From the NCBI GenBank assembly GCA_000004985.1, contig GG738880.1: a stretch of DNA of 64,000 nucleotides; one strand, 5' to 3'. The position numbers were made by a program, and so were the translations under genes. Each line of letters starts with the position of its first letter. Within the stretch, counting starts at the first letter, position 1. The notes under the pieces were generated by a model. That model worked only from the letters and a program-made list of their open reading frames with translations, ran no database searches and had not been told where the DNA came from. The DNA comes from Naegleria gruberi (taxonomy: Eukaryota). This document shows positions 1 to 64,000 of this stretch, one piece after another.

Positions 1-470
1 TTACGTGAATGTTTTTCCTGTACCAGTTTGTCCACTTTATCACATTATTATTGGTACACTTAAAGAGTTGAATACTTACTAAGCAAATATGGTACCATTA
101 TAACCCTCAGTAACTGCAGCTATGGTATCCCTCACAGATTCATACAATTCACCTTGAGTAGTTTCCTTTGGGAATACATGATCAAAAAACATTTCCGATC
201 TAGATTTTCCCTTTTTGATTACAACTGTGCTTTCCTACGTGATTTTAGTTTTGGTTACCCTCCAAGAGTTTTAATTCAGACTTACATCAACAACAGATAT
301 CGATTCCTCATGGTCCTGTTCATAATCCAATTGTGGTCGCACTCTAATAGCAACCTTAATATTTTCTCTATTATCGGAAGGGCTGGATATAGACGATTTG
401 CTCTTGACCTTTTTTAATTGATCCAACGAAGAACCTCCTTCAACAATCTACACAATGTTAATATTGAAAC
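1..470 (-). CDS. Kinesin motor protein, partial (3' part continues beyond window start). Exons on the minus strand at about 286..~470, 80..234 and 1..34, with introns 235..285 and 35..79. The 5' end and start codon are unresolved.
   Basis: Minus-strand translation gives NIKVAIRVRPQ...[47 protein letters not shown], which matches the N-terminal kinesin motor motifs (P-loop GQTGTGKT). GTAAGT donors and AG acceptors restore the frame. Confidence 0.75.
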
Positions 471-1179
471 CGTAGAAAAAGACACTAACCTTTGAGATTG
501 TATTTACCGAAGAAATGTCCAGTAGTGAAAGAGTGGCCGAAGGGTTCCTCTTCATTCCTTAATTTTTTAAATGATAAATTTAAAAGTGGCGCCAAACTGC
601 AGCAATGTGAAGAATCAATAATGATCATATTCAGTAACAGTAACAAACAGCAAGTCAAATTAGATGTCATTGGTTTGTAGGCCATGGTTGATTATTGGTA
701 TGTTTGAATTGTGTGATAGAATGTAGTTAAAAGTGCAATAGAATGTAAAATTCGATATTGCTCGTTCCTCATCCAATTAATTTGGTGGTTGAGTTGCAAT
801 AAAGTACTTTAATTATTATTGTGATGTTTCAACTGCTTTTTAATGTTCGGAGGTGTAATTGTTATATTTTGATGATGTAAAACACATTCCTGTGATGGTC
901 AATCGAAAATACTTTCGTGTAGTCTATTGGTATTGACAGTGAAAAAGTTAAGCACCTTCAATAACCAACTTGCATTAATTTTTCTTACAATCAGAAAAGC
1001 GTGGACGTTAAACGCAGCCACCTGTTCAAACACCGAACAAGTGAGTAATTTTTGTGTTTTGGAGAGGATTTGAAGACTCGACCCTCATCAGCATTCAGCG
1101 CTAAGTTTTGTTGTAAAAGGCGAGTTTTTGCGCTAACTATTAAAAACTTCGTCGAAAAAAAAACAGCCAAAACATCAAA

Positions 1180-2073
1180 ATGGTCTTTGTTAAAATCCAA
1201 AAAACCAAGGCTTACTTCAAGAGATATCAAGTCAAGTTCAGAAGACGTAGAGAAGGTAAGACTGACTACAGAGCCAGACAAAAGTTGATCACTCAAGACA
1301 AGACTAAGTACAATACTCCAAAGTACAGATTCGTTGTCAGAGTTACCAACAAGGACATTGTCTGTCAAATTGTTGCTCCAAAGTTGAAGGGTGATGAAGT
1401 CATCTGTGCTGCTTACTCTCACGAACTCACCAGATTCGGTATTCCAGTCGGTCACACCAACTATGCTTCCGCTTATGCCACTGGTCTTTTGCTCGCCAGA
1501 AGATTGTTGAAGAAGGTCGGTTTGGACACCAGATATGCTGGTATCACTGAAACTGATGGTAGCGTTTTCTTGGTTGAACAAGCTGAAGATGCTCCAAGAC
1601 CATTCAAGGCTTTCCTTGATGTTGGTTTGGTCAGAACTACCACTGGTAACAGAGTTTTCGGTGCTTTGAAGGGTGCTTGTGATGGTGGTTTGTATATTCC
1701 ACACTCCAACCAAAGATTCCCAGGTTTCAACAAGGAAGACGATTCATACAATGCTACTGCTCACCGTGAAAGAATCTATGGTGTCCACGTTGGCAAGTAC
1801 ATGAAGTCATTGAAGGAAGCCAACGAAGAAGAATTCAAGGCTAAGTTCTCTCAATTCATCAAGAATGGTGTTACTGCTGAAAACATTGAAAAGAAGTACA
1901 AGGAAGCTCATGCTGCTATTAGAAAGAACCCAGACGCTGTCAAGACTGAAAAGACTGCTCCAAAGACTCAAAAGAGATTCTCCAAGGAAAAGTTGGACCT
2001 CAAGTCAAGAAAGCAAAGAATCGAATCCAAGAAGGCTAAGCTCATTGAAAAGCTCAATGCTATCCAACAATAA
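1180..2073 (+). CDS. RPL5: 60S ribosomal protein L5 (uL18), single exon
   Basis: 297-aa ORF beginning [36 protein letters not shown]...[17 protein letters not shown], the canonical eukaryotic L5 N-terminus. Codon choice is GC3-biased, as expected for a highly expressed gene. Confidence 0.95.
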
Positions 2074-2279
2074 ATTCTCTAACCTCGCAATTTTCAAAAA
2101 CAAACTGTACATAAAACAAACATAAAAATTATAAATTATTAAAAAATTAAGTTCTCTTCTACCTATCACATCACTTGAAAAACTGATAGTGGACTATTCG
2201 AACTGAAGGATGAGAACGTGATTTTCGTCATCTAATCAACTTTCGACATCGAGTTTCGAACTCATAAAGAAAAAAAACA

Positions 2280-3576
2280 ATGCTTCAACGTGACTTTGGT
2301 CATTCAAGTTTCGGAATCAGATCCTTATGCTGCAAATCAAAATTTAGAACCTTTATCTTTATTTTGTGGCTCTTCTTCTTTGTATTCTGTGGATATTATC
2401 TTTATTTAATCTCATCTATTCAGAATGTTAAGGAGGATGTGGAAGATACATTCAATGATGACATTAAATTGGATAATCATCAAACTCTCTCTGTCATTCC
2501 TATTCTAATTTTTACTTACAAGAGACCCGATTACCTAAAGAAAACTATTGATACACTGCTGGAGTAAGTTTACATTAAATCAATGAGAAAGTATTAAAGG
2601 AAATTAATGAAGATACATACCTGAATCTGGATTTGATTTACTCGTCTCTCAAGATGGATATGAGGAACAAGTGACAAAAGCTATCAAAAGATATGGAGGA
2701 AAAATTAAACATCATTTTCAAAGAGAGAGAAATGTAATCATGACTGATAAGAATCCAAACTTTTTATCATATTATGCTATTGCACAACACTACAAATTTG
2801 GAATTGATAGTGTCTTCAAAGCTGATGAAAAATATGATAGAATCATTATTTTGGAGGAGGATTTACAAGTTTCAAATGACTTTTTTGATTACTTTGGCAA
2901 ATTGTCACCTTTATTGGATAGGGATAGTTCTCTATTTTGCATTTCTGCTTGGAACGATAATGGAATGAGTGATTTCGTACAGGATTCTCCCAAAGTATAT
3001 AGATCTGACTTCTTCCCAGGACTTGGTTGGATGATGACACGAAAATTGTGGGAGGAAGATTTTGGTCCAAAGTGGCCATTAGGATTTTGGGATGATTGGA
3101 TCAGAGAAGGTCAAAATAGAAGGGGAAGAGCTTGTATAAGGCCTGAAATCTCTAGAACATTCACATTTGGATCTGTGGGAGGAGCAAGTTCCAATCAGTT
3201 TTCAAACTTCCTCAGTAGAATTAAATTGAATAGTGAAAAGGTTGACTGGGAACATTTTGATATTAATTCACTCAGAAAATCCAATTATGACAGGAATTTA
3301 ATTCAAGAAGTCAACTCGGCTACTCTTGTTAATAGTGTTGCAGAATTACTCAATAAGGAGAGAAGGAATGAGAATATTCGATTGATATATTCTAACAGTG
3401 AGGAGTATTTGGACATTGCCAGACAATTAGGAATTATGGATGATATCAAATCAGGAGTACCAAGAGGAGCCTATTTAGGAATTGTAACAGTAAAGTGGAG
3501 ATCCAATACTTTACACATTACAACCAAATCACTCAAACCAGTAACATATAGAAACTCTTCACCTTACAAATTGTGA
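2280..3576 (+). CDS. Alpha-1,3-mannosyl-glycoprotein 2-beta-N-acetylglucosaminyltransferase-like (GlcNAc-transferase I, GT13), type II membrane protein. Exons 2280..2563 and 2613..3576, intron 2564..2612 (49 nt).
   Basis: The N-terminal TM anchor is followed by IPILIFTYKRPDYLKKTIDTLLE|YIPESGFDLLVSQDGYEEQVT, and the protein includes EEDLQVSNDFFDYF and CISAWNDNG. These parallel the MGAT1 motifs LLHYRPSAELFPIIVSQDCGHEET, EDDLEVAPDFFEYF and CVSAWNDNG. The splice (GA|gtaagt...tgaag|A) restores the frame exactly. Confidence 0.8.
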
Positions 3577-3950
3577 CAATTATTTGGAGCATTTTAAAAT
3601 AACTCCCATTGGTCTTGGATATATTCCTACTCATCCCTTAATACAGTAACACCCACAGTTAGAAGCAGTAATTTCTACCATGAAACAGAATTTAATAACA
3701 ATCCCAATAATGAGATTCAAAAAAGTTACTACTCTATAATCTCCTGTACATTCGCTTCTCACGATCAGTACTGGTAAAACCTCAAAAAATGGGACGTTAC
3801 TGAAAAATTATTTTAAAAAAAAGAACACGATTGAGGTGTGCAACACTAGAGCGCAAAATTTACGACTATTTTTTTTCTAAGGATTTTTCTTCATCAAAAT
3901 CCAAACAAGTTTAATAAGAACAACAACAACAATAATATTGGAGGATTTAA

Positions 3951-4971
3951 TTGTACATAGGGATGATCGTATTACCATCACAAGCCGAAGGAAGGGAAAT
4001 GAAGATGAGTTTCAGACCATCAGCAAAGAATGATTCATCGGCCTTTGTTGCTGCTCTTCATAAGGAACCTTCTGCTGATAAAGTAAAAAAGGAATCAAAG
4101 AAGAATATAGACTCGATAAGACATGTTATACGCGAAGAGGATAAAAAGATTGATATATCATTGACTTCAGTTGATGGCCCTTTATTTGTAAGTGTTGGTT
4201 AAATACCAAAAAGGCGATAAGGAATTAATTCTCTTACTATTATTTAGAATCATGCTGTTAAGAGACATTTCATCAAACCACCAGTAACTCAATCATTGGA
4301 TCGATCAGCAGGAAAGAAGAGAGTGGAAATTACAAAGGAGGAACGTTATGAAAGAGCTGGTGTTTCCACACTGAAGGAAGAAGCACAATTCCATAAAAAG
4401 ATCTTTAAAGAACAACCAGAACGTAGGGATAAACCACAAGGAAAGGCAGTTGTGAGAGCCACACCAGATCCTCAAGTTGCTGGTAAAATATCCTGCCCTT
4501 CTGAAAAGGAATCAAGAAGAAAATTATTTGCCGATAAGAACACTGTTGCAAAGAAGGAATATGACTTTAAGGACAGTAGAAAGAGGATTTCAAGTCCAAA
4601 ATATAAAAGCATTACAGCTCCATTCCCAGTCAGAGGTGGAGGAATGATGCCAGAGGATGCAAAGATTGGTATTAAGGTGCATTCTTCAACCAAACCAAAA
4701 GATCACGGAGATGTTATTTCATATACATTTGGTAAGTGATTTGATTTTTCAATATTAACATTTATTGATAAAAGCATCCATGAAGGATAAGGAACAAAAG
4801 CCAACGGCTCCTAATAAGGAAAGATTAGCTTACGAAAAGTTGATAACAGAATGCGGAAAACAACAAGCTCAAGAGAATAGTGCAGTCTACAATTATTTAA
4901 AATCAAGGAGATCAGCTAGCTCACTAGCTTTAACAGAGCATTTATATGATCACAAAGGTCCAGTTGTGTAG
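3951..4971 (+). CDS. Hypothetical lysine-rich protein. Three exons at 3951..4187, 4248..4731 and 4775..4971, with introns of 60 and 43 nt. The start could be a later in-frame ATG.
   Basis: Three consecutive ORFs in the supplied ORF track are joined by GTAAGT donors (TTT|gtaagtg and TTTG|gtaagtg) and AG acceptors (tatttag| and ataaaag|). I recognised no domain. Confidence 0.5.
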
Positions 4972-5040
4972 AATAATACTAGGAATTTCTTCAAAATGTA
5001 AAATAAAATTATTGAATGTTGCTAATTGAATACTGATTAT

Positions 5041-6085
5041 TTAATAAGTATCAATATATTTAGCTCTAGCATCAGCTCTAGCTAACCATCCCTTCAAGAA
5101 CTTGTTATTGGCAGTACCTGGTCTTCCCCAATACAAATAATCCTTTCTGTGTCTTTCGTTCAAAAGTCTAGCGAATGCCTTAGCATCTTGATTCTTGTAT
5201 CCACCGAGTTCATTGAGGTATTGTCTTGATCTACCAGTACCAGAGTTGACAGCAATATCAGCACAGACATAGAAAGCAGGTTGTGGCAAGTTAGCACATC
5301 CTCCTGGAGTGAAATAATTAGTAGTGTACAATTTGGCAGCACATGTCTTATAAACAGCAATATTCTTATTGTAAGCATAGTAACAGAAATCAGCTGGATG
5401 ACCAGTGTAACCACTAGCCAATGGAGCAAAGATTCCATTTCTATTATTCCAACATTCACTATTGTATTTAAGAAATAATATTAATTGTCAGATGTCAACA
5501 GTTCAGTAAACTAATAAATTTCAATTGAAACACTTACGCTGGAATAACACCCATACAAGTGTAACCAATCTTTCCTTGGAATGAATTTCCAGAATCACTA
5601 GCCCAATTTTGACACTTTCCTTCACTCTTGAAAATTTCAGCCAAAGCTTCAGCAGCCTTATCACCAGTCTTACTATCACGTCCACCGGCAGTTGATGATG
5701 AACCAGTATTAGTATTACTATTAGAACATGCCATCTTTAAAAATTGAGCAGAAACCCATTGATTGTCACCAATACGAGCCCATTTAGTTCCATCCTTATC
5801 AGTAGTTTCATAGACAGTGACAGGAACATTATTTCCCAAAGTCTTGACGAGGTTTCCACCAGGACTTGTTCTAACGTTCAATGCGGAGGCAACATTGGTA
5901 CAACGAGATTCTGGAGCGAAGGCTTGTTGATCAGCCAATGATTGGACATTCTTTTCGAGTAATTGTTGTTTAATTTCTTGGATCAAAGCTTTGGCTAATT
6001 TCTTCTCTAATGAGAGAGCACTTGTCAAACCAAGAATGACACACAAGAAGGTGGTGATGAGGAGAATCACGGAGAGCTTTTGCAT
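5041..6085 (-). CDS. Secreted bacterial-type peptidoglycan hydrolase with signal peptide, SH3b-like domain, GH108 lysozyme-like domain and PG_binding_3 domain. Exons 6085..5538 and 5458..5041, intron 5459..5537 (79 nt).
   Basis: The N-terminus MQKLSVILLITTFLCVILGLTSALS has a signal-peptide shape. An SH3b-like segment follows (VRTSPGGNLVKTLGNNVPVTVYETTDKDGTKWARIGDNQWV). A GH108-like core follows: KSEGKC...GKIGYT...LPQPAFYVCADIAVNSGTGRSRQYLN, where GH108 has EGGY...GIT...FD.AVN.G...A...LQ. A PG_binding_3-like tail follows: LNERHRKDYLYWGRPGTANNKFLKGWLARADA. The splice (GC|gtaagtg...caatag|T) joins the two ORFs in frame. Confidence 0.6.
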
Positions 6086-6256
6086 TTTTTTTTGTGATGA
6101 GAAAATTGATACTATTTTTAAGAATTTTGGTTATCATAATGATTATCAAAACTATTGGAAAGATCAGTAAATTGAGATTTGAGAAATACAACAAATTTTA
6201 GTGTTTGTAAATTAGACTCTAAAAATATATTAAGAAAATTTTCAAAGTGAATGTAA

Positions 6257-6330
6257 GCCTTCCTAGCTCAGTTGGCAGTAGCGCTGTCCTAGTAAGACAG
6301 AGGTCTTGGGTTCGATTCCCAAGGGAGGCA
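6257..6330 (+). tRNA. tRNA-Thr (anticodon AGT)
   Basis: 74-nt cloverleaf. The acceptor stem gccttcc/ggaggc has one G-U pair. The D arm is agctcagttggcagtagcgc. The anticodon stem ctgtc/gacag has loop cTAGTaa. The T arm is ttggg-ttcgatt-cccaa with the GTTCGATTC box. A T-run lies downstream. Confidence 0.85.
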
Positions 6331-6383
6331 TAGTTTTTGCATTTTCTATATTTTTACAAATGGGTTTATTCATATTTTACAAT

Positions 6384-7218
6384 TTAGAAAGAAGTCCAAC
6401 CTCCATCCACAGTCATAACACTTCCATTCACAAAACTGGCATCATCAGACACCAAAAACAATGCAACCTTTGCCAATTCTTCTGGTTGACCAAGTCTAGG
6501 AATCAACTTAGTTCCCAAATACATTTTTCCAGCTCCCAATGGATGAGGTGACTTGATTTCAATTCCAGTAGCAACACTTCCAGGTGCAATAACATTACAT
6601 CTGATCTTATCACTGTAATGGAATGCAACATTCTTACTCATTCCAACTAATGCATGCTTACTTGCAGTGTAGGCAATTCCAGCTCTACCACCATGTAATC
6701 CACCAACTGAGGCAATGTTTACAATGGATCCATTACCTTTTTCAAGGAAAATTGGAATTGCTTTTCTCATGGTTCTCATTGGAGCTGTTGTGTTAACAGA
6801 CATGACTTTCTCCCACAATTCATCTGAAATATCGTGACATGGAACAAAGTTGTCCATGATACCTGCATTATTGACCAAGATATCTAGTGTTCCAAACTTG
6901 TTGATTGTTTCTTCGAAGAGTTTGTCCACTTCTTCTTGTTTGGATACATCACATTTGTGTCCAAAAGCTACACCTCCTAATTTTTCAATTTCTTCAACAG
7001 TTTCTTGAATTCTTTGTTCAACAACATCAGTAACCACAACCTTGCATCCTTCTTCAGCATATGTAAGGGCGATAGCCTTTCCCATTCCTTTAATAAAACC
7101 ATAAATTAACACATGGACACAGTTCCATTAAAACAGTAAAATAAAAAACAAACTTACCAGAGCCAGATCCAGTAACAATGGCAACTCTTCCTTGCAATTT
7201 CTTTGTTTCAGTACTCAT
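6384..7218 (-). CDS. Short-chain dehydrogenase/reductase (3-oxoacyl-ACP reductase or glucose dehydrogenase-like). Exons 7218..7158 and 7087..6384, intron 7088..7157 (70 nt).
   Basis: Exon 1 encodes MSTETKKLQGRVAIVTGSGSG, and the splice (G|gtaagt...ttattaaag|GA) completes the Rossmann motif TGSGSGMGKAIA. Downstream the protein has NNAGI and the YTASKHALVGMSK (YxxxK) catalytic motif. Confidence 0.85.
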
Positions 7219-7345
7219 TATTAAACAGTTATTGGTTGGTGTATATTTCTTGTTGTTTTTTTATTGATTGTCATTAAATTGAAAAGCATTTCAATTTAAT
7301 GCTGATTCCTTACACCGATAACAGCGATACAAAGAAGAGGACTTG

Positions 7346-7496
7346 AACTTCTCAAACAATTTGTCCATCAACCTTCACAGGCCATGGTTAGAACCAATGA
7401 ATACTTTTTGATGTTGTTCATAACCTCGAGGAGAGTATGGTTTGATGTTGTTGGTGATTTCATTCGAAGGTTGATGGACAAATTGTTTGAGAAGTT
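7346..7496. repeat. Perfect 31-bp inverted repeat with arms at 7346..7376 and 7466..7496 and an 89-bp spacer. It lies in the intergenic or 3' region between the SDR gene and the FAD-oxidoreductase gene.
   Basis: The left arm aacttctcaaacaatttgtccatcaaccttc is the exact reverse complement of the right arm gaaggttgatggacaaattgtttgagaagtt. The spacer itself contains the ccatgg and ggttagaacc palindromes and a direct tgatgttgtt repeat. Confidence 0.8.
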
Positions 7497-7539
7497 GGCA
7501 AACTGAATTAGTTGACTGAATTATCAAATTCTAATAACT

Positions 7540-8922
7540 TTACATACCTTTTTGGGATTGAAGTATTGAGCAATAAACCAATTTGGTTTCTTTTACATTA
7601 GTTACATCGCCAATGGCAAACATATTTTTGAATGGTTGGTCGTTTTCATCTAAAACTTGTAAATGATTATTAACTTGGATGAAACCGTTCGAATCCAAAC
7701 TATTTGGAAATTCGTCTCTTAACATTTCAGATTGTGGTTTCAATCCAGTGCACAGAAAACAAACATCACATTCAATATCAATGAATGTATTCAATTGACT
7801 ATTCTGAATTCTAAAAGTTGTTGAATTTGATTGAGAAACAATCTCACTCCATAGGTGAATCTTTACATTTCTCATTGTTTCGAATACTTCACTAACTTTC
7901 TTACTTGCTTCTTCACTAGAAGGTTTCATAATTCTGTCAGATCTTTGAATAATATGAATAGTCTTTTCAGGATACTTTTCAGCAATAGAGCCTGCAATTT
8001 CACAGCCAACAAAACCTCCACCCACAATACAAATATCTTTCAGAGATGAGTTTCTGATAAATTCATGAGAATCGAGAATGCTTTGGGAATTGTAACAATT
8101 TACAAACTTGATTTGATTGTCAGAGCGGAGAGTTGGTAAATTGAAACGACATGTACATCCAGTACCAATCAATACGAAATCATATTCTATAGTTTCAGTG
8201 ATTTCCTCAGTTGACTTGGAATGAATTCGATAATGAATGAGGGATTTGTCAATTTTTGAAACCTTTCCAGCAATACAATTTGCTCTTGGAAGAGTGTTTG
8301 CATGATTAACAGATAAATGTTCAGCCACTGCCTTATCTTTGACCATAAAAGGAAAACCAGGAGCAAAATCCAAAGCTCCGTTGAGATCAATAATTGTGAC
8401 ATCAAATAAATCTCTGATGGTTTTATCCTTACATGCAGTGTAGCCACCGAAACCACCTCCAACAATAACTAATCTAGGTTTCATTGAAAGTTTAAATAGG
8501 TTTCTGTCAATTTTGGAAGAATCGTTTGGTTTGAAAAGGTTTAGAACAATTGAAACTAAACCTTGCAATGGATGAAATAGTCCTAAATTGGATGTTTCAG
8601 CAATGGGTTCTATCCAATTCATAATGCACATAATCTTCACTACAAGATAGAATTGACTTTCAGAAATGTCAAAAGTCTTTTCCATTAAATCCATCAAATC
8701 ACCCAAATAAAAGCAGTAATGTTGTAGTTGACCAAACCATTCAATTCTTCTTGAGTGCATTTTCAAACCACTTTCAAACCTTCTCATTCTGTAAATTGAG
8801 AATTCCTTCAAAACCTTGACAAACTCTCCATTCATTATTTCTTCAATTTGTTCTCTTGTCAAATTGGTTTCTGACTTTAAATATTCGAAACCCTTCTTGA
8901 TTACTTCTTGTTGTGTTTGCAT
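7540..8922 (-). CDS. FAD/NAD(P)-dependent pyridine-nucleotide-disulfide oxidoreductase, AIF/FSP1 (AIFM2)-like. The C-terminus may continue into a further small exon through a GTATGT donor at about 7545.
   Basis: Two Rossmann folds: RLVIVGGGFGGYTAC and ICIVGGGFVGCEIAGS. The protein also has GTGCT and AIGDV motifs, with a 150-aa N-terminal extension. The ORF ends ...QSQKGM*, where AAAG|GTATGT is a plausible donor. Confidence 0.65.
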   Translation of the reverse strand: MQTQQEVIKKGFEYLKSETNLTREQIEEIMNGEFVKVLKEFSIYRMRRFESGLKMHSRRIEWFGQLQHYCFYLGDLMDLMEKTFDISESQFYLVVKIMCIMNWIEPIAETSNLGLFHPLQGLVSIVLNLFKPNDSSKIDRNLFKLSMKPRLVIVGGGFGGYTACKDKTIRDLFDVTIIDLNGALDFAPGFPFMVKDKAVAEHLSVNHANTLPRANCIAGKVSKIDKSLIHYRIHSKSTEEITETIEYDFVLIGTGCTCRFNLPTLRSDNQIKFVNCYNSQSILDSHEFIRNSSLKDICIVGGGFVGCEIAGSIAEKYPEKTIHIIQRSDRIMKPSSEEASKKVSEVFETMRNVKIHLWSEIVSQSNSTTFRIQNSQLNTFIDIECDVCFLCTGLKPQSEMLRDEFPNSLDSNGFIQVNNHLQVLDENDQPFKNMFAIGDVTNVKETKLVYCSILQSQKGM

Positions 8923-9478
8923 TTTTTTGTTTCTTTGTTTAATTGATCAATGGCTTTTGCTGACTTTAAAGAAACTGAAAGGTTGACTAAACTCCATGAA
9001 CCCCAAATCCATTCGAAACGGAGAAATAATTGAAATGAACGCTTCTCAGAAAAATTACTTTTATTGAAAGTTTGTTTGCCAATGAAGTTGACTGACGAAT
9101 AAAAGAGGAAATAATGTTGGATTGCAATGGAGTCCATTACGTATTTAACTTTATTCCAAACACCATTTTACCATTTCCATTGAAATGCTGCGACTCCTTT
9201 TTTAGTGTATTGACATTCTCAAGTGAGGCCAAGTGTTGGATTGATGTTGGTGAATGAACAGTAGGGCCGAATGATATAGAGAGGCATGTGAACTCAATAG
9301 AAGAGTTTGTAGTCTTAAGTTGTGTAAATTCAGTTGTGAATTTGGGAGGATTTGTTCAAAATCTCAAAATTCATTCTTTGAGAATTCTATGCTTTATTGA
9401 ATGATTTTTAAGAAATGGAATATTGAATTTCTCTGAAGATTGTAAAATCTTTATTGTACAATAAATATGAAATGTTGC

Positions 9479-10342
9479 TTAGTGTGAAATGTTGCATTCC
9501 TTGATAATTTGCTCAGCTTCCTTTAGTGCTTGCTGTTCTGGAATGTGGTAGAGATTTTGAAGAGCTGAGGAAATTTCTTTTTGAGCTTGTTTTGAATTGA
9601 CCTTTTCACATAATTTCACAATTTCAACAAGAGGAGATGATTTTCTTGGAGATGTTGGTGATGTACTAATAGTACTTGCTTCATTCTTAACACCTTCTTG
9701 CAAGGAGTGTGTTAAAACCTTCTCAAAGAAAGTGGTCTTGGAATTTGTTGAAACTCTTTCCTTTTCCTTCAATATTTCCTCAGAATCTTGTGCAGTTTGT
9801 TGAAGTGGTGTAAGCTTTGGGAAAGCCATTTCGTATTTTCCAACAAAAATGTTTCCAAATGTTTCACTAATTTCCTTTTCATGTTTTTCAATCCAACCAA
9901 TGGAAGAACTATTTGTTAATTTGTAATGTTTGTTATTTACAATAAGAACAAGTGGTATTTGTCGTGAAAATACATGTTCATAGATGAGTTGAATAGTTGC
10001 CACATCATTCTTTGTAACTTTCTTATCGGAAATAACACAAATTAACATGTGAATTCCAAAATCTAATTTTTGAATGGTTTGTTTTAATTGTTTGTAGGCA
10101 TTGAAGGTGGTAACAACTTGGTCAGTGATGGATTCACTCTCAGCTGCAAACCAGCCCAAAATATCGAATAATTCATATTCTATTCCATTGTATGAACAGT
10201 TGACACTAGAAATATTGGCATGAGCAGAAGTATCTCCAATTGTAAGAGAAGAATTGGTTATTTGGTTGATAATTGTTGACTTTCCAACACCTGTAGGACC
10301 AATAATGAGAAGTTTCTTTGTTTGAGTGGTGGCAGATGGCAT
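9479..10342 (-). CDS. Divergent P-loop GTPase (AIG1/GIMAP-like, TRAFAC class)
   Basis: Walker A motif KKLLIIGPTGVGKSTIINQI sits near the N-terminus, followed by an IGDTS switch-like segment, a hydrophobic beta-strand MLICVISD and NNKH (an NKxD-like G4 motif). The C-terminal half is low-complexity. Confidence 0.45.
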   Translation of the reverse strand: MPSATTQTKKLLIIGPTGVGKSTIINQITNSSLTIGDTSAHANISSVNCSYNGIEYELFDILGWFAAESESITDQVVTTFNAYKQLKQTIQKLDFGIHMLICVISDKKVTKNDVATIQLIYEHVFSRQIPLVLIVNNKHYKLTNSSSIGWIEKHEKEISETFGNIFVGKYEMAFPKLTPLQQTAQDSEEILKEKERVSTNSKTTFFEKVLTHSLQEGVKNEASTISTSPTSPRKSSPLVEIVKLCEKVNSKQAQKEISSALQNLYHIPEQQALKEAEQIIKECNISH

Positions 10343-10514
10343 TGTTTTTTTTGATGTGTTTTTGAAAAGATAACAAAAAGTGCGAACAATTTAAAAAGGA
10401 TCTTTTTGAGTTGGGAACTTTTTTGGAAGTTATCACAATGTCTAAATTTTTACTAAAAGAGCTTAAGTGAATAAAGCAATCGAAAAATAAAAATGGTGTT
10501 TATTTACAAGGTTT

Positions 10515-11590
10515 TTATTTGAAGAAAATGTTGTATCTCATTGAGAATGATGGACTTGCTATTGGTGAGAGCCCTTCTTCTTTATCTGAAGGTAGAATGA
10601 GAGATGTCTCAGGGTCAAATCTTGGTAGGATGAAACTATCCACTAGTCCTTTAATCTCAGACTCATTAAGGAATGACTCTTCTTTGTTGACTTTTCTTAT
10701 TGGTGTAACATGTGGCGTCTCAGTGATGTTGTTTCTCTCCATCAAGTCAAGAATAATATTATTAGCTGAGGTTAAATCACTGAGAGATTCATTCATTTCC
10801 TCATCAAGATCCTTCATTGTTGTCTCACCATAGAGTTGAATGTTAGAATCTACAATTTCTCTGCTGATTTGAGCAATCTCATCCTCAACAAAATGTTGAT
10901 ATTGAGACTTTACACTTCTCCTTAAAACTTAGGACAGATTATATTTACGTTAACTTACTTTGTCTCGCTATCGCTGATGGCATTCTTCAATTCTGTTTTC
11001 AATTGATCCTTAAAGGTGTCTTTCTTCTTATCCTTCTTTGTAAGGATTGGAGAAGGTAAGAGATCGACATTTTCCTTTTCCTCGTTCGTTTTCAAATTGT
11101 TGCTGGTTGATTGAACAATAATTGGAGGATCAACTGTTGAAACTCTTGATGATTTTCCTCTTTGGAATATCTTGGATTTTTCCTCAATAAACTTGTAAAG
11201 TGGAATGATGGTAATGATGATCATAATGTTTACACTTACATTTGTAATGTCCTTGAGTGACTTTCTCTTGGGTTTCTTCCTGACTGGAGTACTAATATCC
11301 TCCATGATTTCTTCCTTTGGTTTGTTGTCTTTCTTCTTCTTTACCTTCTTGATTTGAGGTTCTTCATCATCAAAGGCTTTTTTCCTTTTGTTAGATTTCA
11401 AAGATGACGAGGGAGGAGGTTGAATAGTTTCACTTGCTGATGGTAAACTAGGTGGTTGAGTTACTAATAGAGATTGAAAGGAAACATCATTAGATTGACT
11501 ACTTGATGATTGAGTATTAATAGCACTTTGTGATGATTGACCCTTAATCTTGCTTTTAAATTGCTCAATTTTTGATTTTGGACCTTTCAT
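10515..11590 (-). CDS. Hypothetical K/S-rich protein with one predicted TM helix. Probable two exons at 11590..10959 and ~10914..10515, with a 38-44-nt intron.
   Basis: The upstream ORF ends ACAAA|gtaagt, and acceptor gagaag| (or ttttaag|) continues in frame through the downstream ORF MKDLDEE.... The TM segment is VSVNIMIIITIIPLY. I recognised no domain. Confidence 0.4.
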
Positions 11591-11642
11591 GGTGGTGTTG
11601 AGTGTTTTTTTTAGGTTGACTTATTAAAATTTGGAGGGAAAT

Positions 11643-12374
11643 TTATTTCTTCTTTGGAGGAGGAACAAGTGGATTGTATCTTTGCTTTACAGGTTTGATT
11701 GCTTTAACAGCATTAATCAATTCTTCAAAATTAAATCTATGAGGTTCCTTATTAAAAACTTCAACAAATGTATGATATAAATTGTCATCCAAATAGAATT
11801 TGTACATAAATCTAGCAAGATCCCTTCCTTCAGCCTTGTTAATATGTGTATCATTGGTTTCTCCTCTCATTAAAACAATTCCTTTGTTTTGAGCAAATTC
11901 CGTATAATGTGATAAAGACATTTGAGGTGAAGCCCATTCTCCTTTTTGTTTAAAATCTCTCATTGCAGTGAATAATACATGTTCCGTTTGGAATTGTAAG
12001 ACAACTGTTTGAAAACCAATATTCTTGAAAACTGGTAAGACAAACATTGGACATTCCTTTGACCTGTGTTTTAAAACTTGATATTGAGAATATGGGACAA
12101 CTTCAGCTAGAATATGTGGATTCATTTCGTGATGTTCTCTCCATATTCTTGTAATTGCTTCCGGACTTTCTCTCTCCACAAGTGGAACTTTAAGAATTTG
12201 ATCCAAAGACTTTGGTCCTGGTGTAACAAATCTAACATTCTCTCTTGTTTGATTAAAAACTCCACATATTGATGATGTAAATTTTGTTTTAAGTAATTTT
12301 GATGATGATGTTTTTGATTGAGTGAGACCAGCCACCGATGGTTTTACTAGTGATTTTGTGATGTTCTTCAACAT
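11643..12374 (-). CDS. ATP11-like mitochondrial F1-ATPase assembly factor (tentative)
   Basis: 243-aa ORF with an S/T-rich presequence-like N-terminus and a C-terminal segment that includes GIVLMRGE. It resembles the ATP11 family from memory only. Confidence 0.45.
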   Translation of the reverse strand: MLKNITKSLVKPSVAGLTQSKTSSSKLLKTKFTSSICGVFNQTRENVRFVTPGPKSLDQILKVPLVERESPEAITRIWREHHEMNPHILAEVVPYSQYQVLKHRSKECPMFVLPVFKNIGFQTVVLQFQTEHVLFTAMRDFKQKGEWASPQMSLSHYTEFAQNKGIVLMRGETNDTHINKAEGRDLARFMYKFYLDDNLYHTFVEVFNKEPHRFNFEELINAVKAIKPVKQRYNPLVPPPKKK

Positions 12375-12942
12375 TTTTTTAAATTGTTGTTCCTATAAAT
12401 AATAATTAAATTATTGTGATGAAGTTAATAAATATAATAATTAAAATATTTGCTAATTGTGTGTAGGTTATGAATAATAAACTCATCAACAAAGCCAGGC
12501 TTGAATATTAAATCCATCAAAATATTATTCCATAACACTGTTGTTACCTGTTCACCAAATCCAAATATTATTTCTCCACTTTTCCATAACGTACATTCAA
12601 AGGTGCTTGTTGTTTTGTTATTTAATGAAGGGACCAACATTTGAAACACACAAGTGGAGATGATTCTTACATGGATTCCCAACAGTGTTGTCTATTGAGT
12701 CTCTTGTATTTTGACCTTTTTGTAATACAATTCAACAGCCAAGACTTAAGAGGCTCTTGGTATTTGTAACAGACATAAAAAAAGCGGTACTTTGAAAAAA
12801 AAATTGTGGTGTACAGATTCGGTACCGTTTGCGCTTCTCTCTCCACCGAATATTGTATATTCATTCTGTTATTGTTGTTGTTATAATATCATCATCATAC
12901 AATTAGTTTTTGTATATATAATTAATTTTCCATCATCAAAAA

Positions 12943-14844
12943 ATGTCTGACCATAACGACGAATTCTTCGATGAAGAAGAAGAAGAATTACACGAAAATG
13001 AAGCCTTCACAAGTATTTGGGATCTCGTTCCTGGTTATACCCAATCACCACTTGATTCCATGCTTGAAAATGAAGAGAATACAACTCTTGAGCAAGTTTT
13101 GGATGAAGATACTATCATTCAAGAATTAAAGTCAGCAAATCATAAAGTCATCGCTTTCCTTAGCAAGGACGAGAATATTGACAAGCTTATACAATACATC
13201 ATCACCGAAGAATATTTGCAACCAGGTCAAACATTAACATCAGCAGATCTTGAAAGAGAAGAAGAGGAATCACTTAAAAGAACTTACAAATATCCATTCA
13301 TCACTTCAGAAATTTTCAACTGTGAGAACGAAGAAATTATTATTCCTATTGTTAAAACCAAAGAAAGAACCATTAATCTCTTCTCCTACCTTCTTAACAA
13401 GGATGAAAACAAGACACCAAAGAATCCATCTCTTTCCCAATACTTTGTTAAAGCTGTTTCAACCCTTTTGCAAAAGTACTATAAGGACATTGTTGATTCC
13501 TTGATGGATAAGCACAGCGAAGAGTTTAACATTTTAAAGTTATTTTTCACAGAACACATTGGATTATGTGATATGGACTCTCTCATCTTGAGAGTTTTAG
13601 GATTCGAAACATCAGAAGATAGCTTTGATCAAGATGCTTTTGGTGGATTTGCTACACAACAAAGAATTCGTGAATTGTTCTTAATGAAGCAAAGAGGAAA
13701 TGATCAAGAACTCCAACAAAAGAGAAAGCAAGTTAGAGAGTGGGCACTTAATAATAACTTCTTTGATTTGATTTTGAAAAAGCTCGAACAAAGTTTAGAT
13801 AATGAAGAAGTTCAAAGAAATACCTTCAGTCTCCTCTCCCAAATTGTAGAAAAGGGATACAATAATTCCAACGAATTGACAATCACCTTGTTATCTGAAA
13901 AACATTTGAATACTATTTTGGATATTATTTTTAAGAATTTGAACTCCACGATATTGGTACACGCAATACCTTTCTTACGTGTTGTTATCTCCGCCAATGA
14001 AGATTCAGAGGAATCCGATGCTGACGAATCAGATGACGAGACTGTTAATAGGGGTTCTAGCCATATCTTCATTTCCAAAGTCATTCCAATAATTCTCTCC
14101 CGTACAAAACAATTCCTTTCTCTCCTTAATGATACAGAGTTTGTTTCTAACATCTCAAAGCTTGAACTTTCTCATGCTGTTTTGGATCCACCACTCGGTG
14201 AAACTAGATTGAAGATTGTTGAACATTTACTTACAATTTTCAAAGTTACACAATCTAATACTGAATATCAAAAAGAATTAGCTTCTCTAGGTGTTATGGG
14301 AGTTCTTATTGATTTATTCTTCAAATATGAATTCAATTCCATGCTTCACTGTCTTGTTTTTGATATGATCAAGATTGTTCTCACAGGAACTAATTCAGAA
14401 ATGAAGATGTCTCTTTTGGTTGATACTGAATTATGTCAAAAGATCTTAAAGGCCCATGAAAAGAATAAGGCTGTTATTCAAAAACCAAAGGGTGCTAGCT
14501 TAGGTTTGATGGGATTTGTCATTGAAATTTCTAATTTACTGAAGAAACTCAGTGAAATTAATCCTGATATTGCTAAGCATTTGTCCTCCATTGAAGGATG
14601 GAAAGAATTTACCTCTGGATTTTTACAAGAGAGAAATATCCAAAATGAAAAACAATTAGGTGGACCAGTTCCAATTGGTACTTTTGGAGGTGCTAGCTAT
14701 ATGGGAGAAGATGATGACGATGATGATTATGGTTATGATGAAGATGATAGTTCAGACTCTGATGAAGAAGTTATCGTAAGAAGAGGATCCGATTCAGACT
14801 CTGATGAAGATGATGATGGTGAAGTCATTAGAAAACACTATTAA
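12943..14844 (+). CDS. SAPS-domain protein (SIT4/PP6 phosphatase regulatory subunit-like)
   Basis: The N-terminal 400 aa match the SAPS family layout: LEQVLDEDTIIQELKSANHKVIAFL...YKYPFITSEIFNCENEEI...LFSYLL...ILKLFFTEHIG. The C-terminus is an acidic D/E/S tail. Confidence 0.75.
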   Translation: MSDHNDEFFDEEEEELHENEAFTSIWDLVPGYTQSPLDSMLENEENTTLEQVLDEDTIIQELKSANHKVIAFLSKDENIDKLIQYIITEEYLQPGQTLTSADLEREEEESLKRTYKYPFITSEIFNCENEEIIIPIVKTKERTINLFSYLLNKDENKTPKNPSLSQYFVKAVSTLLQKYYKDIVDSLMDKHSEEFNILKLFFTEHIGLCDMDSLILRVLGFETSEDSFDQDAFGGFATQQRIRELFLMKQRGNDQELQQKRKQVREWALNNNFFDLILKKLEQSLDNEEVQRNTFSLLSQIVEKGYNNSNELTITLLSEKHLNTILDIIFKNLNSTILVHAIPFLRVVISANEDSEESDADESDDETVNRGSSHIFISKVIPIILSRTKQFLSLLNDTEFVSNISKLELSHAVLDPPLGETRLKIVEHLLTIFKVTQSNTEYQKELASLGVMGVLIDLFFKYEFNSMLHCLVFDMIKIVLTGTNSEMKMSLLVDTELCQKILKAHEKNKAVIQKPKGASLGLMGFVIEISNLLKKLSEINPDIAKHLSSIEGWKEFTSGFLQERNIQNEKQLGGPVPIGTFGGASYMGEDDDDDDYGYDEDDSSDSDEEVIVRRGSDSDSDEDDDGEVIRKHY

Positions 14845-14953
14845 ATTGTAATTTCAACCTTATAAAATTTTAAACTATCAATTATTGTAGATTTTCTAAG
14901 AATAACTGAAAAACCTCAATACAACAACCAATTTTGATTTCCCTCCAAAAAAA

Positions 14954-16584
14954 ATGTCATCAGCAGATATCTATGTAACGACTAGTGATTTGAAGAAGGA
15001 TTATATGGCCTTCAGTTTCATGTGTGATAGACAACCAAAGGAAGAGGTAATTTATGGTATTCATCACTTTATTGAGGGAAAGGAAAATATAACTACTAAG
15101 GAAGAAGATACTCCACCTCCTGCTTCCGAAAGAGAATATCAAGGAATTTCCGATGAGGAAGATGAACAAGATAATGAAAGCAAAAAACAGGCATCATTGG
15201 AACTTTCTGAAACTGATAAAAGAAATAATGTTTTAAAAAGGATGCAAGTGGATAGTTTTTCAGATCTTGACTCGGAAGAAGCTTCAAAAATTCAGACAGA
15301 AATTGTTATTTACAGATCGAATCCTCGGTTGGACATTGTGGATATGGTTTCTCTTTCGAAATCTATTACATTTGTTCCGTTTGATTTTGTTAATCTCAAG
15401 TATGTATTGAGTAGTTGTTTATTTCTAAAACATTTTTGTTTAGATTGATTTCGTGTGGATTGAGTTCGGCTTCTCTACGAGTTCTTGGCCTAGCCCTAAC
15501 TCATAAAAAGACTTTGAGATATTTGAGTGTGGAAATGAACCCTCTAAAAGAGACTCATGAGGCTAGAGATGATAAATTAATGCACGATATTCCAGCTCTT
15601 GGAAAGCTCTATAATACTATCCTTCCAAGAGTGAAAGAGGAACCTGAGGAGGAAAAGAAAAAAACAGTAAAAAAGGATAAAAAAGCAGAGGAAGTTTCAC
15701 CAGAAGTTAAATCATTCCTGGAAAAGTATTGTGGACCAAATTCGAGCCCATTTGCTCCATTATTCATGACAAGTGCCAAATATCTATCACTGAGAGGAAA
15801 CAATCTTTCTGATGATGACGCTGTTTGTATTGCGGAATTACTGAAAAGTGACAGTGAGATTTTCTCCCTTAATTTATGGGGAAATCGTATTGGAGATGTT
15901 GGAGGAGTAGCTCTCGCTAAGAGTTTGAGAACAAATCAAAAATTGCTTTCACTAAGCTTGGCTATGAATAGAATTGGAGATGAAACATTCATGGAAATAT
16001 GTAAAACAATGGCTCCTCTTGATATTTATGATGAGAATGAGTTCCAGACAATCAGAGAAAATGCCTATTTGAGTTTTTATGGAGCTCAAAATATACAAAG
16101 AGATCAAAGTACCAATTCTCTACTGATACCAGCAGTTCCTCCTCATTTACAACCTCCTGAAACTAATGATAAGAAAAAGAAACCACCATCCAAACCAGTC
16201 AAGGTAAATCCAAACGAGAAGGAACTGATAGAATGGGACAGTAAAACATCTCGATATACCTATGAAGAAGTGGTGGAACCACCAAAGACATTAGGTGTAA
16301 AAACTGCCTCTAAATCCAATTCCAAACAAAATGTTACAACTGTTACTGAACCAAAGGTCGCTGAGCCTCTAAAACCAATTTACAAAATACCTGGAAATAG
16401 CTTATTAAGAAATATCAATCTGAGTGCTAATATTGACGTAACAGATGATGGAGCTCAATACTTTGTTGACGCTCCAATAGGCATCAGTTCAAATCTATGT
16501 AGAATATCTCTCAGTGATACCTCTGTTTCATTGCCAGTCTTTGAAAGACTTGTCAGTAAACTTCTTTCTGGCAAGGAAGAATAA
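14954..16584 (+). CDS. Leucine-rich-repeat protein (RNI-like LRR). Exons 14954..15399 and 15444..16584, intron 15400..15443 (44 nt, GTATGT donor).
   Basis: CTCAA|gtatgt...ttgtttag|A joins the two ORFs in frame (…NLK|KLISCGLSSASLRVL…). The LRR_RI-type repeats include LRGNNLSDDDAVCIAELLKSD..LNLWGNRIGDVGGVALAKSL..LSLAMNRIGD. Confidence 0.65.
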
Positions 16585-16669
16585 ATTTCACAAATATTGT
16601 AACGAAACTGCAATTTTTCTTACATTCCTAATAGGCAAGTTCTCCTTATAGAGAGAATACCGAAAAAAA

Positions 16670-17686
16670 ATGAAAAATTCATCATCTTCCTCACTACACT
16701 CTCTGAATTCAGAGCAGACAATCGGAAGACAACACGAAGAAGGTTTATCGACCAGTTCCGAACAGGAATTATATAATCGTCCCGTAGGAGGAACAGAATT
16801 TAATGCAGAGTTTAATAATATTAGTAATTTATCAATTGTGGAGATGGATCAAATGATTGAACATTTTAAAAAACAAATTTCCTATCTGGAAAAACAAAGA
16901 GAAAGAAAGATTACGGCCATGTGTGGAAAGAATGTTGGCTCGTCATTAAATTTCTCGTCCATTATTAAAATGTACATTCAGAAAATTGTGCCTAATGCCT
17001 TTTCCGAATCGAGATTTTATAATTTATTTATGGTGGAATTGTTGGAAATGGTAATAACTCAGACAATTGTTCTGTTTGGAGTTGTTTGTTTTTGGAGGGG
17101 TATTTGGGGTTTGGCTGATTTTTATATTCATTATGAGGATAATAATAGTACTTTGAGACTTGGGTGGACAACTTTAATGATTGGAGTGGTTGGTTCATTT
17201 ATTACTCAAACAGGTTCTGTTTTGGTTACTAGATTGGGAATATTAAATTTACTGGTTTCAAATTTTGAAAGTGATGCCAAATTGGAGACTGCTCAGGCAT
17301 CTTACTCTGCAGATAGAGGGACAACTTCTCAAGTTGGTAAGAAGCATGCAAGTTTGTGGATTCGTCTTGCCATGAAGCTCTATACCTATATTGTTGCCAT
17401 CTCAATTATTTTGTGTTGGAAGGGATCTTGGATGGTTATGGATGGATATTTTGAGAAATGGTTCAAAGATACATTTGTCACTAATTGGATTTCTCATATT
17501 ATTGCTGCCCTAGTTTTGATTTGGTTCTATACATTCAGAAGTGTTTTGTCACCAGCTTCTATGGATAGAGAAAATCATTTCGAATCACTTATTGTTTCAA
17601 AGTGGAGTGGTTTGTCAAGACCACTCGTCAAGGAATGGGCCAAGAGCTTTATTTCTAAAAACAAGGATTTTGCAGAAAATGCTTAG
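16670..17686 (+). CDS. Hypothetical multi-pass membrane protein with an internal duplication
   Basis: 338-aa ORF. Two repeated hydrophobic modules carry WRGIWGLADFY and WKGSWMVMDGYF. The N-terminus is serine-rich. Confidence 0.4.
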   Translation: MKNSSSSSLHSLNSEQTIGRQHEEGLSTSSEQELYNRPVGGTEFNAEFNNISNLSIVEMDQMIEHFKKQISYLEKQRERKITAMCGKNVGSSLNFSSIIKMYIQKIVPNAFSESRFYNLFMVELLEMVITQTIVLFGVVCFWRGIWGLADFYIHYEDNNSTLRLGWTTLMIGVVGSFITQTGSVLVTRLGILNLLVSNFESDAKLETAQASYSADRGTTSQVGKKHASLWIRLAMKLYTYIVAISIILCWKGSWMVMDGYFEKWFKDTFVTNWISHIIAALVLIWFYTFRSVLSPASMDRENHFESLIVSKWSGLSRPLVKEWAKSFISKNKDFAENA

Positions 17687-17704
17687 AGTTTTACCCATAG
17701 TGAT

Positions 17705-19067
17705 CTAGAGATCATCGACACTACTCTCTGCATTTCCTGCATTTCTTAGAATACTTTTCATTAATAAATCAAAGCTTTGAGAATCTTTTCCATTCACAAA
17801 CTCCTCTGCATTATTAAGAACCAACGTAGCTCTAGAATCCTTAACCATCTGATAAGGATGTAAGACATAAGATCTAATGGTATTTCCACCGAATTGGTTT
17901 GCTTCACTCTCAAGTCTGGCAACATCTTTGATTTCTTTCACTTTTTTCACTCTTTCTATTTCTTGGAGTCTGGAACGAAGCTGATTGATAGCTTGATCCT
18001 TGTTTTGATGTTGTGATCTTCCTGCAATACATTGAACTTTAACACCAGTTGGAATGTGTGTGATTCTCACACCAGATTCTGTCTTGTTGGCGTGTTGTCC
18101 ACCCTTTGTCGCTGTTTGAAGAGTAAACTAAATTATGATATTACGAACTTACCAGCCCTTATTGTGTCTATTTTCAAATCCTTCTCGGGCAATTGTTGAA
18201 ATATTGAGCTAGTATCGTCTCCATCTGCTGCAGGGTATACTCGAACACTGCTGAATGATGTCTGTCTTTTATGCTAATCGTGGTTGAATATTAAACTCAA
18301 TATTGGATACTTACATCGGCATTGAAAGGTGACAACCTGACAAGCCTATGGACGCCTTGCTCATGCTTAAGATATCCATAGGCATATCTTCCAGATATGA
18401 ACAATAAAGCACTTCTTATTCCTGTTTCCTTGAAAGAAGTGTCTTCCAATGTAACCTCAAAGGAAGATAATTCAGAACCTCTTAAACAATTTATATACAT
18501 ATTCAATAACATTTGAGACCAGTCAGATGCATCCTCTCCACCAGCACCCGTGTGAATTTCCAAATAACAATCCTTTGAATCATGTGGACCAGACAAAAAT
18601 GACTCAATTTCCTTTTTTTCTAAAACATTTATCAGATCACTCAACGATTTTTGAATATATTCAATCATTTCCTTATCATTTTCCATTTCAGAGAGCTTTA
18701 ATAATTCCTCATTATTGTTGATATCAGCAATAGTGTTATCAATAAAATTCAACTGATCTTCCAACATATTTTGCTTCCTAATAATATTTTGTGCATTAGA
18801 GTCACTCCAAAAATCAGGAGAACTTGTCACCTTCTTTAATTTTGAATATTCATCTTGAATAGAATCTCTATTCCAATTATGAATTATATTTGAATAGATT
18901 GTTCTTGCACTTTCAATCAGTGCATTGTTACTAATAATATTATCGGAACATAATTTAATATTTTGATGATAATTCCTCCTCGGAGCCTGTACACACTCCA
19001 TCAAGCTAAACCTATTTTTGCAGCAACAAGTTTTCTGCAATGATCTTCTAAGAATCAATTTGTACAT
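17705..19067 (-). CDS. Organellar class-I peptide chain release factor, RF2 type (SPF motif). Exons 19067..18315, 18273..18153 and 18111..17705, with introns of 41 and 41 nt.
   Basis: Contains a PCRF-like segment LEIHTGAGGEDASDWSQMLLNMY, then the codon-recognition region YLKHEQGVHRLVRLSPFNAD|HKRQTSFSSVRVYP, then ...GGQHANKTESGVRITHIPTGVKVQCIAGRSQHQNKDQA with the GGQ motif. GAT|gtaagt...gattag| and G|gtaagt...aaacag| restore the frame across the three ORF pieces. Confidence 0.85.
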
Positions 19068-19137
19068 TTTTTTAAATATAATATTTAATAAATATTATGA
19101 TGATGAATATTATAATAATAAATATTAATAATTATGT

Positions 19138-20094
19138 TCAGCTTTCTTCATCAGAAGACTGTTCACTACCATTAGAATTAAAATAACTATTATTAGGATT
19201 ATTTAAAAGTTTCATCAATTGAGCCAAAGTAGTAACATGTGAAACTTGAATAATGGCAAATATTATATCGAATAAACACAAATAAATAACAAATAATCCA
19301 GGATGATTATCGAATAGAGTAATAGATTCCGAATCAATTCTAATTGCTTGTTGACTTTCATATACTTTCTTTTGTAAAATAATATCCATAATTTGCTTCA
19401 CTTCTTGTTGATTCGTTTTGAATTTCATATCAAAGTGTTTCTCAATAATTTGATCCTGTTCTGTTTCAATAATATTTTGATCTGGAAAGTAAACTCCAAC
19501 TTTAACATTATCAAAAATCTTCTTCTTACTAGTGAAGAGATTTTCCTGCTCGAAAAAGTCAATCAATTCAAAGTATTCATTCTCCTTCTTGTAGAGTTTT
19601 GAACGTCTGTAGTAATTTTCATTGCTCACATAATTTGCAATATGAATATAGAGGAGAGGTAAAACAATGATCAGCACGAGAGAAATCTTCTTCTTCAAAT
19701 TCATATTCTTAAAGACTCTACCGAGGATGGTTGGTTGGGTGGAATGAACAAATGAATAGTACATGAGCATACTTTGGAAAACTCTGAGACCCAGAACGAA
19801 TATCGAATCATCAAGATAGAAGGAATAAATTCCCTCTATCAGAAGGATCCTATTGGTAAAATGTACAGATTCATAGAGTTCTTTTCGTAGAGTATTGTTT
19901 TGATTATCCATTGTGATGTGATTATCAAATTGATTAGAGGGATCAGAATTGGAAAGTGGTGATTCAAGACCTGATGATGAGTTTTCGGAATTATCTTCCA
20001 TGTCAACAATGTGATGATCTTCATCACTGTTTGGATGGAGAACAATTCGATGATTAATGGAGGGATGTTGTGATGACATTTTTTTGAAAATCAA
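19138..20094 (-). CDS. Hypothetical membrane protein
   Basis: 318-aa ORF with hydrophobic helices in the middle and at the C-terminus. The N-terminus is low-complexity. I recognised no domain. Confidence 0.35.
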   Translation of the reverse strand: MIFKKMSSQHPSINHRIVLHPNSDEDHHIVDMEDNSENSSSGLESPLSNSDPSNQFDNHITMDNQNNTLRKELYESVHFTNRILLIEGIYSFYLDDSIFVLGLRVFQSMLMYYSFVHSTQPTILGRVFKNMNLKKKISLVLIIVLPLLYIHIANYVSNENYYRRSKLYKKENEYFELIDFFEQENLFTSKKKIFDNVKVGVYFPDQNIIETEQDQIIEKHFDMKFKTNQQEVKQIMDIILQKKVYESQQAIRIDSESITLFDNHPGLFVIYLCLFDIIFAIIQVSHVTTLAQLMKLLNNPNNSYFNSNGSEQSSDEES

Positions 20095-20146
20095 TTATTT
20101 GCAATATTTATTTAATATTTAATATAAATAATATTTAAATTAATAA

Positions 20147-21808
20147 TTAATTTTTGGATGGTCTAATTGAAACTTCCAAATCATCATCGGATTCATCACT
20201 AAGAATTTCTGCCATTTGAACTATTGGTTTCTTGTTACTTGGTACTTCTGATCTATTTGGATCATTGGTTGTAAAGAATGGTAAAAAGTATTCCTTATCT
20301 AACTTGTCAATGGATGATTCTTCCTCATTGTGGTCCAGTGTTGGAATTTCTCTGGTTGGAGTGTTTGAATTATTGCTTTCAGTGTCATTTCTATACAAGT
20401 ATCTGATAAGTGGTGAGATACCTCCCCCAAAAACGAGAATTGACAATAACACGACCACAAGAGTTGTGGTTACTATGGTATTTTTGTATTCTGTTTCAGT
20501 AAGACTCAATGCAAGGGCAAGAGAAATAACACCACGCATTCCACACCATGTCAATATAAGTTGTGAATTTTTAGATATTTTGGCATCGAAAAAGTTATTG
20601 AGAATGTATGTAATTGGGAAAATATTTGCAATTCTTCCTAAAATGCAAAGAATAATTGCCAAGAAAATCATTCCAAAGTGGAATCTATGAGTGTAAGTAA
20701 ATGTTGCTAATCCCAGATATAAAAATACTATTGTCTCACAAATGTATGAGAACATCATTAGGGCCTGATCGATGGTAATACTAGTTTTCTTACTCAAATT
20801 GAGTCTCGTATAGTGACTGTTCACAATTGAGGATGATAGCAGAGCAAGGATTCCTGATAATTCCAAACCTTCAGATAAAAAGTAAGGGAGAACGGAGGTG
20901 ATAACCATTAGGGTAATTTCCAATGAAGGATATTTGTAAAATTGGAGGTATTTAAAGATTAATGCAGAAAGAAGAGCGATCACCACTCCAATAATTAAAG
21001 ATCCAAAGAATGACAATAATAAATGGTTCATAAAGCTAATGGCGGATGAAGAGAATGAAATGGTTTTCGCTGATGGAAATCTAGCATATGTATCAAAGGA
21101 TCTAAATAAAAGCATTGCTGCAACATCGTTCAATGTACTTTCTCCAAATACTAAAATAGATATTTTACCAGTTCTCTTCTCCCCAAAGTCTTCCTTAATT
21201 CCACTGAATACTGTTAAAGCAGCAATAGGATCCACACTAGAAATAAGACTTGCAAATGCAAATGAATCAATCCAAGGTATTATCCCAAATATTCCAATTC
21301 CTATACCGATTACTAATGTAGATATAATTGTTCCAGCTATTGCATACCATAGAATACTAATAATATTTCCAAAGAAGTTTCCTTTTGATAAATTATACCC
21401 AGACTCGAAAATAATAGGAGGAAGTAAAAAGAGGAAGAAAATGTCACTTTCTAATTTAAAAATGTTTCCACTTTCAATACCAAAGTAGCTAATAACTAAA
21501 CCCATTATCATTCCGATAGCTATTGTAATTATACTATCGGGAAGAAAATTAATTTTAAATTGAAGAAAGAAATAAGTAGCAAAGATGATGACCAGCATGG
21601 TTGCAGTTATGAGAAAAACATTCACCGATTCTTGCCTACTTTCGTTACTTGTATTTACAGGTTGTGGTGGTGTGGTTTCTGGTTTCTTTTCTGTAGCTGG
21701 TTTTTCTTCTTCTCCGAAGACAGCACTGCTTTGTACGAAGAGTATACAAGCAATCAGCAGTAGCACAACAAGAGTGAAGAGAATCCTCCTACTGTATTGC
21801 ATTGCCAT
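20147..21808 (-). CDS. Na+/H+ exchanger (CPA1/NHE family)
   Basis: 553-aa polytopic protein with an N-terminal signal or TM segment. It has the NHE-type segments FGESTLNDVAAMLLF and LTWCGMRGVISLALAL, and a hydrophilic C-terminal tail. Confidence 0.8.
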   Translation of the reverse strand: MAMQYSRRILFTLVVLLLIACILFVQSSAVFGEEEKPATEKKPETTPPQPVNTSNESRQESVNVFLITATMLVIIFATYFFLQFKINFLPDSIITIAIGMIMGLVISYFGIESGNIFKLESDIFFLFLLPPIIFESGYNLSKGNFFGNIISILWYAIAGTIISTLVIGIGIGIFGIIPWIDSFAFASLISSVDPIAALTVFSGIKEDFGEKRTGKISILVFGESTLNDVAAMLLFRSFDTYARFPSAKTISFSSSAISFMNHLLLSFFGSLIIGVVIALLSALIFKYLQFYKYPSLEITLMVITSVLPYFLSEGLELSGILALLSSSIVNSHYTRLNLSKKTSITIDQALMMFSYICETIVFLYLGLATFTYTHRFHFGMIFLAIILCILGRIANIFPITYILNNFFDAKISKNSQLILTWCGMRGVISLALALSLTETEYKNTIVTTTLVVVLLSILVFGGGISPLIRYLYRNDTESNNSNTPTREIPTLDHNEEESSIDKLDKEYFLPFFTTNDPNRSEVPSNKKPIVQMAEILSDESDDDLEVSIRPSKN

Positions 21809-22093
21809 TTTTTTGAAGAGTTTTATTATATAAATTATTACGAATTACAAATTCGAAACAAGACACACTGTGGATTTGTGGTTTGACCTCTCAATTTCTT
21901 AGCTTGTTTTGAGCTGATTGTTCACAAGTTACAAGTTGACTGTGTCTGTTAAAATTTAAGCAACGAATTTTGAGAGAAGTTTCTTTCTTCATCCTTAAAT
22001 GAGCATCCCGCCAAAATTAAAACTACAGTTATTATTCTGCCGTTAAGTTGTCTCGAAACATTTTAAAAAAATTAGAACGAGTGTATTGTTGGC

Positions 22094-24748
22094 GTGATGA
22101 CTGATACTGATCAACAACTTCCCTCATCATCAAACAATACAGGGGGTGAAGGTTTTACAAGTCCGGAAGATGAATTGGATTGGGGAACTCTTTGTTCTCC
22201 AAATGGTTTGGAACATGAATTGATGACTTATGCTCCTTTAAAAAAGCTTTTGAACACAATTATTAAGAAAGTTTCATCACAAGATAAAAAACTTAGCTCT
22301 GTTGATGATAAAGTCTCGGACGCTGCAAAGCAAGCTTTGGATGCAAATGAAAAAGCTAAAAAGCTGAAAAGTCAGATAGATGCTTCAGAGCAGGAAAAGA
22401 TGGGTGATAAGGAAACGAACGACCTAAATGCTAAAACAGAAGCAGAGAAACATGAAAAGAGGCATAAGGATTTAATGGACAAAATCGGTGATTTGGAAAA
22501 ACAATTACAAGATTTAAAGAAGCAAAATGAAGATTTAAAACATAAGAATTCAGAATCCGAAGACAAGTTAAAGAGATTAGTTGGAGATGCATTAAAGACA
22601 ATGCAAACAATGAGTCAAATACCTCCTCAACCAACAAACACTAGTTCAGATGATGAAAAAAGAAACATTACAAGTAGTTCCAACAGAAGACCATTTACTC
22701 CAGAAGAGAACAAGAGAAACATTCAAGATGTTGAGGTGTTTAGTACCCCTGAGGTTGAAAAAACTGTACAACTCTACAAACCAGCAGATGATGAAGATAA
22801 TAGTACTTTGCAATCAGTGATTTTGTCTCTTCCAAAACATGGTAAGGTAACCCAATTTGATGACGAGGCTTCACCAACAGATGACATGTCAAATACTGAT
22901 ACTAATACTTCCAACAAACCAAAGAGTAGACCTACCTCTACAGCATCAGGTAAAAGAGGAAAAGATCTCAAAGATAGCAAGGAAAGACCTCCATCATCAC
23001 CTCAAAAGAAGATTAACTTTGCTCCAGCAGCTGTCACAGATCCTAATCATAGAATTAATTTTTCAGCAGACACTCAAACAGAAGGTGTTGTTGATCCATT
23101 CAAGTACAATGTTTATGATGTTAAAAATGATTTGGATAGAGCTCAAGTTTCTAGGGTAAAGGGAGTGTTATTGTCACAACTAAATGATTTGCAAAGAGAA
23201 TTGGATGATGCAAAGAAGAAGGAAAAGGATGATGTTGATTTGCTTTTGGATCAAATTCTAGGTATCAAAAATCAAGTCAATTCTATTAACAAAAAACTGG
23301 ACTTGGCTCAAAAATTAAAGGGACAAGATAAGAATACATCCACCGATAATCTTTATGAAGAAGGCTTGCTTGACGTTCAATTAGATGAAGGTAAAAATGT
23401 TAAAGTATTCATTCCACCAAAAACTGAAGAATTGGATTCATCAGTTACTGATTCAATTAATGAATTACTTGGAAAGATTGATTACTTGGAAAATAGGTTA
23501 GCTGATGCAACAAGGAGAATCGACGATTTGGAAAATAGACCTCAACCAGCCTTTTTTGATGACCACGAAGAATTAGAGAAACCAGAAAAATCAAATACAC
23601 CTTTCATGAATACAAGGGAAACAGTGGATGCATCAACCTCTCCATTCCAAAAGAAAAAGGAAGATACTGACAACCGAACAGGCACTCCTTCCGAAAGACC
23701 TGAATCAAGCAGTGATGATTTTGTTAGCAATAAGGACTTGAAGAAACTGGAGAAGAAGCTCATGTATTACATTACAACACATGATATGTCCAATGATTTG
23801 AATAATCAAATTCAAGAGCTAATCAAGCAATTAGAGTCAGTAGAAGATAGACTTGCTCAGAAATGTGACATCGCTTCCACTCCGAATCATCAACAATTTA
23901 AAGACATTGAAGACATGGTTTTGAAAAAGGCAGACAGAGAGGAAGTACATAACATGATTGAAAAGCTTAAGAATGATTCTGACAAACAACCAACCATCGT
24001 TCAAAGACCATTCTCTCCACAAGAGGACAGAAACCCATCTTCACCGAACACTAAGGTTGAATCATCAGGAATTGATCAAGCTGATTTGAAGAAGATTAAG
24101 GATGCTTTGAACAATTTATCTTCTCAACTCTCACAACTTTCCAAGATGAAAGCAGACAAGATAGATGTATTTAAAGAACTTAGTGAGAAGAAGGAACAAA
24201 TTGATAGACTGGATCAAACCAAGTCAGATGCAAATATTGTTGCCAGAAAGGCTGAAAGAGAATATGTTGATTCATTATTTAACAAGTTGAAGAAGGACTT
24301 GGAAAACTCAATTTCCATGACCAATACTCACACAGCAGACCTTTTGGCAAAAGATCTCGAATTCCTGAAAAGGTTGATCGAAGATAAGGCTGATAGCGAT
24401 GAAATAAGAAGGATTAAGGAATACCTAAACCAAGCATTTGATAACAAGACTGAAAAGGATGGAGATGGCCTTGCATCTAGTCAAGCTTTCAAATGTCTCT
24501 CATGTAATAGAGCATTGAAAGGAATGAAGATGAGACCACAATCTCTTAACTTTGATAATTTTATCAGTCACTTACCACCTCCAAAACAAAAAGTCAATCC
24601 AAGAAAACAATTTTTGAATGACTCTCTGACAAAATCGTCTGTTCAAATTCCTTCCTCAATACTAGATGATGGAAGAAAGAATAGGTCTGCAGCAGAACAT
24701 TTACCAGAACTTAAAAAGTCTGGAACTGCTGCTAGTAGTAATTTGTAA
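22094..24748 (+). CDS. Large coiled-coil protein (hypothetical)
   Basis: 884-aa ORF dominated by heptad-like charged repeats, for example LEKQLQDLKKQNEDLKHKNSESEDKLKRL. I recognised no catalytic domain. Confidence 0.55.
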   Translation: MMTDTDQQLPSSSNNTGGEGFTSPEDELDWGTLCSPNGLEHELMTYAPLKKLLNTIIKKVSSQDKKLSSVDDKVSDAAKQALDANEKAKKLKSQIDASEQEKMGDKETNDLNAKTEAEKHEKRHKDLMDKIGDLEKQLQDLKKQNEDLKHKNSESEDKLKRLVGDALKTMQTMSQIPPQPTNTSSDDEKRNITSSSNRRPFTPEENKRNIQDVEVFSTPEVEKTVQLYKPADDEDNSTLQSVILSLPKHGKVTQFDDEASPTDDMSNTDTNTSNKPKSRPTSTASGKRGKDLKDSKERPPSSPQKKINFAPAAVTDPNHRINFSADTQTEGVVDPFKYNVYDVKNDLDRAQVSRVKGVLLSQLNDLQRELDDAKKKEKDDVDLLLDQILGIKNQVNSINKKLDLAQKLKGQDKNTSTDNLYEEGLLDVQLDEGKNVKVFIPPKTEELDSSVTDSINELLGKIDYLENRLADATRRIDDLENRPQPAFFDDHEELEKPEKSNTPFMNTRETVDASTSPFQKKKEDTDNRTGTPSERPESSSDDFVSNKDLKKLEKKLMYYITTHDMSNDLNNQIQELIKQLESVEDRLAQKCDIASTPNHQQFKDIEDMVLKKADREEVHNMIEKLKNDSDKQPTIVQRPFSPQEDRNPSSPNTKVESSGIDQADLKKIKDALNNLSSQLSQLSKMKADKIDVFKELSEKKEQIDRLDQTKSDANIVARKAEREYVDSLFNKLKKDLENSISMTNTHTADLLAKDLEFLKRLIEDKADSDEIRRIKEYLNQAFDNKTEKDGDGLASSQAFKCLSCNRALKGMKMRPQSLNFDNFISHLPPPKQKVNPRKQFLNDSLTKSSVQIPSSILDDGRKNRSAAEHLPELKKSGTAASSNL

Positions 24749-24949
24749 ATAAAATCTCTAAGTATTGAATTATTATTTACGGCAGAGTCAATGATGAAAT
24801 GAATCACATTAAGATGGCTAGAAATAAAATTTACAGAAAAGGGAAAATTAGGGGCAAAGGTAGGTATGGTTTAATTTACAAATTCATTACATTACAGATT
24901 AATTACACAAGTCCTCAAAATACATTTCCGAGGAGTTTCAATAATAAAT

Positions 24950-25414
24950 CTACTTCTTTAAATTTTCTTTGATTAATTGTTTTAAATTTTGTAATTCTTG
25001 TTGTACTTCCAGTCTTCCTTTTCTTTCTTCGTCTAAACTCTTTTCAAGCATTTCTATTTTTTTCTTACTCTCTTCATCTAATGCACTCCTGTTGGACCTA
25101 TTGGACAAATTGGAGCGTTGAGAATTGATTGAATTATTCGATTTATAGGACTTTACCGAAGATCTAGTGGAGAACATTTCATCTTCATCTTGTTGGGATC
25201 GCTGAGAGAAGTCACCACCATTCTTTTTTCTATCTACAGGGGATAACAAATGTGGAAGTCCTTGGGATTTAAATCCTGGAGGAACATTTGAAGGAGCCTT
25301 AGAATTATTCATTTCTCTTGCCAAAACATAAGAATTAATAAAACTGAGAGCAGCCTTATCCTCGTGAACGCATCTTTCCTTCCATGCTTGAGCTTCTCTA
25401 ATATGATTCGACAT
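24950..25414 (-). CDS. Hypothetical protein with a Ser/Asn-rich middle region and a coiled-coil C-terminus
   Basis: 154-aa ORF with no competing ORF on the other strand. The C-terminus is EESKKKIEMLEKSLDEERKGRLEVQQELQNLKQLI. Confidence 0.35.
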   Translation of the reverse strand: MSNHIREAQAWKERCVHEDKAALSFINSYVLAREMNNSKAPSNVPPGFKSQGLPHLLSPVDRKKNGGDFSQRSQQDEDEMFSTRSSVKSYKSNNSINSQRSNLSNRSNRSALDEESKKKIEMLEKSLDEERKGRLEVQQELQNLKQLIKENLKK

Positions 25415-26119
25415 TGTTTTCTATTCCGTAGTGCTACTGCAATATAATAAATTAAAGAATTTGTGTCAGCTCAATGAGAGAGGTTGAAAAAACAATTGTT
25501 GTTATTTTTTTTGAGTTGTTCATGAAGCCAAGCTGTAGATGCCTTCTAAAAGAGAAGTCATTCAAGCGAGCGAGCCACACACTGCAAGAGACAAAAATAA
25601 TAGAACATCACAACCACTTGAATGTTGCTTCTCGCAACAACGAGAGTTGATTTTTGCCTGACTCATCTCAATCCATTAAAGGCTTCGTTGATTGCCTACT
25701 GGAGTGGAGTTCCATAGAGTCAATTAACATTGAAGGCTCCGTAAGAGAGATATTATTTGACCACCAGAGAATGGTATTGTCTCTATTAATTGATGATATA
25801 AAGTTGATGGATGTTGGTGTTTACAAAATATCTCATAACAATATAGATTATTAGATTTGTAATATAAATTACACTTGAAGGAGAGTATTGAATGGTGAAA
25901 TGAATGGCTTATTTTGGATACTGATCAATGTATTCAAATATGGACAAGAGTTTTTTCTTTTATGAATTGTTGCAGAGTTTTAAACATTTCACAATTCAGA
26001 TAATGAAAATCAAGCTATGGTTATTTAAATTGTTGTAATCTTGGGACTGTTGCTATCCACTTAAAGATTACCTCTAAAAAGGAACAAGTCCTCCAATAGC
26101 AACTAACCAAGTAGTTCCT

Positions 26120-26866
26120 GTGCTATCTTCGAGAATGTATATATATTCGAAAGGAAGTAAGTGTGATGTTACCAAATCGATTAACCTTCCGTCTTTAGAT
26201 GGTTCCCTCATTGAGTTCATTCAAAACAAAAAAATGTCTAATCCACTCAATTCATTTCGAATGGGAACTCAATCATCACCAACAACTGCACAAAAAACCA
26301 ATACTGTGAATATGCTAAGTGAGAATGAACAATTTCCTGTGGAGATTAACACTGCCTCAGAAATTGAGAGTTCTACCTTCAAAAGTCAATCAGAAGCAAG
26401 TCCTACTGCAAATGAACAATCTCCCTCTACAGTTTCTAAACTCAAAAGCTTTTTCAAAAAGAGAAGACACTCCACACCCAATAATTCTACGTTAACCACT
26501 GAAGAACCAAGCATTAATAATCGTACTAGTAGTGAACAAACTCCAACCTCACCAGCATTCACATTTCAAAACGATAAACTCTCACTCCATGTAACTTTCA
26601 AAGAGGATCACAACAAGCAGAATAGAATTCGCTCATCACCAGTTCCTTTGTCAACCCTCAATGCAATTTTAGCTTCAAACCCTCTCGATGAAGCATTTGA
26701 GAATCTGCAAGGAGAGAAATCCTCTCCCAACGATAATAAGGCAAAGAGTAAAAAACCGCGGCATAACTACAGTAAATTCTCCAGGAGGAAGAAGAAACAT
26801 CACCTCAATCAAGAAGGGGAAGGAATGAATGATACTAATACTCTTATGGAACCTCCTACTACGTAG
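26120..26866 (+). CDS. Hypothetical Ser/Thr-rich low-complexity protein. It could instead be an N-terminal part of the downstream GRAM/VASt gene separated by a frame change.
   Basis: 248-aa ORF ending 62 bp before the ATG of the next gene. It is in frame +2 relative to that gene, and I found no GT..AG intron of suitable length to join them. Confidence 0.3.
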   Translation: MLSSRMYIYSKGSKCDVTKSINLPSLDGSLIEFIQNKKMSNPLNSFRMGTQSSPTTAQKTNTVNMLSENEQFPVEINTASEIESSTFKSQSEASPTANEQSPSTVSKLKSFFKKRRHSTPNNSTLTTEEPSINNRTSSEQTPTSPAFTFQNDKLSLHVTFKEDHNKQNRIRSSPVPLSTLNAILASNPLDEAFENLQGEKSSPNDNKAKSKKPRHNYSKFSRRKKKHHLNQEGEGMNDTNTLMEPPTT

Positions 26867-26927
26867 TAATTTAATAATCAGTAGTGGCGCACAGAATTGT
26901 CGAACAGCCGATCCATTATTTGAGGAC

Positions 26928-29763
26928 ATGCTTCGAAATCCGACCCAAGTATCTTCTTCAGCCACCAGCAACGACACTTCATTTGCCTCTAATTTAAAAA
27001 AAACAGAACCTCCAACTTCAACAGCTATTGTTCCCAACAATAATACATCACCACTCCATCAAGGCGATCAGTGTATCAATTTCGGAGCAGCAACAACAAA
27101 CAATATAGTAAATTGTACTACAACAACAAATTTGAGAGGAGGAACTCAACAAACAATTGCGATGGCAATGGATAAAGTTGAACCTGTTTCAAGTGGTTTT
27201 GGTGTTGGATTGGTTGATACGGAAAATTTTGTAAATACAAAACAAGTTGGCAATCAGAGAATGATTTCGACAACCACCTCTCCTGTGGTTATTAAAAAAG
27301 AAGGAACCAAACAATTAGATAACATGATTGAGGATTTTCTATTAACTAAAAGTTCAAGTTCGACTGCTCATGACGAAATTACTCCAAATAGAAATGCAAT
27401 TATTGAAGAAGAGGAAAGTAGTGATGAGGATTATAGTGACGAGGATAACAGTGACCATAGCGATGAAGAATCTAATGAAGAAGAAGAAAGATCTTCAGAA
27501 TCTGAAGATCTTGAGGAAACAAAACCAAATTTAGATACTAGTACGTTGAGTCAAACAAATAATGAGAATCAAGCAGGAACTGATGTAGATGATCCTCTAG
27601 CTGTTAAAACAATGATTTCACCTCAAGATTTACAAACCATTTCATATGAGGTAAATGAGAAATTGAATGAATCTGTACAAAAAGAATTCGATCTCAGTAA
27701 GGAGGAACAAGTATTGGATTCATTCTTGTGTGCCTACTATGAAAGCAAAATGCCTCAACAAGGTAAAATGTACATTACTCAAAATTACATTTGTTTTTCA
27801 TCCAATATTTTTGGGTATAAGATTTGTGTAAGTATTTGGAAAGTAGATTAGTAATTAATTATTATCAAATTATTATCAGTTAGTTATTTCTTTCAGTGAT
27901 GTTAAAAGCATTGAAAAAAAGATGACAGCAATGATAATTCCTAACGCTATTGAGATTTTCCTTAAAGATGGTTCTTCACACTTTTTTGGATCGTTTGTAT
28001 TCAGAGATAATGTTTACAAGGTTTTACTTGCCCTTTATTCATTGCATGCAAAGGCAAGAGGAAACATTTTAATAAGTCTTCGATCAGCTAATAATGTCTT
28101 GCAAGCTGTTAATACTCCTAACATCAAACCACCAAATCTCACTACCGATTCTTCCTATGTCACTGAAGAGGATGACAATGAAGATGAGGAAGAAGAGTTA
28201 GAAACTGAAGATGAAACTGAAGAAGAAGATGAAAGCGAAGAAGAAGAGAATACCTCCGAGAGTGATGAGCCAATTGTAATCAATAAGGTTACAAATATTC
28301 CAGTCGAATCTATGGCAAAAGGTGCTGCCGATACCAACCAATCCCAACCAAAAGCTAATGGAGAGGCCTCAAAGAGCAAAGCTAATAATGGAGGTGAGGA
28401 AAAAGAAAATGGAAATCAAACTAATGGAAATAATGAAGAAAAGAGAGCAAATGATAACTCAGAAAATAATAATGGCAACAATAATGGAAACAACCCAAAC
28501 AATAATCAAAACAATGCTCCGAATGGAAATGGAGAAGAGCAAGAAGAAGAGGAAGAAGAAGAAGAATGTCAGCTGCCAGAAGAGGAAGAGAAAATAACTG
28601 GAATTAATGATCTTCCTGGTGGTGAATTCTTTGCTGATCCAGACAAATTCAAACCAAAAGAAATTGCCGCAGAAGTACTTCCAGTCAGTATTTTTGATGC
28701 TTGGTTCTTGCTTAAATCAGATAATACCAACTTCCAACTCGAACATCACAAGTCCAGAGAAGAAACAAGTGTACAATATTCTTCATATGTTAAACTTGCT
28801 GGTTCTCCTGGCTTGATGAGAAAGGTGGCCTTCATAGCCAAAGTTAATAACTCCCTTGGGCCAAAGAGTACTAGAATTGAATGCGTAGAAAGAGCTGTTC
28901 TCTGTAAAGGAAAGAAGAGAATAATCAACCAAACCTCATCTAGTAGTTTAGATGTTCCATTCAGTGATACATTCAAAATTCAAAACTATTGGATTTTCGA
29001 GGATATCGATGGAAAGTCTTGCACTCTTAAAATCTATAGTGGAGTTCACTTTTTGAAATCATCCCTCCTTAGATGGAAAATTGAAGATGCTGGTGATAAG
29101 GAATCAAAACAGGCCTTAACTGTTTGGTTAGCTCAAGCTAAGGAAGCTGTTGCTAATGCCAAATCAGCTGGTAATTTGCATTCCCTCAAAAAGGGAAAGC
29201 CTCGTAAAAAGAAGGCAACTACCAAAGATACAAAGAAACGATCAAAGAGAAAGACTTCAGAAGTTAAACCACAGGCTACTGCCGTCGCTTTTGCAACTGA
29301 AAATCCTTTTGCAAGTACATCTGCTCCAGCACCTGAGATTGAATTAGATTTAATGACTAAGACTCTCAATTTTGTGTTTGGAATACCAGGGTATCTTTCT
29401 GCTAACATCACTTTACCTGCCTGGCTGTTACTAACTGTTATAATAGCCTTATTATTCTTACTATTTTCGCAGCAATATACAATCATACAGACAATGAAAC
29501 AAGTAGAATATAATGTACAGACCTACAAACAACAGACAATACTTTTCGAACAAGAACTTAATCATTTGGTATTCAATTTAGCTAATGTTAATGCAACAGC
29601 ATTGTCAGAAAACAGTCAGAACCTACAAAATCAAATAGCTAATTGGTTGACTGCAAGGAATGAGCTCTATAAGATGCATATAGACAATGACTTGCTGCAT
29701 TCATTACTGTATGAGTTATCTGAAATTAAGAAAATTATGCACAAAAAAGATGGGAATGGTTGA
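26928..29763 (+). CDS. GRAM + VASt domain sterol-transfer protein (GRAMD1/Aster/Lam/Ysp2-like) with a C-terminal TM anchor. Exons 26928..27827 and 27880..29763, intron 27828..27879 (52 nt).
   Basis: The GRAM domain MYITQNYICFSSNIFGYKIC|LVISFSDVKSIEKKMTAMIIPNAIEIF aligns residue-for-residue in length with GRAMD1A LYLSENWICFYSNIFRWETLLTVRLKDICSMTKEKTARLIPNAIQV once the TGT|gtaagt...ttatcag| intron is removed. A VASt-like region follows (FFADPDKF...FDAWFLLKSDNTNF...NYWIFEDIDGKSCTLKIY). The TM anchor is LPAWLLLTVIIALLFLLF. Confidence 0.7.
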
Positions 29764-29785
29764 ATAAACGACTAAGCAATGAGTT

Positions 29786-30847
29786 TTATCCAGTCTTTTT
29801 GTGTTCCTTATGCTTTTGATAGGAAACAAATATATCATACATTAAACCAATGAAAACAATAAGAACACCAGACCATTGAACGCCAGACATGTGGTGACCA
29901 AAAGTGAAAACAGACCACAAAATGGTAAAGAATTTTCTGGTTGTTGTAATGATAGAGAGCTCAAGAGTTCCAAAACTTGCAATGCACCAAAAGATGAAAA
30001 TTTGTCCAAGAGCCATAGTAATACAGAAGATGGCAATATGTTGAATAATCTCTGGATGATTCATACAGAATTCAACTGCTGGGAAGAATTGACCAGTATA
30101 AAACATAGCAATACCAACAAAAATACTGGCATATAAATTCATATTAAGCATCAAGTCATCACTTGTTGGCTTATGTTCCAATGTTCTCATAAGATCTTGA
30201 ATAGAGTTTGTGAAACCATCAGCTGCCAATGAGACAATCAATAATAATAATCCGTAAGTGTTGTTCTCATTTTCACTGTCTTCCTTGTGCTTATGTCCAA
30301 ATCTATCAATCATAAATACTGAAATACCAACTGTTGTCATGAGGACAGCAACAATTCTTGAGAAGGAATATTGTTTTTTAGCAACTAGCATACCCATAAT
30401 CATAACTGGAATCATTTTACAAGATTTAGCCAAAACTTGAGTTGGGTAATTAACATAAATTAAAGCAGCATTACTTGAACTAGAGGCAATAACGTATGCC
30501 AATGAAGCTCCAATATAATAATATCTTGGAACAACACTCTTTCTTCCACGTTCACTAGGGTATAACCTAAGTTTACCAAAAGCAGTAATATAATTTAAAA
30601 CACATTGTAAAAACACCAAAAATAGAGGAAAGTTAAAATAACTATCACCGTAAGGTCTTCTAGTAATTTGCTCTTGATAGGATGACATGGCCATAAAAGT
30701 GGCATAAATACCAACTACAACTTGAATCAACTCAAAAGATGACTTGAGGAAAGACTTGTGATGATCGGAACGATTATGTGCTGTATTTGGACTCTTTCCA
30801 GTCTCCACATCTTCTTGGTTCATTGATTGAGCAAAATGTCCTTCCAT
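29786..30847 (-). CDS. Nucleotide-sugar transporter, SLC35B-type (UAA family; UDP-galactose/PAPS transporter-like). A possible extra 5' exon at 31147..30973 is spliced across a 72-nt intron at 30901..30972.
   Basis: A protein with roughly ten TM helices and nucleotide-sugar-transporter-like spacing, ending in a C-terminal KxK basic tail. The ORF-track start at 30862 is a GTG, and the first ATG is at 30847. The upstream ORF 30947..31147 ends AATG|gtaggt, and acceptor aataatag| reads in frame into this ORF. Confidence 0.65.
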   Translation of the reverse strand: MEGHFAQSMNQEDVETGKSPNTAHNRSDHHKSFLKSSFELIQVVVGIYATFMAMSSYQEQITRRPYGDSYFNFPLFLVFLQCVLNYITAFGKLRLYPSERGRKSVVPRYYYIGASLAYVIASSSSNAALIYVNYPTQVLAKSCKMIPVMIMGMLVAKKQYSFSRIVAVLMTTVGISVFMIDRFGHKHKEDSENENNTYGLLLLIVSLAADGFTNSIQDLMRTLEHKPTSDDLMLNMNLYASIFVGIAMFYTGQFFPAVEFCMNHPEIIQHIAIFCITMALGQIFIFWCIASFGTLELSIITTTRKFFTILWSVFTFGHHMSGVQWSGVLIVFIGLMYDIFVSYQKHKEHKKTG

Positions 30848-31621
30848 CGGAAAGTTTGCCACAGAAACACTTCTCGGTAATTCCTCATCATCAAAATTTA
30901 CTATTATTCATACAAAAAATTAAAACAACATTTATAATGATTATAATCATCCCCACATTACAATAAACCTACCATTTGTATATTCCGTATTGTTATCGAC
31001 TCGTTGTGTTTGTTGCGTGTGTCTTTTATTTATACCAACATGATTCACTCGTTGTTGCATTTTTTTTTTCGGAATGTTTTGATAATTGATGTTTTCTTCT
31101 TGCTGTTTTGCGCACGTGTCTTTTTTCATACCAAATTTTAAAGCCATTTTCTGTTATGTTAAGAGGAAGAGCCATTTAGGTGATATGAATGAGTGAGGAA
31201 TTGATTTGGTGGATATGGATTGACTTGAAAATGGTTCTGTTTCGAATAATAAACGAATTGATAAAGAGTAAACTTTATTGAGTGAATGAGAAATATTAAA
31301 TAGGCAAGGAATGAAGAACCTTGATCATTTGAATCCTAACACTTGTTGGACAATTGCATGAATTGATATAGAAACTGATCCATAGTACAATTACCACCTT
31401 AATCAAATGAGTGACTCTAGTCTCTAGAATATTTGAATGGCTGGTTCAAGGCGATGCAATTCCAATGGAAGTTCCGTAAAAAGCACAATCGGAATCGAGA
31501 TCACAACATGTTGGAAACCATTTTTGAATGCAAGCTAAATTTGTTTGTATTGTAAACGGAATTACAAAATTTTAATTTTAAAATTTCCAAAAAAGTTTCC
31601 TCGGAATTTGAGATACAGGAC

Positions 31622-31627
31622 TATAAA
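31622..31627 (+). promoter_or_regulatory. Candidate TATA box (TATAAA) ~90 bp upstream of the hsp20 ATG. The same motif is present in copy 2 at about 34776.
   Basis: ctataaattc precedes an A-rich leader. The position suits a core promoter. I found no perfect heat-shock-element triplet, only imperfect GAA/TTC patterns near 31425 and 31479. Confidence 0.3.
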
Positions 31628-31715
31628 TTCAATCACAACACTCTAATCCTTATTTTACACAACAAAAAAAACAAATAATACACAATCACTACTGCAAAAC
31701 AAGCAATATCTGAAA

Positions 31716-32183
31716 ATGAGCTCCAACAATCATCACAATAATAAGCAATTGGCCAGACAACACAGAACCAATAATTGGGTTGATACTTTCTTTGATGATC
31801 CATTCTTGAGAGCATTTGATAGATTTGATGATAGATTAGTTCCTGAATTTAAACCAACTACTGATGTTTCTGAAACTGCAAATGAAGTTAAAATTGTTTG
31901 TAATGTTCCTGGTATGACAAAGGATGATTTAAAGATTGATATTGATGAAGAGCATAGAACCATGACTGTCAGTGGTCATGTTGAAAAGGAAAAGAAGGAA
32001 GATAATGAAAGATATCACTGTGTTGAAAGATCACATGGTTCTTTCAGTAGAACTGTCTATTTACCACCAAATGCTGATTTTGATAAGGTCAAGGCAGCTT
32101 TGGAACATGGTGTTTTGAGAGTTACTATTCCAAAAGTAGTTGAAGAACCAAAGAAAAAGACCAGATCAATTGATATTCAATAA
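31716..32183 (+). CDS. Small heat-shock protein (Hsp20/alpha-crystallin domain), copy 1
   Basis: 155 aa. The alpha-crystallin domain is EVKIVCNVPGMTKDDLKIDIDEEHRTMTVSGHVEKEKKEDNERYHCVERSHGSFSRTVYLPPNADFDKVKAALEHGVLRVTIPK. The translation is identical to copy 2. Confidence 0.9.
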   Translation: MSSNNHHNNKQLARQHRTNNWVDTFFDDPFLRAFDRFDDRLVPEFKPTTDVSETANEVKIVCNVPGMTKDDLKIDIDEEHRTMTVSGHVEKEKKEDNERYHCVERSHGSFSRTVYLPPNADFDKVKAALEHGVLRVTIPKVVEEPKKKTRSIDIQ

Positions 32184-32341
32184 TTGTTACTATTTTGTAA
32201 ATAAATTTTTTGTAAAAATACGACCAATAAATTCTTTAAATTAATCTCTTTATTGTAAATTACGTTTACTTGGACTAGTTGGTGGTCGAACATCAACATC
32301 TTCGGCCAAGCTACTGCTTTGAAATAATCCAAATGATTTAC

Positions 32342-32391
32342 NNNNNNNNNNNNNNNNNNNNNNNNNNNNNNNNNNNNNNNNNNNNNNNNNN
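32342..32391. other. Assembly gap (50 N)
   Basis: A run of N directly in the sequence. It interrupts duplicated copy 1 and precedes the 5'-open ORF at 32395. Confidence 1.
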
Positions 32392-32394
32392 TTA

Positions 32395-33883
32395 TTGACT
32401 GAAAATTCAAAGGCTTGTGAGGTTTTCACCTCGTTGCGTTCTGACTGTAAGAGGAACCGAGTTGCTCATGATAACAGAGTTGTAAAGAGTGATCCAGCAA
32501 GGATTATTGGTTCATCCATTGTGTTGCTCTGCAAGTATGTTGATGAGTATATCAATGTTGCTTATGGAACTTTAAAGTCTCTACCAGTGGCTGGGTGTGA
32601 GACTGTTCAGGTTGAAATCAAAGATTGTCTCAAACATCAAAATCTATTCACCGATACCATTATGAATGCAGGATCAATTATCGATTATCCATGGTCGCTA
32701 CTGTCCAAGGACAAGACAGAGGAAGGTATTAATATTAATAACCTATTATTAAGTAATCCCCCACCATCTAGAAGAAGTATTACTCCTGTAAACAATCTAT
32801 TGGTGTTTAGTACCCCTAATGTAGATAGTACTGCTAATACTTCTCTTGGTTCTTCAGGTGTTGATTTGACTCCCTCTGTTGGTTTGGATAGTGCTCTTAA
32901 TTCTTCCTCTTACTTCTTCCTCTGCTACTAGTGCTGCTATTGTTGATTTGAATAGTGTTGCTGAACTACCACCTCCTCCTACTCCTCCTCCTACTATTTC
33001 TGTTGATTTGAATAGTACTGGTGGTACTGTTAATCCTACCTCCTCTGCTGTTAGTGTTGTTGTTGCTACTCCTGTTGTTGGTTTGGGTAGTAGTACTCTT
33101 CCTACTGATTCTTTTGTTGGAAATTTGAACAGTAATACTACTATGGTTGAGTCTACTCCTTTCGTTAGAGGTAATGATAAATCAAACGAGTTGGGTGATC
33201 CTTCAACTACTATTGATGATGGTCCAATTGTTGTTGAAGAGCCTACTTCTTTGAGTAGTGCTCATTTGCATATTGTTACTGCTCTCTTTCAGGGTACTGA
33301 CATCTATGTGCCAACCTCCAGCAAGCCATACTGGGCATTCAGAGCAGTAGAAGCAAAACGATTAATTGATAACAATTTTGCATTAGCCCAACATAATGCC
33401 TACTTGGAAAAACAAGTTAAAGAAGATTCAATCTTTCAAGACAGTATTACCAAACTTGTGGAAGCAAAAAACGCTTCTAGAAAAAACACTTCACCAATAG
33501 TTACAACAGTTGATCTAATGTTTGATGGTATGACTAGAACTGTTTCCCATGAAGAATTCGAAAAGTTCAAAAATAGTAGCAAAATTAATGAAACAATTGA
33601 TCAAGTGATGCAATGGTTTGATTTGGTTGAGGATGATTTGAAATCCAAGAAGAAGGAATTTGATACCTTTCTATTACAGTACAAGGGATGTAAAATGGCA
33701 GATAGTACCATCAGAAATAGAGTTCCCTATGCTAGAAAGAGGGATGCTGCATTGGCATCTTCTTCCACAGGCACTTCCGAACCACCCAAAAAGGCCAGAA
33801 AAAAGTCACCAAACTCTGCCTCTAGTTCTTCTGATGATGGTGGTGATGCACATTCACCTGCAAGTAATGCTCCTCATCAATAG
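32395..33883 (+). CDS. Hypothetical S/T/P-rich protein with VDLNS-type internal repeats. It is 5'-truncated by the gap and carries a +1 frame change near 32905..32930, so it may be a sequencing error or a pseudogene.
   Basis: Two overlapping ORFs (frames 1 and 2) switch inside a tcttcctct/tacttcttcctct micro-repeat. No GT..AG intron of suitable length exists there. The ORF is open up to the N gap, and its 'start' is a TTG. Confidence 0.4.
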
Positions 33884-34272
33884 AATCATCTCTTGGGTAC
33901 TCAGAGATCAACAATGGGTGTGATGGTGGCTGTTGTTGTTCAATTTTTTTTATGATTGATTCTCCCACTGAATTGATGGGAGATTTGTCATTAATCCATC
34001 ACCACACCAACAATCATCACGATGATAATAAACATTCAACTTTGTACCAAATTCAACAAGTGCACTTTGCTTTTTTATTATGAATTTCTACACAGTCTTA
34101 CTGTTAAGATCTTGGTCGCTCAAATTTGATGAAAAAACTTTGCAAAAAATTGATTTTTTCATCAATTTTTTTCATCAATTTCATTTTTTCCTTCATTTTT
34201 TCCATTGTTCAGTTTTTCACTCAGTCACGCTACTGAATGCCTCTACTGAAAAAATTAAAATCGCCATTCGGG

Positions 34273-35493
34273 TTTTTTCATACCAAATTTTAAAGCCATT
34301 TTCTGTTATGTTAAGAGGAAGAGCCATTTAGGTTGATATGAATGAGTGAGGAATTGATTTGGTGGATATGGATTGACTTGAAAATGGTTCTGTTTCGAAT
34401 AATAAACGAATTGAAAAAGAGTAAACTTTATTGAGTGAATGAGAAATATTAAATAGGCAAGGAATGAAGAATCCTTGATCATTTGAATCCTAACACTTGT
34501 TGGACAATTGCATGAATTGATATAGAAACTGATCCATAGTACAATTACCACCTTAATCAAATTAGTGACTCTAGTCTCTAGAATATTTGAATGGCTGGTT
34601 CAAGGCGATGCAATTCCAATGGAAGTTGCGTAAAAAGCACAATCGGAATCGAGATCACAACATGTTGGAAACCATTTTTGAATGCAAGCTAAATTTGTTT
34701 GTATTGTAAACGGAATTACAAAATTTTAATTTTAAAATTTCCAAAAAAGTTTCCTCGGAATTTGAGATACAGGACTATAAATTCAATCACAACACTCTAA
34801 TCCTTATTTTACACAACAAAAAAAACAAATAATACACAATCACTACTGCAAAACAAGCAACAACTGAAAATGAGCTCCAACAATCATCACAATAATAAGC
34901 AATTGGCCAGACAACACAGAACCAATAATTGGGTTGATACTTTCTTTGATGATCCATTCTTGAGAGCATTTGATAGATTTGATGATAGATTAGTTCCTGA
35001 ATTTAAACCAACCACTGATGTTTCTGAAACTGCAAATGAAGTTAAAATTGTTTGTAATGTTCCTGGTATGACAAAGGATGATTTAAAGATTGATATTGAT
35101 GAAGAGCATAGAACCATGACTGTCAGTGGTCATGTTGAAAAGGAAAAGAAGGAAGATAATGAAAGATATCACTGTGTTGAAAGATCACATGGTTCTTTCA
35201 GTAGAACTGTCTATTTACCACCAAATGCTGATTTTGATAAGGTCAAGGCAGCTTTGGAACATGGTGTTTTGAGAGTTACTATTCCAAAAGTAGTTGAAGA
35301 ACCAAAGAAAAAGACCAGATCAATTGATATTCAATAATTGTTACTATTTTGTAAATAAATTTTTTGTAAAAATACGACCAATAAATTCTTTAAATTAATC
35401 TCTTTATTGTAAATTACGTTTACTTGGACTAGTTGGTGGTCGAACATCAACATCTTCGGCCAAGCTACTGCTTTGAAATAATCCAAATGATTT
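34273..35493. repeat. Copy 2 of the duplicated block, continuous with the intact ankyrin gene downstream
   Basis: See copy 1. Here the block runs without a break into the 35404..37650 gene. Confidence 0.85.
34870..35337 (+). CDS. Small heat-shock protein (Hsp20/alpha-crystallin), copy 2
   Basis: The protein is identical to copy 1. The CDS differs by a silent ACT/ACC change, and the leader also differs. Confidence 0.9.
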   Translation: MSSNNHHNNKQLARQHRTNNWVDTFFDDPFLRAFDRFDDRLVPEFKPTTDVSETANEVKIVCNVPGMTKDDLKIDIDEEHRTMTVSGHVEKEKKEDNERYHCVERSHGSFSRTVYLPPNADFDKVKAALEHGVLRVTIPKVVEEPKKKTRSIDIQ

Positions 35494-37650
35494 ACGAAGA
35501 GAAAAACCAGAACTTGACATTGAACGAGCAGTTCTTGTGTGAATTTGACTCGGTGAGTGAAGTGGATTCGAGTAGAAATCGTCAAAATTGCGTTTTGATT
35601 TGTTACCTGTTGGAGAGCAAACTCTGAAATGTTGAGGAAACTTTTCAAAGTAATCAGTCTCATTACACAACAAATCAAAAGTAGATGAGGGAGTGGTTGG
35701 TGGGTTTGTCGTGTTAGAATTCTTAGAAGGAGAAGCTGGTGTGGAGTGTGGAGAATTAGGTAAAGGATGCAGAGATACTAATCCAGTTGAAATTAAATTG
35801 AAAATAATCTTTTGGAACGTATCCTTCTCTCCTCTAACACCAAGAATGTGAATGGAGGAAGTGCTTGTAGAACTTTGGTTGGCAGAATCAAGAGATTGAA
35901 CAGGCATCTCTTTGGCTTCTTTTTTACAATGCTTAGCGAGTGCAAAAGCAGCATAGAAAATTGGAGGTCTATTCTTGGTATCGGCAGAATTCAAAACTTT
36001 GAGAGAGGTTGGTGTGTTTGGAATGAGGTTCTGAATTTGAATTATTGGAGTGTTAAATGAGGGAGATGAGGGCGGTGATTTAATTAGAATAGAATTGTAT
36101 GAATCTCCATTCCTTGGTTGTTTGATAGTGATTGGAATGGAAGTAGTGGTTGTGGCACATGAAATTGAAGTCAGAGGAGAAGGAGGAGAGGTAATCTTGT
36201 TTTGTTCTTTTTGAGGAATGGCATTTGAGCACATTAATATAATTGTTTCTACAACATTGATTGAACCTTGTTTGCATGCCAAGTGTAAAGGGGTGAGACC
36301 AGTATTGTCTTTCATCATTAATTGCTCCATATAAAATTCTGTATCAAACATGAGAGCAATCAATCTGAAAAAGTCTGCACAATCATGGACTGCAGCAATA
36401 TGAAGAGTGGTTCTCTTCATTGAGTCAATTGGGGCATGATTACTACCAGATGAGTTTTGAGATGAAATCTCTGCCATCAGCAAGTACATCAAGCATACTT
36501 GCTTTTCAGCTGGTGTTTTGGATACTGTTGATCGATATTCCTTGATGGCTAACATGAGTGGTGTCAAACCATTTTCTTCCTTTGCTTGAATAAGAACTTT
36601 TCCATGAGCACTCAATCTTAATTCCATATTGGAAGTGTCTCCAGTTAATATTGAACTAGTTTCTTGCTCTGGTGACATTGATGTACAGCACATATCTTGC
36701 AAACATTCTCTGTACATTAATTCATCCAAATCATGATCTGATTCATCAACTTCTTCTGTTTTTGACTTTTTCTTATTTCTCTCTTTGATTAATTCATTTC
36801 TTTCCAGGAGTAAAAGTTTCATTCCTTCAATATCATAGTTGGAAGCAGCTAAATGCAGTAAACTTCTGGAATTTGTCGACTTCTTCGTCCGTATTGAATT
36901 AGTTGGCAATATTCCCAACAAGAACCTCACAACCTCAAGTCTACCATTTTGCATTGCTAATAAGAGAGGAGTATTTCCAAAGATATCCCTACTATCCAAG
37001 CTCTCTTTTGCTTGGGAGAAGAGTAAATTGACAACTAAAACATTACCACTAGCAGCTGCATAATGGAATGGTGTGGCCAGAGAAGCATCTACACAATATT
37101 TGTCTACATCACTCCTCAGCAGTAGCTCCCTCGTAATGCAAATGTGTCCATAAGCACATGCCTTATGTAGAGCAGTTGCCCTCCTCTCATCTCTCACATT
37201 GATATCGAAAAAGTTGAAATCCTTGTTGTTGAAATCTTGTTCATGACTATTCCCAAGTTTTTTATCGAGAACATCTATTAATTGTTTGAATAATAGCAAA
37301 TCTCCATTAGTACACGAATATAAGAAGAGGTGTTTCCATTCATAACCACTCAATTCGGAATACTCATTCTCTTGTGGTTTTCTTGTTTTTTGTTTTTTAG
37401 GTTGCTGATTCTGGTTTGATGTTGTTGTTTCATCAGTGTTAGTATTAGTGGTGATTGAAGTAGTTATTATTGTTGAATTTGCTGTATTTGATGAAGTGGA
37501 AACGTCCACAGTTTCGTCTAGATTTGTTTCGTCTGATGAGGCATTGAATACATTATTTTCTTCATAAAGTAAAAGTGAAGGAGATGTATTAGACATTGTT
37601 ACCCCACTACTACTGAGTACTATTGTTGAAATGGACAAGTCTGACAACAT
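35404..37650 (-). CDS. Ankyrin-repeat protein with S/T-rich N- and C-terminal regions
   Basis: 748 aa. It has at least five ANK repeats, including ATALHKACAYGHICITRELL, TPFHYAAASGNVLVVNLL, GNTPLLLAMQNGRLEVVRFLL and LTPLHLACKQGSINVVETI. Confidence 0.75.
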   Translation of the reverse strand: MLSDLSISTIVLSSSGVTMSNTSPSLLLYEENNVFNASSDETNLDETVDVSTSSNTANSTIITTSITTNTNTDETTTSNQNQQPKKQKTRKPQENEYSELSGYEWKHLFLYSCTNGDLLLFKQLIDVLDKKLGNSHEQDFNNKDFNFFDINVRDERRATALHKACAYGHICITRELLLRSDVDKYCVDASLATPFHYAAASGNVLVVNLLFSQAKESLDSRDIFGNTPLLLAMQNGRLEVVRFLLGILPTNSIRTKKSTNSRSLLHLAASNYDIEGMKLLLLERNELIKERNKKKSKTEEVDESDHDLDELMYRECLQDMCCTSMSPEQETSSILTGDTSNMELRLSAHGKVLIQAKEENGLTPLMLAIKEYRSTVSKTPAEKQVCLMYLLMAEISSQNSSGSNHAPIDSMKRTTLHIAAVHDCADFFRLIALMFDTEFYMEQLMMKDNTGLTPLHLACKQGSINVVETIILMCSNAIPQKEQNKITSPPSPLTSISCATTTTSIPITIKQPRNGDSYNSILIKSPPSSPSFNTPIIQIQNLIPNTPTSLKVLNSADTKNRPPIFYAAFALAKHCKKEAKEMPVQSLDSANQSSTSTSSIHILGVRGEKDTFQKIIFNLISTGLVSLHPLPNSPHSTPASPSKNSNTTNPPTTPSSTFDLLCNETDYFEKFPQHFRVCSPTGNKSKRNFDDFYSNPLHSPSQIHTRTARSMSSSGFSLRKSFGLFQSSSLAEDVDVRPPTSPSKRNLQ

Positions 37651-38454
37651 ATTGACTGAGACAATTGGCAGGCTTGTTTAATGTTTTATAAAACGGCAGC
37701 AGGGTGAATGCAATGTAATTTCTTTTTTGTTGGGCAAACGTTCTGTTTTGAGCAGAGCCGCCAACACGTAACATATTTTTGGCATAGACAAGTGACACAA
37801 AGCTTTTTAGAGAGATTGAGGTGCATTCCTTCCATGTTGATGCTGTGCCAACAATATTGGCGCCTTTTTAATTTACAGAGATGTCATTCAAAGAGGCCAC
37901 AACCCTTCACAAGATGAACAATTGTTTGGTGATTATCTCCTTCCAATAATATATTTTTACAAGTAAAATGACTTACTGTTTAAGACATTCGCATATTTTG
38001 CTAGATATCGACATGTTGATGTATTATTTAGAGTATTAAATGTTATAAATCTGGACTAATGTGTCAACATGCAAAAATTATGAAATGACTTAATTGTTGC
38101 CGGCAGGACGAAAACAGAACCAAAACAGAGCCATTGCCATAATTTCATGTTCATGGACCAATATGTTTCTAGATGGTTCGAGTTTAATAATTGATGTTAT
38201 TCTTAGCATTTGTTAACATTTTACAATTTTGTAACTTGATTCTAACAATGATTTGAATTTGTGTTTAAATCAACTAGCCATGTTCTCCAGTTCACTAGAA
38301 GTGATTAAGAATCTCTTATAGGAATAGTTTATTTTGAACATAATCTTTTAATAAACTAATGTTCAGATAACAGACCAATGAAAGTCATTGACTATGAACT
38401 GGTTATATTGTAAAAGTAATCCATTTTATTGTCTATTTTTCAACACCAAAAAAA

Positions 38455-40044
38455 ATGAACAATTCACTTCTCCAACCCATCTCAAGTGATATTTGGAAAC
38501 ATCAGATATTTCCCTATCATTGTTATGCTGATTATATTTCATTGAAGAGGACATGTAGATTTTTGTATAAATTAATTATGAACAGTTCCGATTCTAAAAG
38601 ATTGGAAGGGTTTTTAAAATTTTGTAGATTGATGCATCGGACTGATCATGATGAATATTTGTTCACTTATTTGGAGCCTATTAATGTGATGCCATTCTCT
38701 TGTAGAACTTCGAATACTCTTCCTGATTATTCTTCGCCAACAACTACTCCTACAACAAGAGTATTTCCTAATTTCTCAACTTATTATTTAAATTGGGAAG
38801 AATTTGAATATTTAATTGCTGTAATTCCTCATCATGAGCTGAGAAGGATATGGGATAAATTTATAGTTAGTCCTGTATTTAGAGGAAGATTGATAATATC
38901 TGAAGTTGACCGAGATGGGATTAGTGAAACAATTGTTAACAAAATATTGTTAAATGCTATTAAACAAGATCCTAGAAAGTTCAACTCAATCTCTAAATGG
39001 ATTTCATGTACTTTACCCAACTTGTTATGTCAAATATCAGACATGCAAGAGCTGATGTTTCAGTTGATTTTAGATGGCGCACCAATAGCATTGCTCTCTG
39101 ATCGACTCAGACACAACAAGGAATTTATAATAGAATTATTGAGGTACTGTAATATACCATTGAATGAATTGGAGGAACAATTTCAGTACGATGTTGATGT
39201 AGTTCTCCAATCAGTCTCCAATGATCCCAATAATTATACATTCTTATCCAATTCAATTAAATCAGAAAGATCAGTGACCATACAAATGATTAATAATGCA
39301 TACAAGATTAAGGACTTTACCAATTCCAATAAGACTTTTGTTAGAATATTCGAAAAATATATACCTATGGTATTTAGAAACGATAGGGAAATTATGGAAC
39401 TTTCACTCAGACAAGATTCCTCCATCATGCCTCTCGTATCGGATGCATTGAAGAATAATAAGGAATTTGTTGTGAATGCATTGAAAATTTCCACCACATG
39501 CTTTCCTCACATTTCCTTAGAATTAAGAAGTGATCCAGAAGTTTGTCTATTAGCACTGAGAAACTCAAATTCCAAAACCATGATCATGACACATATGAAT
39601 TGTCTTCTCCTCTACGACGAAGATTTTATGAGAGAAATAGTATCTATTGATGGCATGTTACTTTCATATGCACCAAGTGCAGAAATCATACAGAATCGAG
39701 ATGTTGTTTTAATTGCAGTAAAACAGAATGGATTCGCCCTCCAACATGCAGATAAATCATTGAGGAATGATGAGGAAATAGTGAGAGAGGCCATTATGCA
39801 GGACGGAGAAACAATCATGTTTGCTTCGGAAAGATTGCGAGACAATTTTGAACTAATGGCTGTAGCAGTAACTAAATCAAAAGTTGCCCTTCTCTATGCA
39901 AGTGAACGCCTCAAATCAGATGAAAATCTAGTTTCAATTTCAGTCTACAGTCACCCCAGTAGTTTAAAATTTGCCTCTGCACAGCTATTACAGAATAGCC
40001 AATTCATAGAGCATTTGATTAGAAATGGTGTGACTAACTATTGA
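38455..40044 (+). CDS. F-box-like N-terminus plus DUF4116-type repeats (hypothetical)
   Basis: The C-terminal half is built from ~35-aa repeats such as DVVLIAVKQNGFALQHADKSLRNDEEIVREAIMQDGETIMFASERLRDNFELMAVAV. They match the DUF4116 pattern AVKQNG.ALQYAS..L..D.E.V. Confidence 0.5.
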   Translation: MNNSLLQPISSDIWKHQIFPYHCYADYISLKRTCRFLYKLIMNSSDSKRLEGFLKFCRLMHRTDHDEYLFTYLEPINVMPFSCRTSNTLPDYSSPTTTPTTRVFPNFSTYYLNWEEFEYLIAVIPHHELRRIWDKFIVSPVFRGRLIISEVDRDGISETIVNKILLNAIKQDPRKFNSISKWISCTLPNLLCQISDMQELMFQLILDGAPIALLSDRLRHNKEFIIELLRYCNIPLNELEEQFQYDVDVVLQSVSNDPNNYTFLSNSIKSERSVTIQMINNAYKIKDFTNSNKTFVRIFEKYIPMVFRNDREIMELSLRQDSSIMPLVSDALKNNKEFVVNALKISTTCFPHISLELRSDPEVCLLALRNSNSKTMIMTHMNCLLLYDEDFMREIVSIDGMLLSYAPSAEIIQNRDVVLIAVKQNGFALQHADKSLRNDEEIVREAIMQDGETIMFASERLRDNFELMAVAVTKSKVALLYASERLKSDENLVSISVYSHPSSLKFASAQLLQNSQFIEHLIRNGVTNY

Positions 40045-41302
40045 GTGAGACTCACTAGGTATTGCGTTATAGAACTCTATTCATTGCACCAACAACAAAC
40101 ACAACAGTGTGGTTGCATTCTTAGGTTATCCTTCTAATGAGGCGGTGAGTATTCCTCTATCAACTACAGCGAACATCCATGAACAAACTACAGTACCCCT
40201 TAATTACTATTGTATTTCGCAAAAAGGAACGCTTTCAAAAAGTCCATCAATAACAGAGATTTTCCTTTTATTATAATAATACAATGCAGTACGGCAGAGA
40301 TGTTGTCTAAATCGGAGTCAATTTGTGTTTATGGTGTTTGTTGCTGCCAAATGCGTTTTGAGATCATGAAACCTCATTTCAGACAGTGGACGATTTAAGT
40401 GTAGCCACCAGGTAAACAACACTAAAGTTTCTCTTCATGGCAGGTAAGCTTGACCAATTGGTGTAATAGCCTTCGATTTTCAAATTTTTCACTAAGTTCC
40501 TCAATCAACACCAGTTAAAACCCTTATTCAAACCAGCGATGATAGTGCGGAACAATTACATCCATCTTCATTGCCATTTAGAAACGATTCGTGATTGGAT
40601 TGAAGAGAACGAAATGGACAGTAATCAGGTTACATTGCAATAATTTATTGTACGTCTTTGTAGTAACGATAACACATTGATAGATGATCTTATTATTCGG
40701 TGATGATTAATTTGAATGAATAATTGTTGTAACAGATAACAAGTGTTGTTTCCAGTTGCGAAGGTGCCGTGACTATGCCCAAAACAATTCGAATGGAAAG
40801 ATAAAGTTGAATTTTTGACCAAATTTTGGCATTTTATCCGCTCGCATCCTTTTTGATTTGGGATAATTCCACCACCATTCACTTAAGGTCAGAGCACAAA
40901 TGGGTTTATGTTATTAATAAGGCATCACCGAGGACATACTCACAACCTTCTCTCTTCACAACTGCATCTATTGCACTAATCTACAACCAGGTAACAACTA
41001 GGTAACAAACACTAAAAACACTAGTAAACTATGATGAACCACTTTAGAAAAAGGAAACACTACCAACAAAAAATCACAACTAGAAGCAGCCATCAATCTT
41101 TTCGCTACTATCACACTATTTGAAATACAATAGATCCAAATAACCAGGTTACCTCCATCCATTTTCTCAATACTCATTGGTTGTTGTTTGTCCTTACCCC
41201 TCTTTGTTTGAGAAAAAAGAAAATCACCAACACAACCTCCCACCCCTTTGAATGCTTCTTTAATGCATTTAACCACTAATTCATAACATTATCATCATCA
41301 TC

Positions 41303-43333
41303 ATGTCTACATTTGAAAATACATCCAACTCTTCTACTAATATATCTGGTCAGTCAAAGAAGAGTGTATCCTCACCGACATCATCTGCTGATCAATCTCT
41401 TCGTGTTGGTACAACCACAGCAAGTAAATCACAACATGAAGAGTTTGTCCAACATCCACCACATGTACAACAAAGTTATTCTTCAACCACATCTGTAGCA
41501 TCACACCATGAAGCCATGTCTACCAATAATACACATGCATATAAAAGCATGTCTCCTTCCTATGCAAGTCCAGTCCATCATGTTGGTCCTATTGCCACTA
41601 GTACTATTACTACTAACTATCAAAATAGCTCCACAACCGATAGTTCTCAACAAGGAGCAATAAGCAACCATCGTTTATCCAATCATAGAAACTCTCCGCC
41701 AACAAGTGCATCCTTCATTTCCAGAGGCCAAACTTTTGTCCAACAAGAAAATGAATCAAACCACTTTAATAACAACACAACAAAAACATCCAACAACCAA
41801 CACGTTCCTTCTTCATATCCATTGCATCATCAACATTCTAGCATGGTGAATGGTAACAGTGTTGGTGGAAACGGTACTACGACAAATCATTCTAACAACA
41901 ATATGGCAAGCATTCATCACCACGATCAAGACAAGATTGCATATCATTCAAATCAAAGTATGAATAGTACTAATGCATCATACAGTATGAACACTAATTC
42001 ATTTGATAACATGGGTTCGAGATCAATTTCACATTCATCAAATAATGCATCTATACATGATAAAAATCTATTACCTTCTCTTCATATATTGATGGATCCT
42101 CCTACTTCAACCTCACCAAGTAATCCAATTCCACATAGTAATAACTCTCGTGTCTATGCACCTCCTAGCAGTAATCCTAATAATGGTCACATGCGTCAAT
42201 CTTCATCAAATAATTTACAACAATCAAATTATAATATGAATCATCAACCCCCAATCACACCAATTCCTTATTCACAACATGTGAATGATTATCCTCCAAC
42301 TAATCATGTTCCTCCTCCATACATTAACAAGGCTTCACATCACATAGACATGTTTTCAAATCCACCAAATAATAATATCATTAAATCCTCACCATCATCA
42401 TCTAACATGGATACAATGTATGCACCTCGTCCTATCAGGAGTAGGAGTAATACAAGTGGTCCTAATAATGCATCATTTAATTCTCCTCAATCATCCTCTG
42501 TTAATAATCATCATCAAAATACTGACAGTACTGTTTACTCATTTGAACAACCAGCCAAAATTAAAAAGAAGAAAGCCCTTCCTTCTTCTAACGACGATTC
42601 GAATGATGCAGATAAAAAGAATTGGAAAAAGAAGAGATTATTTAGTATTGATGAAGTGACAGATCTTGTTGCATTTGTAAAACAACGTTCCGAGAATCAA
42701 GAATTAACACGTGATGTTAATTATGCTATATTTAAGGAATATGAGAAATTACAAGATGAAAGAAGAAGAGCAAGTGTTTATAGAAAGAAATATGTGCAAT
42801 TATTTGAAAGACATTTGATTTCAAAAGACGGCACAATTGACCCTTCACTCTTCCAAGAATATGATCAAAGAACATCTTCTACTTCTAAATCTAAAGGCTC
42901 ACATCCAGAAGATGCTCAAGAAAAGAGAAAATTCTCTGATGTTGAAGAGGATTCTAGCTCTGAGGGAAGTAATATTGAAGAAGAAAAGAAAACAAAAAAG
43001 CTTAAGAGAGAATACTCTGATGAGGAAGATGAAGAAATAGAGAATGCATCCCCATCTGAGGAAAAGAAAAAGAATATGAATATTTGTGTATCATATAAGG
43101 GAAAGAATTATTTACATTCTATAGAGAAGCAAATTCTCCAAAATTCAGATTCAATCCACAATTATTTCAACCAATTGGCAGTCTCTTCATTGTGTTACAA
43201 CAGCGATACAGAACTCATTAGAAGCGAGTCTATTGAATACTTTGACTATTCATTTGGTGAATTCATTCAAATCAATTCATTTTCCATTACTAGGGTTCTC
43301 AAAAGCAGTCCTGTAAAATTGAGAATAAACTAA
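41303..43333 (+). CDS. Hypothetical S/N/H-rich low-complexity protein with a conserved-looking basic C-terminal region
   Basis: 676-aa ORF with a strongly biased N-terminal 400 aa. The C-terminus is KKNWKKKRLFSIDEVTDLVAFVKQRSENQELTRDVNYAIFKEYEKL.... Confidence 0.45.
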   Translation: MSTFENTSNSSTNISGQSKKSVSSPTSSADQSLRVGTTTASKSQHEEFVQHPPHVQQSYSSTTSVASHHEAMSTNNTHAYKSMSPSYASPVHHVGPIATSTITTNYQNSSTTDSSQQGAISNHRLSNHRNSPPTSASFISRGQTFVQQENESNHFNNNTTKTSNNQHVPSSYPLHHQHSSMVNGNSVGGNGTTTNHSNNNMASIHHHDQDKIAYHSNQSMNSTNASYSMNTNSFDNMGSRSISHSSNNASIHDKNLLPSLHILMDPPTSTSPSNPIPHSNNSRVYAPPSSNPNNGHMRQSSSNNLQQSNYNMNHQPPITPIPYSQHVNDYPPTNHVPPPYINKASHHIDMFSNPPNNNIIKSSPSSSNMDTMYAPRPIRSRSNTSGPNNASFNSPQSSSVNNHHQNTDSTVYSFEQPAKIKKKKALPSSNDDSNDADKKNWKKKRLFSIDEVTDLVAFVKQRSENQELTRDVNYAIFKEYEKLQDERRRASVYRKKYVQLFERHLISKDGTIDPSLFQEYDQRTSSTSKSKGSHPEDAQEKRKFSDVEEDSSSEGSNIEEEKKTKKLKREYSDEEDEEIENASPSEEKKKNMNICVSYKGKNYLHSIEKQILQNSDSIHNYFNQLAVSSLCYNSDTELIRSESIEYFDYSFGEFIQINSFSITRVLKSSPVKLRIN

Positions 43334-43397
43334 AATTGTATCCTAATTTACTTTTTTAGAATATGATGAACAATTTAAAATATTTTCTCTAGTTAGC

Positions 43398-44000
43398 ATG
43401 CGAAAGGTAAATTCGGCAAAACGACATCAAACCAGTCAATTAAAAAAAATGAAACGAATCGTAACCTACGAGCATAACAATTCGAAACTTATTCTCTTCT
43501 TCTTATTATTGGCAGCTATCATCATCTACATCTCTAACTTTGTAAATTGTGATTGTTCATGGAAACTTCTTCCAAGATGCAAAACTCCAAGAAAAACCTA
43601 TCGACCAAAAACCAATGGATGTGGTCCTCAACAACAACTTCTTTCAGGACTATTAAATGTTGTCACTTCTTCAGTTTCTAGAGAATTTGTCGAATGTTGC
43701 AACCAACACGATCGTTGCTATGGACAGTGTGGTGTTTCAAAATCGGATTGTGATAAACAATTCAGAGCGTGTATGATCAACAAGTGTTATCTGGATCTTG
43801 CGTGTCGACTGAAAGCTTTTAGTTTATTCAATGCAGTCAGTCGACCAAATCCTTGGAGTTGTAGAGCTTACATTGGAGGTCAGATTGCCGCCTGTGATTG
43901 TTCATCACAACCAACAACAAACAATCAAACACCACAAGAAGAACAACCAATTTCCTTACCAGAACCTTCTGTTAAATTATATCGACTTAAAATCAATTAA
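43398..44000 (+). CDS. Group XII secretory phospholipase A2-like protein
   Basis: After the hydrophobic leader LILFFLLLAAIIIYISNFVNC comes NGCGP...ECCNQHDRCYGQCGVSKSDCDKQFRACMINKC. This matches the PLA2G12 signature CC..HDRCYE.CGKSK.DCD..F..C with the His-Asp catalytic dyad. Confidence 0.65.
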   Translation: MRKVNSAKRHQTSQLKKMKRIVTYEHNNSKLILFFLLLAAIIIYISNFVNCDCSWKLLPRCKTPRKTYRPKTNGCGPQQQLLSGLLNVVTSSVSREFVECCNQHDRCYGQCGVSKSDCDKQFRACMINKCYLDLACRLKAFSLFNAVSRPNPWSCRAYIGGQIAACDCSSQPTTNNQTPQEEQPISLPEPSVKLYRLKIN

Positions 44001-44367
44001 GACAAGTGAGGCGAAACTAAAAGTTGTACATTCTTGGAAAAATTCTTCCGAAATCTCAACGAGGAATTAATCATTAAGGATATCCGCTCCTCAAGATTCA
44101 TCAGGTCCAAATAATATAATAGGATTGGACTCCTCTCGGTGTACACCGGTGTACTTGAGTGGAATGAGGAAATTTTACTGTTGAAAATTCAGATAATATT
44201 TTGGCCGTATTGAATCTTAATTATAACACGGCCAAATTATTTTATATAAATTTGGGGTTCCACAAATAAGAATATATTAACTTCTATTTCAACACAGTGA
44301 AAAGTTTGTAAATACCATTACAAATATTATCAAGCTGCTTAAGATTAAGGTTTTAAGGAAATGAATG

Positions 44368-44487
44368 GCTACGGCCATATCACGATGAATGCACCTCATC
44401 CCGTCCGATTTGAGAAGTTAAGCATCGTCGAGCCACATCAGTACTGAGGTTGGAGACAACTTGGGAACCTGTGGTGCTGTAGTCTTT
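44368..44487 (+). rRNA. 5S ribosomal RNA gene
   Basis: GGCTACGGCCATATCACGATGAATGCACC...GAGAAGTTAAGCATCGTCGAGCC...AGTACTGAGGTTGGAGACAACTTGGGAACCTGTGGTGCTGTAGTC aligns along its whole length with eukaryotic 5S, including GCTACGGCCATA, GAAG.TAAGCA, AGTACT and GTGCTGTAG. A T5 terminator lies at about 44485..44489. Confidence 0.9.
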
Positions 44488-44637
44488 TTACTTTCATTAT
44501 TATAATAGTGCAGATTGTAAACGTAAAGGCGAACTGACTTGGGTTTATTTTTTGACACCTCTACCAGCGCCATGTTTAATAACTGTCATAATACTAAGGA
44601 AAATTTTATGATAAGTAATCGAAAAGAATTGTGAAAT

Positions 44638-44700
44638 CGGGTGTGGTATAGTGGTAGCATTCCAGACTGTCACTCTGGCGACCCGGACCTCCTACTCGAG
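44638..44700 (+). pseudogene. tRNA-Asp(GTC)-like element with a degenerate or absent T-arm (tRNA pseudogene or tRNA-derived fragment), 150 bp downstream of the 5S gene
   Basis: GGGTGTG-GTATAGTGGTAGCAT-TCCAGA-CTGTCAC-TCTGG matches the tRNA-Asp acceptor, D arm and anticodon arm (anticodon GTC). The 3' part (CGACCCGGACCTCCTACTCGAG) lacks the GTTCGAWTC T-loop and cannot pair back to the acceptor. Confidence 0.35.
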
Positions 44701-45043
44701 TAATAATTTTATATTTTCTAGTTCAATATTTATTATTTTTAGTTCAATTTTCATTTTTTGGTAGTTTAGATATTTTACTTGAATATTGTGTTTTTATTTT
44801 TTTTAAAATTTCTTCTATTTCCATTTTTAGAAGCCTCTGTTTGTACCACATTTTTTTTCACAGAGACAGATAGGTTATAGAAATTATCAAATTTCTAAAT
44901 TTCATCACCATCGACAACATAATATCAGATTAGAATCTTTCATTTTCGAAATGGTGTTTTAGATAAAAAGCCTAAATGCTAGTATAATTAAATCTCAATT
45001 TATTAAATATATATTAACCATTTTCAATGTCTACATTTTTAAT

Positions 45044-46375
45044 CTATTGATTTGGAAGTCTGAAATTCATTCTATCGATGTATAACCACAATTTTCTTGA
45101 ATCAATTTCTAATGGACAAGCATATGGAACATTCCAATCATTGGCAGTTTTACTACCCCATGTATGACTTAATAGTTTGACAGTTGAAGTGTAGAGAGCT
45201 GGATTCATTCTCATCTTTTGTTGCATTGGCAAGTAGTAGAACTCAACCATTGATCCAAACCCTCCACCAATGTTTGAGAATTGAACTTGAGAAACTGAGT
45301 TACCATCGAAACTAATTGGACAGCCAGCGAGAGAGGAATATTTGAATAGCTCATTAAGCAATTGATCGCAGTCTTGATCTGGAACACAGTTTTCAACAAC
45401 TACATATCCGAAACGATGGAAGAAATCAATGTGCTTTTGAGTTAGGAAATGATCATTCTCTTTCAATATTTGACTCAAGATGCTTGAGTTTTCTCCATTT
45501 TCTTCCATAATACTTTCGTATGGTTTCTCATTATAAAGACATTCACCTAATGGGGTCAATGGTACTAAATCATTTTCTGGGTGCAAATACATTTGCTCAA
45601 CTCTAAACTTGGTTCCAAAATCATCTGGATGTTCAAAAGTCTTTCTCTTTTCTCTCAATTTCTCAATTGTGTTTCGGTTGACTGGATCTGTACAACTGTA
45701 AGCATGATAAAACACTGAACGAGGTCTATCCATGTGATTGGCGTCTGAATTTCTGTGAGCCGTTCTGTTATCAAAAAAGATGAAATCTCCCTTCTTGATT
45801 GGAACATATTCTAAAGCATCATGCTCCTTTACAATCTTTCTCATATAGCCCAACATTTCGTCTGCATTCTCCAACTTGGTCAATTCAGAGCTTGGTGAAG
45901 GAGCTTTCCATTCTTGAGGAATTCTCTTAACTTTTCTAACCATTTCAAACAATGGCTCATCTTCCTCTTGATTAAATCTAATGTGATAAGAACTAATCCA
46001 TGGAGATTTAACTCTGAAACCTTTTCCATTTCTAACTTTTTGATCCATGGCAGGAAAATATCTTTCTGCAACGGAGGCAAATCCAGGAATTACTTCCAAA
46101 CCTCCTTCTTTCTTGTTTGGATCAGAATCACCATCTGTTAAACAAACCATAGATTGAAAAGGTCTGAATCTGTCCAATTCTTCATAGGTCATGTCAGATT
46201 TTAATTTTTTCCACAAATTGTAAGGCCAAGAATCCAAATGAAGACCAGTTCCTTTTTGAATAAGGAGGGCTTCTTCTTCTTCTGTGGTTTTTACCTTTTG
46301 TGGTTGTTGATTAGTAGTGCTCATAGTAGTGCAAGTTGATTTTGGGAATTTTTTTTGAATTGCCAAGATTTTCAA
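45044..46375 (-). CDS. Phytanoyl-CoA dioxygenase (PhyH)-like 2OG-Fe(II) oxygenase, apparently a duplicated or two-domain arrangement. The start is probably the internal ATG (MSTTNQQ...).
   Basis: 443 aa. It has PhyH-like segments LHLDSWPY...GDFIFFDNRTAHRNSDANHMDRPRSVFYHAY and a second similar half (FHRFGYVVVEN...GGGFGSMVEFYYL). Confidence 0.5.
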   Translation of the reverse strand: MKILAIQKKFPKSTCTTMSTTNQQPQKVKTTEEEEALLIQKGTGLHLDSWPYNLWKKLKSDMTYEELDRFRPFQSMVCLTDGDSDPNKKEGGLEVIPGFASVAERYFPAMDQKVRNGKGFRVKSPWISSYHIRFNQEEDEPLFEMVRKVKRIPQEWKAPSPSSELTKLENADEMLGYMRKIVKEHDALEYVPIKKGDFIFFDNRTAHRNSDANHMDRPRSVFYHAYSCTDPVNRNTIEKLREKRKTFEHPDDFGTKFRVEQMYLHPENDLVPLTPLGECLYNEKPYESIMEENGENSSILSQILKENDHFLTQKHIDFFHRFGYVVVENCVPDQDCDQLLNELFKYSSLAGCPISFDGNSVSQVQFSNIGGGFGSMVEFYYLPMQQKMRMNPALYTSTVKLLSHTWGSKTANDWNVPYACPLEIDSRKLWLYIDRMNFRLPNQ

Positions 46376-46648
46376 TCGCGCTGTACTATTTTTTATTTAA
46401 AATCTATTTTTACTTTACAAAATGGACATTGTAAAAATAGTTCGGAATGGAATATTATAATTTTTAATCAATTAGAGAAGTATTAGCATGACGTCAGTTT
46501 TTCAGAGGTGGGTACTTTTCCTTTGTTCAAATTATATGAAAAAATAAAAACCTCATCTTTGAAATGCTCCAATTTTCGACCACCTTAATATTCTTGGCTG
46601 TGTGGAAAATTTGGTGTTTTATTGTAATGGTTTTAGGAATTCGCTCGG

Positions 46649-48649
46649 CTAGAGGATTTCCAGACCAGTTTCATAGGAAATTATGTGCGATTGGGAGAAA
46701 TTTCTCTTTTCAAGATCAGCTAATGCTATTGAAATGCTTAGTGTTATGTTAGCCTCATCAAAATCTGTAAATGTGTTTGAAAAGAGAACAATCTTATCAT
46801 CTTTGTAAATATCCAAATTAATGTGGTCTCTCTCATCGTTGAAACTGAATTCAAAACAGGGAACCAAAGAGGAGAAAGACCGTTTAGAAGCAGGATTTTG
46901 AAGATAAAATATCTCACAAGGTGCATCCATGTTAACAACAAGCTGTTCCTGTTTGACAATGTGAGGAGAGTAAGGAGTTGGTAGTTTGAAAGTTTTGTCA
47001 CTCAATTTGAAAGGTATCAAAGTTTCAGAATTCAAATCCAATTGATCAAAATAATGGAATATTTGCCTATTTTCTTCACGATTGTAGAAACAATAAAGCA
47101 AGCCACGTTTTGGAAATTTTCTACATGAAATAAAACTTGAATACTGAGAAAAATCTAAAAGAGCAACAAGAAACATATTCTCTCCTATCTTACTGAACAC
47201 TTCAAATTGATCTTTTGGAATCATTACTGTTTTCTCCACTTGCTCTTGATTGAATTTTGTGAATTTTTTGTGCATGTCTCTTGTACCTGCAATACCTAAT
47301 AGGAGGTTTTTTTTAGAATTGCAGAATAGGTCCTTATAAGAAGAATATCCATTATTTCCTCTGAATAGCTTTTGAAAATATTTGGCAAACCTATCTTCTT
47401 CGTGCATATCTTCCAAATCTCTCATAAATTTCAAATGTTTTCCAACAAGTAAAAAGTACAAACTCTTCCAGTCGTTTTGGTCATAAAAATAATTAATAAC
47501 TTGTTGATTGATATGCAAAGGTTTGACATATTTTCCTCTTTCTAATATCTGGTCCAATTCTTGAAGAGTGAAAGTAGAATCACAATATTTGAAAATATTT
47601 TCAGCTATGATTGAGTTGTGGGTCAGATTCTTCCAAATCAAATTATTATTCATTATGAAGTGATTCCACTGCTTACAGACTAATCTCATCTGTAAAAGAA
47701 TTTCCTGTGAATCGAAGTGTTCAAGAATAACACTGTGTACTTCACTAGGAATATTAGAAAAGGCAATTGTATCTATCTTTTGGTTGATGCAAATTGACGG
47801 TAATTCTTGATTATATCCATAGAATAATGTCATGTCAACAAGTGGAATCATATCTATGTGACAAAAAACAGTCATTCTCAATTCCTCATCAGCAGCTATT
47901 GCAGCATGCATGATTCCAGATGAAATACATGGGGAATTAATATCTACAGCCTGATTTCCTGAGAGTTCAAGTATTTCTGCAGCCAAATAATCCAATATTG
48001 AACCAATACCTTTGAAATATAAATTCACATCTTGCTCATCTTCTCTAAGTATTGAAGGAGAGTAATCAAAATATTTCAAAACAAAATCTTGCATCTTTTT
48101 TTCATTAATACCAAAGAGTTTCATATTTTCACCACTTTTCAGGGAGGTCAAATTTTTTTGTGTCTCTTTGGCAGCAAAAATTTTCAATTCATTTGGCAAG
48201 TATTTTTCAGTCAATTGGTCAAAATAGTCATGCAGTGAAAATTTACCACTCAGTTTAACCCTCTTTTCTCCGTCATATGAATCATCAGCCTTTTTAGTGG
48301 CCAATTGTTGATCGTCAAGCAATTTAACATCATGTCCAATAAATAATTGATTATTGAAAAATTGTTTAGAAAATTCAACATGTCTGTCAATACAGAATTT
48401 CCTCAACATTTGCACATATTCCTCCTTTCCCAATTTTACCTTGAAAAGTTTGGGAGTATCAATAATAAATGTCCACATCATGATATTTAGAAAGTATTCT
48501 AATTGTCTTGATGCTTCCTTAGTCAAGCTCGTGTCTCGGAAGTACATTATCTCCAATATTTTGTTTAAATCATAAATATTGTTGTGAGAGCGAGAGGATG
48601 ACCATATTTCATCAGAATCGAGTGGAAAGAAATCTATTACTGATGGCAT
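46649..48649 (-). CDS. F-box protein (hypothetical)
   Basis: 666 aa. The internal F-box motif is FSNIPSEVHSVILEHFDSQEILLQMRLVCKQWNHFIMNNNLIWKNL. I recognised nothing else. Confidence 0.5.
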   Translation of the reverse strand: MPSVIDFFPLDSDEIWSSSRSHNNIYDLNKILEIMYFRDTSLTKEASRQLEYFLNIMMWTFIIDTPKLFKVKLGKEEYVQMLRKFCIDRHVEFSKQFFNNQLFIGHDVKLLDDQQLATKKADDSYDGEKRVKLSGKFSLHDYFDQLTEKYLPNELKIFAAKETQKNLTSLKSGENMKLFGINEKKMQDFVLKYFDYSPSILREDEQDVNLYFKGIGSILDYLAAEILELSGNQAVDINSPCISSGIMHAAIAADEELRMTVFCHIDMIPLVDMTLFYGYNQELPSICINQKIDTIAFSNIPSEVHSVILEHFDSQEILLQMRLVCKQWNHFIMNNNLIWKNLTHNSIIAENIFKYCDSTFTLQELDQILERGKYVKPLHINQQVINYFYDQNDWKSLYFLLVGKHLKFMRDLEDMHEEDRFAKYFQKLFRGNNGYSSYKDLFCNSKKNLLLGIAGTRDMHKKFTKFNQEQVEKTVMIPKDQFEVFSKIGENMFLVALLDFSQYSSFISCRKFPKRGLLYCFYNREENRQIFHYFDQLDLNSETLIPFKLSDKTFKLPTPYSPHIVKQEQLVVNMDAPCEIFYLQNPASKRSFSSLVPCFEFSFNDERDHINLDIYKDDKIVLFSNTFTDFDEANITLSISIALADLEKRNFSQSHIISYETGLEIL

Positions 48650-48993
48650 TTTTTTAGTTTTTAAATATTTTAAATATTTTAATTACAAAATATTGAGTCA
48701 CTCTATCACATAAGTCGACATGCCTTTACAATACAATTGTTTAGTTAGAAATTCCAAAGATGAAGATGATCGGAAATTCAATTAAATCAAGCAAATGATC
48801 GGAATTTATTTGTGCTGAATGCACTAGTAGTTTGTTCGTGCGAGCATAAATAATTGAACGCACGAGCTAGGTTTTCCGAACTATTCTCAAGCAACCAATT
48901 CAGAAAACAATTTAAAATCTCAGTTTATTTAACAGCAAATTTCAAACAAAAACAAACAAAACAAAAGCAACAAAACAAAATCAACAAAACAAA

Positions 48994-49962
48994 ATGACTA
49001 GAATTATTGCTGTTACTGGTGCCACAGGTTATATTGCCGGACATATTATCAAAGAATTGCTCGAACATGGACACAATGTCAGAGCAATTGTGAGAGATTT
49101 AACCAACAAGAAAAAGTATGAATATTTGAAACAATTTGTAAAGAATCAAGATGATAAACAGTTGGAATTTGTTGAAGCTAAAGGAAGTTCCATTGAGGAT
49201 TATGCTCCAGTTTTGATTGGAGCTGATGCAGTCATTCACACTGCTACACCATTTGTAGTTACAGCAGAAGATCCTCAACGTGATATTGTTGATCCAGCTA
49301 TTAATTTGACACGAGCTGTCATTCTTGCTTCAATTAAAAGTAAGGTAAAGAGAGTTGTTGTTACTAGCTCAGGTGGTGCATTCCTCAATAACCCAATTCC
49401 AGATAATTATACCTACACTGCTAAAGATTGGAATGAATCATGCTCCTTGACCAATAATCCATACTTTTATTCCAAGACACTTGCTGAGAAGGAAGCTTGG
49501 AAACTCTATGAAGAACACAAGAGTGAATTTGAGTTGGTTGTTGTAAACCCATTGTATGTTTTTGGTCCATTATTGAATGGTGAGCTGAACACCAGTGTTA
49601 AACATGCCTTGGCCTACTTGATGGGATACACTCAAGAGGTTTATCCAATGAGTACTGGATTTGTTGATGTGAGAGATGTTGCCAAGGCACACGTCATTGC
49701 TGTTGAGAATCAACAAGCAGCTGGACAGAGATTATTCTGTTGTGATTCAGTTCATGCAATGGAAGATCTTCCAAAAGAAATTAAGAGACAATATCCTCAA
49801 TACCCAATTGGAGCATTCGAATTCAATACCAAGGCACAATTATTCTCAATCGATGTTGAACCGTTGAAGAAATTTGGACTAACACAATACATTGGATTTG
49901 AACAAATGGTCAAGGATACAATCGAATCACTCATTCATTTTGGCCTTGTTGAGAAGAAATAA
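48994..49962 (+). CDS. NAD(P)-dependent epimerase/dehydratase-family reductase (cinnamoyl-CoA reductase or DFR/GRE2-like extended SDR)
   Basis: The N-terminus is IAVTGATGYIAGHIIKELLEHGHNVRAIVRD (Rossmann fold). It also has VVTSSGGA and the catalytic YFYSKTLAEK (YxxxK). Confidence 0.8.
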   Translation: MTRIIAVTGATGYIAGHIIKELLEHGHNVRAIVRDLTNKKKYEYLKQFVKNQDDKQLEFVEAKGSSIEDYAPVLIGADAVIHTATPFVVTAEDPQRDIVDPAINLTRAVILASIKSKVKRVVVTSSGGAFLNNPIPDNYTYTAKDWNESCSLTNNPYFYSKTLAEKEAWKLYEEHKSEFELVVVNPLYVFGPLLNGELNTSVKHALAYLMGYTQEVYPMSTGFVDVRDVAKAHVIAVENQQAAGQRLFCCDSVHAMEDLPKEIKRQYPQYPIGAFEFNTKAQLFSIDVEPLKKFGLTQYIGFEQMVKDTIESLIHFGLVEKK

Positions 49963-50117
49963 ATCTATTTCTACAAAAATATCAAACCAATTGATATCGC
50001 CAGAAGATGATAACCAGTAGGTGCAAATTCAAAATCTTCACTTTTCTAAGCGATTTTAAAAAAAATACAACAAATTCTTTTCTTCCGTTGCTACACTAGT
50101 AATTGTTCAATAACAAG

Positions 50118-51410
50118 ATGGATAACAAGGAAAATAATTCATCACTACAAGAAAAGCATCTCTTGGAAAAATCACCAAAAGATATGACTCATGAAGAGTT
50201 GGTTAAAATTGCCACTCTCTATCAAGAGGAAAAGAGAAAATCGGAATCTGGAAACAAGCAAAATAAAAAGAAAAAGAAGAAGAAGGAGCAAGTTATAGAT
50301 TGGAGTACACAGACCTATAGACACATTGCTTTAAAGATTGCCTATCTTGGTTTTAATTATCAAGGATTATCGAAACAGCTTCACACTCCCAACACAATTG
50401 AACATCATCTTTTTGAAGCTTTGAAAACTTTAAAACTTATAGAGCACGAGGATAATTGTGAATTTACTAAATGTGGAAGAACTGATAAGGGTGTCTCTGC
50501 ACTTGGTCAAGTTGTCTCATTCAATTGTAGATATAATCCAAAGAAGAATGACTATGTTAGACTCATCAATAGTTTACTTCCAGACGATATTAGAGTATTA
50601 GCCTGGTGTCCAGTTTCCAAAGATTTTGATGCAAGATTTGGATGCCTCCAAAGAACATACAAATACTATTTCATACGACAAAATTTAAATATTGAAAAGA
50701 TGAAACAAGCTGCTGCTCATTTTGTTGGTGAGCATGATTTTAGAAATTTCTGTAAAATTAATGAAGAGGTAACAAACTTTAGAAGAAGAATTTTGAGTAT
50801 GGAAATTATCAAATCTGATCTATTACATCAGCAACATGGAAATGATGAGTATTTTGAAATTTATGAAATTGTAGTTTGTGGAACATCATTTTTGTGGCAT
50901 CAAGTTAGATGCATGACAGCAATTCTATTCCTTATTGGTGAAGGAAAAGAGGAACCTTCTGTCATTCCAGAATTATTAGATATTGAAAAGTACAAGGCAC
51001 GTCCAGTTTATCATATTGCATCAGAATTTCCACTTGTTTTATATGATTGTGTTTTTGAGGATTTGAAATGGATTCACACCAATGACATGATTTCATCTCA
51101 AGCCGATTTAACAAATCATTTCTATGAAATGTGGAGAAGTAGTTCATTGAAATCGACCATGTACAACATCTTTTATCAAGCTGCAAACAATACTCTAGTG
51201 GATAATAGTAATACATTTGGAAAAGATCTCAATACTAATGTGGATTCGAACACTGAAGATGCAACAAGAAAATATACAACTGTCAAGAAAGCTGTCAAGG
51301 CTATGAAACCAATTCAGAGAGGTCCCAAATATGTCAAGTTATTAGAAAGGCCAAGAGCCTTCTCTTTAGAGGAGTGTGTTGAAAGTTCCAAGAAGAAAAG
51401 AAAACAGTAG
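50118..51410 (+). CDS. tRNA pseudouridine synthase, TruA family (Pus3/Deg1-like)
   Basis: Contains HIALKIAYLGFNYQGLSKQ...KCGRTDKGVSALGQVVSF...YKYYF...FVGEHDFRNFCK...WHQVRCM. The catalytic Asp is in RTDKGV. The ORF-track start at 50103 is a TTG, and the first ATG is at 50118. Confidence 0.85.
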   Translation: MDNKENNSSLQEKHLLEKSPKDMTHEELVKIATLYQEEKRKSESGNKQNKKKKKKKEQVIDWSTQTYRHIALKIAYLGFNYQGLSKQLHTPNTIEHHLFEALKTLKLIEHEDNCEFTKCGRTDKGVSALGQVVSFNCRYNPKKNDYVRLINSLLPDDIRVLAWCPVSKDFDARFGCLQRTYKYYFIRQNLNIEKMKQAAAHFVGEHDFRNFCKINEEVTNFRRRILSMEIIKSDLLHQQHGNDEYFEIYEIVVCGTSFLWHQVRCMTAILFLIGEGKEEPSVIPELLDIEKYKARPVYHIASEFPLVLYDCVFEDLKWIHTNDMISSQADLTNHFYEMWRSSSLKSTMYNIFYQAANNTLVDNSNTFGKDLNTNVDSNTEDATRKYTTVKKAVKAMKPIQRGPKYVKLLERPRAFSLEECVESSKKKRKQ

Positions 51411-52356
51411 AACAATATTGGAAGAAGAACAATATTGGAAGAAGAATGTTTAATAAACAATTAACATTTTTAGTCATGTTGGATGTTGCAAAACACATTG
51501 TAAAGTCTATTCATTCTTCATTTGTTACTCCTTAGATAATACACCGATCTACATTAAAGATGTCTTTCCTTAATTGATGATTTTAAAGATCTATTTTTTT
51601 TCTATTTCGTTTGGTGAAAACCAAAACACATTGAAATAGAAAGGTCACAAAAATTGAAGCAAACAAGGAAATCATTCAAAACGCAGCGAGATATTTGTTG
51701 TAAAAGTGGCCTTAATAAAGCACAAAAACCATTTTCTCCTGCAACCACAGAAAACCCTCAAAATCAATAAATTCATAGACAAAGTTGTAAGGTAAAGGTC
51801 ACCTCAAAGTGGTTTCTGAAATGGGCCTTTGAGAGAGCGAGTGAGCTGAGAGGGTTGCAAATTTTGACGCTCACACTAAGCAGCATGCATTTCCCTTTCA
51901 ACACTGAGCCACACGACGCACTCCAAAACTCCTTCAGGTAATGATTCCAAGACGGTAAAAGTGGAAACTCACACTCAAAAAAAAACCCTCTTCCACACTC
52001 ATAGTCAAAGAAAAGTGTCTTTGAGTGGAATAATTATCATAATCATTAACACATTATTCTGTCGTACTACTCCTTTCGAAACTAGTTTAACGAGGTTTCA
52101 ACATTAATTCAGCCACCTTCTCAATTATTTCTCCTCATCGTGCATACCACCTTCGAGGTTGATATTTTTGTGCCAACCCTCATTTTCCCTTGCCAAACGG
52201 ATCACCACTCCTACCTGTACTGAGTTTGGAGCAGTCATTATAATCTAAATCACACTCTTTAAAAAAATTGTTGCTACATCACAACTTTAGTTTGGAGAAG
52301 ATATTGAACAACAACAGTCCAAGAAGAACATCATCATCGAGTAACAAATATTTGTA

Positions 52357-53517
52357 ATGCCGAAGGAATCAAAGAAGAAGAAGAATAATACTAAAATTGA
52401 AATCACTCACGAGATGATGGTAAGTAAACGAAATTCACATCCGTCGTCAACTTTATCATAATGTAAAGAAACCATACTTTTACTGTCCTCAAACTCTTGC
52501 TGCAAGATTATTGGGAGTCAGCATTAGCACATTGAAGAGAAGATTTTATGATCTCCATATTGGAAGGTAAGTTTTCCATACTGGAATCAGCCCAGTTCAA
52601 TTATTGTTATTACTATTATATTGTAACACGTCATTTATATTTTTCATAATAACCAACATGTTTGTAAAAACTAACACGGTTTCTGAAATATTTCACAATC
52701 CAATACAATTCTGTTACTTGATCGTTAACAATATAGATGGCCATATCAATGCATCTCTTTAAGTGAAAGAAAGAAGAGTATCTACTTTCTTATGAATGAA
52801 ACTGAACCTGAGGATGAAAAGGAAATTGATGAAAAGACAATGCATCACCTCAGACATGCATTCAAAGATGCTAGTAAGCCACTTCTCTCAATGAATGTTA
52901 ATCAAACCACTCAATTCCACTTTTGCTCATTCGTTGCTCAAGAAGAAGAAAATGCCAACTCTGACCATTCCAATTCCTTCCAAGAATCCAATGGAAAGGC
53001 CTTCACTGCACAAGGTCAAGCTCCACATCTTGGTGGTGGCAATGGAAAGAAGATTGTTATGCGTGAGATGGAACTTGGTAAAAAGGAAATGATACAACGT
53101 TCCAAGTCATCTCATTCATTGAGTTCTCTTTCTGGAGATAACCATCCACCCTACCACCCTTACAACTCCCCTGCTTTGACCGCTTTTCCATTGAAAAAGT
53201 CTTGTGCGGTCAGTGATAATGCTTCCAATATGTTGACTAATACCTATACTACTCAACCTCATGGTATTAGTGCATTATCATCTAACATTAAGACTTTTTC
53301 ACCTACCTCACCACACGGTGTTTGGCAGAGTTGCAATACTATGAGTTTGTCAGTTAACTATCCTTCACAATGTTACGTTTCACAACACTCACCATTGAGT
53401 TGTGGAACAACAAACTCTTCCTCTCCAAATTCTCCTCCAGCAATAATGTTTGGAATGGGTCACGAAAATCATGTCATTTTGCCTGAGATTCGTATTCAAG
53501 ACACCATTCAACATTAA
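52357..53517 (+). CDS. RWP-RK domain protein (paralog 1). Exons 52357..52419, 52469..52566 and 52737..53517, with introns of 49 and 170 nt.
   Basis: Exon 2 encodes KPYFYCPQTLAARLLGVSISTLKRRFYDLHIGR, and the AG|gtaagt...caatatag|A splice completes ...GRWPYQ, the RWP-RK signature. A basic K-rich stretch precedes it. The C-terminus is S/H/P-rich low complexity. Confidence 0.7.
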
Positions 53518-53775
53518 GCTGTGTTGGTGACAAATTACATCATTGAATTCAATTGCATTCAATGATGAGCATTTATATATACCTCAAACTCTGTGTATTC
53601 CAGTTGGAGAGGACGAAAACCTAGCTGTAATTTATTGCTATCAATTACAGAATGTTGACAGTTCAACTCCATGAGAACCTTCTCTTTAGCTGTGGAATAC
53701 AATCAGTGTAAACAACAACAAAACAATCCTAATAAATTATTTATTCACTTAAAAAGATCTTTTGAATGGTTTTAT

Positions 53776-53832
53776 AAGATTCGGTTTTTATTGAGCGACT
53801 ACAGCTATTTACTGTAAAGATTTAGGTGGGTA
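53776..53832 (+). repeat. Dispersed ~57-bp repeat, copy A. Copy B is at 55454..55511 in the same orientation.
   Basis: aagattcggtttttattgagcgactacagctatttactgtaaagatttaggtgggta compared with aagatacggtttttattgagcgactacagttatttactgtaaagatttgtggtgggta shows 3 differences. A weaker second similarity (tttgtWtcgaatSctWW...tttcttcagtt) lies at 54465 and 55712. Confidence 0.7.
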
Positions 53833-55453
53833 CGGCGACATAAAATCCCCATTTTATTGCTCGAGATCTAAGGAATGATCTTAAAAGTGTTTTCAGGTAA
53901 TTAGCGAATTCATTTTCATTAAAAGGATATGGGTGATCGATCTCCTTCACCAATCTTACTGCATAGGGAATAAACATTCAGGTTGAGCAAGAATCTTAAA
54001 ACCATACGATGCAATTATTTTTTGTGATTGTGAAATTCTATTGGTGATGGTTCACATTATCTGAAAGTGATTCTGCACTGCTTTTCAAATCCACTTCTCG
54101 TTTGAATTAAATACTGTCATCAATTATCGCTCATTGTCTACACTTGGAGGAACATATGACAACTCAATGAAGAATTTTTGTAATTCAGACATATTGAAGA
54201 ATTGAGAAAATGTTTTTTAAATCCATGACCATCTCTTTCTAAGGGAAAATGTAAAGCAGTCAGTCCAAAAGAATTTGTTAAAATTGTGTGGAATCTTAAT
54301 ATTGATTTTCAATCCACTGTAGAGCTTTTAATTCTGAAATATGTTAATTGACCATAAACGCGCATCATTCGCCAACCTGTCAACAATCATGCCATAAATC
54401 CTTAATTAAACGCTGCTAAACATTCCAGTTGCATTAATCCAATAATTGTAAAGGAAGAGGCTTTGTTTCGAATGCTAATTTCTTCAGTTGATTCCCAAAG
54501 GTTTCGATGGTGATGGAATTTTTTTGAGTTTTCTATTGAAAAGATGAAACAATTATTTGCTTCGACACTCCTCAGAATAAGCAAACTCAAATAAAACAAT
54601 GTGGTCAGAGGTTTGGATTTCTATTGATTAAACAAATAGAAATTAACCCAAAAAAGAGCAACTCCCGTTCGATCCCAAAACTAAAAAGATTCTTGTCATA
54701 AATGGTCAGGATTTCAACCGATCTAGATTTTGTTAGATATCAAATCAAATATTACATCCTGCCGCTATCCAGGCAAGAATTCATATGTTAACCCAATGTT
54801 AATGGTACTTAACTCTTTTCAAATCAATTAAGAAACAGATCTAAGATTTCTTCCGCTTCCATAGAACTAGGAAATTGTTTACCAAATACTCAACAAAAGA
54901 AAGCAACTCCACACCATCTAGAGGAAGAACATCCTCAAATTCTAGCTGTCATCATTTGTCTAATTTTGAGAATGGTAATCCAATAGAAAAATAATATCTA
55001 ATTTTTAGGAACAAGATAACGGATTGGAAGTGTAGCATGTTGGTGATGACTCTTTTCTCATTGAGTGGGCTGTGCTTAATTGAAACATCAGAAATTCAGT
55101 TGTAGTTACTGAATTGCAAAGTTGAAGATTCACATCATCGATCCTTCTCTCCACAACAAGAGGAGAAGAACCAAGTCAATTTTTGCTAAAATGTTCATTT
55201 CCTTGAAAATGATGTTGTTGCTTGTGTTTAAAACTCATTGTATTCTACAGCTCATTGAGAAGGTTCTTTTTGTGAGGATGATAATTGCCTCCGTAATCAA
55301 GAGTCAATAGTAACTTTACACTACAGGAAGATAACCAGCACCCAGGTAGTGAGAATAGTGAGAAAATGAGAGTTGTGTGTAAAGGCTCATTCAAAAGCCT
55401 CATGAATGGTCCAGAAATGATATCGTAGTTGAATATTAGGATGCTCCAAGGTC

Positions 55454-55511
55454 AAGATACGGTTTTTATTGAGCGACTACAGTTATTTACTGTAAAGATT
55501 TGTGGTGGGTA
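55454..55511 (+). repeat. Dispersed ~57-bp repeat, copy B
   Basis: See copy A. Confidence 0.7.
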
Positions 55512-56481
55512 TTATGCGACGCAAAAAAATCACCGTCTCAGTTCAGTCATCATCCAATCCTGGACAAAACATTCGAGTCAACTCGTTGCCAAAAATGCAT
55601 TGACTTTCTTTGTGAGTTATAGACAGTCATCCTTCACTATTTTGCATTCCTTCCTTGGTTCTAATGTTGAATTACAACGAAACGCAGAGTAATCATTAGC
55701 CAAAGATTTGTATCGAATCCTTTAAAGATTTCTTCAGTTCCACTTGCTGTTTTCGAAAAATTTGACGCTCAACCCCATCTAAGCCATTAAAAAATCAGAT
55801 TATGCCTTCGTTTAAATACCATTTATGGATGGCGAACAAATAAAAAACCAGAATCTCAGTTTGCAACCCAGAAATTTCTAACAATATCGTTGTATTCTTC
55901 GTTGATGGATTATGTTGTTGATTAGCTGCATCTAATCATCAAGAGATATGAAATAATAAATAGAAAGACTTGCTCCTTACAAGGTTTGTAGATTTCAGTT
56001 AATTTACATTTTACCTCGTATCATATACCAATGTTTGACCTTCATACAGCAAAAATATCAAAACCCACGCTACAAAAAACAGAGATTGCAATAAAGCATC
56101 TGGAGTAATTCCAAATGTGTAAAATCCTTCGCCCTCTAGTGACCATATTTAGATAGAATCAGCGAAAATTTTTGGTCGTGCCTATTCCACATAAATTCTG
56201 GCCCACACAGAAAAACAGCAACATGAAGCATAAATGAAAATCCGTACAGATGCATTATAAAACCCTCTCCGAACCATTGGCTCACTCTTCTCACTTTAAA
56301 AAAACAAAACAACAATAACAACTATCACTGACCACAGTAATACTACTATTACGTGTCATTTCAAAGATACTTTAAACCACCGCAATTATTTCACTCTCTC
56401 ACGTGTAAGCCAACTAAGTAACCTTCCAAACACAAGAAAAATCAAAAAGTTACCAACCTACTACTGCTAATACCCAACACA

Positions 56482-57315
56482 ATGATCAGTCAACATACCT
56501 CATTAAATTATTCATCGAGTAATACTAATACATGTATTCCATCACATTATAGCAGACCACTTTCACCTCCAACTAATACATCACTTCCTTCGATACATTC
56601 CCTGAAAGAATTTTCTCATCAACCACAATACTCTCAGAGTTGTCCAGTTAGAACAGCAACCCATACTAATTCACAATATCCTCACCACTACTATCCTTTG
56701 ACCCATCACCATACTAATATTGATCAACAATATGCCTATGCCCCTGTAAATAATACTACCAATCTTTACCATAATAACAGTAATAGTAGTCATTCAGATG
56801 CTCTGTCGAGTGAAGACAGCAACACATCTAATCAGCATGTAAATAGAACTTCTCCTTCCCCAATTAAAGTTAAGAATAACAAGTCAGATAACAAACAAAA
56901 AGTGAAATCTCCAAATACTACTAATGCTCCTAATACTACTAATGGTATCAAAAAGAAGAGAAAGACTAAAAAGAATAAGATTATCATTGCAACTTCTGAA
57001 TTGGTTAGATGCATGACTTTACCACAAACAGTAGCTGCTAAAAAACTGAAAGTTTCTCTCAGTACTTTGAAGAGACGTTTCTATGAATTGAGTGTTGGAA
57101 GATGGCCATCAATTGCTCCAACAAATGAACCTGGATCTTCCTCAAAGACTGAAGAAGACATGTATGTGGAAAGTACAGATGCTACACCAGAACAAAAACT
57201 TTCACTTTCATTCATTATGAATAAGAAAGAATGTCCAGAATCGAGTGTAATTGATAATCTTTCAATGGTCATTCTGAAAGTTGCCTTTACTTTAAACACA
57301 AACGAAGAAAAATAA
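56482..57315 (+). CDS. RWP-RK domain protein (paralog 2), single exon
   Basis: KKKRKTKKNKIIIATSELVRCMTLPQTVAAKKLKVSLSTLKRRFYELSVGRWP parallels paralog 1 (KKKKNNTKIEITHEMMKPYFYCPQTLAARLLGVSISTLKRRFYDLHIGRWP). The N-terminus is H/Y/S-rich. Confidence 0.7.
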   Translation: MISQHTSLNYSSSNTNTCIPSHYSRPLSPPTNTSLPSIHSLKEFSHQPQYSQSCPVRTATHTNSQYPHHYYPLTHHHTNIDQQYAYAPVNNTTNLYHNNSNSSHSDALSSEDSNTSNQHVNRTSPSPIKVKNNKSDNKQKVKSPNTTNAPNTTNGIKKKRKTKKNKIIIATSELVRCMTLPQTVAAKKLKVSLSTLKRRFYELSVGRWPSIAPTNEPGSSSKTEEDMYVESTDATPEQKLSLSFIMNKKECPESSVIDNLSMVILKVAFTLNTNEEK

Positions 57316-57783
57316 ATTAATTGTACATTGTAAAAATCAACTTTAACTGTTTCTACATTGAAAATCTCTTTGGATAATGAAATATTCAAATATTCAAATA
57401 TTCAAAATTATTCGTTTCGTTAATATTCTCAATTTATTGCACAAAACGCTATTCAAAAATATTCAGAATCTTTTTGCGTTAAAAAAATTTTGGATACCTA
57501 TCATCAGAATCACACAAGACTATCACGCACCAAGAAATTTTTTTATTCTTGCTGCCCTCTCCTCTTTCCTTCAGAAGGACGACACAACAAGCTATTACCA
57601 CAAAGAACACCCGATTATACAAAACACATTTATTTGTTGAATAGTAGTACTTGTTCTCTCTTACATTTCCCACCTAAAAAGATCTTTTGATCTAATTCCA
57701 TACCCTATTTTCATCGTCATCATTGCTCCTTCTCCTTTTTAAAATTCCATAACAATTCCCTGTAGAAATAACTTCTTGCTACA

Positions 57784-60666
57784 ATGAATAAGAGAAAATT
57801 TGATGAAGAGGAAGTTCCTCAACAGGAAGACCCTCTTAATTTTGTAGCGTTAGACTCCACTCTTAATCCTGCACAATTCCCAACAACAACAATAACAACA
57901 ACAGAAAATTTAATTTCCACCAATACAAGTAACTTAACTTCCCATCCAACCGACTCTTCCAATCCTCATCCCAACTCTGATCAACTAACACCTAAAAAGA
58001 GAAAAATTAATAGTATTTCTCCTAGTGATTTAAATCACATTCACACATTCACTCCAGACTCTACAACATTGGATTTTAGAATTATGAATTTAAAATCAGC
58101 TTCCAGTTCTGCACCAGAGGATGAAGGTATTCATGATCCGAATATACCTGAAATAACATCTTCAGTAATGAATGACGATAGCATCTTTTTTGATAATGAA
58201 TTAGATGAAAGTCTTTACCTTTCTTCAGCATTTTCTTCCACAGAACGTGAAGAAATAAGAATGCAAACAAAGAAATTTATTGAAATTCAAAAATTGAATG
58301 AACAACAATATGTTCAACATGCTGTTAAATATGTAAGAAGTATTTCTGAAGTCAACAGAATTATCAATGTTGGAGAATGGTTCGGTACAGAAGAGCTAGA
58401 AGAATCCTTTGTTCAGGGCATTACACCCTCCCAAAGTCAAGAAAATTTCAAAATTCCACAAGTCTCCTTGATGAATGCAACAAATCCAAAAGCTCAAATT
58501 TCTTCAATAACCACTCCAGAAATTGTCTTTCTACCAAAGGTATTCTCCTCTTTGATAAAACCTCACCAGTTAGAAGGAATTAGATTTTGTTGGAGTCATA
58601 TCATCCTTCCTCCAAATGATACCCTTAGAGGATGTATCCTTGGTCACTCCAATGGCCTAGGAAAAACATTAACAGTTATTGCTTTTTCCTATCTCTTCCT
58701 CAAGTATAATAAGGGTAAGAAGATTTTAATCATTTGTCCTCGTTCTGTTATTCAAAACTGGGAAAGAGAAATTTCTTCATGGTTACATTCACTAAGATTG
58801 GAATACATTCCATGTTATGTACTTGACCATGGTAAAGACTCTAGAGTTAGTAGGTTAGAAAAACTTCAAGAATGGGATTCAAAAGGAGGCATTCTCTTGA
58901 TGTGTTTCACTTCATTTTCAAGATGGACCGAAACACAATATTCCAACATTGATTCCAAAAGCTGTCAAAATAGATTTGATTTCGAAAAGAAGATTTCTGA
59001 CTATTTAAGAGGATGTGATCTAGCAATTGTAGATGAAGGGCATAGATTGAAGAATCCAAGCTCATCAATCAGCAAAGCTCTTTATTGCAATATTCAAACA
59101 AGAAATCGTATTGTTTTGACAGGAGTTCCACCTCAATTTGATCTTATGGAATACTATACCATTTTAGATTGGATTAGACCTGGCTATTGGTCCTTGAACG
59201 AATTCAAACACTTGTTCATTGATCCTATGAATAATCACTCAATTGAATCCATCAAACAAAGATATTATGTACTCAAACACGAATTGAGCTATTTTGTCCA
59301 CCGAAAAGATCAATCAGTACTTAAATCCTATCTTCCACCAAAAAGAGAATATGTTATTCAATTCCATCCTCATGATATCCAAGTATCACTTTATAATAAC
59401 TTTATACAATCTAGAGACGGAGATGAAAAGTGTATATACTATGTTACTTGCATGCTTCAAAAGATCCTAAACCATCCTGATTGGGTAGTTGATTATTGCC
59501 AAGCTAATAATCCAAAAGACTCCAACACTTCATCTATCAAATTATTCTCAGATGAAAGATTGGACTTGGAGGGAAGCAAATCCTCACATGCTGACTTGAA
59601 CTCCTATTCATTAAACACTGAGATTTCTGATGAAGATATGAGTGTTGCTCCATCAATCAGTAACACCATGTTTAACATGCTAGAAAAAGCTGAAAAGTAC
59701 AAGGATAGTTCAGAGAATATAGAATGGGCTAGCCCTGTTCATTCCAGAAGTTACATTATGAATGCCATCGATCATTCTCCAAAAATGCTTTGCTTGATTA
59801 GAATGATAGAGCAATGTTTCTTATCCAATGAAAAGATCCTAGTTTTTAGTCAATATCAAGAAACTCTAGATATTATTGAGAGAATAATTAATAATGTTAA
59901 TATCACTACAGGTTTACCATTAGAAGACGAACATCAACCACTTAAAAGAAAGCTCAAAAGAAATTTGGATTATTATAGATTGGATGAATCAATGTCAGTT
60001 TCACTTGGGCAAAGTGTTGTAGACTCATTCAACTCATCCAATGATGCACCTTTATTATTGATCAGTACAAAAGTTGGTTCCTTAGGTATTGACTTGTCTA
60101 CTAGTCAAAAGATTGTCTTGTATGATGTTTGTTGGGATTCCTCTTGGGATAATCAAGCAGTATTTAGATCTTTCAGATATGGTCAAACAAAACCAGTTTC
60201 CATCTATAGATTTGTCATGTATAATACTATTGAAAGCAAAATATTTGAAAAATTGTGTACTAAAACCTCTCCATTTAAGAATCTAAGCGAGGATAAAAAG
60301 GATTTCCTCAACAAGGATGACTTTGTTCCTTACACAAAACCTCCTTCCGAAAATGTAACCATTTCAAAAACTGACCAATTACTTTCTAATGTTTTGAACA
60401 GTGATATTAGAATTTTGAAATACCTTCGATCAATCTTTGATTATGAAAGTCTTTATATTGAAGCTATAGATGACATGACATCAAACGAACAAACAAATTA
60501 TAAGAGTCGGTATGAATTGGACTTTTCTAACTATACCACCAAAGATAGGAATAGAAACAATTCTACAAGCGAGGAAGGTGACGAAAGCGAAGAAAGTGAA
60601 CAGTATGAAGATGAAACAAGTTCAGATTCAGAACAATTCGAAAGTGAAGAAGAAGAAATTGAATAA
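57784..60666 (+). CDS. SNF2-family DNA-dependent ATPase (Rad54/ATRX/ARIP4-like)
   Basis: Helicase motifs: LKPHQLEGIRFCW...GCILGHSNGLGKTLTVIAF (motif I), LAIVDEGHRLKN (motif II, DEGH), and VLTGVPPQ. The helicase-C region is LLISTKVGSLGIDLSTSQKIVLYDVCWDSSWDNQAVFRSFRYGQTKPV. The C-terminus is an acidic tail. Confidence 0.85.
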   Translation: MNKRKFDEEEVPQQEDPLNFVALDSTLNPAQFPTTTITTTENLISTNTSNLTSHPTDSSNPHPNSDQLTPKKRKINSISPSDLNHIHTFTPDSTTLDFRIMNLKSASSSAPEDEGIHDPNIPEITSSVMNDDSIFFDNELDESLYLSSAFSSTEREEIRMQTKKFIEIQKLNEQQYVQHAVKYVRSISEVNRIINVGEWFGTEELEESFVQGITPSQSQENFKIPQVSLMNATNPKAQISSITTPEIVFLPKVFSSLIKPHQLEGIRFCWSHIILPPNDTLRGCILGHSNGLGKTLTVIAFSYLFLKYNKGKKILIICPRSVIQNWEREISSWLHSLRLEYIPCYVLDHGKDSRVSRLEKLQEWDSKGGILLMCFTSFSRWTETQYSNIDSKSCQNRFDFEKKISDYLRGCDLAIVDEGHRLKNPSSSISKALYCNIQTRNRIVLTGVPPQFDLMEYYTILDWIRPGYWSLNEFKHLFIDPMNNHSIESIKQRYYVLKHELSYFVHRKDQSVLKSYLPPKREYVIQFHPHDIQVSLYNNFIQSRDGDEKCIYYVTCMLQKILNHPDWVVDYCQANNPKDSNTSSIKLFSDERLDLEGSKSSHADLNSYSLNTEISDEDMSVAPSISNTMFNMLEKAEKYKDSSENIEWASPVHSRSYIMNAIDHSPKMLCLIRMIEQCFLSNEKILVFSQYQETLDIIERIINNVNITTGLPLEDEHQPLKRKLKRNLDYYRLDESMSVSLGQSVVDSFNSSNDAPLLLISTKVGSLGIDLSTSQKIVLYDVCWDSSWDNQAVFRSFRYGQTKPVSIYRFVMYNTIESKIFEKLCTKTSPFKNLSEDKKDFLNKDDFVPYTKPPSENVTISKTDQLLSNVLNSDIRILKYLRSIFDYESLYIEAIDDMTSNEQTNYKSRYELDFSNYTTKDRNRNNSTSEEGDESEESEQYEDETSSDSEQFESEEEEIE

Positions 60667-60677
60667 AATTTTAATCA

Positions 60678-61166
60678 CTAGTTTGTTCTTCTCAATATTT
60701 CCAGTTCTTCTAATAATCGTCTGTTTGTATCCTCTAGTTGTTGTTCGCCTTTTTCCAAATTACTAATATAATTTGCAATTTCCTTTTGTCTAACAATCAG
60801 ATCATGTTCTGCAGCCTTATGTGAGGCACTAATTAATTGAAGTTCTTCTTTTAAATTACAATTTTCATTTTGAAGCCTTCCATGTATTTCAAGTAAGGAA
60901 TGAAAATTAGTTTCATCCATTCCTTGATTCAAAGAATTCATCCCAGAATCTAGGCTTTTTGATCCCAGATTATCTATTAGGAAAGGTTGTATTGATGATT
61001 CATGTTCGGTTTTGTTGGATAATGTTGTTTGTGTACTGAATGATGAGTTTGTATTATTATTTACATGGGATTGCTGTTCGGAATATTGTTGTTGATGTAG
61101 ATCAATTACTATAAGGCTTGAATTACTACTACTAAGGGAGTTTATTTGATGATGTTGCGAGGTCAT
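60678..61166 (-). CDS. Hypothetical coiled-coil protein
   Basis: 162-aa ORF. The N-terminus is S/N/Q-rich and the C-terminus is heptad-like (LQNENCNLKEELQLI...LEDTNRRLLEELEILRR). Confidence 0.35.
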   Translation of the reverse strand: MTSQHHQINSLSSSNSSLIVIDLHQQQYSEQQSHVNNNTNSSFSTQTTLSNKTEHESSIQPFLIDNLGSKSLDSGMNSLNQGMDETNFHSLLEIHGRLQNENCNLKEELQLISASHKAAEHDLIVRQKEIANYISNLEKGEQQLEDTNRRLLEELEILRRTN

Positions 61167-61540
61167 AGGTGGATGTATTTACAAGTTGTTTATTGTTGTG
61201 TGTTGTTGGGTTATTTTTTTGACTGCCACACACAGTGTGTTGAATGTTTGTCTTTACAATAGACAGAAAAAAAAATCACAATGTTCATTCACTTAGACCT
61301 AGCATTGACTCACCTCTGAGAGTTTAGTTATTGTGGTTGTATTCATGGCAACCACACCTTGGTTCCGTTTGTTGATTATTTACAAGTAGTGTACATTTGT
61401 GCTGGGGCACAGTTAGTAGTTCGGTAGCAAAACTCTATATGGTACATTTACATCAGGATAATGAAGAGGAGGATTACTGATTCTCAGTACATACTATTAA
61501 TATTTACATCTCTGTAACAGGAGGATAGAAGGAGGAGGGA

Positions 61541-63031
61541 TTAGAAGGTAAAATCCAAAAAGAAGGACAAATCCGAGTCAGGTTTCAAATCAGATGAAGA
61601 GTATTCTGCAGAGTATTGTGGATCAAATCTCCTTGATTCAACAATAGTCTTGTATGCAAAGTCATTATCATCGTTCCATAAATCCTCAAGATAGGATTGT
61701 CTCATCTTTTGAAGTTGTTCACTCGAGTAGTAAATTGGCTGAGAATTTTGAGAAGTAGATGATTTGCCAGAGCAATGACTGCATACCGTACTTCCAGGAG
61801 CATGGTGATAAATACAATTATTGGCTGAGACTGAAGGTTGTGGGATTGTAGTAGTTGGATAAAAGTCATATTCGTCAAAGTTAGTATAGCTAATGGAAGG
61901 GTCAGACAAGACATATTCATTATCCATGTCAGAGTCTAGGTTGAAGGTAGGTTGAGTTAGTTGTGGGTATGTATTGGTGGATGAAGATAGAGCAGAAGAT
62001 GAAGATGATTGAACTTTTGGTTCACTACTGGTTGAAGCGCTTGTCATTTTACGCTTCTTAATTTCTGGTTGAGGAGAGGTAGTTTCTTCTTCATCATCCT
62101 CTTCTTCCTCAGATTGTTCATCTTCGTATTCATCTTCATCTTCTTGAGAAGGTTTGTACTCATCATCTTCCTCATAATCATAACTACTATCTCTACTAGC
62201 CTTCTTTCTCTTTCTATTAACCTTGGAAGATGACTTGATTGATTTTGAGTCTTCTTCATCATCATCTTCACCTGTAGGAATGGAGGCAGAAGCAAGTATG
62301 TCACTTTCATCACCTGAAATTTCTCTGTCACCTGTAACAATACGAGTTGTCTTGATATCAAGAAGTTTGTTACTATTACTGAAACGTAATTGAATCGTAA
62401 TGGATTGAATACCATCAGACGAAGATTTAGAGTTTGACTTTTTTCTCTTTGGACATGGTGGTAAGGTGATTTCACAAACTCCTCCACTTTTTTTGGCTTT
62501 ATCCTTACACTTTTCTACAACTCTTCTCAAAGTTGAATTCCAGTGGTTCTTGATAGCATTAGCAGTTCTTCCATTGAGTACTTTGGCAATTTGAGCCCAT
62601 TTGTTACCATGTTTTTCATGATACTCTATGATAATTCTGTCTTCTTCAGGAGTCCACCAATCTTTCTTTACAGATGGATCTAAATGGTTATACCATCTCT
62701 CTCTGCATTGTTTACCAATTCTACCAGGGAGTTCTTGAGCAATTTGTGACCATTTCTTTGCTCCAAACTTTTCTACAAGCTTTCTGAGATGATCGTCTTC
62801 TTCATCTGTCCATCCTCCTCTGATATTCTTGGTCTCCTTGTTCTTTTGTTTGGAACCCTTCTTTTTTGGAGTCTTTTTCTTCTTGGATGATTTATCACTT
62901 GAAGAAGTACTAGAATCAGTTTGATATTCTTCTTCAAAGTTTGTATATTCCTCTCCTCCACTTACATCCTCTTGAGGAGAGATGGGATTGCTGAGCTCAG
63001 CAGACATTGTATAATCTAGTAAGTGTGACAA
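61541..63031 (-). CDS. Myb-type transcription factor (two tandem Myb/SANT repeats, c-Myb/R2R3-like)
   Basis: [97 protein letters not shown] has conserved Trp spacing in both repeats. It is flanked by acidic D/E and basic K-rich stretches. Confidence 0.85.
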
Positions 63032-64000
63032 GTTAGTGATAATACTATAGTACTATTTGTTGTTGTTGTTGTTGGTCTATGTACAATAAGGCACTGATAA
63101 GATGTTTTTTGCAAAGCCGGCAAAATTCACCGTTAAAAATATTCAAGAGATAACAAAGGGCAAAACTACGACGGTAGCGTTTGAGGTTTTTTTTTGATGA
63201 TTTTTTTAAAAAATAAAATTTAATTTTGGAGCCATTTTTTCATTCGCTGGTTGCCTATTTTTAATTTTCCGAGTAATCTGATTGGTGGGAAAACTGTAAA
63301 CCAATCGTCATGCTAGCTATTTTTGAGTGCACCCAAAGGAAGAACATTCTAAAGGGAGCACACACCATTCTCTCTCGTATTGATTATCAATAACGAGAAT
63401 GGTGAATTACTTTTTGTTATTTACTGGTTTGTTGTTGAATTATTATATTGTTGGGTTCAACCTGAACGTTGAACTTGCAAACTAACTTTCAACCTCCAAT
63501 AATCTGTTTCGGTTGACAGTCTAATTAATTGAAACTATTTGCTGATGGTTATCAATTATTGATGATGGAATAGGACAGTTATATCCGAACATGTAGGAGA
63601 AGCAGTTGCTATAGGTGGAGTTTAATCCTTGATCTTGCAAGATGTCAGTTAACAAGAATCATCACTGTGGCTGAAATATTCATTGGAAGAAACGAATCAT
63701 TCAACAATTAACAAGGTCATGAAGTGGTTGTATGACAAGATCTTTTCCAACAAGACCATCTTCAAAGCAGCTGGCTAGTTGCAGTAATTGTTAATAATAA
63801 ATTAATTATCTAATCAATTCGTGTTGTATAGCAAGCTATCATATTGCGGATTCACCAACAAATCTACCTCACCTCCCAACTACCAAACAACTACACAGAA
63901 CAAAGCAGGAACACGACAGGAGCAGTCATAGAAAAAGTAAACGACATCCTCATTTTCGTAATAACTATTGTCTACCTATGAAATTTTCATTTTAGGTTTT

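Follow-up and report, generated by a model that had tools for sequence, protein, structure and literature searches.

A spliced Naegleria gene predicted to encode a modular SH3b-GH108 peptidoglycan hydrolase of probable bacterial descent

In a 64,000-nucleotide stretch of Naegleria gruberi DNA, which was analysed as a whole and is referred to here as the window, we find a minus-strand gene that we consider, with fair confidence, to be a resident nuclear gene of the Naegleria lineage, of bacterial descent, for a modular, signal-peptide-bearing peptidoglycan N-acetylmuramidase that digests or kills ingested bacteria. In the mechanism that we propose, an N-terminal signal sequence would route the protein to the secretory or endolysosomal pathway, a disulfide-clamped SH3b domain would bind it to the bacterial cell wall, and a divergent GH108 lysozyme-like domain would cleave the glycan backbone. 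The catalytic work would be done by a flap carrying E155, D164 and T176, probably stabilised by a C158-C177 disulfide, next to a substrate-binding helix bundle that is shorter than PG_binding_3, and the likely purpose would be the digestion or killing of bacteria taken up by the amoeba.

Gene model and genomic context

According to the list of open reading frames and their translations, the gene occupies exactly 5041..6085 of the window, with its ATG at 6085 and a TAA stop at 5043..5041. Exon 1 (5538..6085, minus strand; 548 nt) encodes residues 1-182 and two nucleotides of codon 183, taking in the signal peptide, then a helical spacer and the SH3b domain, and finally a Ser/Thr/Asn/Gly linker followed by the catalytic flap; exon 2 (5041..5458, minus strand; 418 nt) encodes residues 183-321 and ends with the TAA stop. 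The two are separated by a spliceosomal phase 2 intron of 79 nt (5459..5537, minus strand; GTAAGT...ATAG), predicted by sequence comparison. In the unspliced frame a stop follows directly after the residues GVIPA, whereas the splice recreates GYTCMGVIPAECWNNRNGIFAPL, found in identical form in the N. fowleri homologue, and it is only in the spliced product that the Pfam GH108 match (residues 149-256) continues unbroken across the junction. Because read-through stops, and because splicing restores the frame, the N. fowleri-identical sequence and a continuous GH108 match, we infer that the intron is removed as the preliminary description had proposed. The spliced coding sequence of 966 nt gives a protein of 321 residues, rather than the 320 given there, and on comparative evidence the gene model is established.

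The same 183-residue ORF as that of exon 1 is present, at 99% identity, on an environmental contig (L005). Compared with a 98.7%-identical environmental contig, the gene shows 3 differences in 966 coding nucleotides, versus 19 in approximately 250 nt of upstream intergenic sequence, and by this comparison it is under purifying selection.

The domains are of bacterial type, and on a metagenome contig a prokaryotic gene caller reported the gene as two separate ORFs, which might suggest a contig of contaminating bacterial DNA or a mis-assembly. We regard the chance of this as negligible, and reject contamination, since the reading frame requires a spliceosomal intron, the 64-kb window is full of eukaryote-specific genes (SAPS, VASt, F-box, ankyrin, SNF2 and DUF4116), the gene resembles its host in composition and codon usage, and large Naegleria scaffolds carry homologues. 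The neighbouring SNF2 gene is 57% identical to its N. fowleri counterpart. GC3 is 0.295 in the gene and on average 0.30 in its neighbours, and the correlation in relative synonymous codon usage (RSCU) is 0.82, where typical neighbours give 0.80-0.95 and the unlike Kamptonema homologue 0.35. Homologues in N. fowleri (68% identity) and N. lovaniensis (54%) lie on scaffolds of 0.66-0.69 Mb and have their introns at other positions. A tRNA-Thr(AGT) gene is found at 6257..6330 on the plus strand. The eukaryotic setting, the neighbour-like codon usage and the adjacent tRNA-Thr gene noted at the outset are thus all upheld, and the sequence of the locus shows a gene that is built into a eukaryotic chromosome and depends on eukaryotic processing.

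Domain organisation of the protein

The protein opens with a predicted signal peptide, possibly a signal anchor (MQKLSVILLITTFLCVILGLTSALS; 6011..6085, minus strand), recognised by hydropathy. By eye and by hydropathy, this N-terminus consists of MQK, a 17-residue hydrophobic core and TSA/LS; Kyte-Doolittle means over 11 residues reach 3.0, positions -3 and -1 are small residues, and the eukaryotic homologues all begin in the same way. The 17-residue core could alternatively serve as an uncleaved signal anchor, so that of the signal peptide originally described we retain the hydrophobic N-terminus as a prediction, but not its cleavage.

Residues 62-120 form an SH3b-type cell-wall-binding domain (5726..5902, minus strand), which is flanked by C62 and C120, two cysteines that are invariant in 12 copies. 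In the window protein SH3_3 (PF08239) scores 25.9 bits (E = 1.1e-5), just below the Pfam gathering cut-off of 27, which is passed by the copies in N. fowleri (31.1), N. lovaniensis (34.3) and Percolomonas (40.3). An AF2 model of residues 58-124 (pLDDT 90.2) is all-beta with seven strands, and its best Foldseek matches, with probabilities of 0.96-1.0, include the bacterial SH3b domains 2KRS and 2KT8, the SH3-like domain of a fungal muramidase (8B2G), endolysin wall-binding domains, lysostaphin and Trichomonas vaginalis NlpC/P60. According to the model, the domain has an SH3b beta-barrel fold. It is followed by a low-complexity Ser/Thr/Asn/Gly linker (residues 121-140 of the translation; 5666..5725, minus strand) that is unconserved among homologues.

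The extra cysteines of the protein had been interpreted as an adaptation to secretion. Four of them in the catalytic domain, C158, C177, C237 and C248, recur without variation in the bacterial members, and are therefore not a eukaryotic adaptation; only C62/C120, on either side of the SH3b domain, and C185/C208/C222 are missing from the nearest bacterial members. The predicted disulfide pairings are C62-C120, C158-C177, C237-C248 and C185-C208.

Catalytic domain and C-terminal tail

The GH108 catalytic region (residues 149-256; 5239..5641, minus strand, interrupted by the intron) matches Pfam PF05838, Glyco_hydro_108, with 42.8 bits (E = 7.9e-11; cut-off 21.2), over HMM positions 2-85 of 85; the homologues score 25-47 bits. 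Aligning the family to 29 canonical GH108 proteins with hhalign gave a probability of 99.8% (E = 4e-29) over 156 columns. An AF2 model of the N. fowleri domain, which is 76% identical to that of the window protein, has a pLDDT of 91.7 and finds Brucella SagA (7DNP) as its best Foldseek match (TM 0.66/0.69, probability 1.0), followed by NMB1012 (2IS5/2IKB) and then T4 lysozyme. A single-sequence search of the PDB returned weak matches only, with 7DNP at E = 0.21, which a profile search improved to 0.004, and searching NCBIfam with the window protein gave no match. Taken together, the profile and structure matches and the SH3b fold bear out the original assignment of the protein as a bacterial-type hydrolase combining SH3b and GH108, and by sequence it is a divergent GH108 member.

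The triad of Glu, Asp and Thr was defined for TtsA (PMC6996933). In the window protein the corresponding codons, identified from the family alignment on the minus strand, are those of E155 (5621..5623), D164 (5594..5596) and T176 (5558..5560). E155 and D164 align with the EGGY...D.GG of SagA, NMB1012 and the canonical profile, and T176 aligns with the canonical Thr in the profile comparison only. The EGGY motif is replaced by the variant EGKC, and the spacing from Asp to Thr is 7 residues longer. One could ask whether the lysozyme fold now provides no more than a scaffold for binding, in a non-catalytic peptidoglycan binder or sensor, or whether the gene is decaying, given the change from EGGY to EGKC and the N. 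fowleri paralogue FDP41_007159, which apparently lacks the segment bearing the catalytic Glu. This we judge very improbable, since E155, D164 and T176 are invariant in 14/14 aligned family members (from Heterolobosea, unassigned metagenome contigs and bacteria), the linkers are far less conserved among homologues than the catalytic domain, and the ORF is intact and near-identical in an environmental relative.

The C-terminal helical region (residues 257-321; 5044..5238, minus strand) is, by profile comparison, a truncated homologue of PG_binding_3, in which NERHR..Y and FLKGWLAR are kept. In the window protein, PG_binding_3 (PF09374) has no Pfam match at E <= 10; the hhalign alignment, in contrast, covers residues 268-320, to the last residues of the protein, in a region that is PF09374 in 20/29 reference proteins, and leaves a gap in the family where the references carry 'DGvIGpkTmaain'. 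The tail thus keeps the C-terminal half of PG_binding_3, with its R..Y and GW..R motifs, while the 'DGxIGxxT' half is deleted. Only in the Hydractinia homologue does PF09374 give a match, a sub-threshold one of 20.5 bits against 24.6, at HMM positions 44-75. Among the three Pfam families expected in the protein, then, PF05838 was recovered, SH3_3 fell short in the window protein though not in its orthologues, and PF09374 was not matched; the claim of a PG_binding_3-like tail holds as homology by profile comparison, not as a Pfam match. From this alignment the tail is a shortened homologue of the PG_binding_3 substrate-binding helix bundle. With the EGKC motif, the 7-residue insertion in the flap and half of PG_binding_3 absent, specificity could differ from that of known GH108 muramidases.

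Distribution and origin

The window protein belongs to a Cys-rich GH108 subfamily with about 36 cluster representatives among 1.84 billion; at E <= 1e-10 the subfamily numbers about 70 members. Copies that lack SH3b also occur. Its nearest homologues are from Naegleria, and bacterial relatives are more distant. By sequence comparison, the family is not confined to Naegleria: the named eukaryotic members come only from Heterolobosea (where the Percolomonas homologue was seen as a transcript), Neocallimastigomycota, the anaerobic gut fungi, and the cnidarian Hydractinia. The nearest bacterial members are 53-55% identical and include Oscillatoriales cyanobacteria (Kamptonema and Phormidium), in whose loci the GH108 gene lies directly downstream of an M23 peptidase gene and has relaxase and NikA/MobC neighbours, resembling a mobile element. 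Another bacterial member adjoins an M23 gene and phage-tail genes, and among the bacterial relatives there is one M23-GH108 fusion. All of the more distant GH108 relatives from the same search (29/29) look bacterial or phage-like, being short and carrying the canonical EGGY. A tblastn search of the PLSDB plasmids gave no match, no relative was found among IMG/VR viral contigs, and GenBank phages yielded one weak match of 34.7% identity over half of the query; in these cultured collections, therefore, no plasmid or phage vector was found.

In a neighbour-joining tree, the eukaryotic sequences fall inside a basal, paraphyletic set of prokaryote-type sequences with transmembrane anchors, as an origin by transfer would predict, but backbone bootstraps are below 50. 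By sequence, the distribution in eukaryotes is patchy against a broad bacterial and phage background, and acquisition from bacteria is the most likely origin of the gene; given a backbone so weakly supported, which way and how often transfer occurred can be put forward only tentatively. The source would be a rare bacterial GH108 subfamily of membrane-anchored enzymes, whose genes immediately follow those for M23 endopeptidases; the surroundings are those of a conjugative element in the cyanobacteria, and phage-tail genes in the case of another member. The gene would since have resided in eukaryotes for sufficient time to acquire the codon usage of its host, to gain introns that differ in position from copy to copy, to duplicate and to be fused to SH3b.

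One could also speculate that the subfamily was born in eukaryotes, or was passed among them by an unknown vector, and that the bacterial copies are secondary, having moved from eukaryote to bacterium. Many of the best-scoring members do look eukaryotic, the bacterial ones are few and on mobile elements, and the low backbone support leaves room for such a scenario. We nevertheless hold it to be quite improbable: the 29 more distant relatives without exception look bacterial or phage-like, with the canonical EGGY, the neighbour-joining tree has a paraphyletic set of prokaryote-type sequences at its base, and the partner SH3b domain is of bacterial type as well.

The bacterial relatives also bear on the substrate. 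The same fold might act on a glycan other than peptidoglycan, for instance chitin, chitosan or the polysaccharide of the amoeba's cyst wall, in encystment, excystment or feeding on fungi. The SH3b domain is, however, most like the peptidoglycan-binding domains of endolysins and muramidases, the bacterial members are paired with or fused to M23 peptidoglycan endopeptidases, and there are members in animals and gut fungi, which have no Naegleria-type cyst wall, all of which makes this substrate assignment improbable. In our preferred reading, the sequence evidence most likely describes a secreted or phagosomal muramidase digesting bacterial prey, a reading in which activity, substrate and localisation are all predicted.

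Discussion

The closest known systems include the canonical GH108 muramidases Salmonella Typhi TtsA, Brucella SagA (7DNP), Neisseria NMB1012 (2IKB/2IS5) and coliphage N4 gp61. The window protein resembles them in its PF05838 match, the profile-profile alignment (99.8%) and its best structural neighbour (TM ~0.67), and shares the Glu/Asp/Thr flap and the layout of flap and helix bundle. It differs in having EGxCQN for EGGY, four invariant cysteines, a 7-residue insertion between Asp and Thr and a further insertion of ~25 residues, in the loss of the 'DGxIGxxT' half of PG_binding_3, and in having a eukaryotic host, a signal peptide and a fused SH3b domain. Whereas the canonical enzymes work from inside bacteria, in secretion or lysis, the window protein would presumably act from outside, on prey. 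The Kamptonema and Phormidium proteins (for example WP_007358322 and WP_449415976), which bear the name 'glycosyl hydrolase 108 family protein', are of the same Cys-rich 'CQN' subfamily, with all invariant residues in common and the stated identity extending over the full 180-residue catalytic-plus-tail region; in contrast to the window protein, they are 245 residues long, carry a membrane anchor at the N-terminus and lack SH3b, and their genes are intronless and placed just 3' of an M23 peptidase gene, beside relaxase and NikA on mobile elements.

Other eukaryotes offer parallels to the domain combination. The NlpC/P60 proteins of T. vaginalis (6BIM, 6BIQ) likewise join a bacterial-type wall hydrolase to SH3b in a protist, and their structures match our SH3b model, but their catalytic domain is a cysteine peptidase cutting peptide stems, not a glycosidase, and the host lineage is unrelated. 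The NlpC/P60 genes of T. vaginalis were laterally acquired, and the laterally acquired antibacterial enzyme is a known concept; the present gene is most likely one more case of this known kind of transfer from bacteria to eukaryotes. Fungal GH24 and GH25 muramidases (8B2S, 8B2G, 8B2F) are eukaryotic, secreted, equipped with an SH3-like wall-binding module and among the top matches of the SH3b model, yet they, like the laterally transferred eukaryotic GH25 lysozymes, belong to families and folds other than GH108. A published list of HGT-derived CAZymes includes GH108 transcripts from anaerobic gut fungi, the family being named there but not characterised (bioRxiv 10.1101/487215). The Anaeromyces and Piromyces proteins are of the same subfamily as the window protein, with Cys-rich N-terminal modules in place of SH3b.

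We also put forward, as a tentative and on balance doubtful proposal, that these proteins form a distinct, disulfide-stabilised 'CQN-type' branch of GH108, recruited as an extracellular or phagosomal antibacterial in eukaryotes as distant from one another as heteroloboseans, gut fungi and a cnidarian. As parts of this proposal, the branch may have been taken up once from a cyanobacterial mobile element and then passed from eukaryote to eukaryote, each lineage may have added its own wall-targeting module, SH3b or Cys-rich repeats, and the longer flap, together with a substrate-binding domain cut by half, could confer a cleavage specificity unlike that of characterised GH108 enzymes.

Bacterivorous amoebae need to break peptidoglycan, and to our knowledge its breakdown by Naegleria is poorly described. 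HHpred matches the 'Nf lysozyme' A0A6A5BDE0 to 2DQA, which we take to be an invertebrate-type lysozyme. Neither that protein (PLoS Pathog 2025) nor the 'lysozymes' of the Naegleria pangenome (OG0000047, endolysin-A/COG3179-type) is the window protein. A literature search for GH108 with Naegleria or with amoeba found nothing, and the Naegleria lysozymes discussed so far are the i-type in N. fowleri and the endolysin-A/COG3179-type in the pangenome study. The gene extends this repertoire by a GH108-type enzyme that carries a wall-targeting domain; given the activity that we predict, it is a case of a bacterial cell-wall hydrolase turned by a eukaryote against bacteria. It also defines a small GH108 subfamily, common to amoebae, gut fungi and a cnidarian, which is a possible source of stable disulfide-bonded muramidases and a possible test case for repeated or serial gene transfer. 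The N. fowleri copies, if expressed in infection or feeding, may matter for the ecology of the pathogen.

Gene structure and domain assignment

The hydrolase gene lies at 5041..6085 on the minus strand, with its ATG at 6085 and a TAA stop at 5043..5041, and the open reading frame and its translation divide it into exon 1 (6085..5538, 548 nt) and exon 2 (5458 to the stop codon), separated by a 79-nt phase 2 intron at 5537..5459 (GTAAGT...ATAG). Unspliced, the frame meets a stop right after ...GVIPA; spliced, a CDS of 966 nt encodes 321 aa, and the junction reads GYTCMGVIPAECWNNRNGIFAPL, the same residues as in the N. fowleri homologue. On an environmental contig with 98.7% identity (L005), prokaryotic gene calling yielded two ORFs that break exactly at the intron point. 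The need for a splice, the shared junction and a Pfam GH108 match that spans it thus argue for the GTAAGT...AG intron at 5459..5537 given in the preliminary description, which had also placed a tRNA-Thr beside the gene; we found tRNA-Thr(AGT) at 6257..6330. No paralogue was detected elsewhere in the 64-kb window by tblastn.

The proposed GH108 core is confirmed by profile, alignment and structure. Pfam Glyco_hydro_108 (PF05838) matches residues 149-256 over the full model length with 42.8 bits (cut-off 21.2), crossing the splice junction; NCBIfam gave no match. Aligned with hhalign to 29 canonical GH108 proteins of bacterial or phage-like appearance (29/29 match PF05838, 20/29 also PF09374), a family alignment of 14 members yielded a probability of 99.8% (E = 4e-29); the 156 aligned columns begin at the first helix and extend to the final residues. 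The AlphaFold model of the N. fowleri domain, 76% identical to ours, has a pLDDT of 91.7 and is closest in the PDB to Brucella SagA (7DNP; TM 0.66/0.69, probability 1.0), followed by Neisseria NMB1012 and T4 lysozyme.

The two flanking domains named in the preliminary description fared less uniformly. As an SH3b fold the N-terminal one stands: the model of residues 58-124 is all-beta (pLDDT 90.2), and its best PDB neighbours are SH3b domains from Clostridium, SH3-like domains with which fungal GH24 muramidases bind the wall, endolysin wall-binding domains, lysostaphin and T. vaginalis NlpC/P60 enzymes. The window copy itself, however, scores slightly below the Pfam SH3_3 cut-off of 27 (25.9 bits, E = 1.1e-5), while the N. 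fowleri, N. lovaniensis and Percolomonas copies exceed it with 31-40 bits. The tail (residues 257-321) aligns with the C-terminal helices of PG_binding_3 through its NERHR..Y and FLKGWLAR motifs, but the 'DGxIGxxT' half is deleted and no Pfam match appears even at E <= 10, so the tail is a truncated homologue below Pfam-level membership. The Hydractinia homologue has a sub-threshold PF09374 match at HMM positions 44-75.

Catalytic site and cysteines

In TtsA, the best-studied GH108 enzyme, catalysis relies on a lysozyme-like triad of Glu, Asp and Thr located on a flap, and substrate specificity is set by the C-terminal helix bundle (PMC6996933). The triad positions align with E155, D164 and T176 of the window protein and are invariant in 14/14 aligned family members. 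The surroundings differ from canonical GH108, with SEGKCQN in place of the EGGY motif, 7 extra residues between Asp and Thr, and an insertion of ~25 residues following the flap. That the protein binds without catalysing, or that the gene is in decay, seems to us very unlikely; a different substrate, for instance cyst wall or chitin, is unlikely.

Ten cysteines are present, one of which (C15) lies within the signal sequence. The pair C62 and C120 flanks the SH3b domain and is invariant in 12 SH3b copies; any disulfide pairing within the protein is putative. The suggestion that extra cysteines reflect adaptation to secretion does not extend to all of them: C158, C177, C237 and C248 are invariant in every aligned member and are ancestral to the subfamily rather than a eukaryotic adaptation, since bacterial members have all four, whereas C185, C208 and C222 are limited to Naegleria-type copies.

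Residency in the eukaryotic genome

Several independent grounds establish the gene as genuinely eukaryotic. Long ORFs across the window encode SAPS, VASt, F-box, ankyrin, SNF2, DUF4116 and Na+/H+ exchanger proteins, and the SNF2 protein has its best match in N. fowleri (57% identity). As proposed, codon usage resembles that of the neighbours, with a GC3 of 0.295 against a neighbour mean of 0.30 and an RSCU correlation with the pooled neighbours of 0.82 (0.80-0.95 for the neighbours themselves, 0.35 for the Kamptonema homologue). Homologues in N. fowleri (68%) and N. lovaniensis (68% and 54%) sit among ordinary eukaryotic genes on scaffolds of 0.66-0.69 Mb, and expression of the family in another heterolobosean is shown by a transcript from Percolomonas cosmopolitus (MMETSP0758). 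The data fit a Naegleria species, and none of the protein searches returned an N. gruberi sequence. Contamination is, on these grounds, practically negligible as an explanation, and we regard it as virtually certain that, in structure and descent, this is a GH108-type hydrolase with an SH3b domain, resident in a eukaryote.

Intron positions in the N. lovaniensis homologues differ from that of the window gene. One copy has just one intron, close to the C-terminus; in the second (C9374_004067; L010, 4001..5144) the catalytic flap is split by a pair of short GTAAGT introns that enclose a 10-nt micro-exon, GGTAAAATTG, and an SH3b-less relative on a eukaryote-like metagenome contig is intronless. 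Because positions and presence differ among copies, introns arose or disappeared after the gene's arrival in the lineage. The truncated ORF P0015, on a further metagenome contig, ends after the same Gln as the C9374_004067 micro-exon site, which fits an intron at that position.

Beyond the tRNA lies an SDR oxidoreductase gene (6384..7215, minus strand), interrupted once by a GTAAGT..AG intron at about 7088..7147. Among named homologues, Paenibacillus and Bacillaceae SDRs match it best (57-60% identity over the full length), nearer matches are unnamed metagenome proteins (99%, 76%, 69% and 61%), and no Naegleria-named protein occurs among the best 120 matches. Its codon usage departs from the rest of the window (GC3 0.50 vs 0.30; RSCU correlation 0.51 vs 0.80-0.95). 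We consider it a candidate for a second, possibly younger, gene of bacterial origin. Contig L005 is 98.7% identical to window 4551..6339, the match ending just past tRNA-Thr, where L005 continues with a DUF4116 gene in place of the SDR gene. This break (window ~6333..6339; L005 1..1299) points either to an insertion or rearrangement at the tRNA that differs between strains, or to a metagenome contig assembled as a chimera.

A small subfamily in bacteria and eukaryotes

Searched with a profile, 1.84 billion cluster representatives gave 36 matches at E <= 1e-30, a number that rises to 72 at E <= 1e-10 and to 812 at E <= 1e-3; ordinary GH108 proteins were reached only weakly, and the group forms a small, distinct GH108 subfamily. 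Its named eukaryotic members come from Naegleria, Percolomonas, the anaerobic fungi Anaeromyces robustus and Piromyces finnis, and the cnidarian Hydractinia symbiolongicarpus, several of them named 'TtsA-like Glycoside hydrolase family 108 domain-containing protein' in UniRef. The Hydractinia gene (P0022, XP_057302257; L011, 8001..10137) is 2.1 kb long, contains introns and lies on a 37-Mb chromosome (CM055238.1); its neighbours are an ankyrin/SAM gene on one side and a retrotransposon on the other.

In place of SH3b, cnidarian and anaerobic-fungal members carry one to several N-terminal Cys-rich modules, roughly C..G.C....C....G.CP....KCC (P0022 from Hydractinia; P0027, P0028, P0033, P0039, P0040, P0042 and P0044 from anaerobic fungi and metagenomes). 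In P0022 and P0028, the members scanned, Pfam does not recognise the modules, which may constitute an uncharacterised wall-targeting domain; other HGT-derived wall hydrolases of Neocallimastix carry Cys-rich repeats (2026 preprint). The N. fowleri protein FDP41_007159 (P0021/P0172, 947-948 aa) has a GH108-like C-terminal domain that begins at profile position 30 and lacks the SEGxCQN...DSGN segment bearing the catalytic Glu and Asp; it is either a paralogue that has lost catalysis or the result of an incorrect gene model.

Bacterial members are few. A motif-pattern scan of GTDB (one genome per species, 185,579 species), which detects only copies with the subfamily motifs, found three loci, and cluster look-ups added cultured Kamptonema and Phormidium strains. 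The proteins of these strains (245 aa, with an N-terminal TM anchor) are 53-55% identical to the window protein over the whole 180-aa region, and their genes overlap an M23 peptidase gene directly upstream. The Kamptonema locus also carries a MobA/VirD2 relaxase and a NikA/MobC gene; in another member, from a MAG, GH108 follows an M23 gene and adjoins phage baseplate and tail genes. Judged by these neighbours, the settings of the pairs look mobile-element-like. One subfamily protein is an M23-GH108 fusion. The coupling to M23 is consistent, as adjacent or overlapping gene or as fusion (loci L007, 138..1225, and L014, 3261..5523; protein P0038). Plasmid, phage and viral collections yielded no relatives, bar one weak phage lysozyme match.

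Origin and proposed mode of action

In a neighbour-joining tree rooted on canonical GH108, the window protein clusters with two metagenome sequences (98% bootstrap), and its sister is the clade of N. fowleri and N. lovaniensis sequences (99%). The eukaryotic sequences are nested among prokaryote-type ones, which occupy a basal, paraphyletic position; support at the deeper nodes is <50%. Parsimony favours transfer from bacteria to eukaryotes, in one or more events, and eukaryotes may also have passed the gene to one another; transfer in the reverse direction we consider quite unlikely.

The architecture suggests how the protein would work. A predicted N-terminal signal sequence, possibly a signal anchor, would direct it to the secretory and endolysosomal pathway; the SH3b domain would dock on peptidoglycan, and a flexible Ser/Thr/Asn-rich linker would let the GH108 domain reach the glycan strands, where E155, as general acid, would cut the MurNAc-GlcNAc bond, so that bacterial prey is lysed or digested. 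The bacterial ancestors, together with the M23 endopeptidase, probably made local openings in the wall of their own cell through which DNA could be transferred or particles released, and the eukaryote would have redirected the same chemistry outward. This explanation as a whole we hold to be likely.

Laterally acquired peptidoglycan hydrolases are an established theme in eukaryotes, exemplified by T. vaginalis NlpC/P60 enzymes with SH3b domains, GH25 and GH24 muramidases, and the Dae amidases of ticks and mites. In anaerobic gut fungi, GH108 transcripts are listed among HGT-derived CAZymes (bioRxiv 10.1101/487215). Our literature search found no paper linking GH108 with Naegleria or amoebae, and the Naegleria lysozymes described belong to other families. 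Since both the theme and the gut-fungal GH108 transcripts are already on record, the finding of the preliminary description is correct and, with good support, illustrates a phenomenon already known; what is mildly novel is the distinct Cys-rich GH108 subfamily and its scattered spread among eukaryotes.

What the first reader, a model, noticed from the sequence alone, without database searches (positions are those of the whole stretch)
31121..35493. Near-identical 1.2-kb duplicated block carrying an Hsp20 gene and its promoter, bordering an assembly gap and clipping two neighbouring genes
Two copies (31121..32341 and 34273..35493, about 98-99% identity with scattered SNPs and indels) each hold a complete small-HSP gene with identical protein and about 600 bp of upstream sequence. 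Copy 2 runs into an intact ankyrin gene. Copy 1 holds only the last ~100 nt of that ankyrin gene and is then cut by a 50-N gap. Both copies start exactly inside the first 27 nt of a possible upstream exon of the SLC35B transporter (ATGGCTTTAAAATTTGGTATGAAAAAA). This means one breakpoint falls inside a coding exon and the other inside the ankyrin 3' end. A frameshifted, 5'-open S/T-rich ORF at 32395..33883 lies between the copies. Two readings fit. One is a recent tandem duplication amplifying a stress gene. The other is a collapsed or haplotype-derived assembly artefact at a heterozygous locus. Both matter for copy-number interpretation of hsp20.
Basis: seen in the sequence. Interest (0 to 1): 0.6.

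Follow-up and report, generated by a model that had tools for sequence, protein, structure and literature searches.

The report
Probable false hsp20 duplication beside transposon
The two near-identical heat-shock-gene blocks are really in the assembly, but they are most likely the two parental copies of one locus in the amoeba Naegleria gruberi, one of which carries a 3.5-kb mobile element, so the extra hsp20 gene is probably an assembly artefact.

Summary
The repeat is real in the sequence. Copy 1 is 31121..32341 and copy 2 is 34273..35495. They are 99.35% identical (6 substitutions, two 1-nt indels), and each holds an identical 155-aa Hsp20 gene. This is the only sizeable repeat in the 64 kb, and it touches the only gap.

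The window is Naegleria gruberi NEG-M, a Sanger-era draft of a heterozygous organism.

The new result concerns the 1.9 kb between the copies. It is the right-hand part of a ~3.5-kb element with terminal inverted repeats. An independent Illumina assembly of a very close strain holds the whole element in a different genomic context. Similarity to that contig stops at the base where copy 2 begins (within 1 nt).

So the left edge of copy 2 is a transposon insertion junction, not a duplication junction.

Best reading (about 0.7): one haplotype has the empty site (SLC35B–hsp20–ankyrin) and the other has the element inserted at 31120|31121. The assembler laid the two alleles in series around a gap.

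A real duplication in cis, made during transposition, is not excluded (about 0.2).

Public NEG-M nanopore reads would settle it. Interest is low.

The parts
31121..32341 (+). Copy 1 of the 1.2-kb block. It is continuous on its left with the SLC35B gene and cut on its right by the gap. Proposed to be the 'empty-site' allele.
   Evidence: The junction 31120|31121 is also present in an independent assembly (L005).
31716..32183 (+). hsp20 gene, copy 1 (155 aa). GenBank lists two accessions with this identical sequence, EFC42293.1 and EFC42295.1. Which accession belongs to which copy is inferred from the numbering around EFC42294.1, the protein between them.
32250..32341 (-). Last 92 nt (including the stop codon) of the ankyrin ORF, present in copy 1 and truncated by the contig end.
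   Evidence: Position derived from the alignment and the ORF.
32342..32391 (.). 50-N scaffold gap, the only one in the window. If the locus is collinear with L004, at least 1.64 kb of the element is missing here.
32392..34272 (+). Right-hand 1881 nt of a ~3.5-kb TIR-bounded mobile element. It aligns to L004 1642..3537.
   Evidence: 98.9% identity over the alignment window 32392..34273 = L004 1642..3538, which includes the ambiguous base 34273. This sequence is unique within the window.
32395..33883 (+). Gene B (GenBank EFC42294.1, NAEGRDRAFT_69747). It is truncated at the 5' end by the gap and frameshifted by a 14-nt deletion at about 32910, relative to the intact 542-aa homologue P0012.
34257..34272 (+). 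Right terminal inverted repeat of the element (AAAATCGCCATTCGGG). The terminal motif occurs only once in the window.
   Evidence: 17/18 complementary arms in L004; (0 of 1000 shuffles reach this match).
34273..35495 (+). Copy 2 of the block. It starts at the element's terminus (base 34273 is shared with L004 and therefore ambiguous) and is continuous with the intact ankyrin gene. Proposed to be the 'filled-site' allele.
34870..35337 (+). hsp20 gene, copy 2. The protein is identical to copy 1.
35404..37650 (-). Intact ankyrin-repeat gene (748 aa), convergent with hsp20.
29786..30900 (-). SLC35B/UAA transporter, main exon.
30973..31147 (-). Putative 5' exon of SLC35B, with ATG at 31147 or 31060. 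A 72-nt GT..AG intron lies at 30901..30972. The element's insertion site, 31120|31121, lies inside this exon.
   Evidence: in-frame splice giving 429 aa; orthologues of 426-435 aa with a conserved motif upstream of the first Met of the main exon.
31436..32212 (+). Core hsp20 cassette of ~777 nt: about 280 nt of promoter including TATAAAT at 31622..31628, the CDS, and about 30 nt of 3' sequence. It also occurs at ~96% identity in a different genomic context in L001.

Best explanation
The window comes from the Naegleria gruberi NEG-M draft assembly. There is one SLC35B(-) / hsp20(+) / ankyrin(-) locus. On one homologous chromosome it is uninterrupted. On the other, a ~3.5-kb TIR-bounded mobile element carrying gene B has inserted between 31120 and 31121, in the 5' exon or leader of SLC35B.

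The assembler could not merge the two alleles across this 3.5-kb difference.
- Contig 1 followed the empty allele from SLC35B into the hsp20 block. It stopped 482 nt after the last base that distinguishes it from the other allele.
- Contig 2 starts inside the element, crosses the element's right terminus into the hsp20 block, and continues through the ankyrin gene.
- The scaffolder placed the two contigs in series with a 50-N gap. This makes an apparent 1.2-kb duplication and a second hsp20 gene.

Shown: the repeat; the gap; the TIR element and its exact terminus at the start of copy 2; the existence of the SLC35B|block junction in an independent assembly.

Inferred: that the two copies lie on different homologues rather than on one molecule.
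For: 1. Source and ploidy. Gene B is 100% identical to N. gruberi EFC42294.1 on a 416,450-bp scaffold, and the hsp20 protein equals EFC42293.1/EFC42295.1. Naegleria is described as mainly a heterozygous diploid, and heterozygosity is reported for N. gruberi (PMC9928731).

2. The sequence between the copies is a mobile element.
- L004 is an independent contig from ENA assembly ERZ929261. It matches window 32392..34273 at 98.9%.
- It extends 1641 nt further left with no match in the window.
- It diverges from the window within 1 nt of the junction with copy 2.
- It carries 17/18-complementary inverted repeats 25 nt from each end, a match reached by 0 of 1000 shuffles.
- Its flanks are absent from the window.
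- The terminal motif occurs once in the window, at 34262..34272.

3. The only gap in 64 kb abuts the only large repeat. Gaps between duplicated pairs on one scaffold are a listed hallmark of false haplotype duplications, which are most frequent in Sanger-based assemblies (PMC9516828; PMC2864568).

4. Copy 1 ends 482 nt after the last difference, about one Sanger read length (my estimate). The chance of no difference falling in that stretch, given 8 differences, is 0.018.

5. Divergence. The copies differ by 8 events in 1221 nt (0.66%), 7 of them in the 596 nt of non-coding upstream sequence. This is at least the between-strain divergence at the same locus (14 events in 3601 nt). It is about three times the divergence of the element between strains (4 events in 1882 nt; binomial p=0.05). 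A duplication created together with a recent insertion should be no more diverged than the element itself.

6. Gap size. In the cis reading the 50-N gap must hide at least 1.64 kb of the element plus the rest of copy 1. In the allelic reading nothing need lie between the contigs.
Against: - No reads, depth or mate-pair data could be examined, so linkage of the two copies (cis or trans) was not observed.
- The contig-end signature in point 4 would look the same for a true duplication whose copies are identical beyond 31859.
- L005 covers only 192 nt of the block, so it cannot tell the models apart.
- The divergence test is marginal (p=0.05). It could also be disturbed by gene conversion from the third hsp20 paralogue.
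- Whether the 50 Ns are an estimate or a placeholder is unknown.
- The element has no recognisable transposase. Its target-site duplication cannot be checked in the window because its left end is missing.
- The identity of sample ERR1078381 is unknown.
Confidence: 0.7

Rival explanations
1. Real duplication in cis, created together with the element's insertion. Aberrant or alternative transposition, or replication-based repair, left at least 1.2 kb of target sequence duplicated on both sides of the element. One chromosome would then carry SLC35B, hsp20, an ankyrin 3' fragment, the element, hsp20, and ankyrin.
For: - Both junctions (31120|31121 and 34272|34273) lie inside contigs and so are read-supported.
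- An element sits between two direct copies, starting at its own terminus. From my own knowledge, this is the geometry reported for Ac/Ds-induced tandem direct duplications in maize.
- The scaffolder placed the contigs in this order.
- Both hsp20 ORFs are intact and identical.
Against: - It needs a rare mechanism, where a simple insertion suffices.
- There is no second element end nearby.
- It needs at least 1.64 kb of element plus more of copy 1 hidden in a 50-N gap.
- The copies are about three times more diverged than the element is between strains.
- The gap-adjacent geometry is the classic artefact signature.
Confidence: 0.2
2. Plain recent tandem duplication that amplified the stress gene (for example by unequal crossing-over or replication slippage), with the element irrelevant.
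For: Two intact hsp20 genes with promoters lie in direct orientation 3.15 kb apart. sHSP genes do form multi-copy families: a third paralogue (NAEGRDRAFT_80426) lies on the same scaffold.
Against: - The junction in front of copy 2 is the terminus of a TIR element, not the end of a repeated unit.
- The intervening 1.9 kb is not repeated after copy 2 within the remaining 28.5 kb.
- An insertion landing at the junction of a pre-existing tandem pair would be a large coincidence.
Confidence: 0.04
3. Mis-scaffolding or a chimeric join. Contig 1 and contig 2 would be two unlinked loci that share a dispersed hsp20 paralogue, or the B|block junction would be a chimeric clone.
For: The hsp20 cassette is dispersed. 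L001 carries it at 96% identity in an unrelated context. L004 shows the element without the block on its right.
Against: - The shared block is much longer than the dispersed cassette (1221 nt versus ~777 nt).
- It includes the start of SLC35B at one end and the ankyrin 3' end at the other. This ties both copies to this one locus.
- A random chimera would not break at the terminal base of a TIR.
Confidence: 0.05

Closest known systems
False 'heterotype' (haplotype) duplications in draft diploid assemblies (Kelley & Salzberg 2010, PMC2864568; Ko et al. 2022, PMC9516828)
   Same: - A near-identical pair lies on one scaffold with a gap between its members.
- The assembly is Sanger-era and the organism is heterozygous.
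- A falsely gained gene copy is annotated twice.
   Different: The duplicated block is not at the start of the second contig. It lies 1.9 kb in, because the alleles differ by a 3.5-kb insertion rather than only by SNPs. The read-depth and mate-pair criteria that define the class could not be tested.
Hemizygous insertion of a class II (TIR) DNA transposon
   Same: - There are 17/18-matching terminal inverted repeats and enriched subterminal TCAGT/ACTGA motifs.
- The same element occurs with different flanks in a closely related strain.
- Similarity ends at the terminus, within 1 nt.
   Different: - No transposase domain was found. The only gene belongs to an orphan family with two known members, both in N. 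gruberi.
- TA flanks both ends in L004, but the NEG-M target (GTGTC|TTTTTT) has no TA, so no superfamily can be assigned.
Tandem direct duplications generated by alternative Ac/Ds transposition in maize (own knowledge; not checked in the library)
   Same: Two direct copies of host DNA are separated by a transposon, with the copy boundary at the element's end.
   Different: That mechanism needs two element termini nearby, and the result lies on one chromosome. Only one terminus is in the window, and cis linkage is not shown.
Small heat-shock protein (alpha-crystallin/Hsp20) multigene families
   Same: The protein has a full PF00011 domain. Naegleria and Willaertia have several paralogues. N. 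gruberi has a further 98.7%-identical paralogue on the same scaffold.
   Different: The apparent extra copy here is probably allelic, not paralogous. No canonical heat-shock element (8 or more of 9 positions) was found in the promoter.

Membership tests
False haplotype (heterotype) duplication | Duplicated pair on the same scaffold with a gap between or next to the copies | tested here: met
   The only N run (32342..32391) directly follows copy 1, and this is the only large repeat in 64 kb. The criterion is listed in PMC9516828.
False haplotype (heterotype) duplication | Copies differ at an allelic level (SNPs or small indels) in a heterozygous diploid | tested here: met
   99.35% identity. 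This is comparable to or above the 0.39% between-strain divergence at the same locus. Heterozygous diploidy is taken from the literature (PMC9928731), not measured here.
False haplotype (heterotype) duplication | About half read depth on each copy, and discordant mate pairs across the pair | not testable with these tools
   No reads were available. Public NEG-M nanopore data exist (BioStudies S-BSST1363, cited in PMC12344493).
Real tandem segmental duplication | Junction joins the end of the unit to the start of the unit, so the unit recurs | tested here: not met
   The sequence before copy 2 is a TIR terminus. The spacer does not recur after copy 2 within 28.5 kb.
Real tandem segmental duplication | Both copies on one DNA molecule | not testable with these tools
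   Needs long reads, clones or PCR.
Class II TIR DNA transposon | Terminal inverted repeats at both ends | tested here: met
   L004 26-43 and 3522-3539 are 17/18 complementary. 0 of 1000 shuffles reach this.
Class II TIR DNA transposon | The same element in different genomic flanks (mobility) | tested here: met
   The flanks differ between the window and L004 from the terminus outwards.
Class II TIR DNA transposon | Target-site duplication | tested here: inconclusive
   TA lies on both sides in L004. The left end is missing from the window, and the NEG-M target has no TA.
Class II TIR DNA transposon | Encodes a recognisable transposase (autonomous element) | tested here: not met
   No Pfam domain in B or P0012. 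No other long ORF in the element. Only one distant homologue, also an N. gruberi orphan. Structure models were too poor to search with.
Small heat-shock protein (Hsp20/alpha-crystallin, PF00011) | Alpha-crystallin domain | tested here: met
   PF00011 at E=1.3e-24, covering profile positions 2-102 of 102. Homologues are annotated as SHSP-domain proteins.
Small heat-shock protein (Hsp20/alpha-crystallin, PF00011) | Heat-shock-element promoter or stress induction | tested here: inconclusive
   Only 7/9 matches to a three-unit HSE. A TATA box is present, and about 200 nt of promoter is 100% conserved in paralogue L001. Expression was not tested.
Transposition-generated flanking duplication (Ac/Ds type) | Second element terminus or copy close by to allow alternative transposition | tested here: not met
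   The terminal motif occurs once in the 64 kb. The left half of the element is unassembled, so this is not a complete test.

The most novel reading that the evidence does not exclude
The two copies are truly on one chromosome. Insertion of an unclassified TIR element with no recognisable transposase would have duplicated at least 1.2 kb of its target, creating a second functional hsp20 gene with its promoter. This would be a transposon-mediated gene duplication caught at about 0.7% divergence in a heterolobosean. Possibly the orphan B protein would be part of a new transposition machinery.
Probability: 0.15. Interest if true: 0.5.

Novelty: not a real feature. Interest (0 to 1): 0.2.

Why it matters
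GenBank lists two hsp20 proteins at this locus (EFC42293.1 and EFC42295.1). If they are alleles, N. gruberi has one fewer gene of this Hsp20 subfamily than annotated, and any claim of stress-gene amplification here is unsafe.

The useful by-products are modest:
- evidence for a heterozygous insertion of a previously undescribed TIR element in the reference strain, which disrupts the 5' end of one SLC35B allele;
- a correction of the gene model between the copies, which is truncated, frameshifted, and patched with an artificial 34-nt intron;
- a concrete example of how a hemizygous insertion produces a false duplication that is offset from the gap.

Tried and rejected
- Exact-protein look-ups for the window's hsp20, ankyrin, DUF4116, B, P0010 and P0133 proteins found nothing on record. 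The NEG-M scaffold outside the window, including the third hsp20 copy and the B paralogue, could not be read.
- The N. fowleri hsp20 loci (L002, L003) are not syntenic, with kinesin upstream, and gave no information on the ancestral arrangement.
- Both JGI metagenome scans were unproductive. There were no relatives of B and only distant sHSPs at 26-38% identity.
- No paper mentions PRJEB11402 or ERR1078381. The Fritz-Laylin 2010 and 2011 papers are not held, so the published heterozygosity level and the assembler's gap convention could not be checked.
- Pfam searches of B at E up to 10 gave nothing meaningful.
- Single-sequence AlphaFold models of the N- and C-terminal parts of B had pLDDT 33 and 53. 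No fold search was run.
- The HSE scan found no site matching 8 or more of 9 positions in the promoter.
- I rejected the idea that the hsp20 genes are unannotated. They were missed only because the 90% cluster is represented by P0001.
- I rejected a Tc1/mariner assignment, because the NEG-M target lacks TA.


Full report

Yes. A local alignment gives copy 1 = 31121..32341 (1221 nt) and copy 2 = 34273..35495 (1223 nt). There are 6 substitutions and two single-T insertions in copy 2, so identity is 99.35%.

The differences are at these copy 1 / copy 2 positions:
- 31181 / 34333 (indel)
- 31262 / 34415
- 31319 / 34472 (indel)
- 31409 / 34563
- 31474 / 34628
- 31707 / 34861
- 31709 / 34863
- 31859 / 35013

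The final 482 nt of copy 1 are identical to copy 2. The 50-N run at 32342..32391 is the only gap in the window. This pair is the only repeat above 60 nt in the whole 64 kb.

Each copy holds a 155-aa ORF, at 31716..32183 and 34870..35337. The two proteins are identical and have a full Hsp20/alpha-crystallin domain (PF00011, E=1.3e-24). The only coding difference is synonymous.

- Copy 2 continues into an intact 748-aa ankyrin-repeat ORF at 35404..37650(-).
- Copy 1 holds only the last 92 nt of that ORF before the gap.
- The left neighbour is a UAA/SLC35B-type nucleotide-sugar transporter.

**2. Where does the window come from?**

The ORF between the copies is 100% identical to a Naegleria gruberi predicted protein (EFC42294.1, NAEGRDRAFT_69747) on a 416,450-bp scaffold. 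The hsp20 protein is recorded under two GenBank accessions, EFC42293.1 and EFC42295.1, which flank EFC42294.1 in numbering. The reference annotation therefore already counts the two copies as two genes.

A third paralogue, EFC42357.1 (NAEGRDRAFT_80426), differs by 2 aa and lies on the same scaffold outside the window.

The literature held here describes Naegleria as mainly a heterozygous diploid and cites heterozygosity in N. gruberi (PMC9928731). From my own knowledge, NEG-M was assembled from Sanger shotgun reads at JGI. I could not open the genome paper.

**3. What lies between the copies?**

This is the key result. The 90% cluster of protein B contains a 542-aa member, P0012, from ENA assembly ERZ929261 (run ERR1078381). 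Its 3564-nt contig, L004, could be fetched.

- L004 1642..3538 aligns to window 32392..34273 at 98.9%. There are two isolated SNPs, one homopolymer indel, and a 14-nt indel with three adjacent mismatches. That indel explains the window's frameshift at about 32910.
- L004 extends 1641 nt further left. This stretch holds the start of B and about 1.5 kb more, and has no match anywhere in the window.
- On the right, L004 and the window are the same up to ...AAAATCGCCATTCGGG(T). They then diverge completely. The window continues with copy 2 (TTTTTCATACC...) and L004 continues with ACCAAGGAAAAAC....
- L004 has inverted repeats at 26-43 and 3522-3539 (TACCCGAATGGCGGTTTT / AAAATCGCCATTCGGGTA). They are 17/18 complementary and lie 25 nt from each contig end. 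None of 1000 shuffles reach this match.
- TCAGT/ACTGA motifs are enriched in both subterminal regions.
- The terminal 11-mer occurs once in the window, at 34262..34272, the last bases before copy 2.
- L004's own flanks are absent from the window.

So 32392..34272 is the right-hand 1.9 kb of a ~3.5-kb TIR-bounded mobile element. That element sits at a different site in a strain that is 99.4-99.8% identical to NEG-M. The left boundary of copy 2 is the element's insertion junction.

**4. The insertion site.**

A second contig from the same assembly, L005, matches window 31313..27702 at 99.4%. It crosses 31120|31121 without interruption. The SLC35B|block junction is therefore an ordinary 'empty site'.

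L005 reaches only 192 nt into the block. It cannot say what follows copy 1. Its two informative sites carry the copy 2 variants.

The site lies in the 5' exon of SLC35B:
- Orthologues from N. fowleri, N. lovaniensis and Willaertia magna are 426-435 aa long.
- They share the motif D/E-x-Y-E-L/M-x-R-S-V/I-S-V/M-A-N. In the window this motif is encoded in frame upstream of the first Met of the main ORF.
- Splicing an upstream exon (30973..31147, with a 72-nt GT..AG intron) restores a 429-aa protein.
- The second ATG, at 31060, gives MQQRV..., which resembles the orthologues' MQQRR/MQRKH starts.

The insertion is therefore either 27 nt into the CDS or 60 nt upstream of it.

**5. Cis or trans?**

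Both junctions, 31120|31121 and 34272|34273, lie inside contigs and are real. The open question is whether they lie on one chromosome (a duplication) or on the two homologues (an empty allele and a filled allele).

I favour the allelic reading for six reasons.

a) A simple insertion explains why the repeat begins at the element's terminus. The cis reading needs a kilobase-scale duplication of the target, which ordinary transposition does not produce.

b) The only gap in 64 kb abuts the only repeat. Gaps between duplicated pairs on one scaffold are a recognised hallmark of false haplotype duplications, which are commonest in Sanger assemblies (PMC9516828, PMC2864568).

c) Contig 1 ends 482 nt after the last discriminating base, roughly one Sanger read length by my estimate. 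The chance of no difference falling there, given 8 differences, is 0.018. This signature would also fit identical true copies.

d) The copies differ by 8 events in 1221 nt, 7 of them in the 596 non-coding nt. This is at least the between-strain divergence at this locus (14 events in 3601 nt). It is about three times the divergence between the two strains' copies of the element (4 events in 1882 nt; p=0.05). A duplication born together with the insertion should not be older than the element copies.

e) In cis, the 50-N gap would have to hide at least 1.64 kb of element plus more of copy 1.

f) The missing left half of the element, and contig 2 starting in unique coding sequence, are easier to understand at hemizygous (half) coverage.

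None of this is direct linkage evidence. I put the allelic artefact at about 0.7, a transposition-associated real duplication at about 0.2, and other explanations at about 0.1.

**6. What the parts do.**

- hsp20 is a normal small heat-shock protein gene. It has a TATA box at 31622..31628, 94 nt upstream of the ATG.
- A ~777-nt cassette (about 280 nt of promoter, the CDS, and about 30 nt of 3' sequence) recurs at ~96% identity in an unrelated context in L001. There it sits between a 7TM/RGS-like gene and others. About 200 nt of promoter is 100% conserved. Real dispersed paralogues therefore exist.
- No canonical three-unit heat-shock element was found; the best matches are 7/9.
- Protein B has no Pfam domain.
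- An exhaustive HMMER search of 1.84 billion cluster representatives found only one other family member. It is N. gruberi NAEGRDRAFT_70662, at 32% identity over 532 aligned positions by BLASTP, with conserved N- and C-terminal regions around a variable S/T/N-rich middle.
- Structure models of B were unusable.
- The element therefore cannot be assigned to a superfamily. TA flanks both ends in L004, but the NEG-M target has no TA.

**7. Verdict.**

- The 'stress-gene amplification' reading is not supported.
- The 'haplotype artefact' reading is supported, and sharpened into a hemizygous transposon insertion.
- As a biological duplication it is probably not a real feature.
- The real and ordinary biology is a transposon insertion polymorphism.
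- Public NEG-M nanopore reads (S-BSST1363, cited in PMC12344493) would decide the matter in one mapping run.

Noticed in passing
outside the window, same 416,450-bp scaffold (protein P0010 = EFC42357.1, NAEGRDRAFT_80426): A third hsp20 gene differs from the window's protein at 2 residues (A55T, I138V). The metagenome paralogue P0001 (L001) is closer to it than to the window's copies. Real dispersed copies of this hsp20 therefore exist.
   Followed up: partly
window 31436..32212 and 34590..35366; L001 2806..3584: A ~777-nt hsp20 'cassette' (promoter, CDS and short 3' end) is ~96% identical between this locus and an unrelated locus. About 200 nt upstream of the ATG is 100% conserved. This suggests either a strongly constrained promoter or gene conversion between paralogues.
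   Followed up: partly
window 32665..33883 (GenBank model EFC42294.1): The reference gene model for B starts at an internal Met. It also skips the frameshift with an implausible 34-nt 'intron' (32857..32890). The intact homologue in L004 reads straight through, with 14 extra nt. The NEG-M copy is therefore either a pseudogene or carries a consensus error near a contig end.
   Followed up: yes
L004 1..25 and 3540..3564: The independent contig ends only 25 and 26 nt beyond the two TIR arms. Neither random low coverage nor a simple k=127 graph branch explains both ends being so close to the termini.
   Followed up: no
L004 1417..1518 versus P0133 residues 1..73: The ORF of B stays open upstream of its annotated Met (KKKKKKKEQFSLQ-MGADDL). 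The paralogue has 73 more N-terminal residues with a matching lysine run. B probably has further 5' exons within the left 1.5 kb of the element.
   Followed up: no
window 30847..30862 and L005 456..1517: The automated ORF calls for SLC35B start at MEGHF. They miss a conserved N-terminal motif that requires the spliced exon at 30973..31147.
   Followed up: yes
window 34123..34181: An imperfect AT-rich palindrome (TTGATGAAAAAA...TTTTTTCATCAA) lies in the right subterminal region of the element.
   Followed up: no
window 38455..40044 (+); 6257..6330 (+); 53776..53832 and 55454..55511: Three unrelated features: a 529-aa protein made of seven DUF4116 repeats, a tRNA-Thr(AGT), and a 58-nt direct repeat at 93% identity.
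   Followed up: no

Follow-up and report, generated by a model that had tools for sequence, protein, structure and literature searches.

A dispersed 5S rRNA gene of a Naegleria-type amoeba followed by a probable tRNA-Asp(GTC) pseudogene with a disrupted T arm

5S rRNA genes and their tRNA neighbours

To place the locus described here among known arrangements of 5S rRNA and tRNA genes, we compared it with the closest published systems, beginning with the genus itself. The genome of N. gruberi contains 279 putative 5S genes that are unlinked to the rDNA (PMC3369914); according to Table S1 of that study they are found on more than 100 scaffolds, in most cases separated by tens to hundreds of kb. 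In Naegleria, the extrachromosomal rDNA plasmid carries the 18S, 5.8S and 28S genes only and has no 5S gene (PMC12482156). Internal control elements have been reported for the N. gruberi 5S genes, and TFIIIA was not found (PMC3369914). Given these published accounts of 5S dispersal in Naegleria, a 5S gene standing alone between protein-coding genes is what one would expect. The copy analysed here, which is likewise a solitary intergenic gene of 119 nt, located off the rDNA plasmid and ending in a run of T residues, shows no difference of substance from those already described (PMC3369914); its organism would be a further species of this kind, with proteins roughly 60-66% identical to those of the species sequenced so far. 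A previous sequence-only reading of the window (the whole 64-kb stretch of DNA that was analysed) had suggested that the organism disperses its 5S genes; this is borne out and was already on record for the genus (PMC3369914; PMC12482156). No second 5S gene is present within the 64 kb.

Close linkage of 5S and tRNA genes has been described in other eukaryotes. In Yarrowia lipolytica, scattered 5S genes are found on the same strand as a tRNA gene and within a few hundred bp of it (PMC2566860), as they are at our locus. However, a Yarrowia dicistron begins with an intact tRNA, to which the 5S gene is fused, and this tRNA drives one transcript for both (PMC2566860), whereas in the window the 5S gene comes first, is separated from the tRNA element by its own T5 terminator and a 151-nt spacer, so that the two are not fused, and is followed by a tRNA gene that is probably dead, in an arrangement that does not recur. 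The 5S genes of Entamoeba are encoded within tRNA arrays, where 5S and tRNA genes are likewise close neighbours, and one of the other Naegleria-type loci that we collected (L023, see below) is a small cluster of this type. The Entamoeba units form long tandem arrays with spacers composed of short tandem repeats (PMC2652664), whereas no tandem or direct repeats were detected at the window locus. The likeness to the Yarrowia dicistrons and the Entamoeba arrays is superficial, as the window locus departs from them in gene order, spacing, terminator, integrity and recurrence alike.

Two further comparisons concern the tRNA element alone. Its shape is that of the T-arm-less mitochondrial tRNAs (TV-loop type) known from nematodes and other animals, in which a short connector takes the place of the T arm, but the present element lies in a nuclear, GC-rich context and is derived from a cytosolic tRNA-Asp whose T arm is intact in relatives. 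To our knowledge, T-arm-less tRNAs are restricted to the mitochondria of some animals, where adapted elongation factors are present. Ordinary nuclear tRNA pseudogenes likewise originate from a canonical isoacceptor, have lost an arm together with an internal promoter element and give a sub-threshold score, and sub-threshold matches of this kind are flagged as 'pseudo' by tRNAscan-SE or Infernal. What sets the present case apart is that the damage is limited to a single 10-nt patch, which suggests that it is young, and that part of this patch equals antisense tRNA-Glu sequence.

Organisation of the locus

The 5S gene and the tRNA-like element occupy a 1043-bp gap between two convergent ORFs. 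The features are, in order:

43398-44000, plus strand: ORF upstream of the 5S gene, PLA2G12-like
44367-44485, plus strand: full-length 5S rRNA gene (Rfam RF00001)
44485-44489, plus strand: T5 run, Pol III terminator at the very 3' end of the 5S gene (read from the sequence)
44486-44636, plus strand: AT-rich spacer of 151 nt between the 5S gene and the tRNA element
44637-44700, plus strand: probable tRNA-Asp(GTC) pseudogene of 64 nt (Rfam tRNA, ARAGORN mitochondrial mode, peptide matches)
44707-44710 and 44714-44717, plus strand: two T4 runs, 7-17 nt past the pseudogene (read from the sequence)
45044-46375, minus strand: ORF beyond the tRNA element, Gig2-like/PhyH

The Rfam search gave the 5S gene a score of 105.4 bits against a gathering score of 38 for RF00001, with model positions 1-120 covered. 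Its 3' end reads GTAGTCT and is followed by TTTT at 44486-44489. A solitary 5S gene with a T-run terminator, as proposed from the letters alone, is thus confirmed, with its start at 44367, one base before the position originally given (44368). It is an ordinary and apparently working copy within the dispersed 5S family of Naegleria.

In the same kind of search, which had been suggested along with the original observation, the downstream element aligned end to end with the Rfam tRNA model (RF00005) and scored 24.4 bits, short of the gathering score (29), with eight bases standing for the 17 positions of the T arm. The E-value was 0.014 in a search of 801 nt and 1.1 in a search of the 64 kb, both across 4227 families; by our own arithmetic it is approximately 3e-4 for the tRNA family alone. 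This is the only sub-threshold tRNA match in the 64-kb window, in which the element is seen once. ARAGORN did not call the element in standard mode, even with lowered thresholds, and in metazoan-mitochondrial mode, which tolerates absent arms, reported a tRNA-Asp(gtc) at 44635-44702 with the T arm reduced to a 2-bp vestige.

The anatomy of the element is otherwise that of a tRNA. The acceptor stem has 7 bp, two of them G-U pairs, and both the 3' acceptor strand and a discriminator G are present. The D stem contains one A-C mismatch, the A box region is undamaged and the D loop is of the cytosolic type (AGTGGTA). The anticodon GTC is presented in a 7-nt loop, CUGUCAC, with U33 and a purine at position 37, and the variable loop has 4 nt. 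An acceptor stem, a D arm and a GTC anticodon arm combined with a missing T arm had been recognised by the sequence-only reading, and the Rfam alignment agrees with it on each of these; the distance from the 5S gene, which it had put at about 150 bp, measures 151 nt. The minimum-free-energy fold of the element is not a cloverleaf and is as stable as that of shuffled sequences (z = 0.2).

Rfam detected no RNA family of note in the 151-nt spacer, and the spacer resembles none of the downstream flanks at the other 5S loci that we collected. The T4 runs beyond the element may once have terminated the tRNA transcript or may simply belong to AT-rich spacer, since T4 is common in DNA of 66% A+T.

The gene content of the window is that of a Naegleria nuclear genome and not of an organelle, and its source is a heterolobosean of Naegleria type. 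A mitochondrial origin of the element (numt) is ruled out by its 58% G+C, by the cytosolic-type D loop and by ORF matches with a cytosolic-type T arm (see below). The protein encoded by the Gig2-like neighbour has 66% identity to its homologues in N. fowleri and N. lovaniensis, 60% in N. gruberi and 50% in Willaertia, and 99% identity to an ENA metagenome protein on contig L020. This contig is 97.3% identical to the window at the DNA level and reaches only to window position 44924, so that 224 nt separate its end from the tRNA element. Apart from the Gig2-like homologue itself, the loci that surround it in N. fowleri (L001-L003) and N. lovaniensis (L004) have no gene in common with the window, and neither a 5S nor a tRNA gene is present in them.

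A perfect 14-bp palindrome, GTACACCGGTGTAC, had also been pointed out upstream of the 5S gene at 44140..44153. The palindrome exists, one base further on (44141-44154), but it does not exceed chance expectation: the window contains 11 perfect 14-nt palindromes compared with 7.0 +/- 2.7 in shuffled sequences, and at least one equally GC-rich 14-nt palindrome occurs in 34% of shuffles.

Parent gene of the tRNA element and the T-arm lesion

To identify the parent of the element, we used a chimeric peptide made from its open reading frames as a query, which retrieved three ORFs from ENA, P0026, P0027 and P0028; the comparison with intact genes is hence made at the peptide level. P0027 reads NRVWYSGSIPDCHSGDP GSIPGTRV, and its first 17 residues equal the sense frame of window positions 44635-44685 (17/17). 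P0026 and P0028 carry RVARVTVWNATTIPHPI, which equals an antisense frame of the same 51 nt (17/17), and then diverge. All three ORFs cease to match the window after 44685. On back-translation, the P0027 tail GDPGSIPGTRV is compatible with CCGGG-TTCGATT-CCCGG-TACTCGAG, that is, with an intact T arm followed by the 3' acceptor strand ACTCGAG and the discriminator as they are found in the window. A reconstructed 71-mer, in which the first 46 nt were taken from the window and the 3' part was compatible with P0027, was called as tRNA-Asp(gtc) by ARAGORN in standard mode. The peptide matches exclude a chance resemblance to a tRNA and establish, at the level of translated sequence, that the element is derived from a canonical tRNA-Asp. 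Together with the sub-threshold Rfam score, they bear out the earlier suggestion of a decayed tRNA-Asp(GTC) without a T arm.

Comparison with P0027 locates the damage as follows:

44683-44692, plus strand: lesion, in which CCGGACCTCC replaces the canonical 17-nt T arm CCGGGTTCGATTCCCGG that contains the B box

Within this patch, ACCTCC at 44687-44692 is foreign sequence, and the 5-bp stem and 7-nt loop of a regular T arm, with the B box GTTCRANNC, are missing. The 17-nt T arm has been reduced to 10 nt, a net loss of 7 nt accompanied by at least three to four substitutions, and the change requires more than one simple deletion; the surrounding sequence is non-repetitive and of mixed composition. 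Element positions 1-50 and the 3' acceptor strand with the discriminator (50 + 8 nt) are unchanged. With no damage elsewhere in the gene, the lesion seems to reflect one complex event, presumably recent, and not slow decay. A clean 9-nt deletion within a GGAGG/CCTCC T stem was also considered and was dropped, since P0027 points to a parent whose variable loop is CGAC and whose T stem is CCGGG/CCCGG. No motif resembling a B box was detected within approximately 2.6 kb on either side of the element, the nearest being at 42014 and 49852, and a split or permuted tRNA gene is ruled out by the lack of B-box or T-arm sequence in this interval. We conclude that the element is most probably a pseudogene of the canonical 71-nt tRNA-Asp(GTC) of this lineage, with its T arm destroyed.

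The same comparison bears on whether the tRNA-Asp gene is in truth intact and functional, with a T arm corrupted by an assembly or sequencing artefact. Everything outside the 10-nt patch is identical to intact genes at the peptide level, as a local assembly error would give, but a net loss of 7 nt together with at least three to four substitutions in non-repetitive, mixed sequence is atypical of homopolymer or polishing errors, and we consider an artefact improbable.

In type 2 Pol III promoters the B box binds TFIIIC, and in the mature tRNA the T loop locks the elbow. Loss of the B box from the tRNA-Asp copy would thus amount to loss of the main TFIIIC anchor, and loss of the T loop would remove the tertiary contact between the D loop and the T loop. 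Transcription would be poor or nil, and any transcript would be unstable and unable to fold into an L-shaped tRNA. On the strength of the missing B box and T loop, we infer that the copy is neither transcribed nor functional. Some transcription is conceivable, with the A box and acceptor stem intact and a strong Pol III gene situated 151 nt upstream.

The missing B box also weighs on the view of the element as a functional tRNA lacking a T arm, or as another purposeful tRNA-like RNA, either a tRNA-half-like regulator or a recruiter of TFIIIC/TFIIIB that aids the 5S gene. The complete 7-bp acceptor stem, the discriminator G, the canonical anticodon loop, the A box and the T runs downstream are all in keeping with such a role, and the report that TFIIIA was not found in N. 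gruberi (PMC3369914) allows that 5S transcription in the genus may be unusual. Against it, TFIIIC would have no B box to bind, the fold is no better than that of shuffled sequences, and the replacement sequence forms no conserved loop of the TV type. Moreover, there is a single copy in the window, an exact-pattern scan for the element core gave no match in JGI metagenomes or IMG/VR, and most 5S genes do without such an element. We regard a functional RNA of either kind as very improbable; for the tRNA-half transcription unit that the sequence-only reading had mentioned as an option, we found nothing in its favour.

That reading had also raised the possibility of a SINE head. The tRNA origin and the intergenic position of the element would suit the head of a tRNA-derived SINE, but the B box that SINE heads require is missing, a genuine 3' acceptor strand and discriminator have been kept, and there is no body, tail or target-site duplication. 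With one copy in 64 kb and none either in some 190 kb from related loci or in the public collections that we scanned, this origin is barely credible.

The origin of the replacement sequence itself may be traceable, if a pseudogene is indeed what we see. A 13-mer spanning the lesion, ACCCGGACCTCCT, equals the antisense strand of both tRNA-Glu(TTC) genes at locus L023, and a pattern search of the 26 loci that we fetched located the 12-mer CCCGGACCTCCT only at those two genes. The T stem CCGGG/CCCGG is common to tRNA-Asp and tRNA-Glu. After a break in the T loop, repair might have been primed at the CCCGG microhomology that an inverted tRNA-Glu gene provides; copying of 6-7 nt from this template would then yield exactly the observed lesion sequence. 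The match was noticed post hoc, and we estimate its chance probability at approximately 0.005, allowing for a few dozen templates; the 64-kb window itself contains no tRNA-Glu gene. A templated repair patch from tRNA-Glu is therefore offered as a tentative account of the lesion.

Other Naegleria-type 5S loci

To determine whether a tRNA-like element recurs beside other 5S genes, we collected further loci by two routes. In the first, a pattern covering loop C and helix III was scanned across JGI metagenomes and returned 15 contigs, of which L009 alone is Naegleria-type; the rest come from one or more other eukaryotes, mostly AT-rich, and their full-length copies have 26-37 differences from the window 5S gene. 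The same pattern had no match in IMG/VR or GTDB genomes. In the second, a chimeric peptide from the open frames of the 5S gene retrieved ten spurious ORFs lying over Naegleria-type 5S genes, the flank-encoded parts of which are all different. Five of these loci were retrieved as DNA (L022, L023, L024, L025 and L026).

The 5S gene of L022 is 100% identical to that of the window, and that of L009 differs by 1 nt. L023 has the same gene except for a T-to-C change and a 2-nt insertion, both in loop C. The gene of L024, from a sample that also holds an exact N. fowleri protein, has 95.8% identity, and L025 and L026 carry a third variant. Inspection by eye indicates that differences in paired regions are compensatory: in helix I, C3/G117 is replaced by T3/A117 in L025 and L026, and in the helix of the 3' domain GCCACA/TGTGG is replaced by GCTGCA/TGCAG in L024, L025 and L026. 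Compensatory differences are as expected of working genes. All seven Naegleria-type copies, including that of the window, have a 3' end reading TCT or CCT followed by TTT(T).

Beyond the genes themselves, BLAST similarity to the window extends no more than a few bases past the 5S gene at any of the six loci, except for some 23 nt upstream in L023. More extended likeness between the flanks of the window and L023 was seen in lenient local alignments and is not meaningful, as BLAST similarity reaches no further than these approximately 23 nt upstream. No tRNA was detected in the downstream flanks (at least 520 nt each) of L009, L022, L024, L025 and L026 using Rfam at E-value cut-offs of 10 and 5 and ARAGORN, and a tRNA-Asp gene or tRNA-Asp-like element is present at none of the six loci. 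L023 is the one exception to the lack of tRNA genes. This 1354-nt contig, which originates from the same metagenome as L020, contains a tRNA-Glu(TTC), a tRNA-Met(CAT), the 5S gene, a second tRNA-Glu(TTC) and a partial tRNA. Here the tRNA-Met precedes the 5S gene by 101 nt and a tRNA-Glu follows it after 189 nt, both in the same orientation as the 5S gene.

These loci do not support a fixed or recurrent 5S/tRNA-Asp unit, yet small clusters of 5S and tRNA genes may occur in the lineage, L023 being the case in point. The sequence-only reading had considered the truncated tRNA as the decayed partner of a linked unit: the decayed tRNA stands, but the recurring unit does not, as the flanks are unrelated at five of the six loci, including L022 and L009 with their identical or nearly identical 5S genes. 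Unrelated flanks at other 5S copies were the outcome which that reading had itself named as counting against it.

L023 does suggest a looser relationship, in which the pair would be the relic of a Pol III gene neighbourhood and the adjacency of 5S and tRNA genes is not random, a proposal that is compatible with the tRNA element being a pseudogene. The 5S gene of L023 is flanked on both sides by tRNA genes on the same strand, and we estimate that with a few hundred tRNA genes in approximately 40 Mb, a tRNA would be located within 300 nt of a given 5S gene by chance in less than 1% of cases. On the other hand, the remaining five Naegleria-type loci have no tRNA and unrelated flanks, and no tRNA gene lies beside the 5S gene at any of 14 loci of another AT-rich eukaryote (VFQM, VFQO, VAPL and LLBY contigs and one JGI contig). 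In addition, the window was chosen for its pairing and hence cannot be counted, which leaves one locus in six. A Pol III neighbourhood is thus possible but doubtful.

A bolder form of the idea is that Naegleria 5S genes are preferentially located beside tRNA genes, with tRNA-bound TFIIIC/TFIIIB helping 5S transcription, and that the window shows such a pair in which the helper has just been disabled; the A-box half might still act, or, in a rarer variant, a 64-nt T-arm-less RNA might be made and used. Help of this kind is conceivable because TFIIIA is reported as not found in N. gruberi, but we consider the proposal unlikely.

Returning to the preferred interpretation of a solitary 5S gene and a tRNA-Asp pseudogene, the locus would comprise two independent Pol III genes arranged head to tail in a 1-kb gap between convergent protein-coding genes. 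Transcription of the 5S gene is presumably driven by the internal control region and terminates at the T5 run; this autonomy, with an internal promoter and its own terminator, is deduced from the 5S family. It would be one among many dispersed copies, since the rDNA plasmid of the genus has no 5S gene. Both the 5S gene and the tRNA pseudogene are ordinary.

For annotation, the locus should be entered as one solitary 5S gene plus one tRNA-Asp pseudogene, the latter to be left out of the tRNA set. More generally, Naegleria-type 5S genes are single and dispersed, and occasionally form small clusters with tRNA genes. The pseudogene offers a clean case of tRNA inactivation by one local lesion of the B box, possibly a short templated repair patch, and the lesion may be of interest for studies of mutation at highly transcribed Pol III genes.

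Pol III genes on a Naegleria-type contig and the lesion in the tRNA-Asp pseudogene

Among the fetched contigs that carry a Naegleria-type 5S locus, L023 (1-1354; ENA ERZ929261, contig k127_101776) is distinguished by Pol III genes packed into a compact cluster.

Pol III genes on contig L023
1-51, + strand, partial tRNA
209-280, - strand, tRNA-Glu(TTC)
470-590, - strand, 5S rRNA, 92 bits
692-764, - strand, tRNA-Met(CAT)
1255-1328, + strand, tRNA-Glu(TTC)

In loop C, the 5S gene of this cluster has one T replaced by C and 2 nt inserted (CCTCACCCCTCGTCCG vs CCTCATCCCGTCCG); given these changes and its score, this copy is possibly a variant or else a pseudogene. The two tRNA-Glu(TTC) genes may bear on the tRNA-Asp(GTC) pseudogene that lies downstream of the 5S gene in the window. 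A 13-mer across the lesion of the pseudogene, ACCCGGACCTCCT (window 44681-44693), is identical to the antisense strand of both tRNA-Glu(TTC) genes (L023 229-240 and 1296-1307), where the match covers the T stem, the variable loop and some of the anticodon stem. The 13-mer could have arisen through short templated repair, primed on the CCCGG T stem that is shared, or the identity could be a coincidence.

Two long, called ORFs from ENA, P0026 (217 aa) and P0028 (188 aa), lie antisense across tRNA-Asp-like sequences whose 5' 50 nt match the window element at the peptide level. Back-translation gives a non-canonical T arm in both: the loop of P0026 reads TCCAATT, and the T stem of P0028 has one G fewer. 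An antisense ORF of this kind needs a T-loop codon other than a stop (the frame is closed by TTCAATT but left open by TTCGATT), and the requirement for an open frame may itself favour non-canonical T-arm variants among such ORFs. Even so, more damaged copies of tRNA-Asp may exist.

DNA upstream of the 5S genes

Since TFIIIA was reportedly not identified in N. gruberi (PMC3369914), the question of an upstream promoter is relevant to the 5S genes. Comparison of the DNA upstream of 5S in the window, L023, L009, L025 and L026 revealed no clear conserved promoter element. The motif TTAAGATT, which precedes the 5S start by approximately 25-30 nt, is common to the window (44344-44366) and L023, and L009 has ATTATAGA at a similar position; nothing obvious was seen at the matching place in L025 and L026. 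Further upstream, the window contains a 9-bp perfect inverted repeat, TTTGGCCGT...ACGGCCAAA (44200-44237), that folds far better than shuffled sequences (z = -4.1) and is not found upstream of the other 5S copies compared. It follows the PLA2G12-like stop codon by ~200 nt and precedes the 5S gene by ~130 nt, and may serve as a signal for the 3' end of the PLA2G12-like gene.

Duplications and RNA-type features

Two ~1.06-kb copies that are 99-100% identical (31121-32180 and 34273-35334) lie 3154 bp apart in the window, with two ORFs without annotation between them. Each contains an Hsp20/alpha-crystallin gene together with ~500 bp of its upstream DNA, and the two products share 177 of 178 residues. 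A small heat-shock gene has recently been duplicated here in tandem-like fashion. A 48-nt direct repeat (53776-53823 and 55454-55501) has copies that are 96% identical and 1678 bp apart.

RNA-type features in the window
6257-6330, tRNA-Thr(AGT), 53.9 bits, the sole intact tRNA gene in the window
7339-7349, - strand, B-box-like motif
7340-7499, hairpin with a weak mir-186 match, 35 bits
7686-7696, + strand, B-box-like motif

On the Naegleria-type contig L025, a U6atac match at 3910-3978 stays below the gathering score of 33 (28.9 bits, E = 7e-4). It falls within a called 490-aa ORF and is either an overlooked minor-spliceosome snRNA gene or a chance match.

Dispersed 5S genes in another eukaryote

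The VFQM and VFQO contigs (L005-L008 and L010-L017) derive from another AT-rich eukaryote (33-40% G+C) with many solitary 5S genes, each on a separate short contig and none with a tRNA nearby. These genes differ from one another at a few nucleotides and, for full-length copies, from the window 5S at 26-30 nt. Within these metagenomes, Naegleria is therefore not alone in having single dispersed 5S genes.

What the first reader, a model, noticed from the sequence alone, without database searches (positions are those of the whole stretch)
52357..57315. Two paralogous RWP-RK regulators flanking a 3-kb ORF-free interval that contains a dispersed ~57-bp repeat
Both genes encode a basic K-rich stretch followed by a near-identical RWP-RK DNA-binding domain (…LKRRFYDLHIGRWP and …LKRRFYELSVGRWP). 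In paralog 1 the domain is N-terminal and split by two introns, and the RWP codons are themselves split by a 170-nt intron. In paralog 2 the domain is C-terminal and intronless. RWP-RK factors control nitrogen responses and mating or gametogenesis in plants, algae and amoebae. The 2.96-kb interval between them has no convincing ORF but holds two same-orientation copies of a ~57-bp element (53776..53832 and 55454..55511, about 95% identical) plus a second weaker shared motif (54465 and 55712). The interval might hold a non-coding RNA, a degenerate mobile element, or shared regulatory modules of the paralog pair.
Basis: partly seen in the sequence, partly recalled or inferred. Interest (0 to 1): 0.5.

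Follow-up and report, generated by a model that had tools for sequence, protein, structure and literature searches.

The report
Conserved Naegleria RWP-RK gene pair
Two already-annotated RWP-RK transcription-factor genes of the amoeba Naegleria gruberi lie head to tail around a 3-kb non-coding spacer whose "dispersed repeat" is just a local two-copy duplication, so the locus is real but mostly ordinary.

Summary
The window is Naegleria gruberi. Both genes are real and already in the databases. The second ORF is NAEGRDRAFT_80437 (277 aa). UniProt calls both "RWP-RK domain-containing", and both pass Pfam's RWP-RK threshold. RWP-RK is a published expanded family in Naegleria, with 39 genes in N. 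gruberi.

New here: the same head-to-tail pair occurs in N. fowleri, N. lovaniensis and an environmental Naegleria-like contig, but not in Willaertia or Acrasis. The two genes are old paralogs; each groups with its own orthologs at 99% bootstrap.

The spacer varies from 1.1 to 3.0 kb and shows no detectable similarity between N. gruberi and the other three. In N. gruberi it has no ORF above 87 aa, no Pfam or Rfam match, and no annotated gene.

The repeat (R) is real: a 48-nt core at 96% identity, 73 nt at 86%. It has only two copies, both inside the spacer, so "dispersed" is not shown. A second two-copy element (X, 55 nt, 80%, inverted) lies beside it.

The spacer is most likely the 3' end of the first gene plus upstream regulatory DNA of the second, possibly enlarged by the local duplication that produced R and X. 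The function of R is unknown. Interest is low.

The parts
52357..52419 (+). Paralog 1 (NAEGRDRAFT_80436), exon 1: MPKESKKKKNNTKIEITHEMM, a basic stretch and the start of the domain.
   Evidence: Spliced translation is identical to EFC42300.1.
52420..52468 (+). Paralog 1, intron 1: 49 nt, GTAAGT...AG.
   Evidence: Removing it is needed to reproduce the database protein.
52469..52566 (+). Paralog 1, exon 2: helix-turn-helix core of the RWP-RK domain (...PQTLAARLLGVSISTLKRRFYDLHIGR).
   Evidence: Pfam PF02042 at 41.3 bits. AlphaFold helices 29-36 and 40-49 with pLDDT above 90.
52567..52736 (+). Paralog 1, intron 2: 170 nt, GTAAGT...AG. It splits the Arg codon of RWP.
52737..53517 (+). Paralog 1, exon 3: WP, the conserved SIYFLMNE...LRHAF extension, then a low-complexity tail predicted to be disordered, and the stop codon.
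53538..53567 (.). 30-nt near-perfect palindrome starting 21 nt after the paralog 1 stop. Possibly a 3'-end hairpin (inference).
53518..56481 (.). Spacer of 2964 nt with no annotated gene, no ORF above 87 aa, no Pfam or Rfam match, and no similarity to the spacers of other Naegleria.
53674..53725 (+). Element X, copy a.
   Evidence: 80% over 55 columns to the reverse complement of 55213-55267, E = 8e-7. Only two copies in the window.
53776..53845 (+). The core 53776-53823 is 96% identical to copy b.
54462..54489 (+). Chance-level.
   Evidence: E = 0.12 in a restricted search.
55213..55267 (-). Element X, copy b, inverted relative to copy a.
55454..55526 (+). Element R, copy b, about 1.0 kb upstream of the paralog 2 ATG.
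55707..55739 (+). Chance-level.
56050..56481 (+). C- and A-rich stretch directly upstream of paralog 2 (GC skew -0.33 to -0.53). It has the same strand bias as transcribed genes of this window. Probably the promoter and 5' leader (inference).
56482..57315 (+). Paralog 2 (NAEGRDRAFT_80437): a single exon of 277 aa. The RWP-RK domain is at residues 170-210, followed by a ~30-aa insertion and the SLSFIMN...LKVAF extension.

Best explanation
This is a head-to-tail pair of anciently diverged, short, PB1-less RWP-RK transcription-factor genes of Naegleria gruberi. The pair is shared by all four Naegleria lineages I could fetch.

Each protein carries three parts. A basic stretch is followed by a small helix-turn-helix domain (PQT.AA..L.VS.STLKRRFY.L..GRWP). 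A family-specific C-terminal extension (S..F..N...D..S...L..AF) comes last. By inference from the family, they act as sequence-specific DNA-binding regulators.

The 3-kb interval is non-coding intergenic DNA. It comprises the 3' end of gene 1, the upstream regulatory region of gene 2, and gene 2's C/A-rich leader. It evolves fast in both sequence and length.

In N. gruberi the spacer is the longest of the four species. It contains two species-specific two-copy elements: R (direct) and X (inverted). These are best read as products of local duplication and rearrangement. Whether that duplication is what enlarged the spacer is only weakly supported.

The R core is far better preserved than its flanks. 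It is therefore either a recent copy or a constrained cis-element, for example a binding site in the gene 2 upstream region.

Shown: gene identities, domain membership, conservation of the pair, absence of coding and Rfam signals, and the copy number of R and X within the window. Inferred: DNA binding, the regulatory role of the spacer, and any function for R.
For: - Exact identity of both products to annotated N. gruberi proteins. The accessions EFC42300, EFC42301 and EFC42302 run consecutively through gene 1, gene 2 and the next gene, so no CDS is annotated between them.
- Pfam RWP-RK scores above threshold.
- AlphaFold models residues 1-100 as a confident helical domain (pLDDT 77-97) with a disordered tail.
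- The same pair, in the same order and orientation, is found in three other sources. They are N. fowleri (spacer 2.5 kb), N. lovaniensis (1.95 kb) and environmental contig L006 (about 1.1 kb).
- In two N. fowleri strain annotations the orthologs have consecutive gene numbers (PMC8296547, Additional file 5).
- Neighbour-joining tree: Naegleria P1 orthologs group at 99.6% bootstrap and P2 orthologs at 99.4%. N. gruberi P1 and P2 are sisters in 0 of 500 replicates.
- Willaertia, Acrasis and a further metagenomic contig have only one RWP-RK domain per 17-21 kb locus.
- Spacer: no DNA-level or protein-level similarity to the other species. No Pfam hit for the ten longest frames. Weak codon-usage scores. 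Rfam gives only E = 0.21.
- R and X are significant but have two copies each, all local. The other species' spacers have no comparable repeats.
Against: - No expression data were available, so an unannotated non-coding transcript or small ORF cannot be excluded.
- Evidence that R and X are remnants of one larger duplication is weak and depends on scoring. The flank alignment scores 30.5, against a maximum of 29.5 in 104 real intergenic controls. That holds only with lenient gap costs; with stricter costs there is nothing.
- X is inverted in one copy and its distance to R differs (50 versus 186 nt), so a simple tandem duplication does not fit.
- The genome-wide copy number of R is unknown.
- N. 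fowleri and N. lovaniensis share three alignable non-coding blocks in their spacer (60-78% identity). This hints at real functional content that I could not identify.
- The fold search gave no significant match; all E values exceed 2.
Confidence: 0.7

Rival explanations
1. R and/or X are fragments of a genome-wide dispersed mobile element of N. gruberi (MITE, SINE or solo-LTR-like), and the spacer is long because elements inserted there. In one version, X-a and X-b are the decayed terminal inverted repeats of a ~1.6-kb non-autonomous DNA transposon spanning 53674-55267.
For: - X-a and X-b are inverted repeats 1.49 kb apart.
- R has a sharp 5' boundary.
- Both elements are absent from the orthologous spacers of three other Naegleria, as expected for lineage-specific insertions.
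Against: - There are no further copies in 64 kb.
- There are no transposase or reverse-transcriptase remnants.
- No matching target-site duplication flanks the X pair (left ...CCATG, right TTTTG...). R lacks TG...CA ends, terminal inverted repeats, and a primer-binding site or polypurine tract (direct reading).
- R-a lies inside the putative element and R-b outside it.
- Exact-match scans of JGI metagenomes and IMG/VR found nothing.
Confidence: 0.15
2. The spacer encodes an unannotated non-coding RNA. It could be a long non-coding RNA that regulates the flanking transcription factors, or two copies of a small RNA gene marked by R.
For: - It is the longest ORF-free gap in the window.
- Other ORF-free gaps in the window do hold RNA genes: 5S rRNA at 44367-44485 and tRNA-Thr at 6257-6330.
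- The pair with a kilobase-scale spacer is kept in four Naegleria lineages.
- Blocks are conserved between N. fowleri and N. lovaniensis.
- R is preserved much better than its flanks.
Against: - There is no Rfam match. The best is SNORA15 at 25.7 bits against a threshold of 47, E = 0.21, and it overlaps the coding end of gene 1. Nothing was found in the other species' loci.
- R folds no better than shuffles on either strand (z = -0.4 to -1.2).
- I saw no C/D or H/ACA boxes on reading R and its flanks.
- There is no strand-composition bias of the kind seen over transcribed genes until about 56050.
- No sequence is conserved between N. gruberi and its relatives.
Confidence: 0.12
3. The spacer holds an unannotated spliced protein-coding gene.
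For: The gap is unusually long for this gene-dense genome. Some frames score weakly positive for codon usage, up to 0.20 bits per codon over 47 codons.
Against: - The longest frame is 87 aa. The frame across R-b is closed by stop codons on both sides in R-a (direct reading).
- There are no Pfam hits.
- No translated similarity to the other species' spacers survives correction for 117 queries.
- No gene is predicted here in the N. gruberi annotation, the N. lovaniensis annotation or at least three N. fowleri annotations.
- Genes in this window are intron-poor with long exons.
Confidence: 0.04

Closest known systems
RKD-type and MID-type RWP-RK transcription factors (plant RKD1-5, Chlamydomonas/Volvox MID) (comparison from my own knowledge of the family)
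   Same: Short proteins whose only recognisable module is the RWP-RK helix-turn-helix domain, preceded by a basic stretch. They have no PB1 domain. Pfam PF02042 is matched above threshold. One Acrasis relative is even named 'RKD3' by its annotators.
   Different: - The canonical RWPxRK is reduced to RWP (RWPYQC and RWPSIA).
- A heterolobosean-type C-terminal extension (S..F..N...D..S...L..AF) is present.
- Phylogenetic placement against plant RKD and algal MID was not done.
- No role in gametogenesis or mating is known in Naegleria, where sex has not been observed (own knowledge).
NIN-like proteins (NLP), the nitrate-responsive RWP-RK factors of plants
   Same: The same DNA-binding domain family. 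A plant PB1 + RWP-RK protein is the most distant significant hit of the profile search (P0105, E = 8e-4).
   Different: There is no PB1 domain and no long N-terminal sensor region. Sequence similarity is confined to the ~45-aa core.
The expanded RWP-RK family of Naegleria (39 genes in N. gruberi, 26-27 in N. fowleri; Herman et al. 2021, PMC8296547)
   Same: These two genes are members of that published set. Their N. fowleri orthologs are listed there as g3092/g3093 and g4260/g4259.
   Different: The paper does not discuss this pair, its conservation or its spacer. The RWP-RK gene it highlights as upregulated in mouse-passaged N. fowleri (V212_g4821) is a different family member.
Local low-copy segmental duplications in intergenic DNA
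   Same: Two copies within 1.7 kb, lineage-specific, and without mobile-element hallmarks.
   Different: Identity is very uneven: 96% in a 48-nt core against essentially unalignable flanks. One of the two elements is inverted.

Membership tests
RWP-RK domain family (Pfam PF02042) | Profile match at or above Pfam's gathering score. | tested here: met
   41.3 and 35.7 bits against a cut-off of 29.3.
RWP-RK domain family (Pfam PF02042) | Invariant RWP tripeptide after the LKxxxR helix. | tested here: met
   ...STLKRRFYDLHIGRWP and ...STLKRRFYELSVGRWP. W55 is invariant and P56 at least 90% conserved in 66 homologs.
RWP-RK domain family (Pfam PF02042) | The RK dipeptide of the eponymous RWPxRK motif. 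| tested here: not met
   RWPYQC and RWPSIA. The Pfam matches stop at profile positions 44 and 43 of 49. An 'ERKK' follows 8 residues later in paralog 1 only.
RWP-RK domain family (Pfam PF02042) | Helix-turn-helix DNA-binding fold. | tested here: inconclusive
   AlphaFold gives helices 18-24, 29-36 and 40-49 at pLDDT above 90. Foldseek against the PDB gives no significant hit (best E = 2.2). The weak hits are mostly HTH DNA-binding domains such as Fis, NtrC, Hin, MarR and Lrp.
NLP subfamily | C-terminal PB1 domain. | tested here: not met
   No PB1 (PF00564) match in either protein at E <= 0.1.
RKD/MID-like subfamily | Short protein with RWP-RK as its only domain. | tested here: met
   313 and 277 aa with no other Pfam domain. 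The rest of the protein is predicted to be disordered.
RKD/MID-like subfamily | Groups with plant RKD or algal MID in a phylogeny. | not tested
   The tree contained heterolobosean, Legionella and metagenomic sequences and one plant NLP, but no RKD or MID sequences.
Dispersed repeat or mobile element (MITE, SINE, LTR/TRIM) | Many copies scattered over the genome. | not testable with these tools
   Only 64 kb of the genome was available, holding two copies of each element, all in the spacer. Metagenome and viral exact scans were empty.
Dispersed repeat or mobile element (MITE, SINE, LTR/TRIM) | Structural hallmarks: terminal inverted repeats with a target-site duplication, or TG...CA LTR ends with a primer-binding site and polypurine tract, or transposase or reverse-transcriptase remnants. 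| tested here: not met
   R has no terminal inverted repeat and no TG...CA ends. The X pair has no matching flanking duplication (direct reading). No Pfam hits in the spacer frames.
Known structured RNA families (Rfam 15) | Covariance-model match at the gathering score. | tested here: not met
   The only hit is SNORA15 at 25.7 bits against 47, E = 0.21. The whole-window scan finds only 5S rRNA and tRNA, both elsewhere.

The most novel reading that the evidence does not exclude
The pair plus spacer is a conserved regulatory cassette of the genus Naegleria. Two RKD/MID-like factors would be held in linkage because the spacer carries shared control elements or a non-coding RNA, with R as its best-preserved piece in N. 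gruberi. The cassette would govern a life-cycle switch (encystment, amoeba-to-flagellate change, or the long-suspected cryptic sexual cycle), by analogy with MID and RKD in algae and plants.
Probability: 0.07. Interest if true: 0.55.

Novelty: already known. Interest (0 to 1): 0.17.

Why it matters
The finding matters little as it stands. Both genes are annotated, and the expansion of RWP-RK factors in Naegleria is published.

There are two modest additions. First, this particular pair of old paralogs has stayed adjacent in four Naegleria lineages while the flanking genes differ between N. gruberi and N. fowleri/N. lovaniensis. Second, the spacer between them turns over completely. That marks the pair as a reasonable candidate for co-regulated transcription factors in an organism where almost nothing is known about transcriptional control.

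The R element would become interesting only if it proves to be conserved among close N. gruberi relatives or bound by a factor.

Tried and rejected
- Rfam on the interval and flanks at E <= 1, on the whole window, and on the N. fowleri and N. lovaniensis loci: nothing relevant.
- RNA folding of R on both strands: no better than shuffles.
- Pfam on the ten longest spacer frames: nothing.
- Codon-usage scan of all spacer frames: weak and short.
- Translated and DNA comparison of the spacer with the N. fowleri, N. lovaniensis and L006 spacers. This included nhmmer profiles of R, of X and of the N. fowleri/N. lovaniensis conserved blocks. No significant match.
- Exact-pattern scans for R in JGI metagenomes (two patterns) and IMG/VR: empty.
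- The N. gruberi assembly is not in the contig index. Genome-wide counting of R was therefore impossible. Only small N. gruberi-like metagenome contigs could be fetched, and they lack R and X.
- Test for a larger decayed duplication around R: suggestive under lenient gap costs only, so left open.
- Search for a hidden third RWP-RK copy or pseudogene in the spacer, or next to the Willaertia and Acrasis genes: none.
- Fold search of the modelled domain against the PDB: no significant hit.
- Idea that the N. fowleri P1 and P2 introns share a position, which would be evidence of intron-containing duplication. Rejected: they lie 5 nt apart and in different phases.
- Literature search for the locus tags and accessions, and for RWP-RK in Acrasis: nothing.
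- Bacterial promoter and terminator scan: irrelevant for this eukaryote.

Full report
ORGANISM AND GENES

An exact-sequence look-up places the window in Naegleria gruberi. Its introns are 49 and 170 nt, both GTAAGT...AG. The model translates to a 313-aa protein identical from end to end to EFC42300.1 / XP_002675044.1, NAEGRDRAFT_80436.

The single ORF 56482-57315 is EFC42301.1, NAEGRDRAFT_80437 (277 aa). The next gene, 57784-60666, is EFC42302.1, an SNF2-type helicase. The three accession numbers are consecutive, so the public annotation has no CDS in the interval. UniProt already labels both proteins 'RWP-RK domain-containing protein'.

Pfam confirms this: 41.3 bits (residues 16-58) and 35.7 bits (residues 170-210) against a gathering score of 29.3. 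The 170-nt intron does split the Arg codon of RWP (AG|A TGG CCA). The two proteins are 36% identical over 114 residues, E = 2e-15.

The similarity goes beyond the Pfam domain. Both proteins carry a downstream motif: SIYFLMNE...LRHAF in paralog 1 and SLSFIMN...LKVAF in paralog 2. In paralog 2 it is separated from RWP by an insertion of about 30 residues. Neither protein has the canonical RK of RWPxRK, and neither has a PB1 domain. They are therefore short, RKD/MID-like in architecture, and not NLP-like.

An AlphaFold model built on 66 homologs gives a confident helical N-terminal domain (pLDDT 77-97 over residues 1-100; helices 18-24, 29-36, 40-49 and 86-95). The remaining 200 residues are predicted to be disordered. 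Foldseek against the PDB gives no significant match. The weak hits are mostly helix-turn-helix DNA-binding domains.

WHAT IS ALREADY KNOWN

Herman et al. 2021 (PMC8296547) list RWP-RK as the third-largest transcription-factor family in Naegleria. They count 39 genes in N. gruberi and 26-27 in N. fowleri (Additional file 5). The N. fowleri orthologs of this pair appear there with consecutive gene numbers in two strains: 986 g3092/g3093 and 30863 g4260/g4259. Those annotations therefore predict no gene in the spacer either.

The RWP-RK gene that the paper highlights as upregulated after mouse passage is a different family member. The paper states that the role of the family in amoebae is unclear. 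No paper in the library mentions these locus tags or accessions.

COMPARATIVE CONTEXT (NEW HERE)

The ortholog of paralog 1 was located in N. fowleri (L001) and N. lovaniensis (L002). In both, a paralog 2 ortholog follows on the same strand after 2.5 kb and 1.95 kb respectively. No gene is called in either gap. An environmental Naegleria-like contig (L006, 41% GC) carries the same pair with a spacer of about 1.1 kb.

The genes flanking the pair differ between N. gruberi and N. fowleri/N. lovaniensis. The pair has therefore stayed together while its surroundings changed.

In Willaertia magna, Acrasis kona and another metagenomic contig, both P1-type and P2-type genes exist. Each sits alone, with one RWP-RK domain per 17-21 kb locus.

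A neighbour-joining tree of 35 domain sequences groups the Naegleria P1 orthologs at 99.6% bootstrap and the P2 orthologs at 99.4%. It never makes N. gruberi P1 and P2 sisters (0 of 500 replicates). Willaertia and Acrasis P1-types join the P1 clade with weak support, 57%. The two genes are therefore old paralogs, not a recent tandem duplication.

Intron content is fluid. P1 of N. fowleri, N. lovaniensis and L006 has an extra intron inside the domain that N. gruberi lacks. N. fowleri P2 has a 52-nt intron inside the domain.

THE SPACER

The interval 53518-56481 is 2964 nt. It is the longest stretch of the window without a 100-codon open frame: 2907 nt, against 1321 nt for the runner-up. Two of the other gaps hold RNA genes: a 5S rRNA at 44367-44485 and tRNA-Thr at 6257-6330.

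Within the spacer I found the following.
- The longest frame is 87 aa.
- Codon-usage scores are weak.
- The ten longest frames have no Pfam match.
- No translated or nucleotide similarity to the spacers of the other three Naegleria survives multiple-testing correction.
- The best Rfam hit is SNORA15 at E = 0.21, below threshold and overlapping the coding end of gene 1.
- The strand-composition bias typical of transcribed genes in this window (C- and A-rich sense strand) starts only at about 56050. That is 430 nt before the paralog 2 ATG, and probably marks its promoter and leader.
- A 30-nt palindrome starts 21 nt after the paralog 1 stop.

N. fowleri and N. lovaniensis share three alignable non-coding blocks in their spacer (60-78% identity). 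Several other intergenic regions of the same loci do not align at all. Some functional non-coding content is therefore plausible in that lineage. It has no counterpart in N. gruberi.

THE REPEATS

R is real. The cores 53776-53823 and 55454-55501 match at 46/48. With two small gaps the similarity runs to 53845 and 55526 (86% of 73 columns). E is 3e-14 against the whole window.

R has exactly two copies in 64 kb. It has none in nine related loci. It gave no exact matches in JGI metagenomes or IMG/VR.

It lies at 53674-53725 (+) and 55213-55267 (-), 80% identical over 55 columns, E = 8e-7. It too has only two copies. X lies 50 nt upstream of R in copy a and 186 nt upstream in copy b, but in opposite orientation in the two copies.

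R does not fold better than shuffled sequence on either strand. The reading frame that is open across R-b is closed on both sides in R-a. R has no LTR or TIR hallmarks. The spacers of the other species have no comparable internal repeats.

I tested whether R and X are islands of a larger decayed duplication. The result is inconclusive. The 3' flanks align collinearly with a score of 30.5, against a maximum of 29.5 in 104 real intergenic controls. That holds only under lenient gap costs.

INTERPRETATION

The finding is a correct reading of an annotated pair of RWP-RK transcription-factor genes. The spacer is best explained as fast-evolving intergenic and regulatory DNA. In N. gruberi it is the longest of the four species, and it contains a local two-copy duplication with a rearrangement.

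The R core is much better preserved than its flanks. That means either recent copying or constraint as a cis-element. I lean slightly towards a cis-regulatory site in the upstream region of 80437, but this is inference.

A dispersed mobile element, a non-coding RNA and a hidden coding gene remain possible, with decreasing probability. The first could be settled in minutes with the full assembly, and the other two with RNA-seq.

VERDICT

The genes, the introns, the ORF-free interval and the repeat are real. 'Dispersed' and the second motif are not supported.

Novelty is 'already known' for the genes and the family. The conserved linkage and the R and X elements are small new observations. Interest is low.

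Noticed in passing
P0065 and P0082; not in the window: Legionella maioricensis and L. saoudiensis encode RWP-RK proteins. They align over the whole heterolobosean-type extended domain, including the C-terminal ...L..AF helix. This looks like gene transfer from an amoeba to Legionella, possibly a eukaryote-like effector.
   Followed up: partly
window 44367-44485 (+): A stand-alone 5S rRNA gene (Rfam 105 bits) sits in a 1-kb ORF-free gap between protein-coding genes.
   Followed up: no
window 6257-6330 (+): tRNA-Thr (AGU), found by ARAGORN and Rfam.
   Followed up: no
window 53538-53567: A 30-nt near-perfect palindrome (CATCATTGAATTCAATTGCATTCAATGATG) starts 21 nt downstream of the stop codon of NAEGRDRAFT_80436. 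It is a possible 3'-end hairpin.
   Followed up: no
L001 10366-10643 and 15054-15105; L002 about 10345-10560; L006 about 194-320: Intron gain or loss inside the RWP-RK domain. The paralog 1 orthologs of N. fowleri, N. lovaniensis and the environmental contig have an extra intron in the Ser41 codon (SI|STLKRR), which N. gruberi lacks. N. fowleri paralog 2 has a 52-nt intron 5 nt further 3' (ST|LKRR), which N. gruberi and N. lovaniensis lack.
   Followed up: partly
L001 12741-13159, 13422-13499, 13857-14018 (and L002 12302-12695, 12907-12987, 13263-13435): Three non-coding blocks are conserved between the N. fowleri and N. lovaniensis spacers (60-78% identity), while several other intergenic regions of the same loci do not align. 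They are candidate regulatory or RNA elements with no counterpart in N. gruberi. A 164-aa minus-strand ORF at L001 13203-13697 has no N. lovaniensis equivalent.
   Followed up: partly
window 53746-53765 and 57671-57690: A 20-nt match, CAC[T/C]TAAAAAGATCTTTTGA, containing the 12-nt palindrome AAAAGATCTTTT. One copy lies 10 nt upstream of R-a and the other about 100 nt upstream of the helicase ATG. Statistically it is at chance level, E about 0.6.
   Followed up: no
L009, L010 (ENA ERZ929261 / run ERR1078381): A public metagenome contains contigs encoding a protein identical to an N. gruberi RWP-RK protein (P0092). N. gruberi or a very close strain is therefore present in that sample. It could be mined for a second allele of this locus.
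   Followed up: no
L004 10893-13825: In Willaertia magna, a 2.9-kb stretch with no called gene follows the P1-type gene P0010. It holds no RWP-RK domain. It does contain open frames of 100 codons or more, so it may simply be under-annotated.
   Followed up: partly
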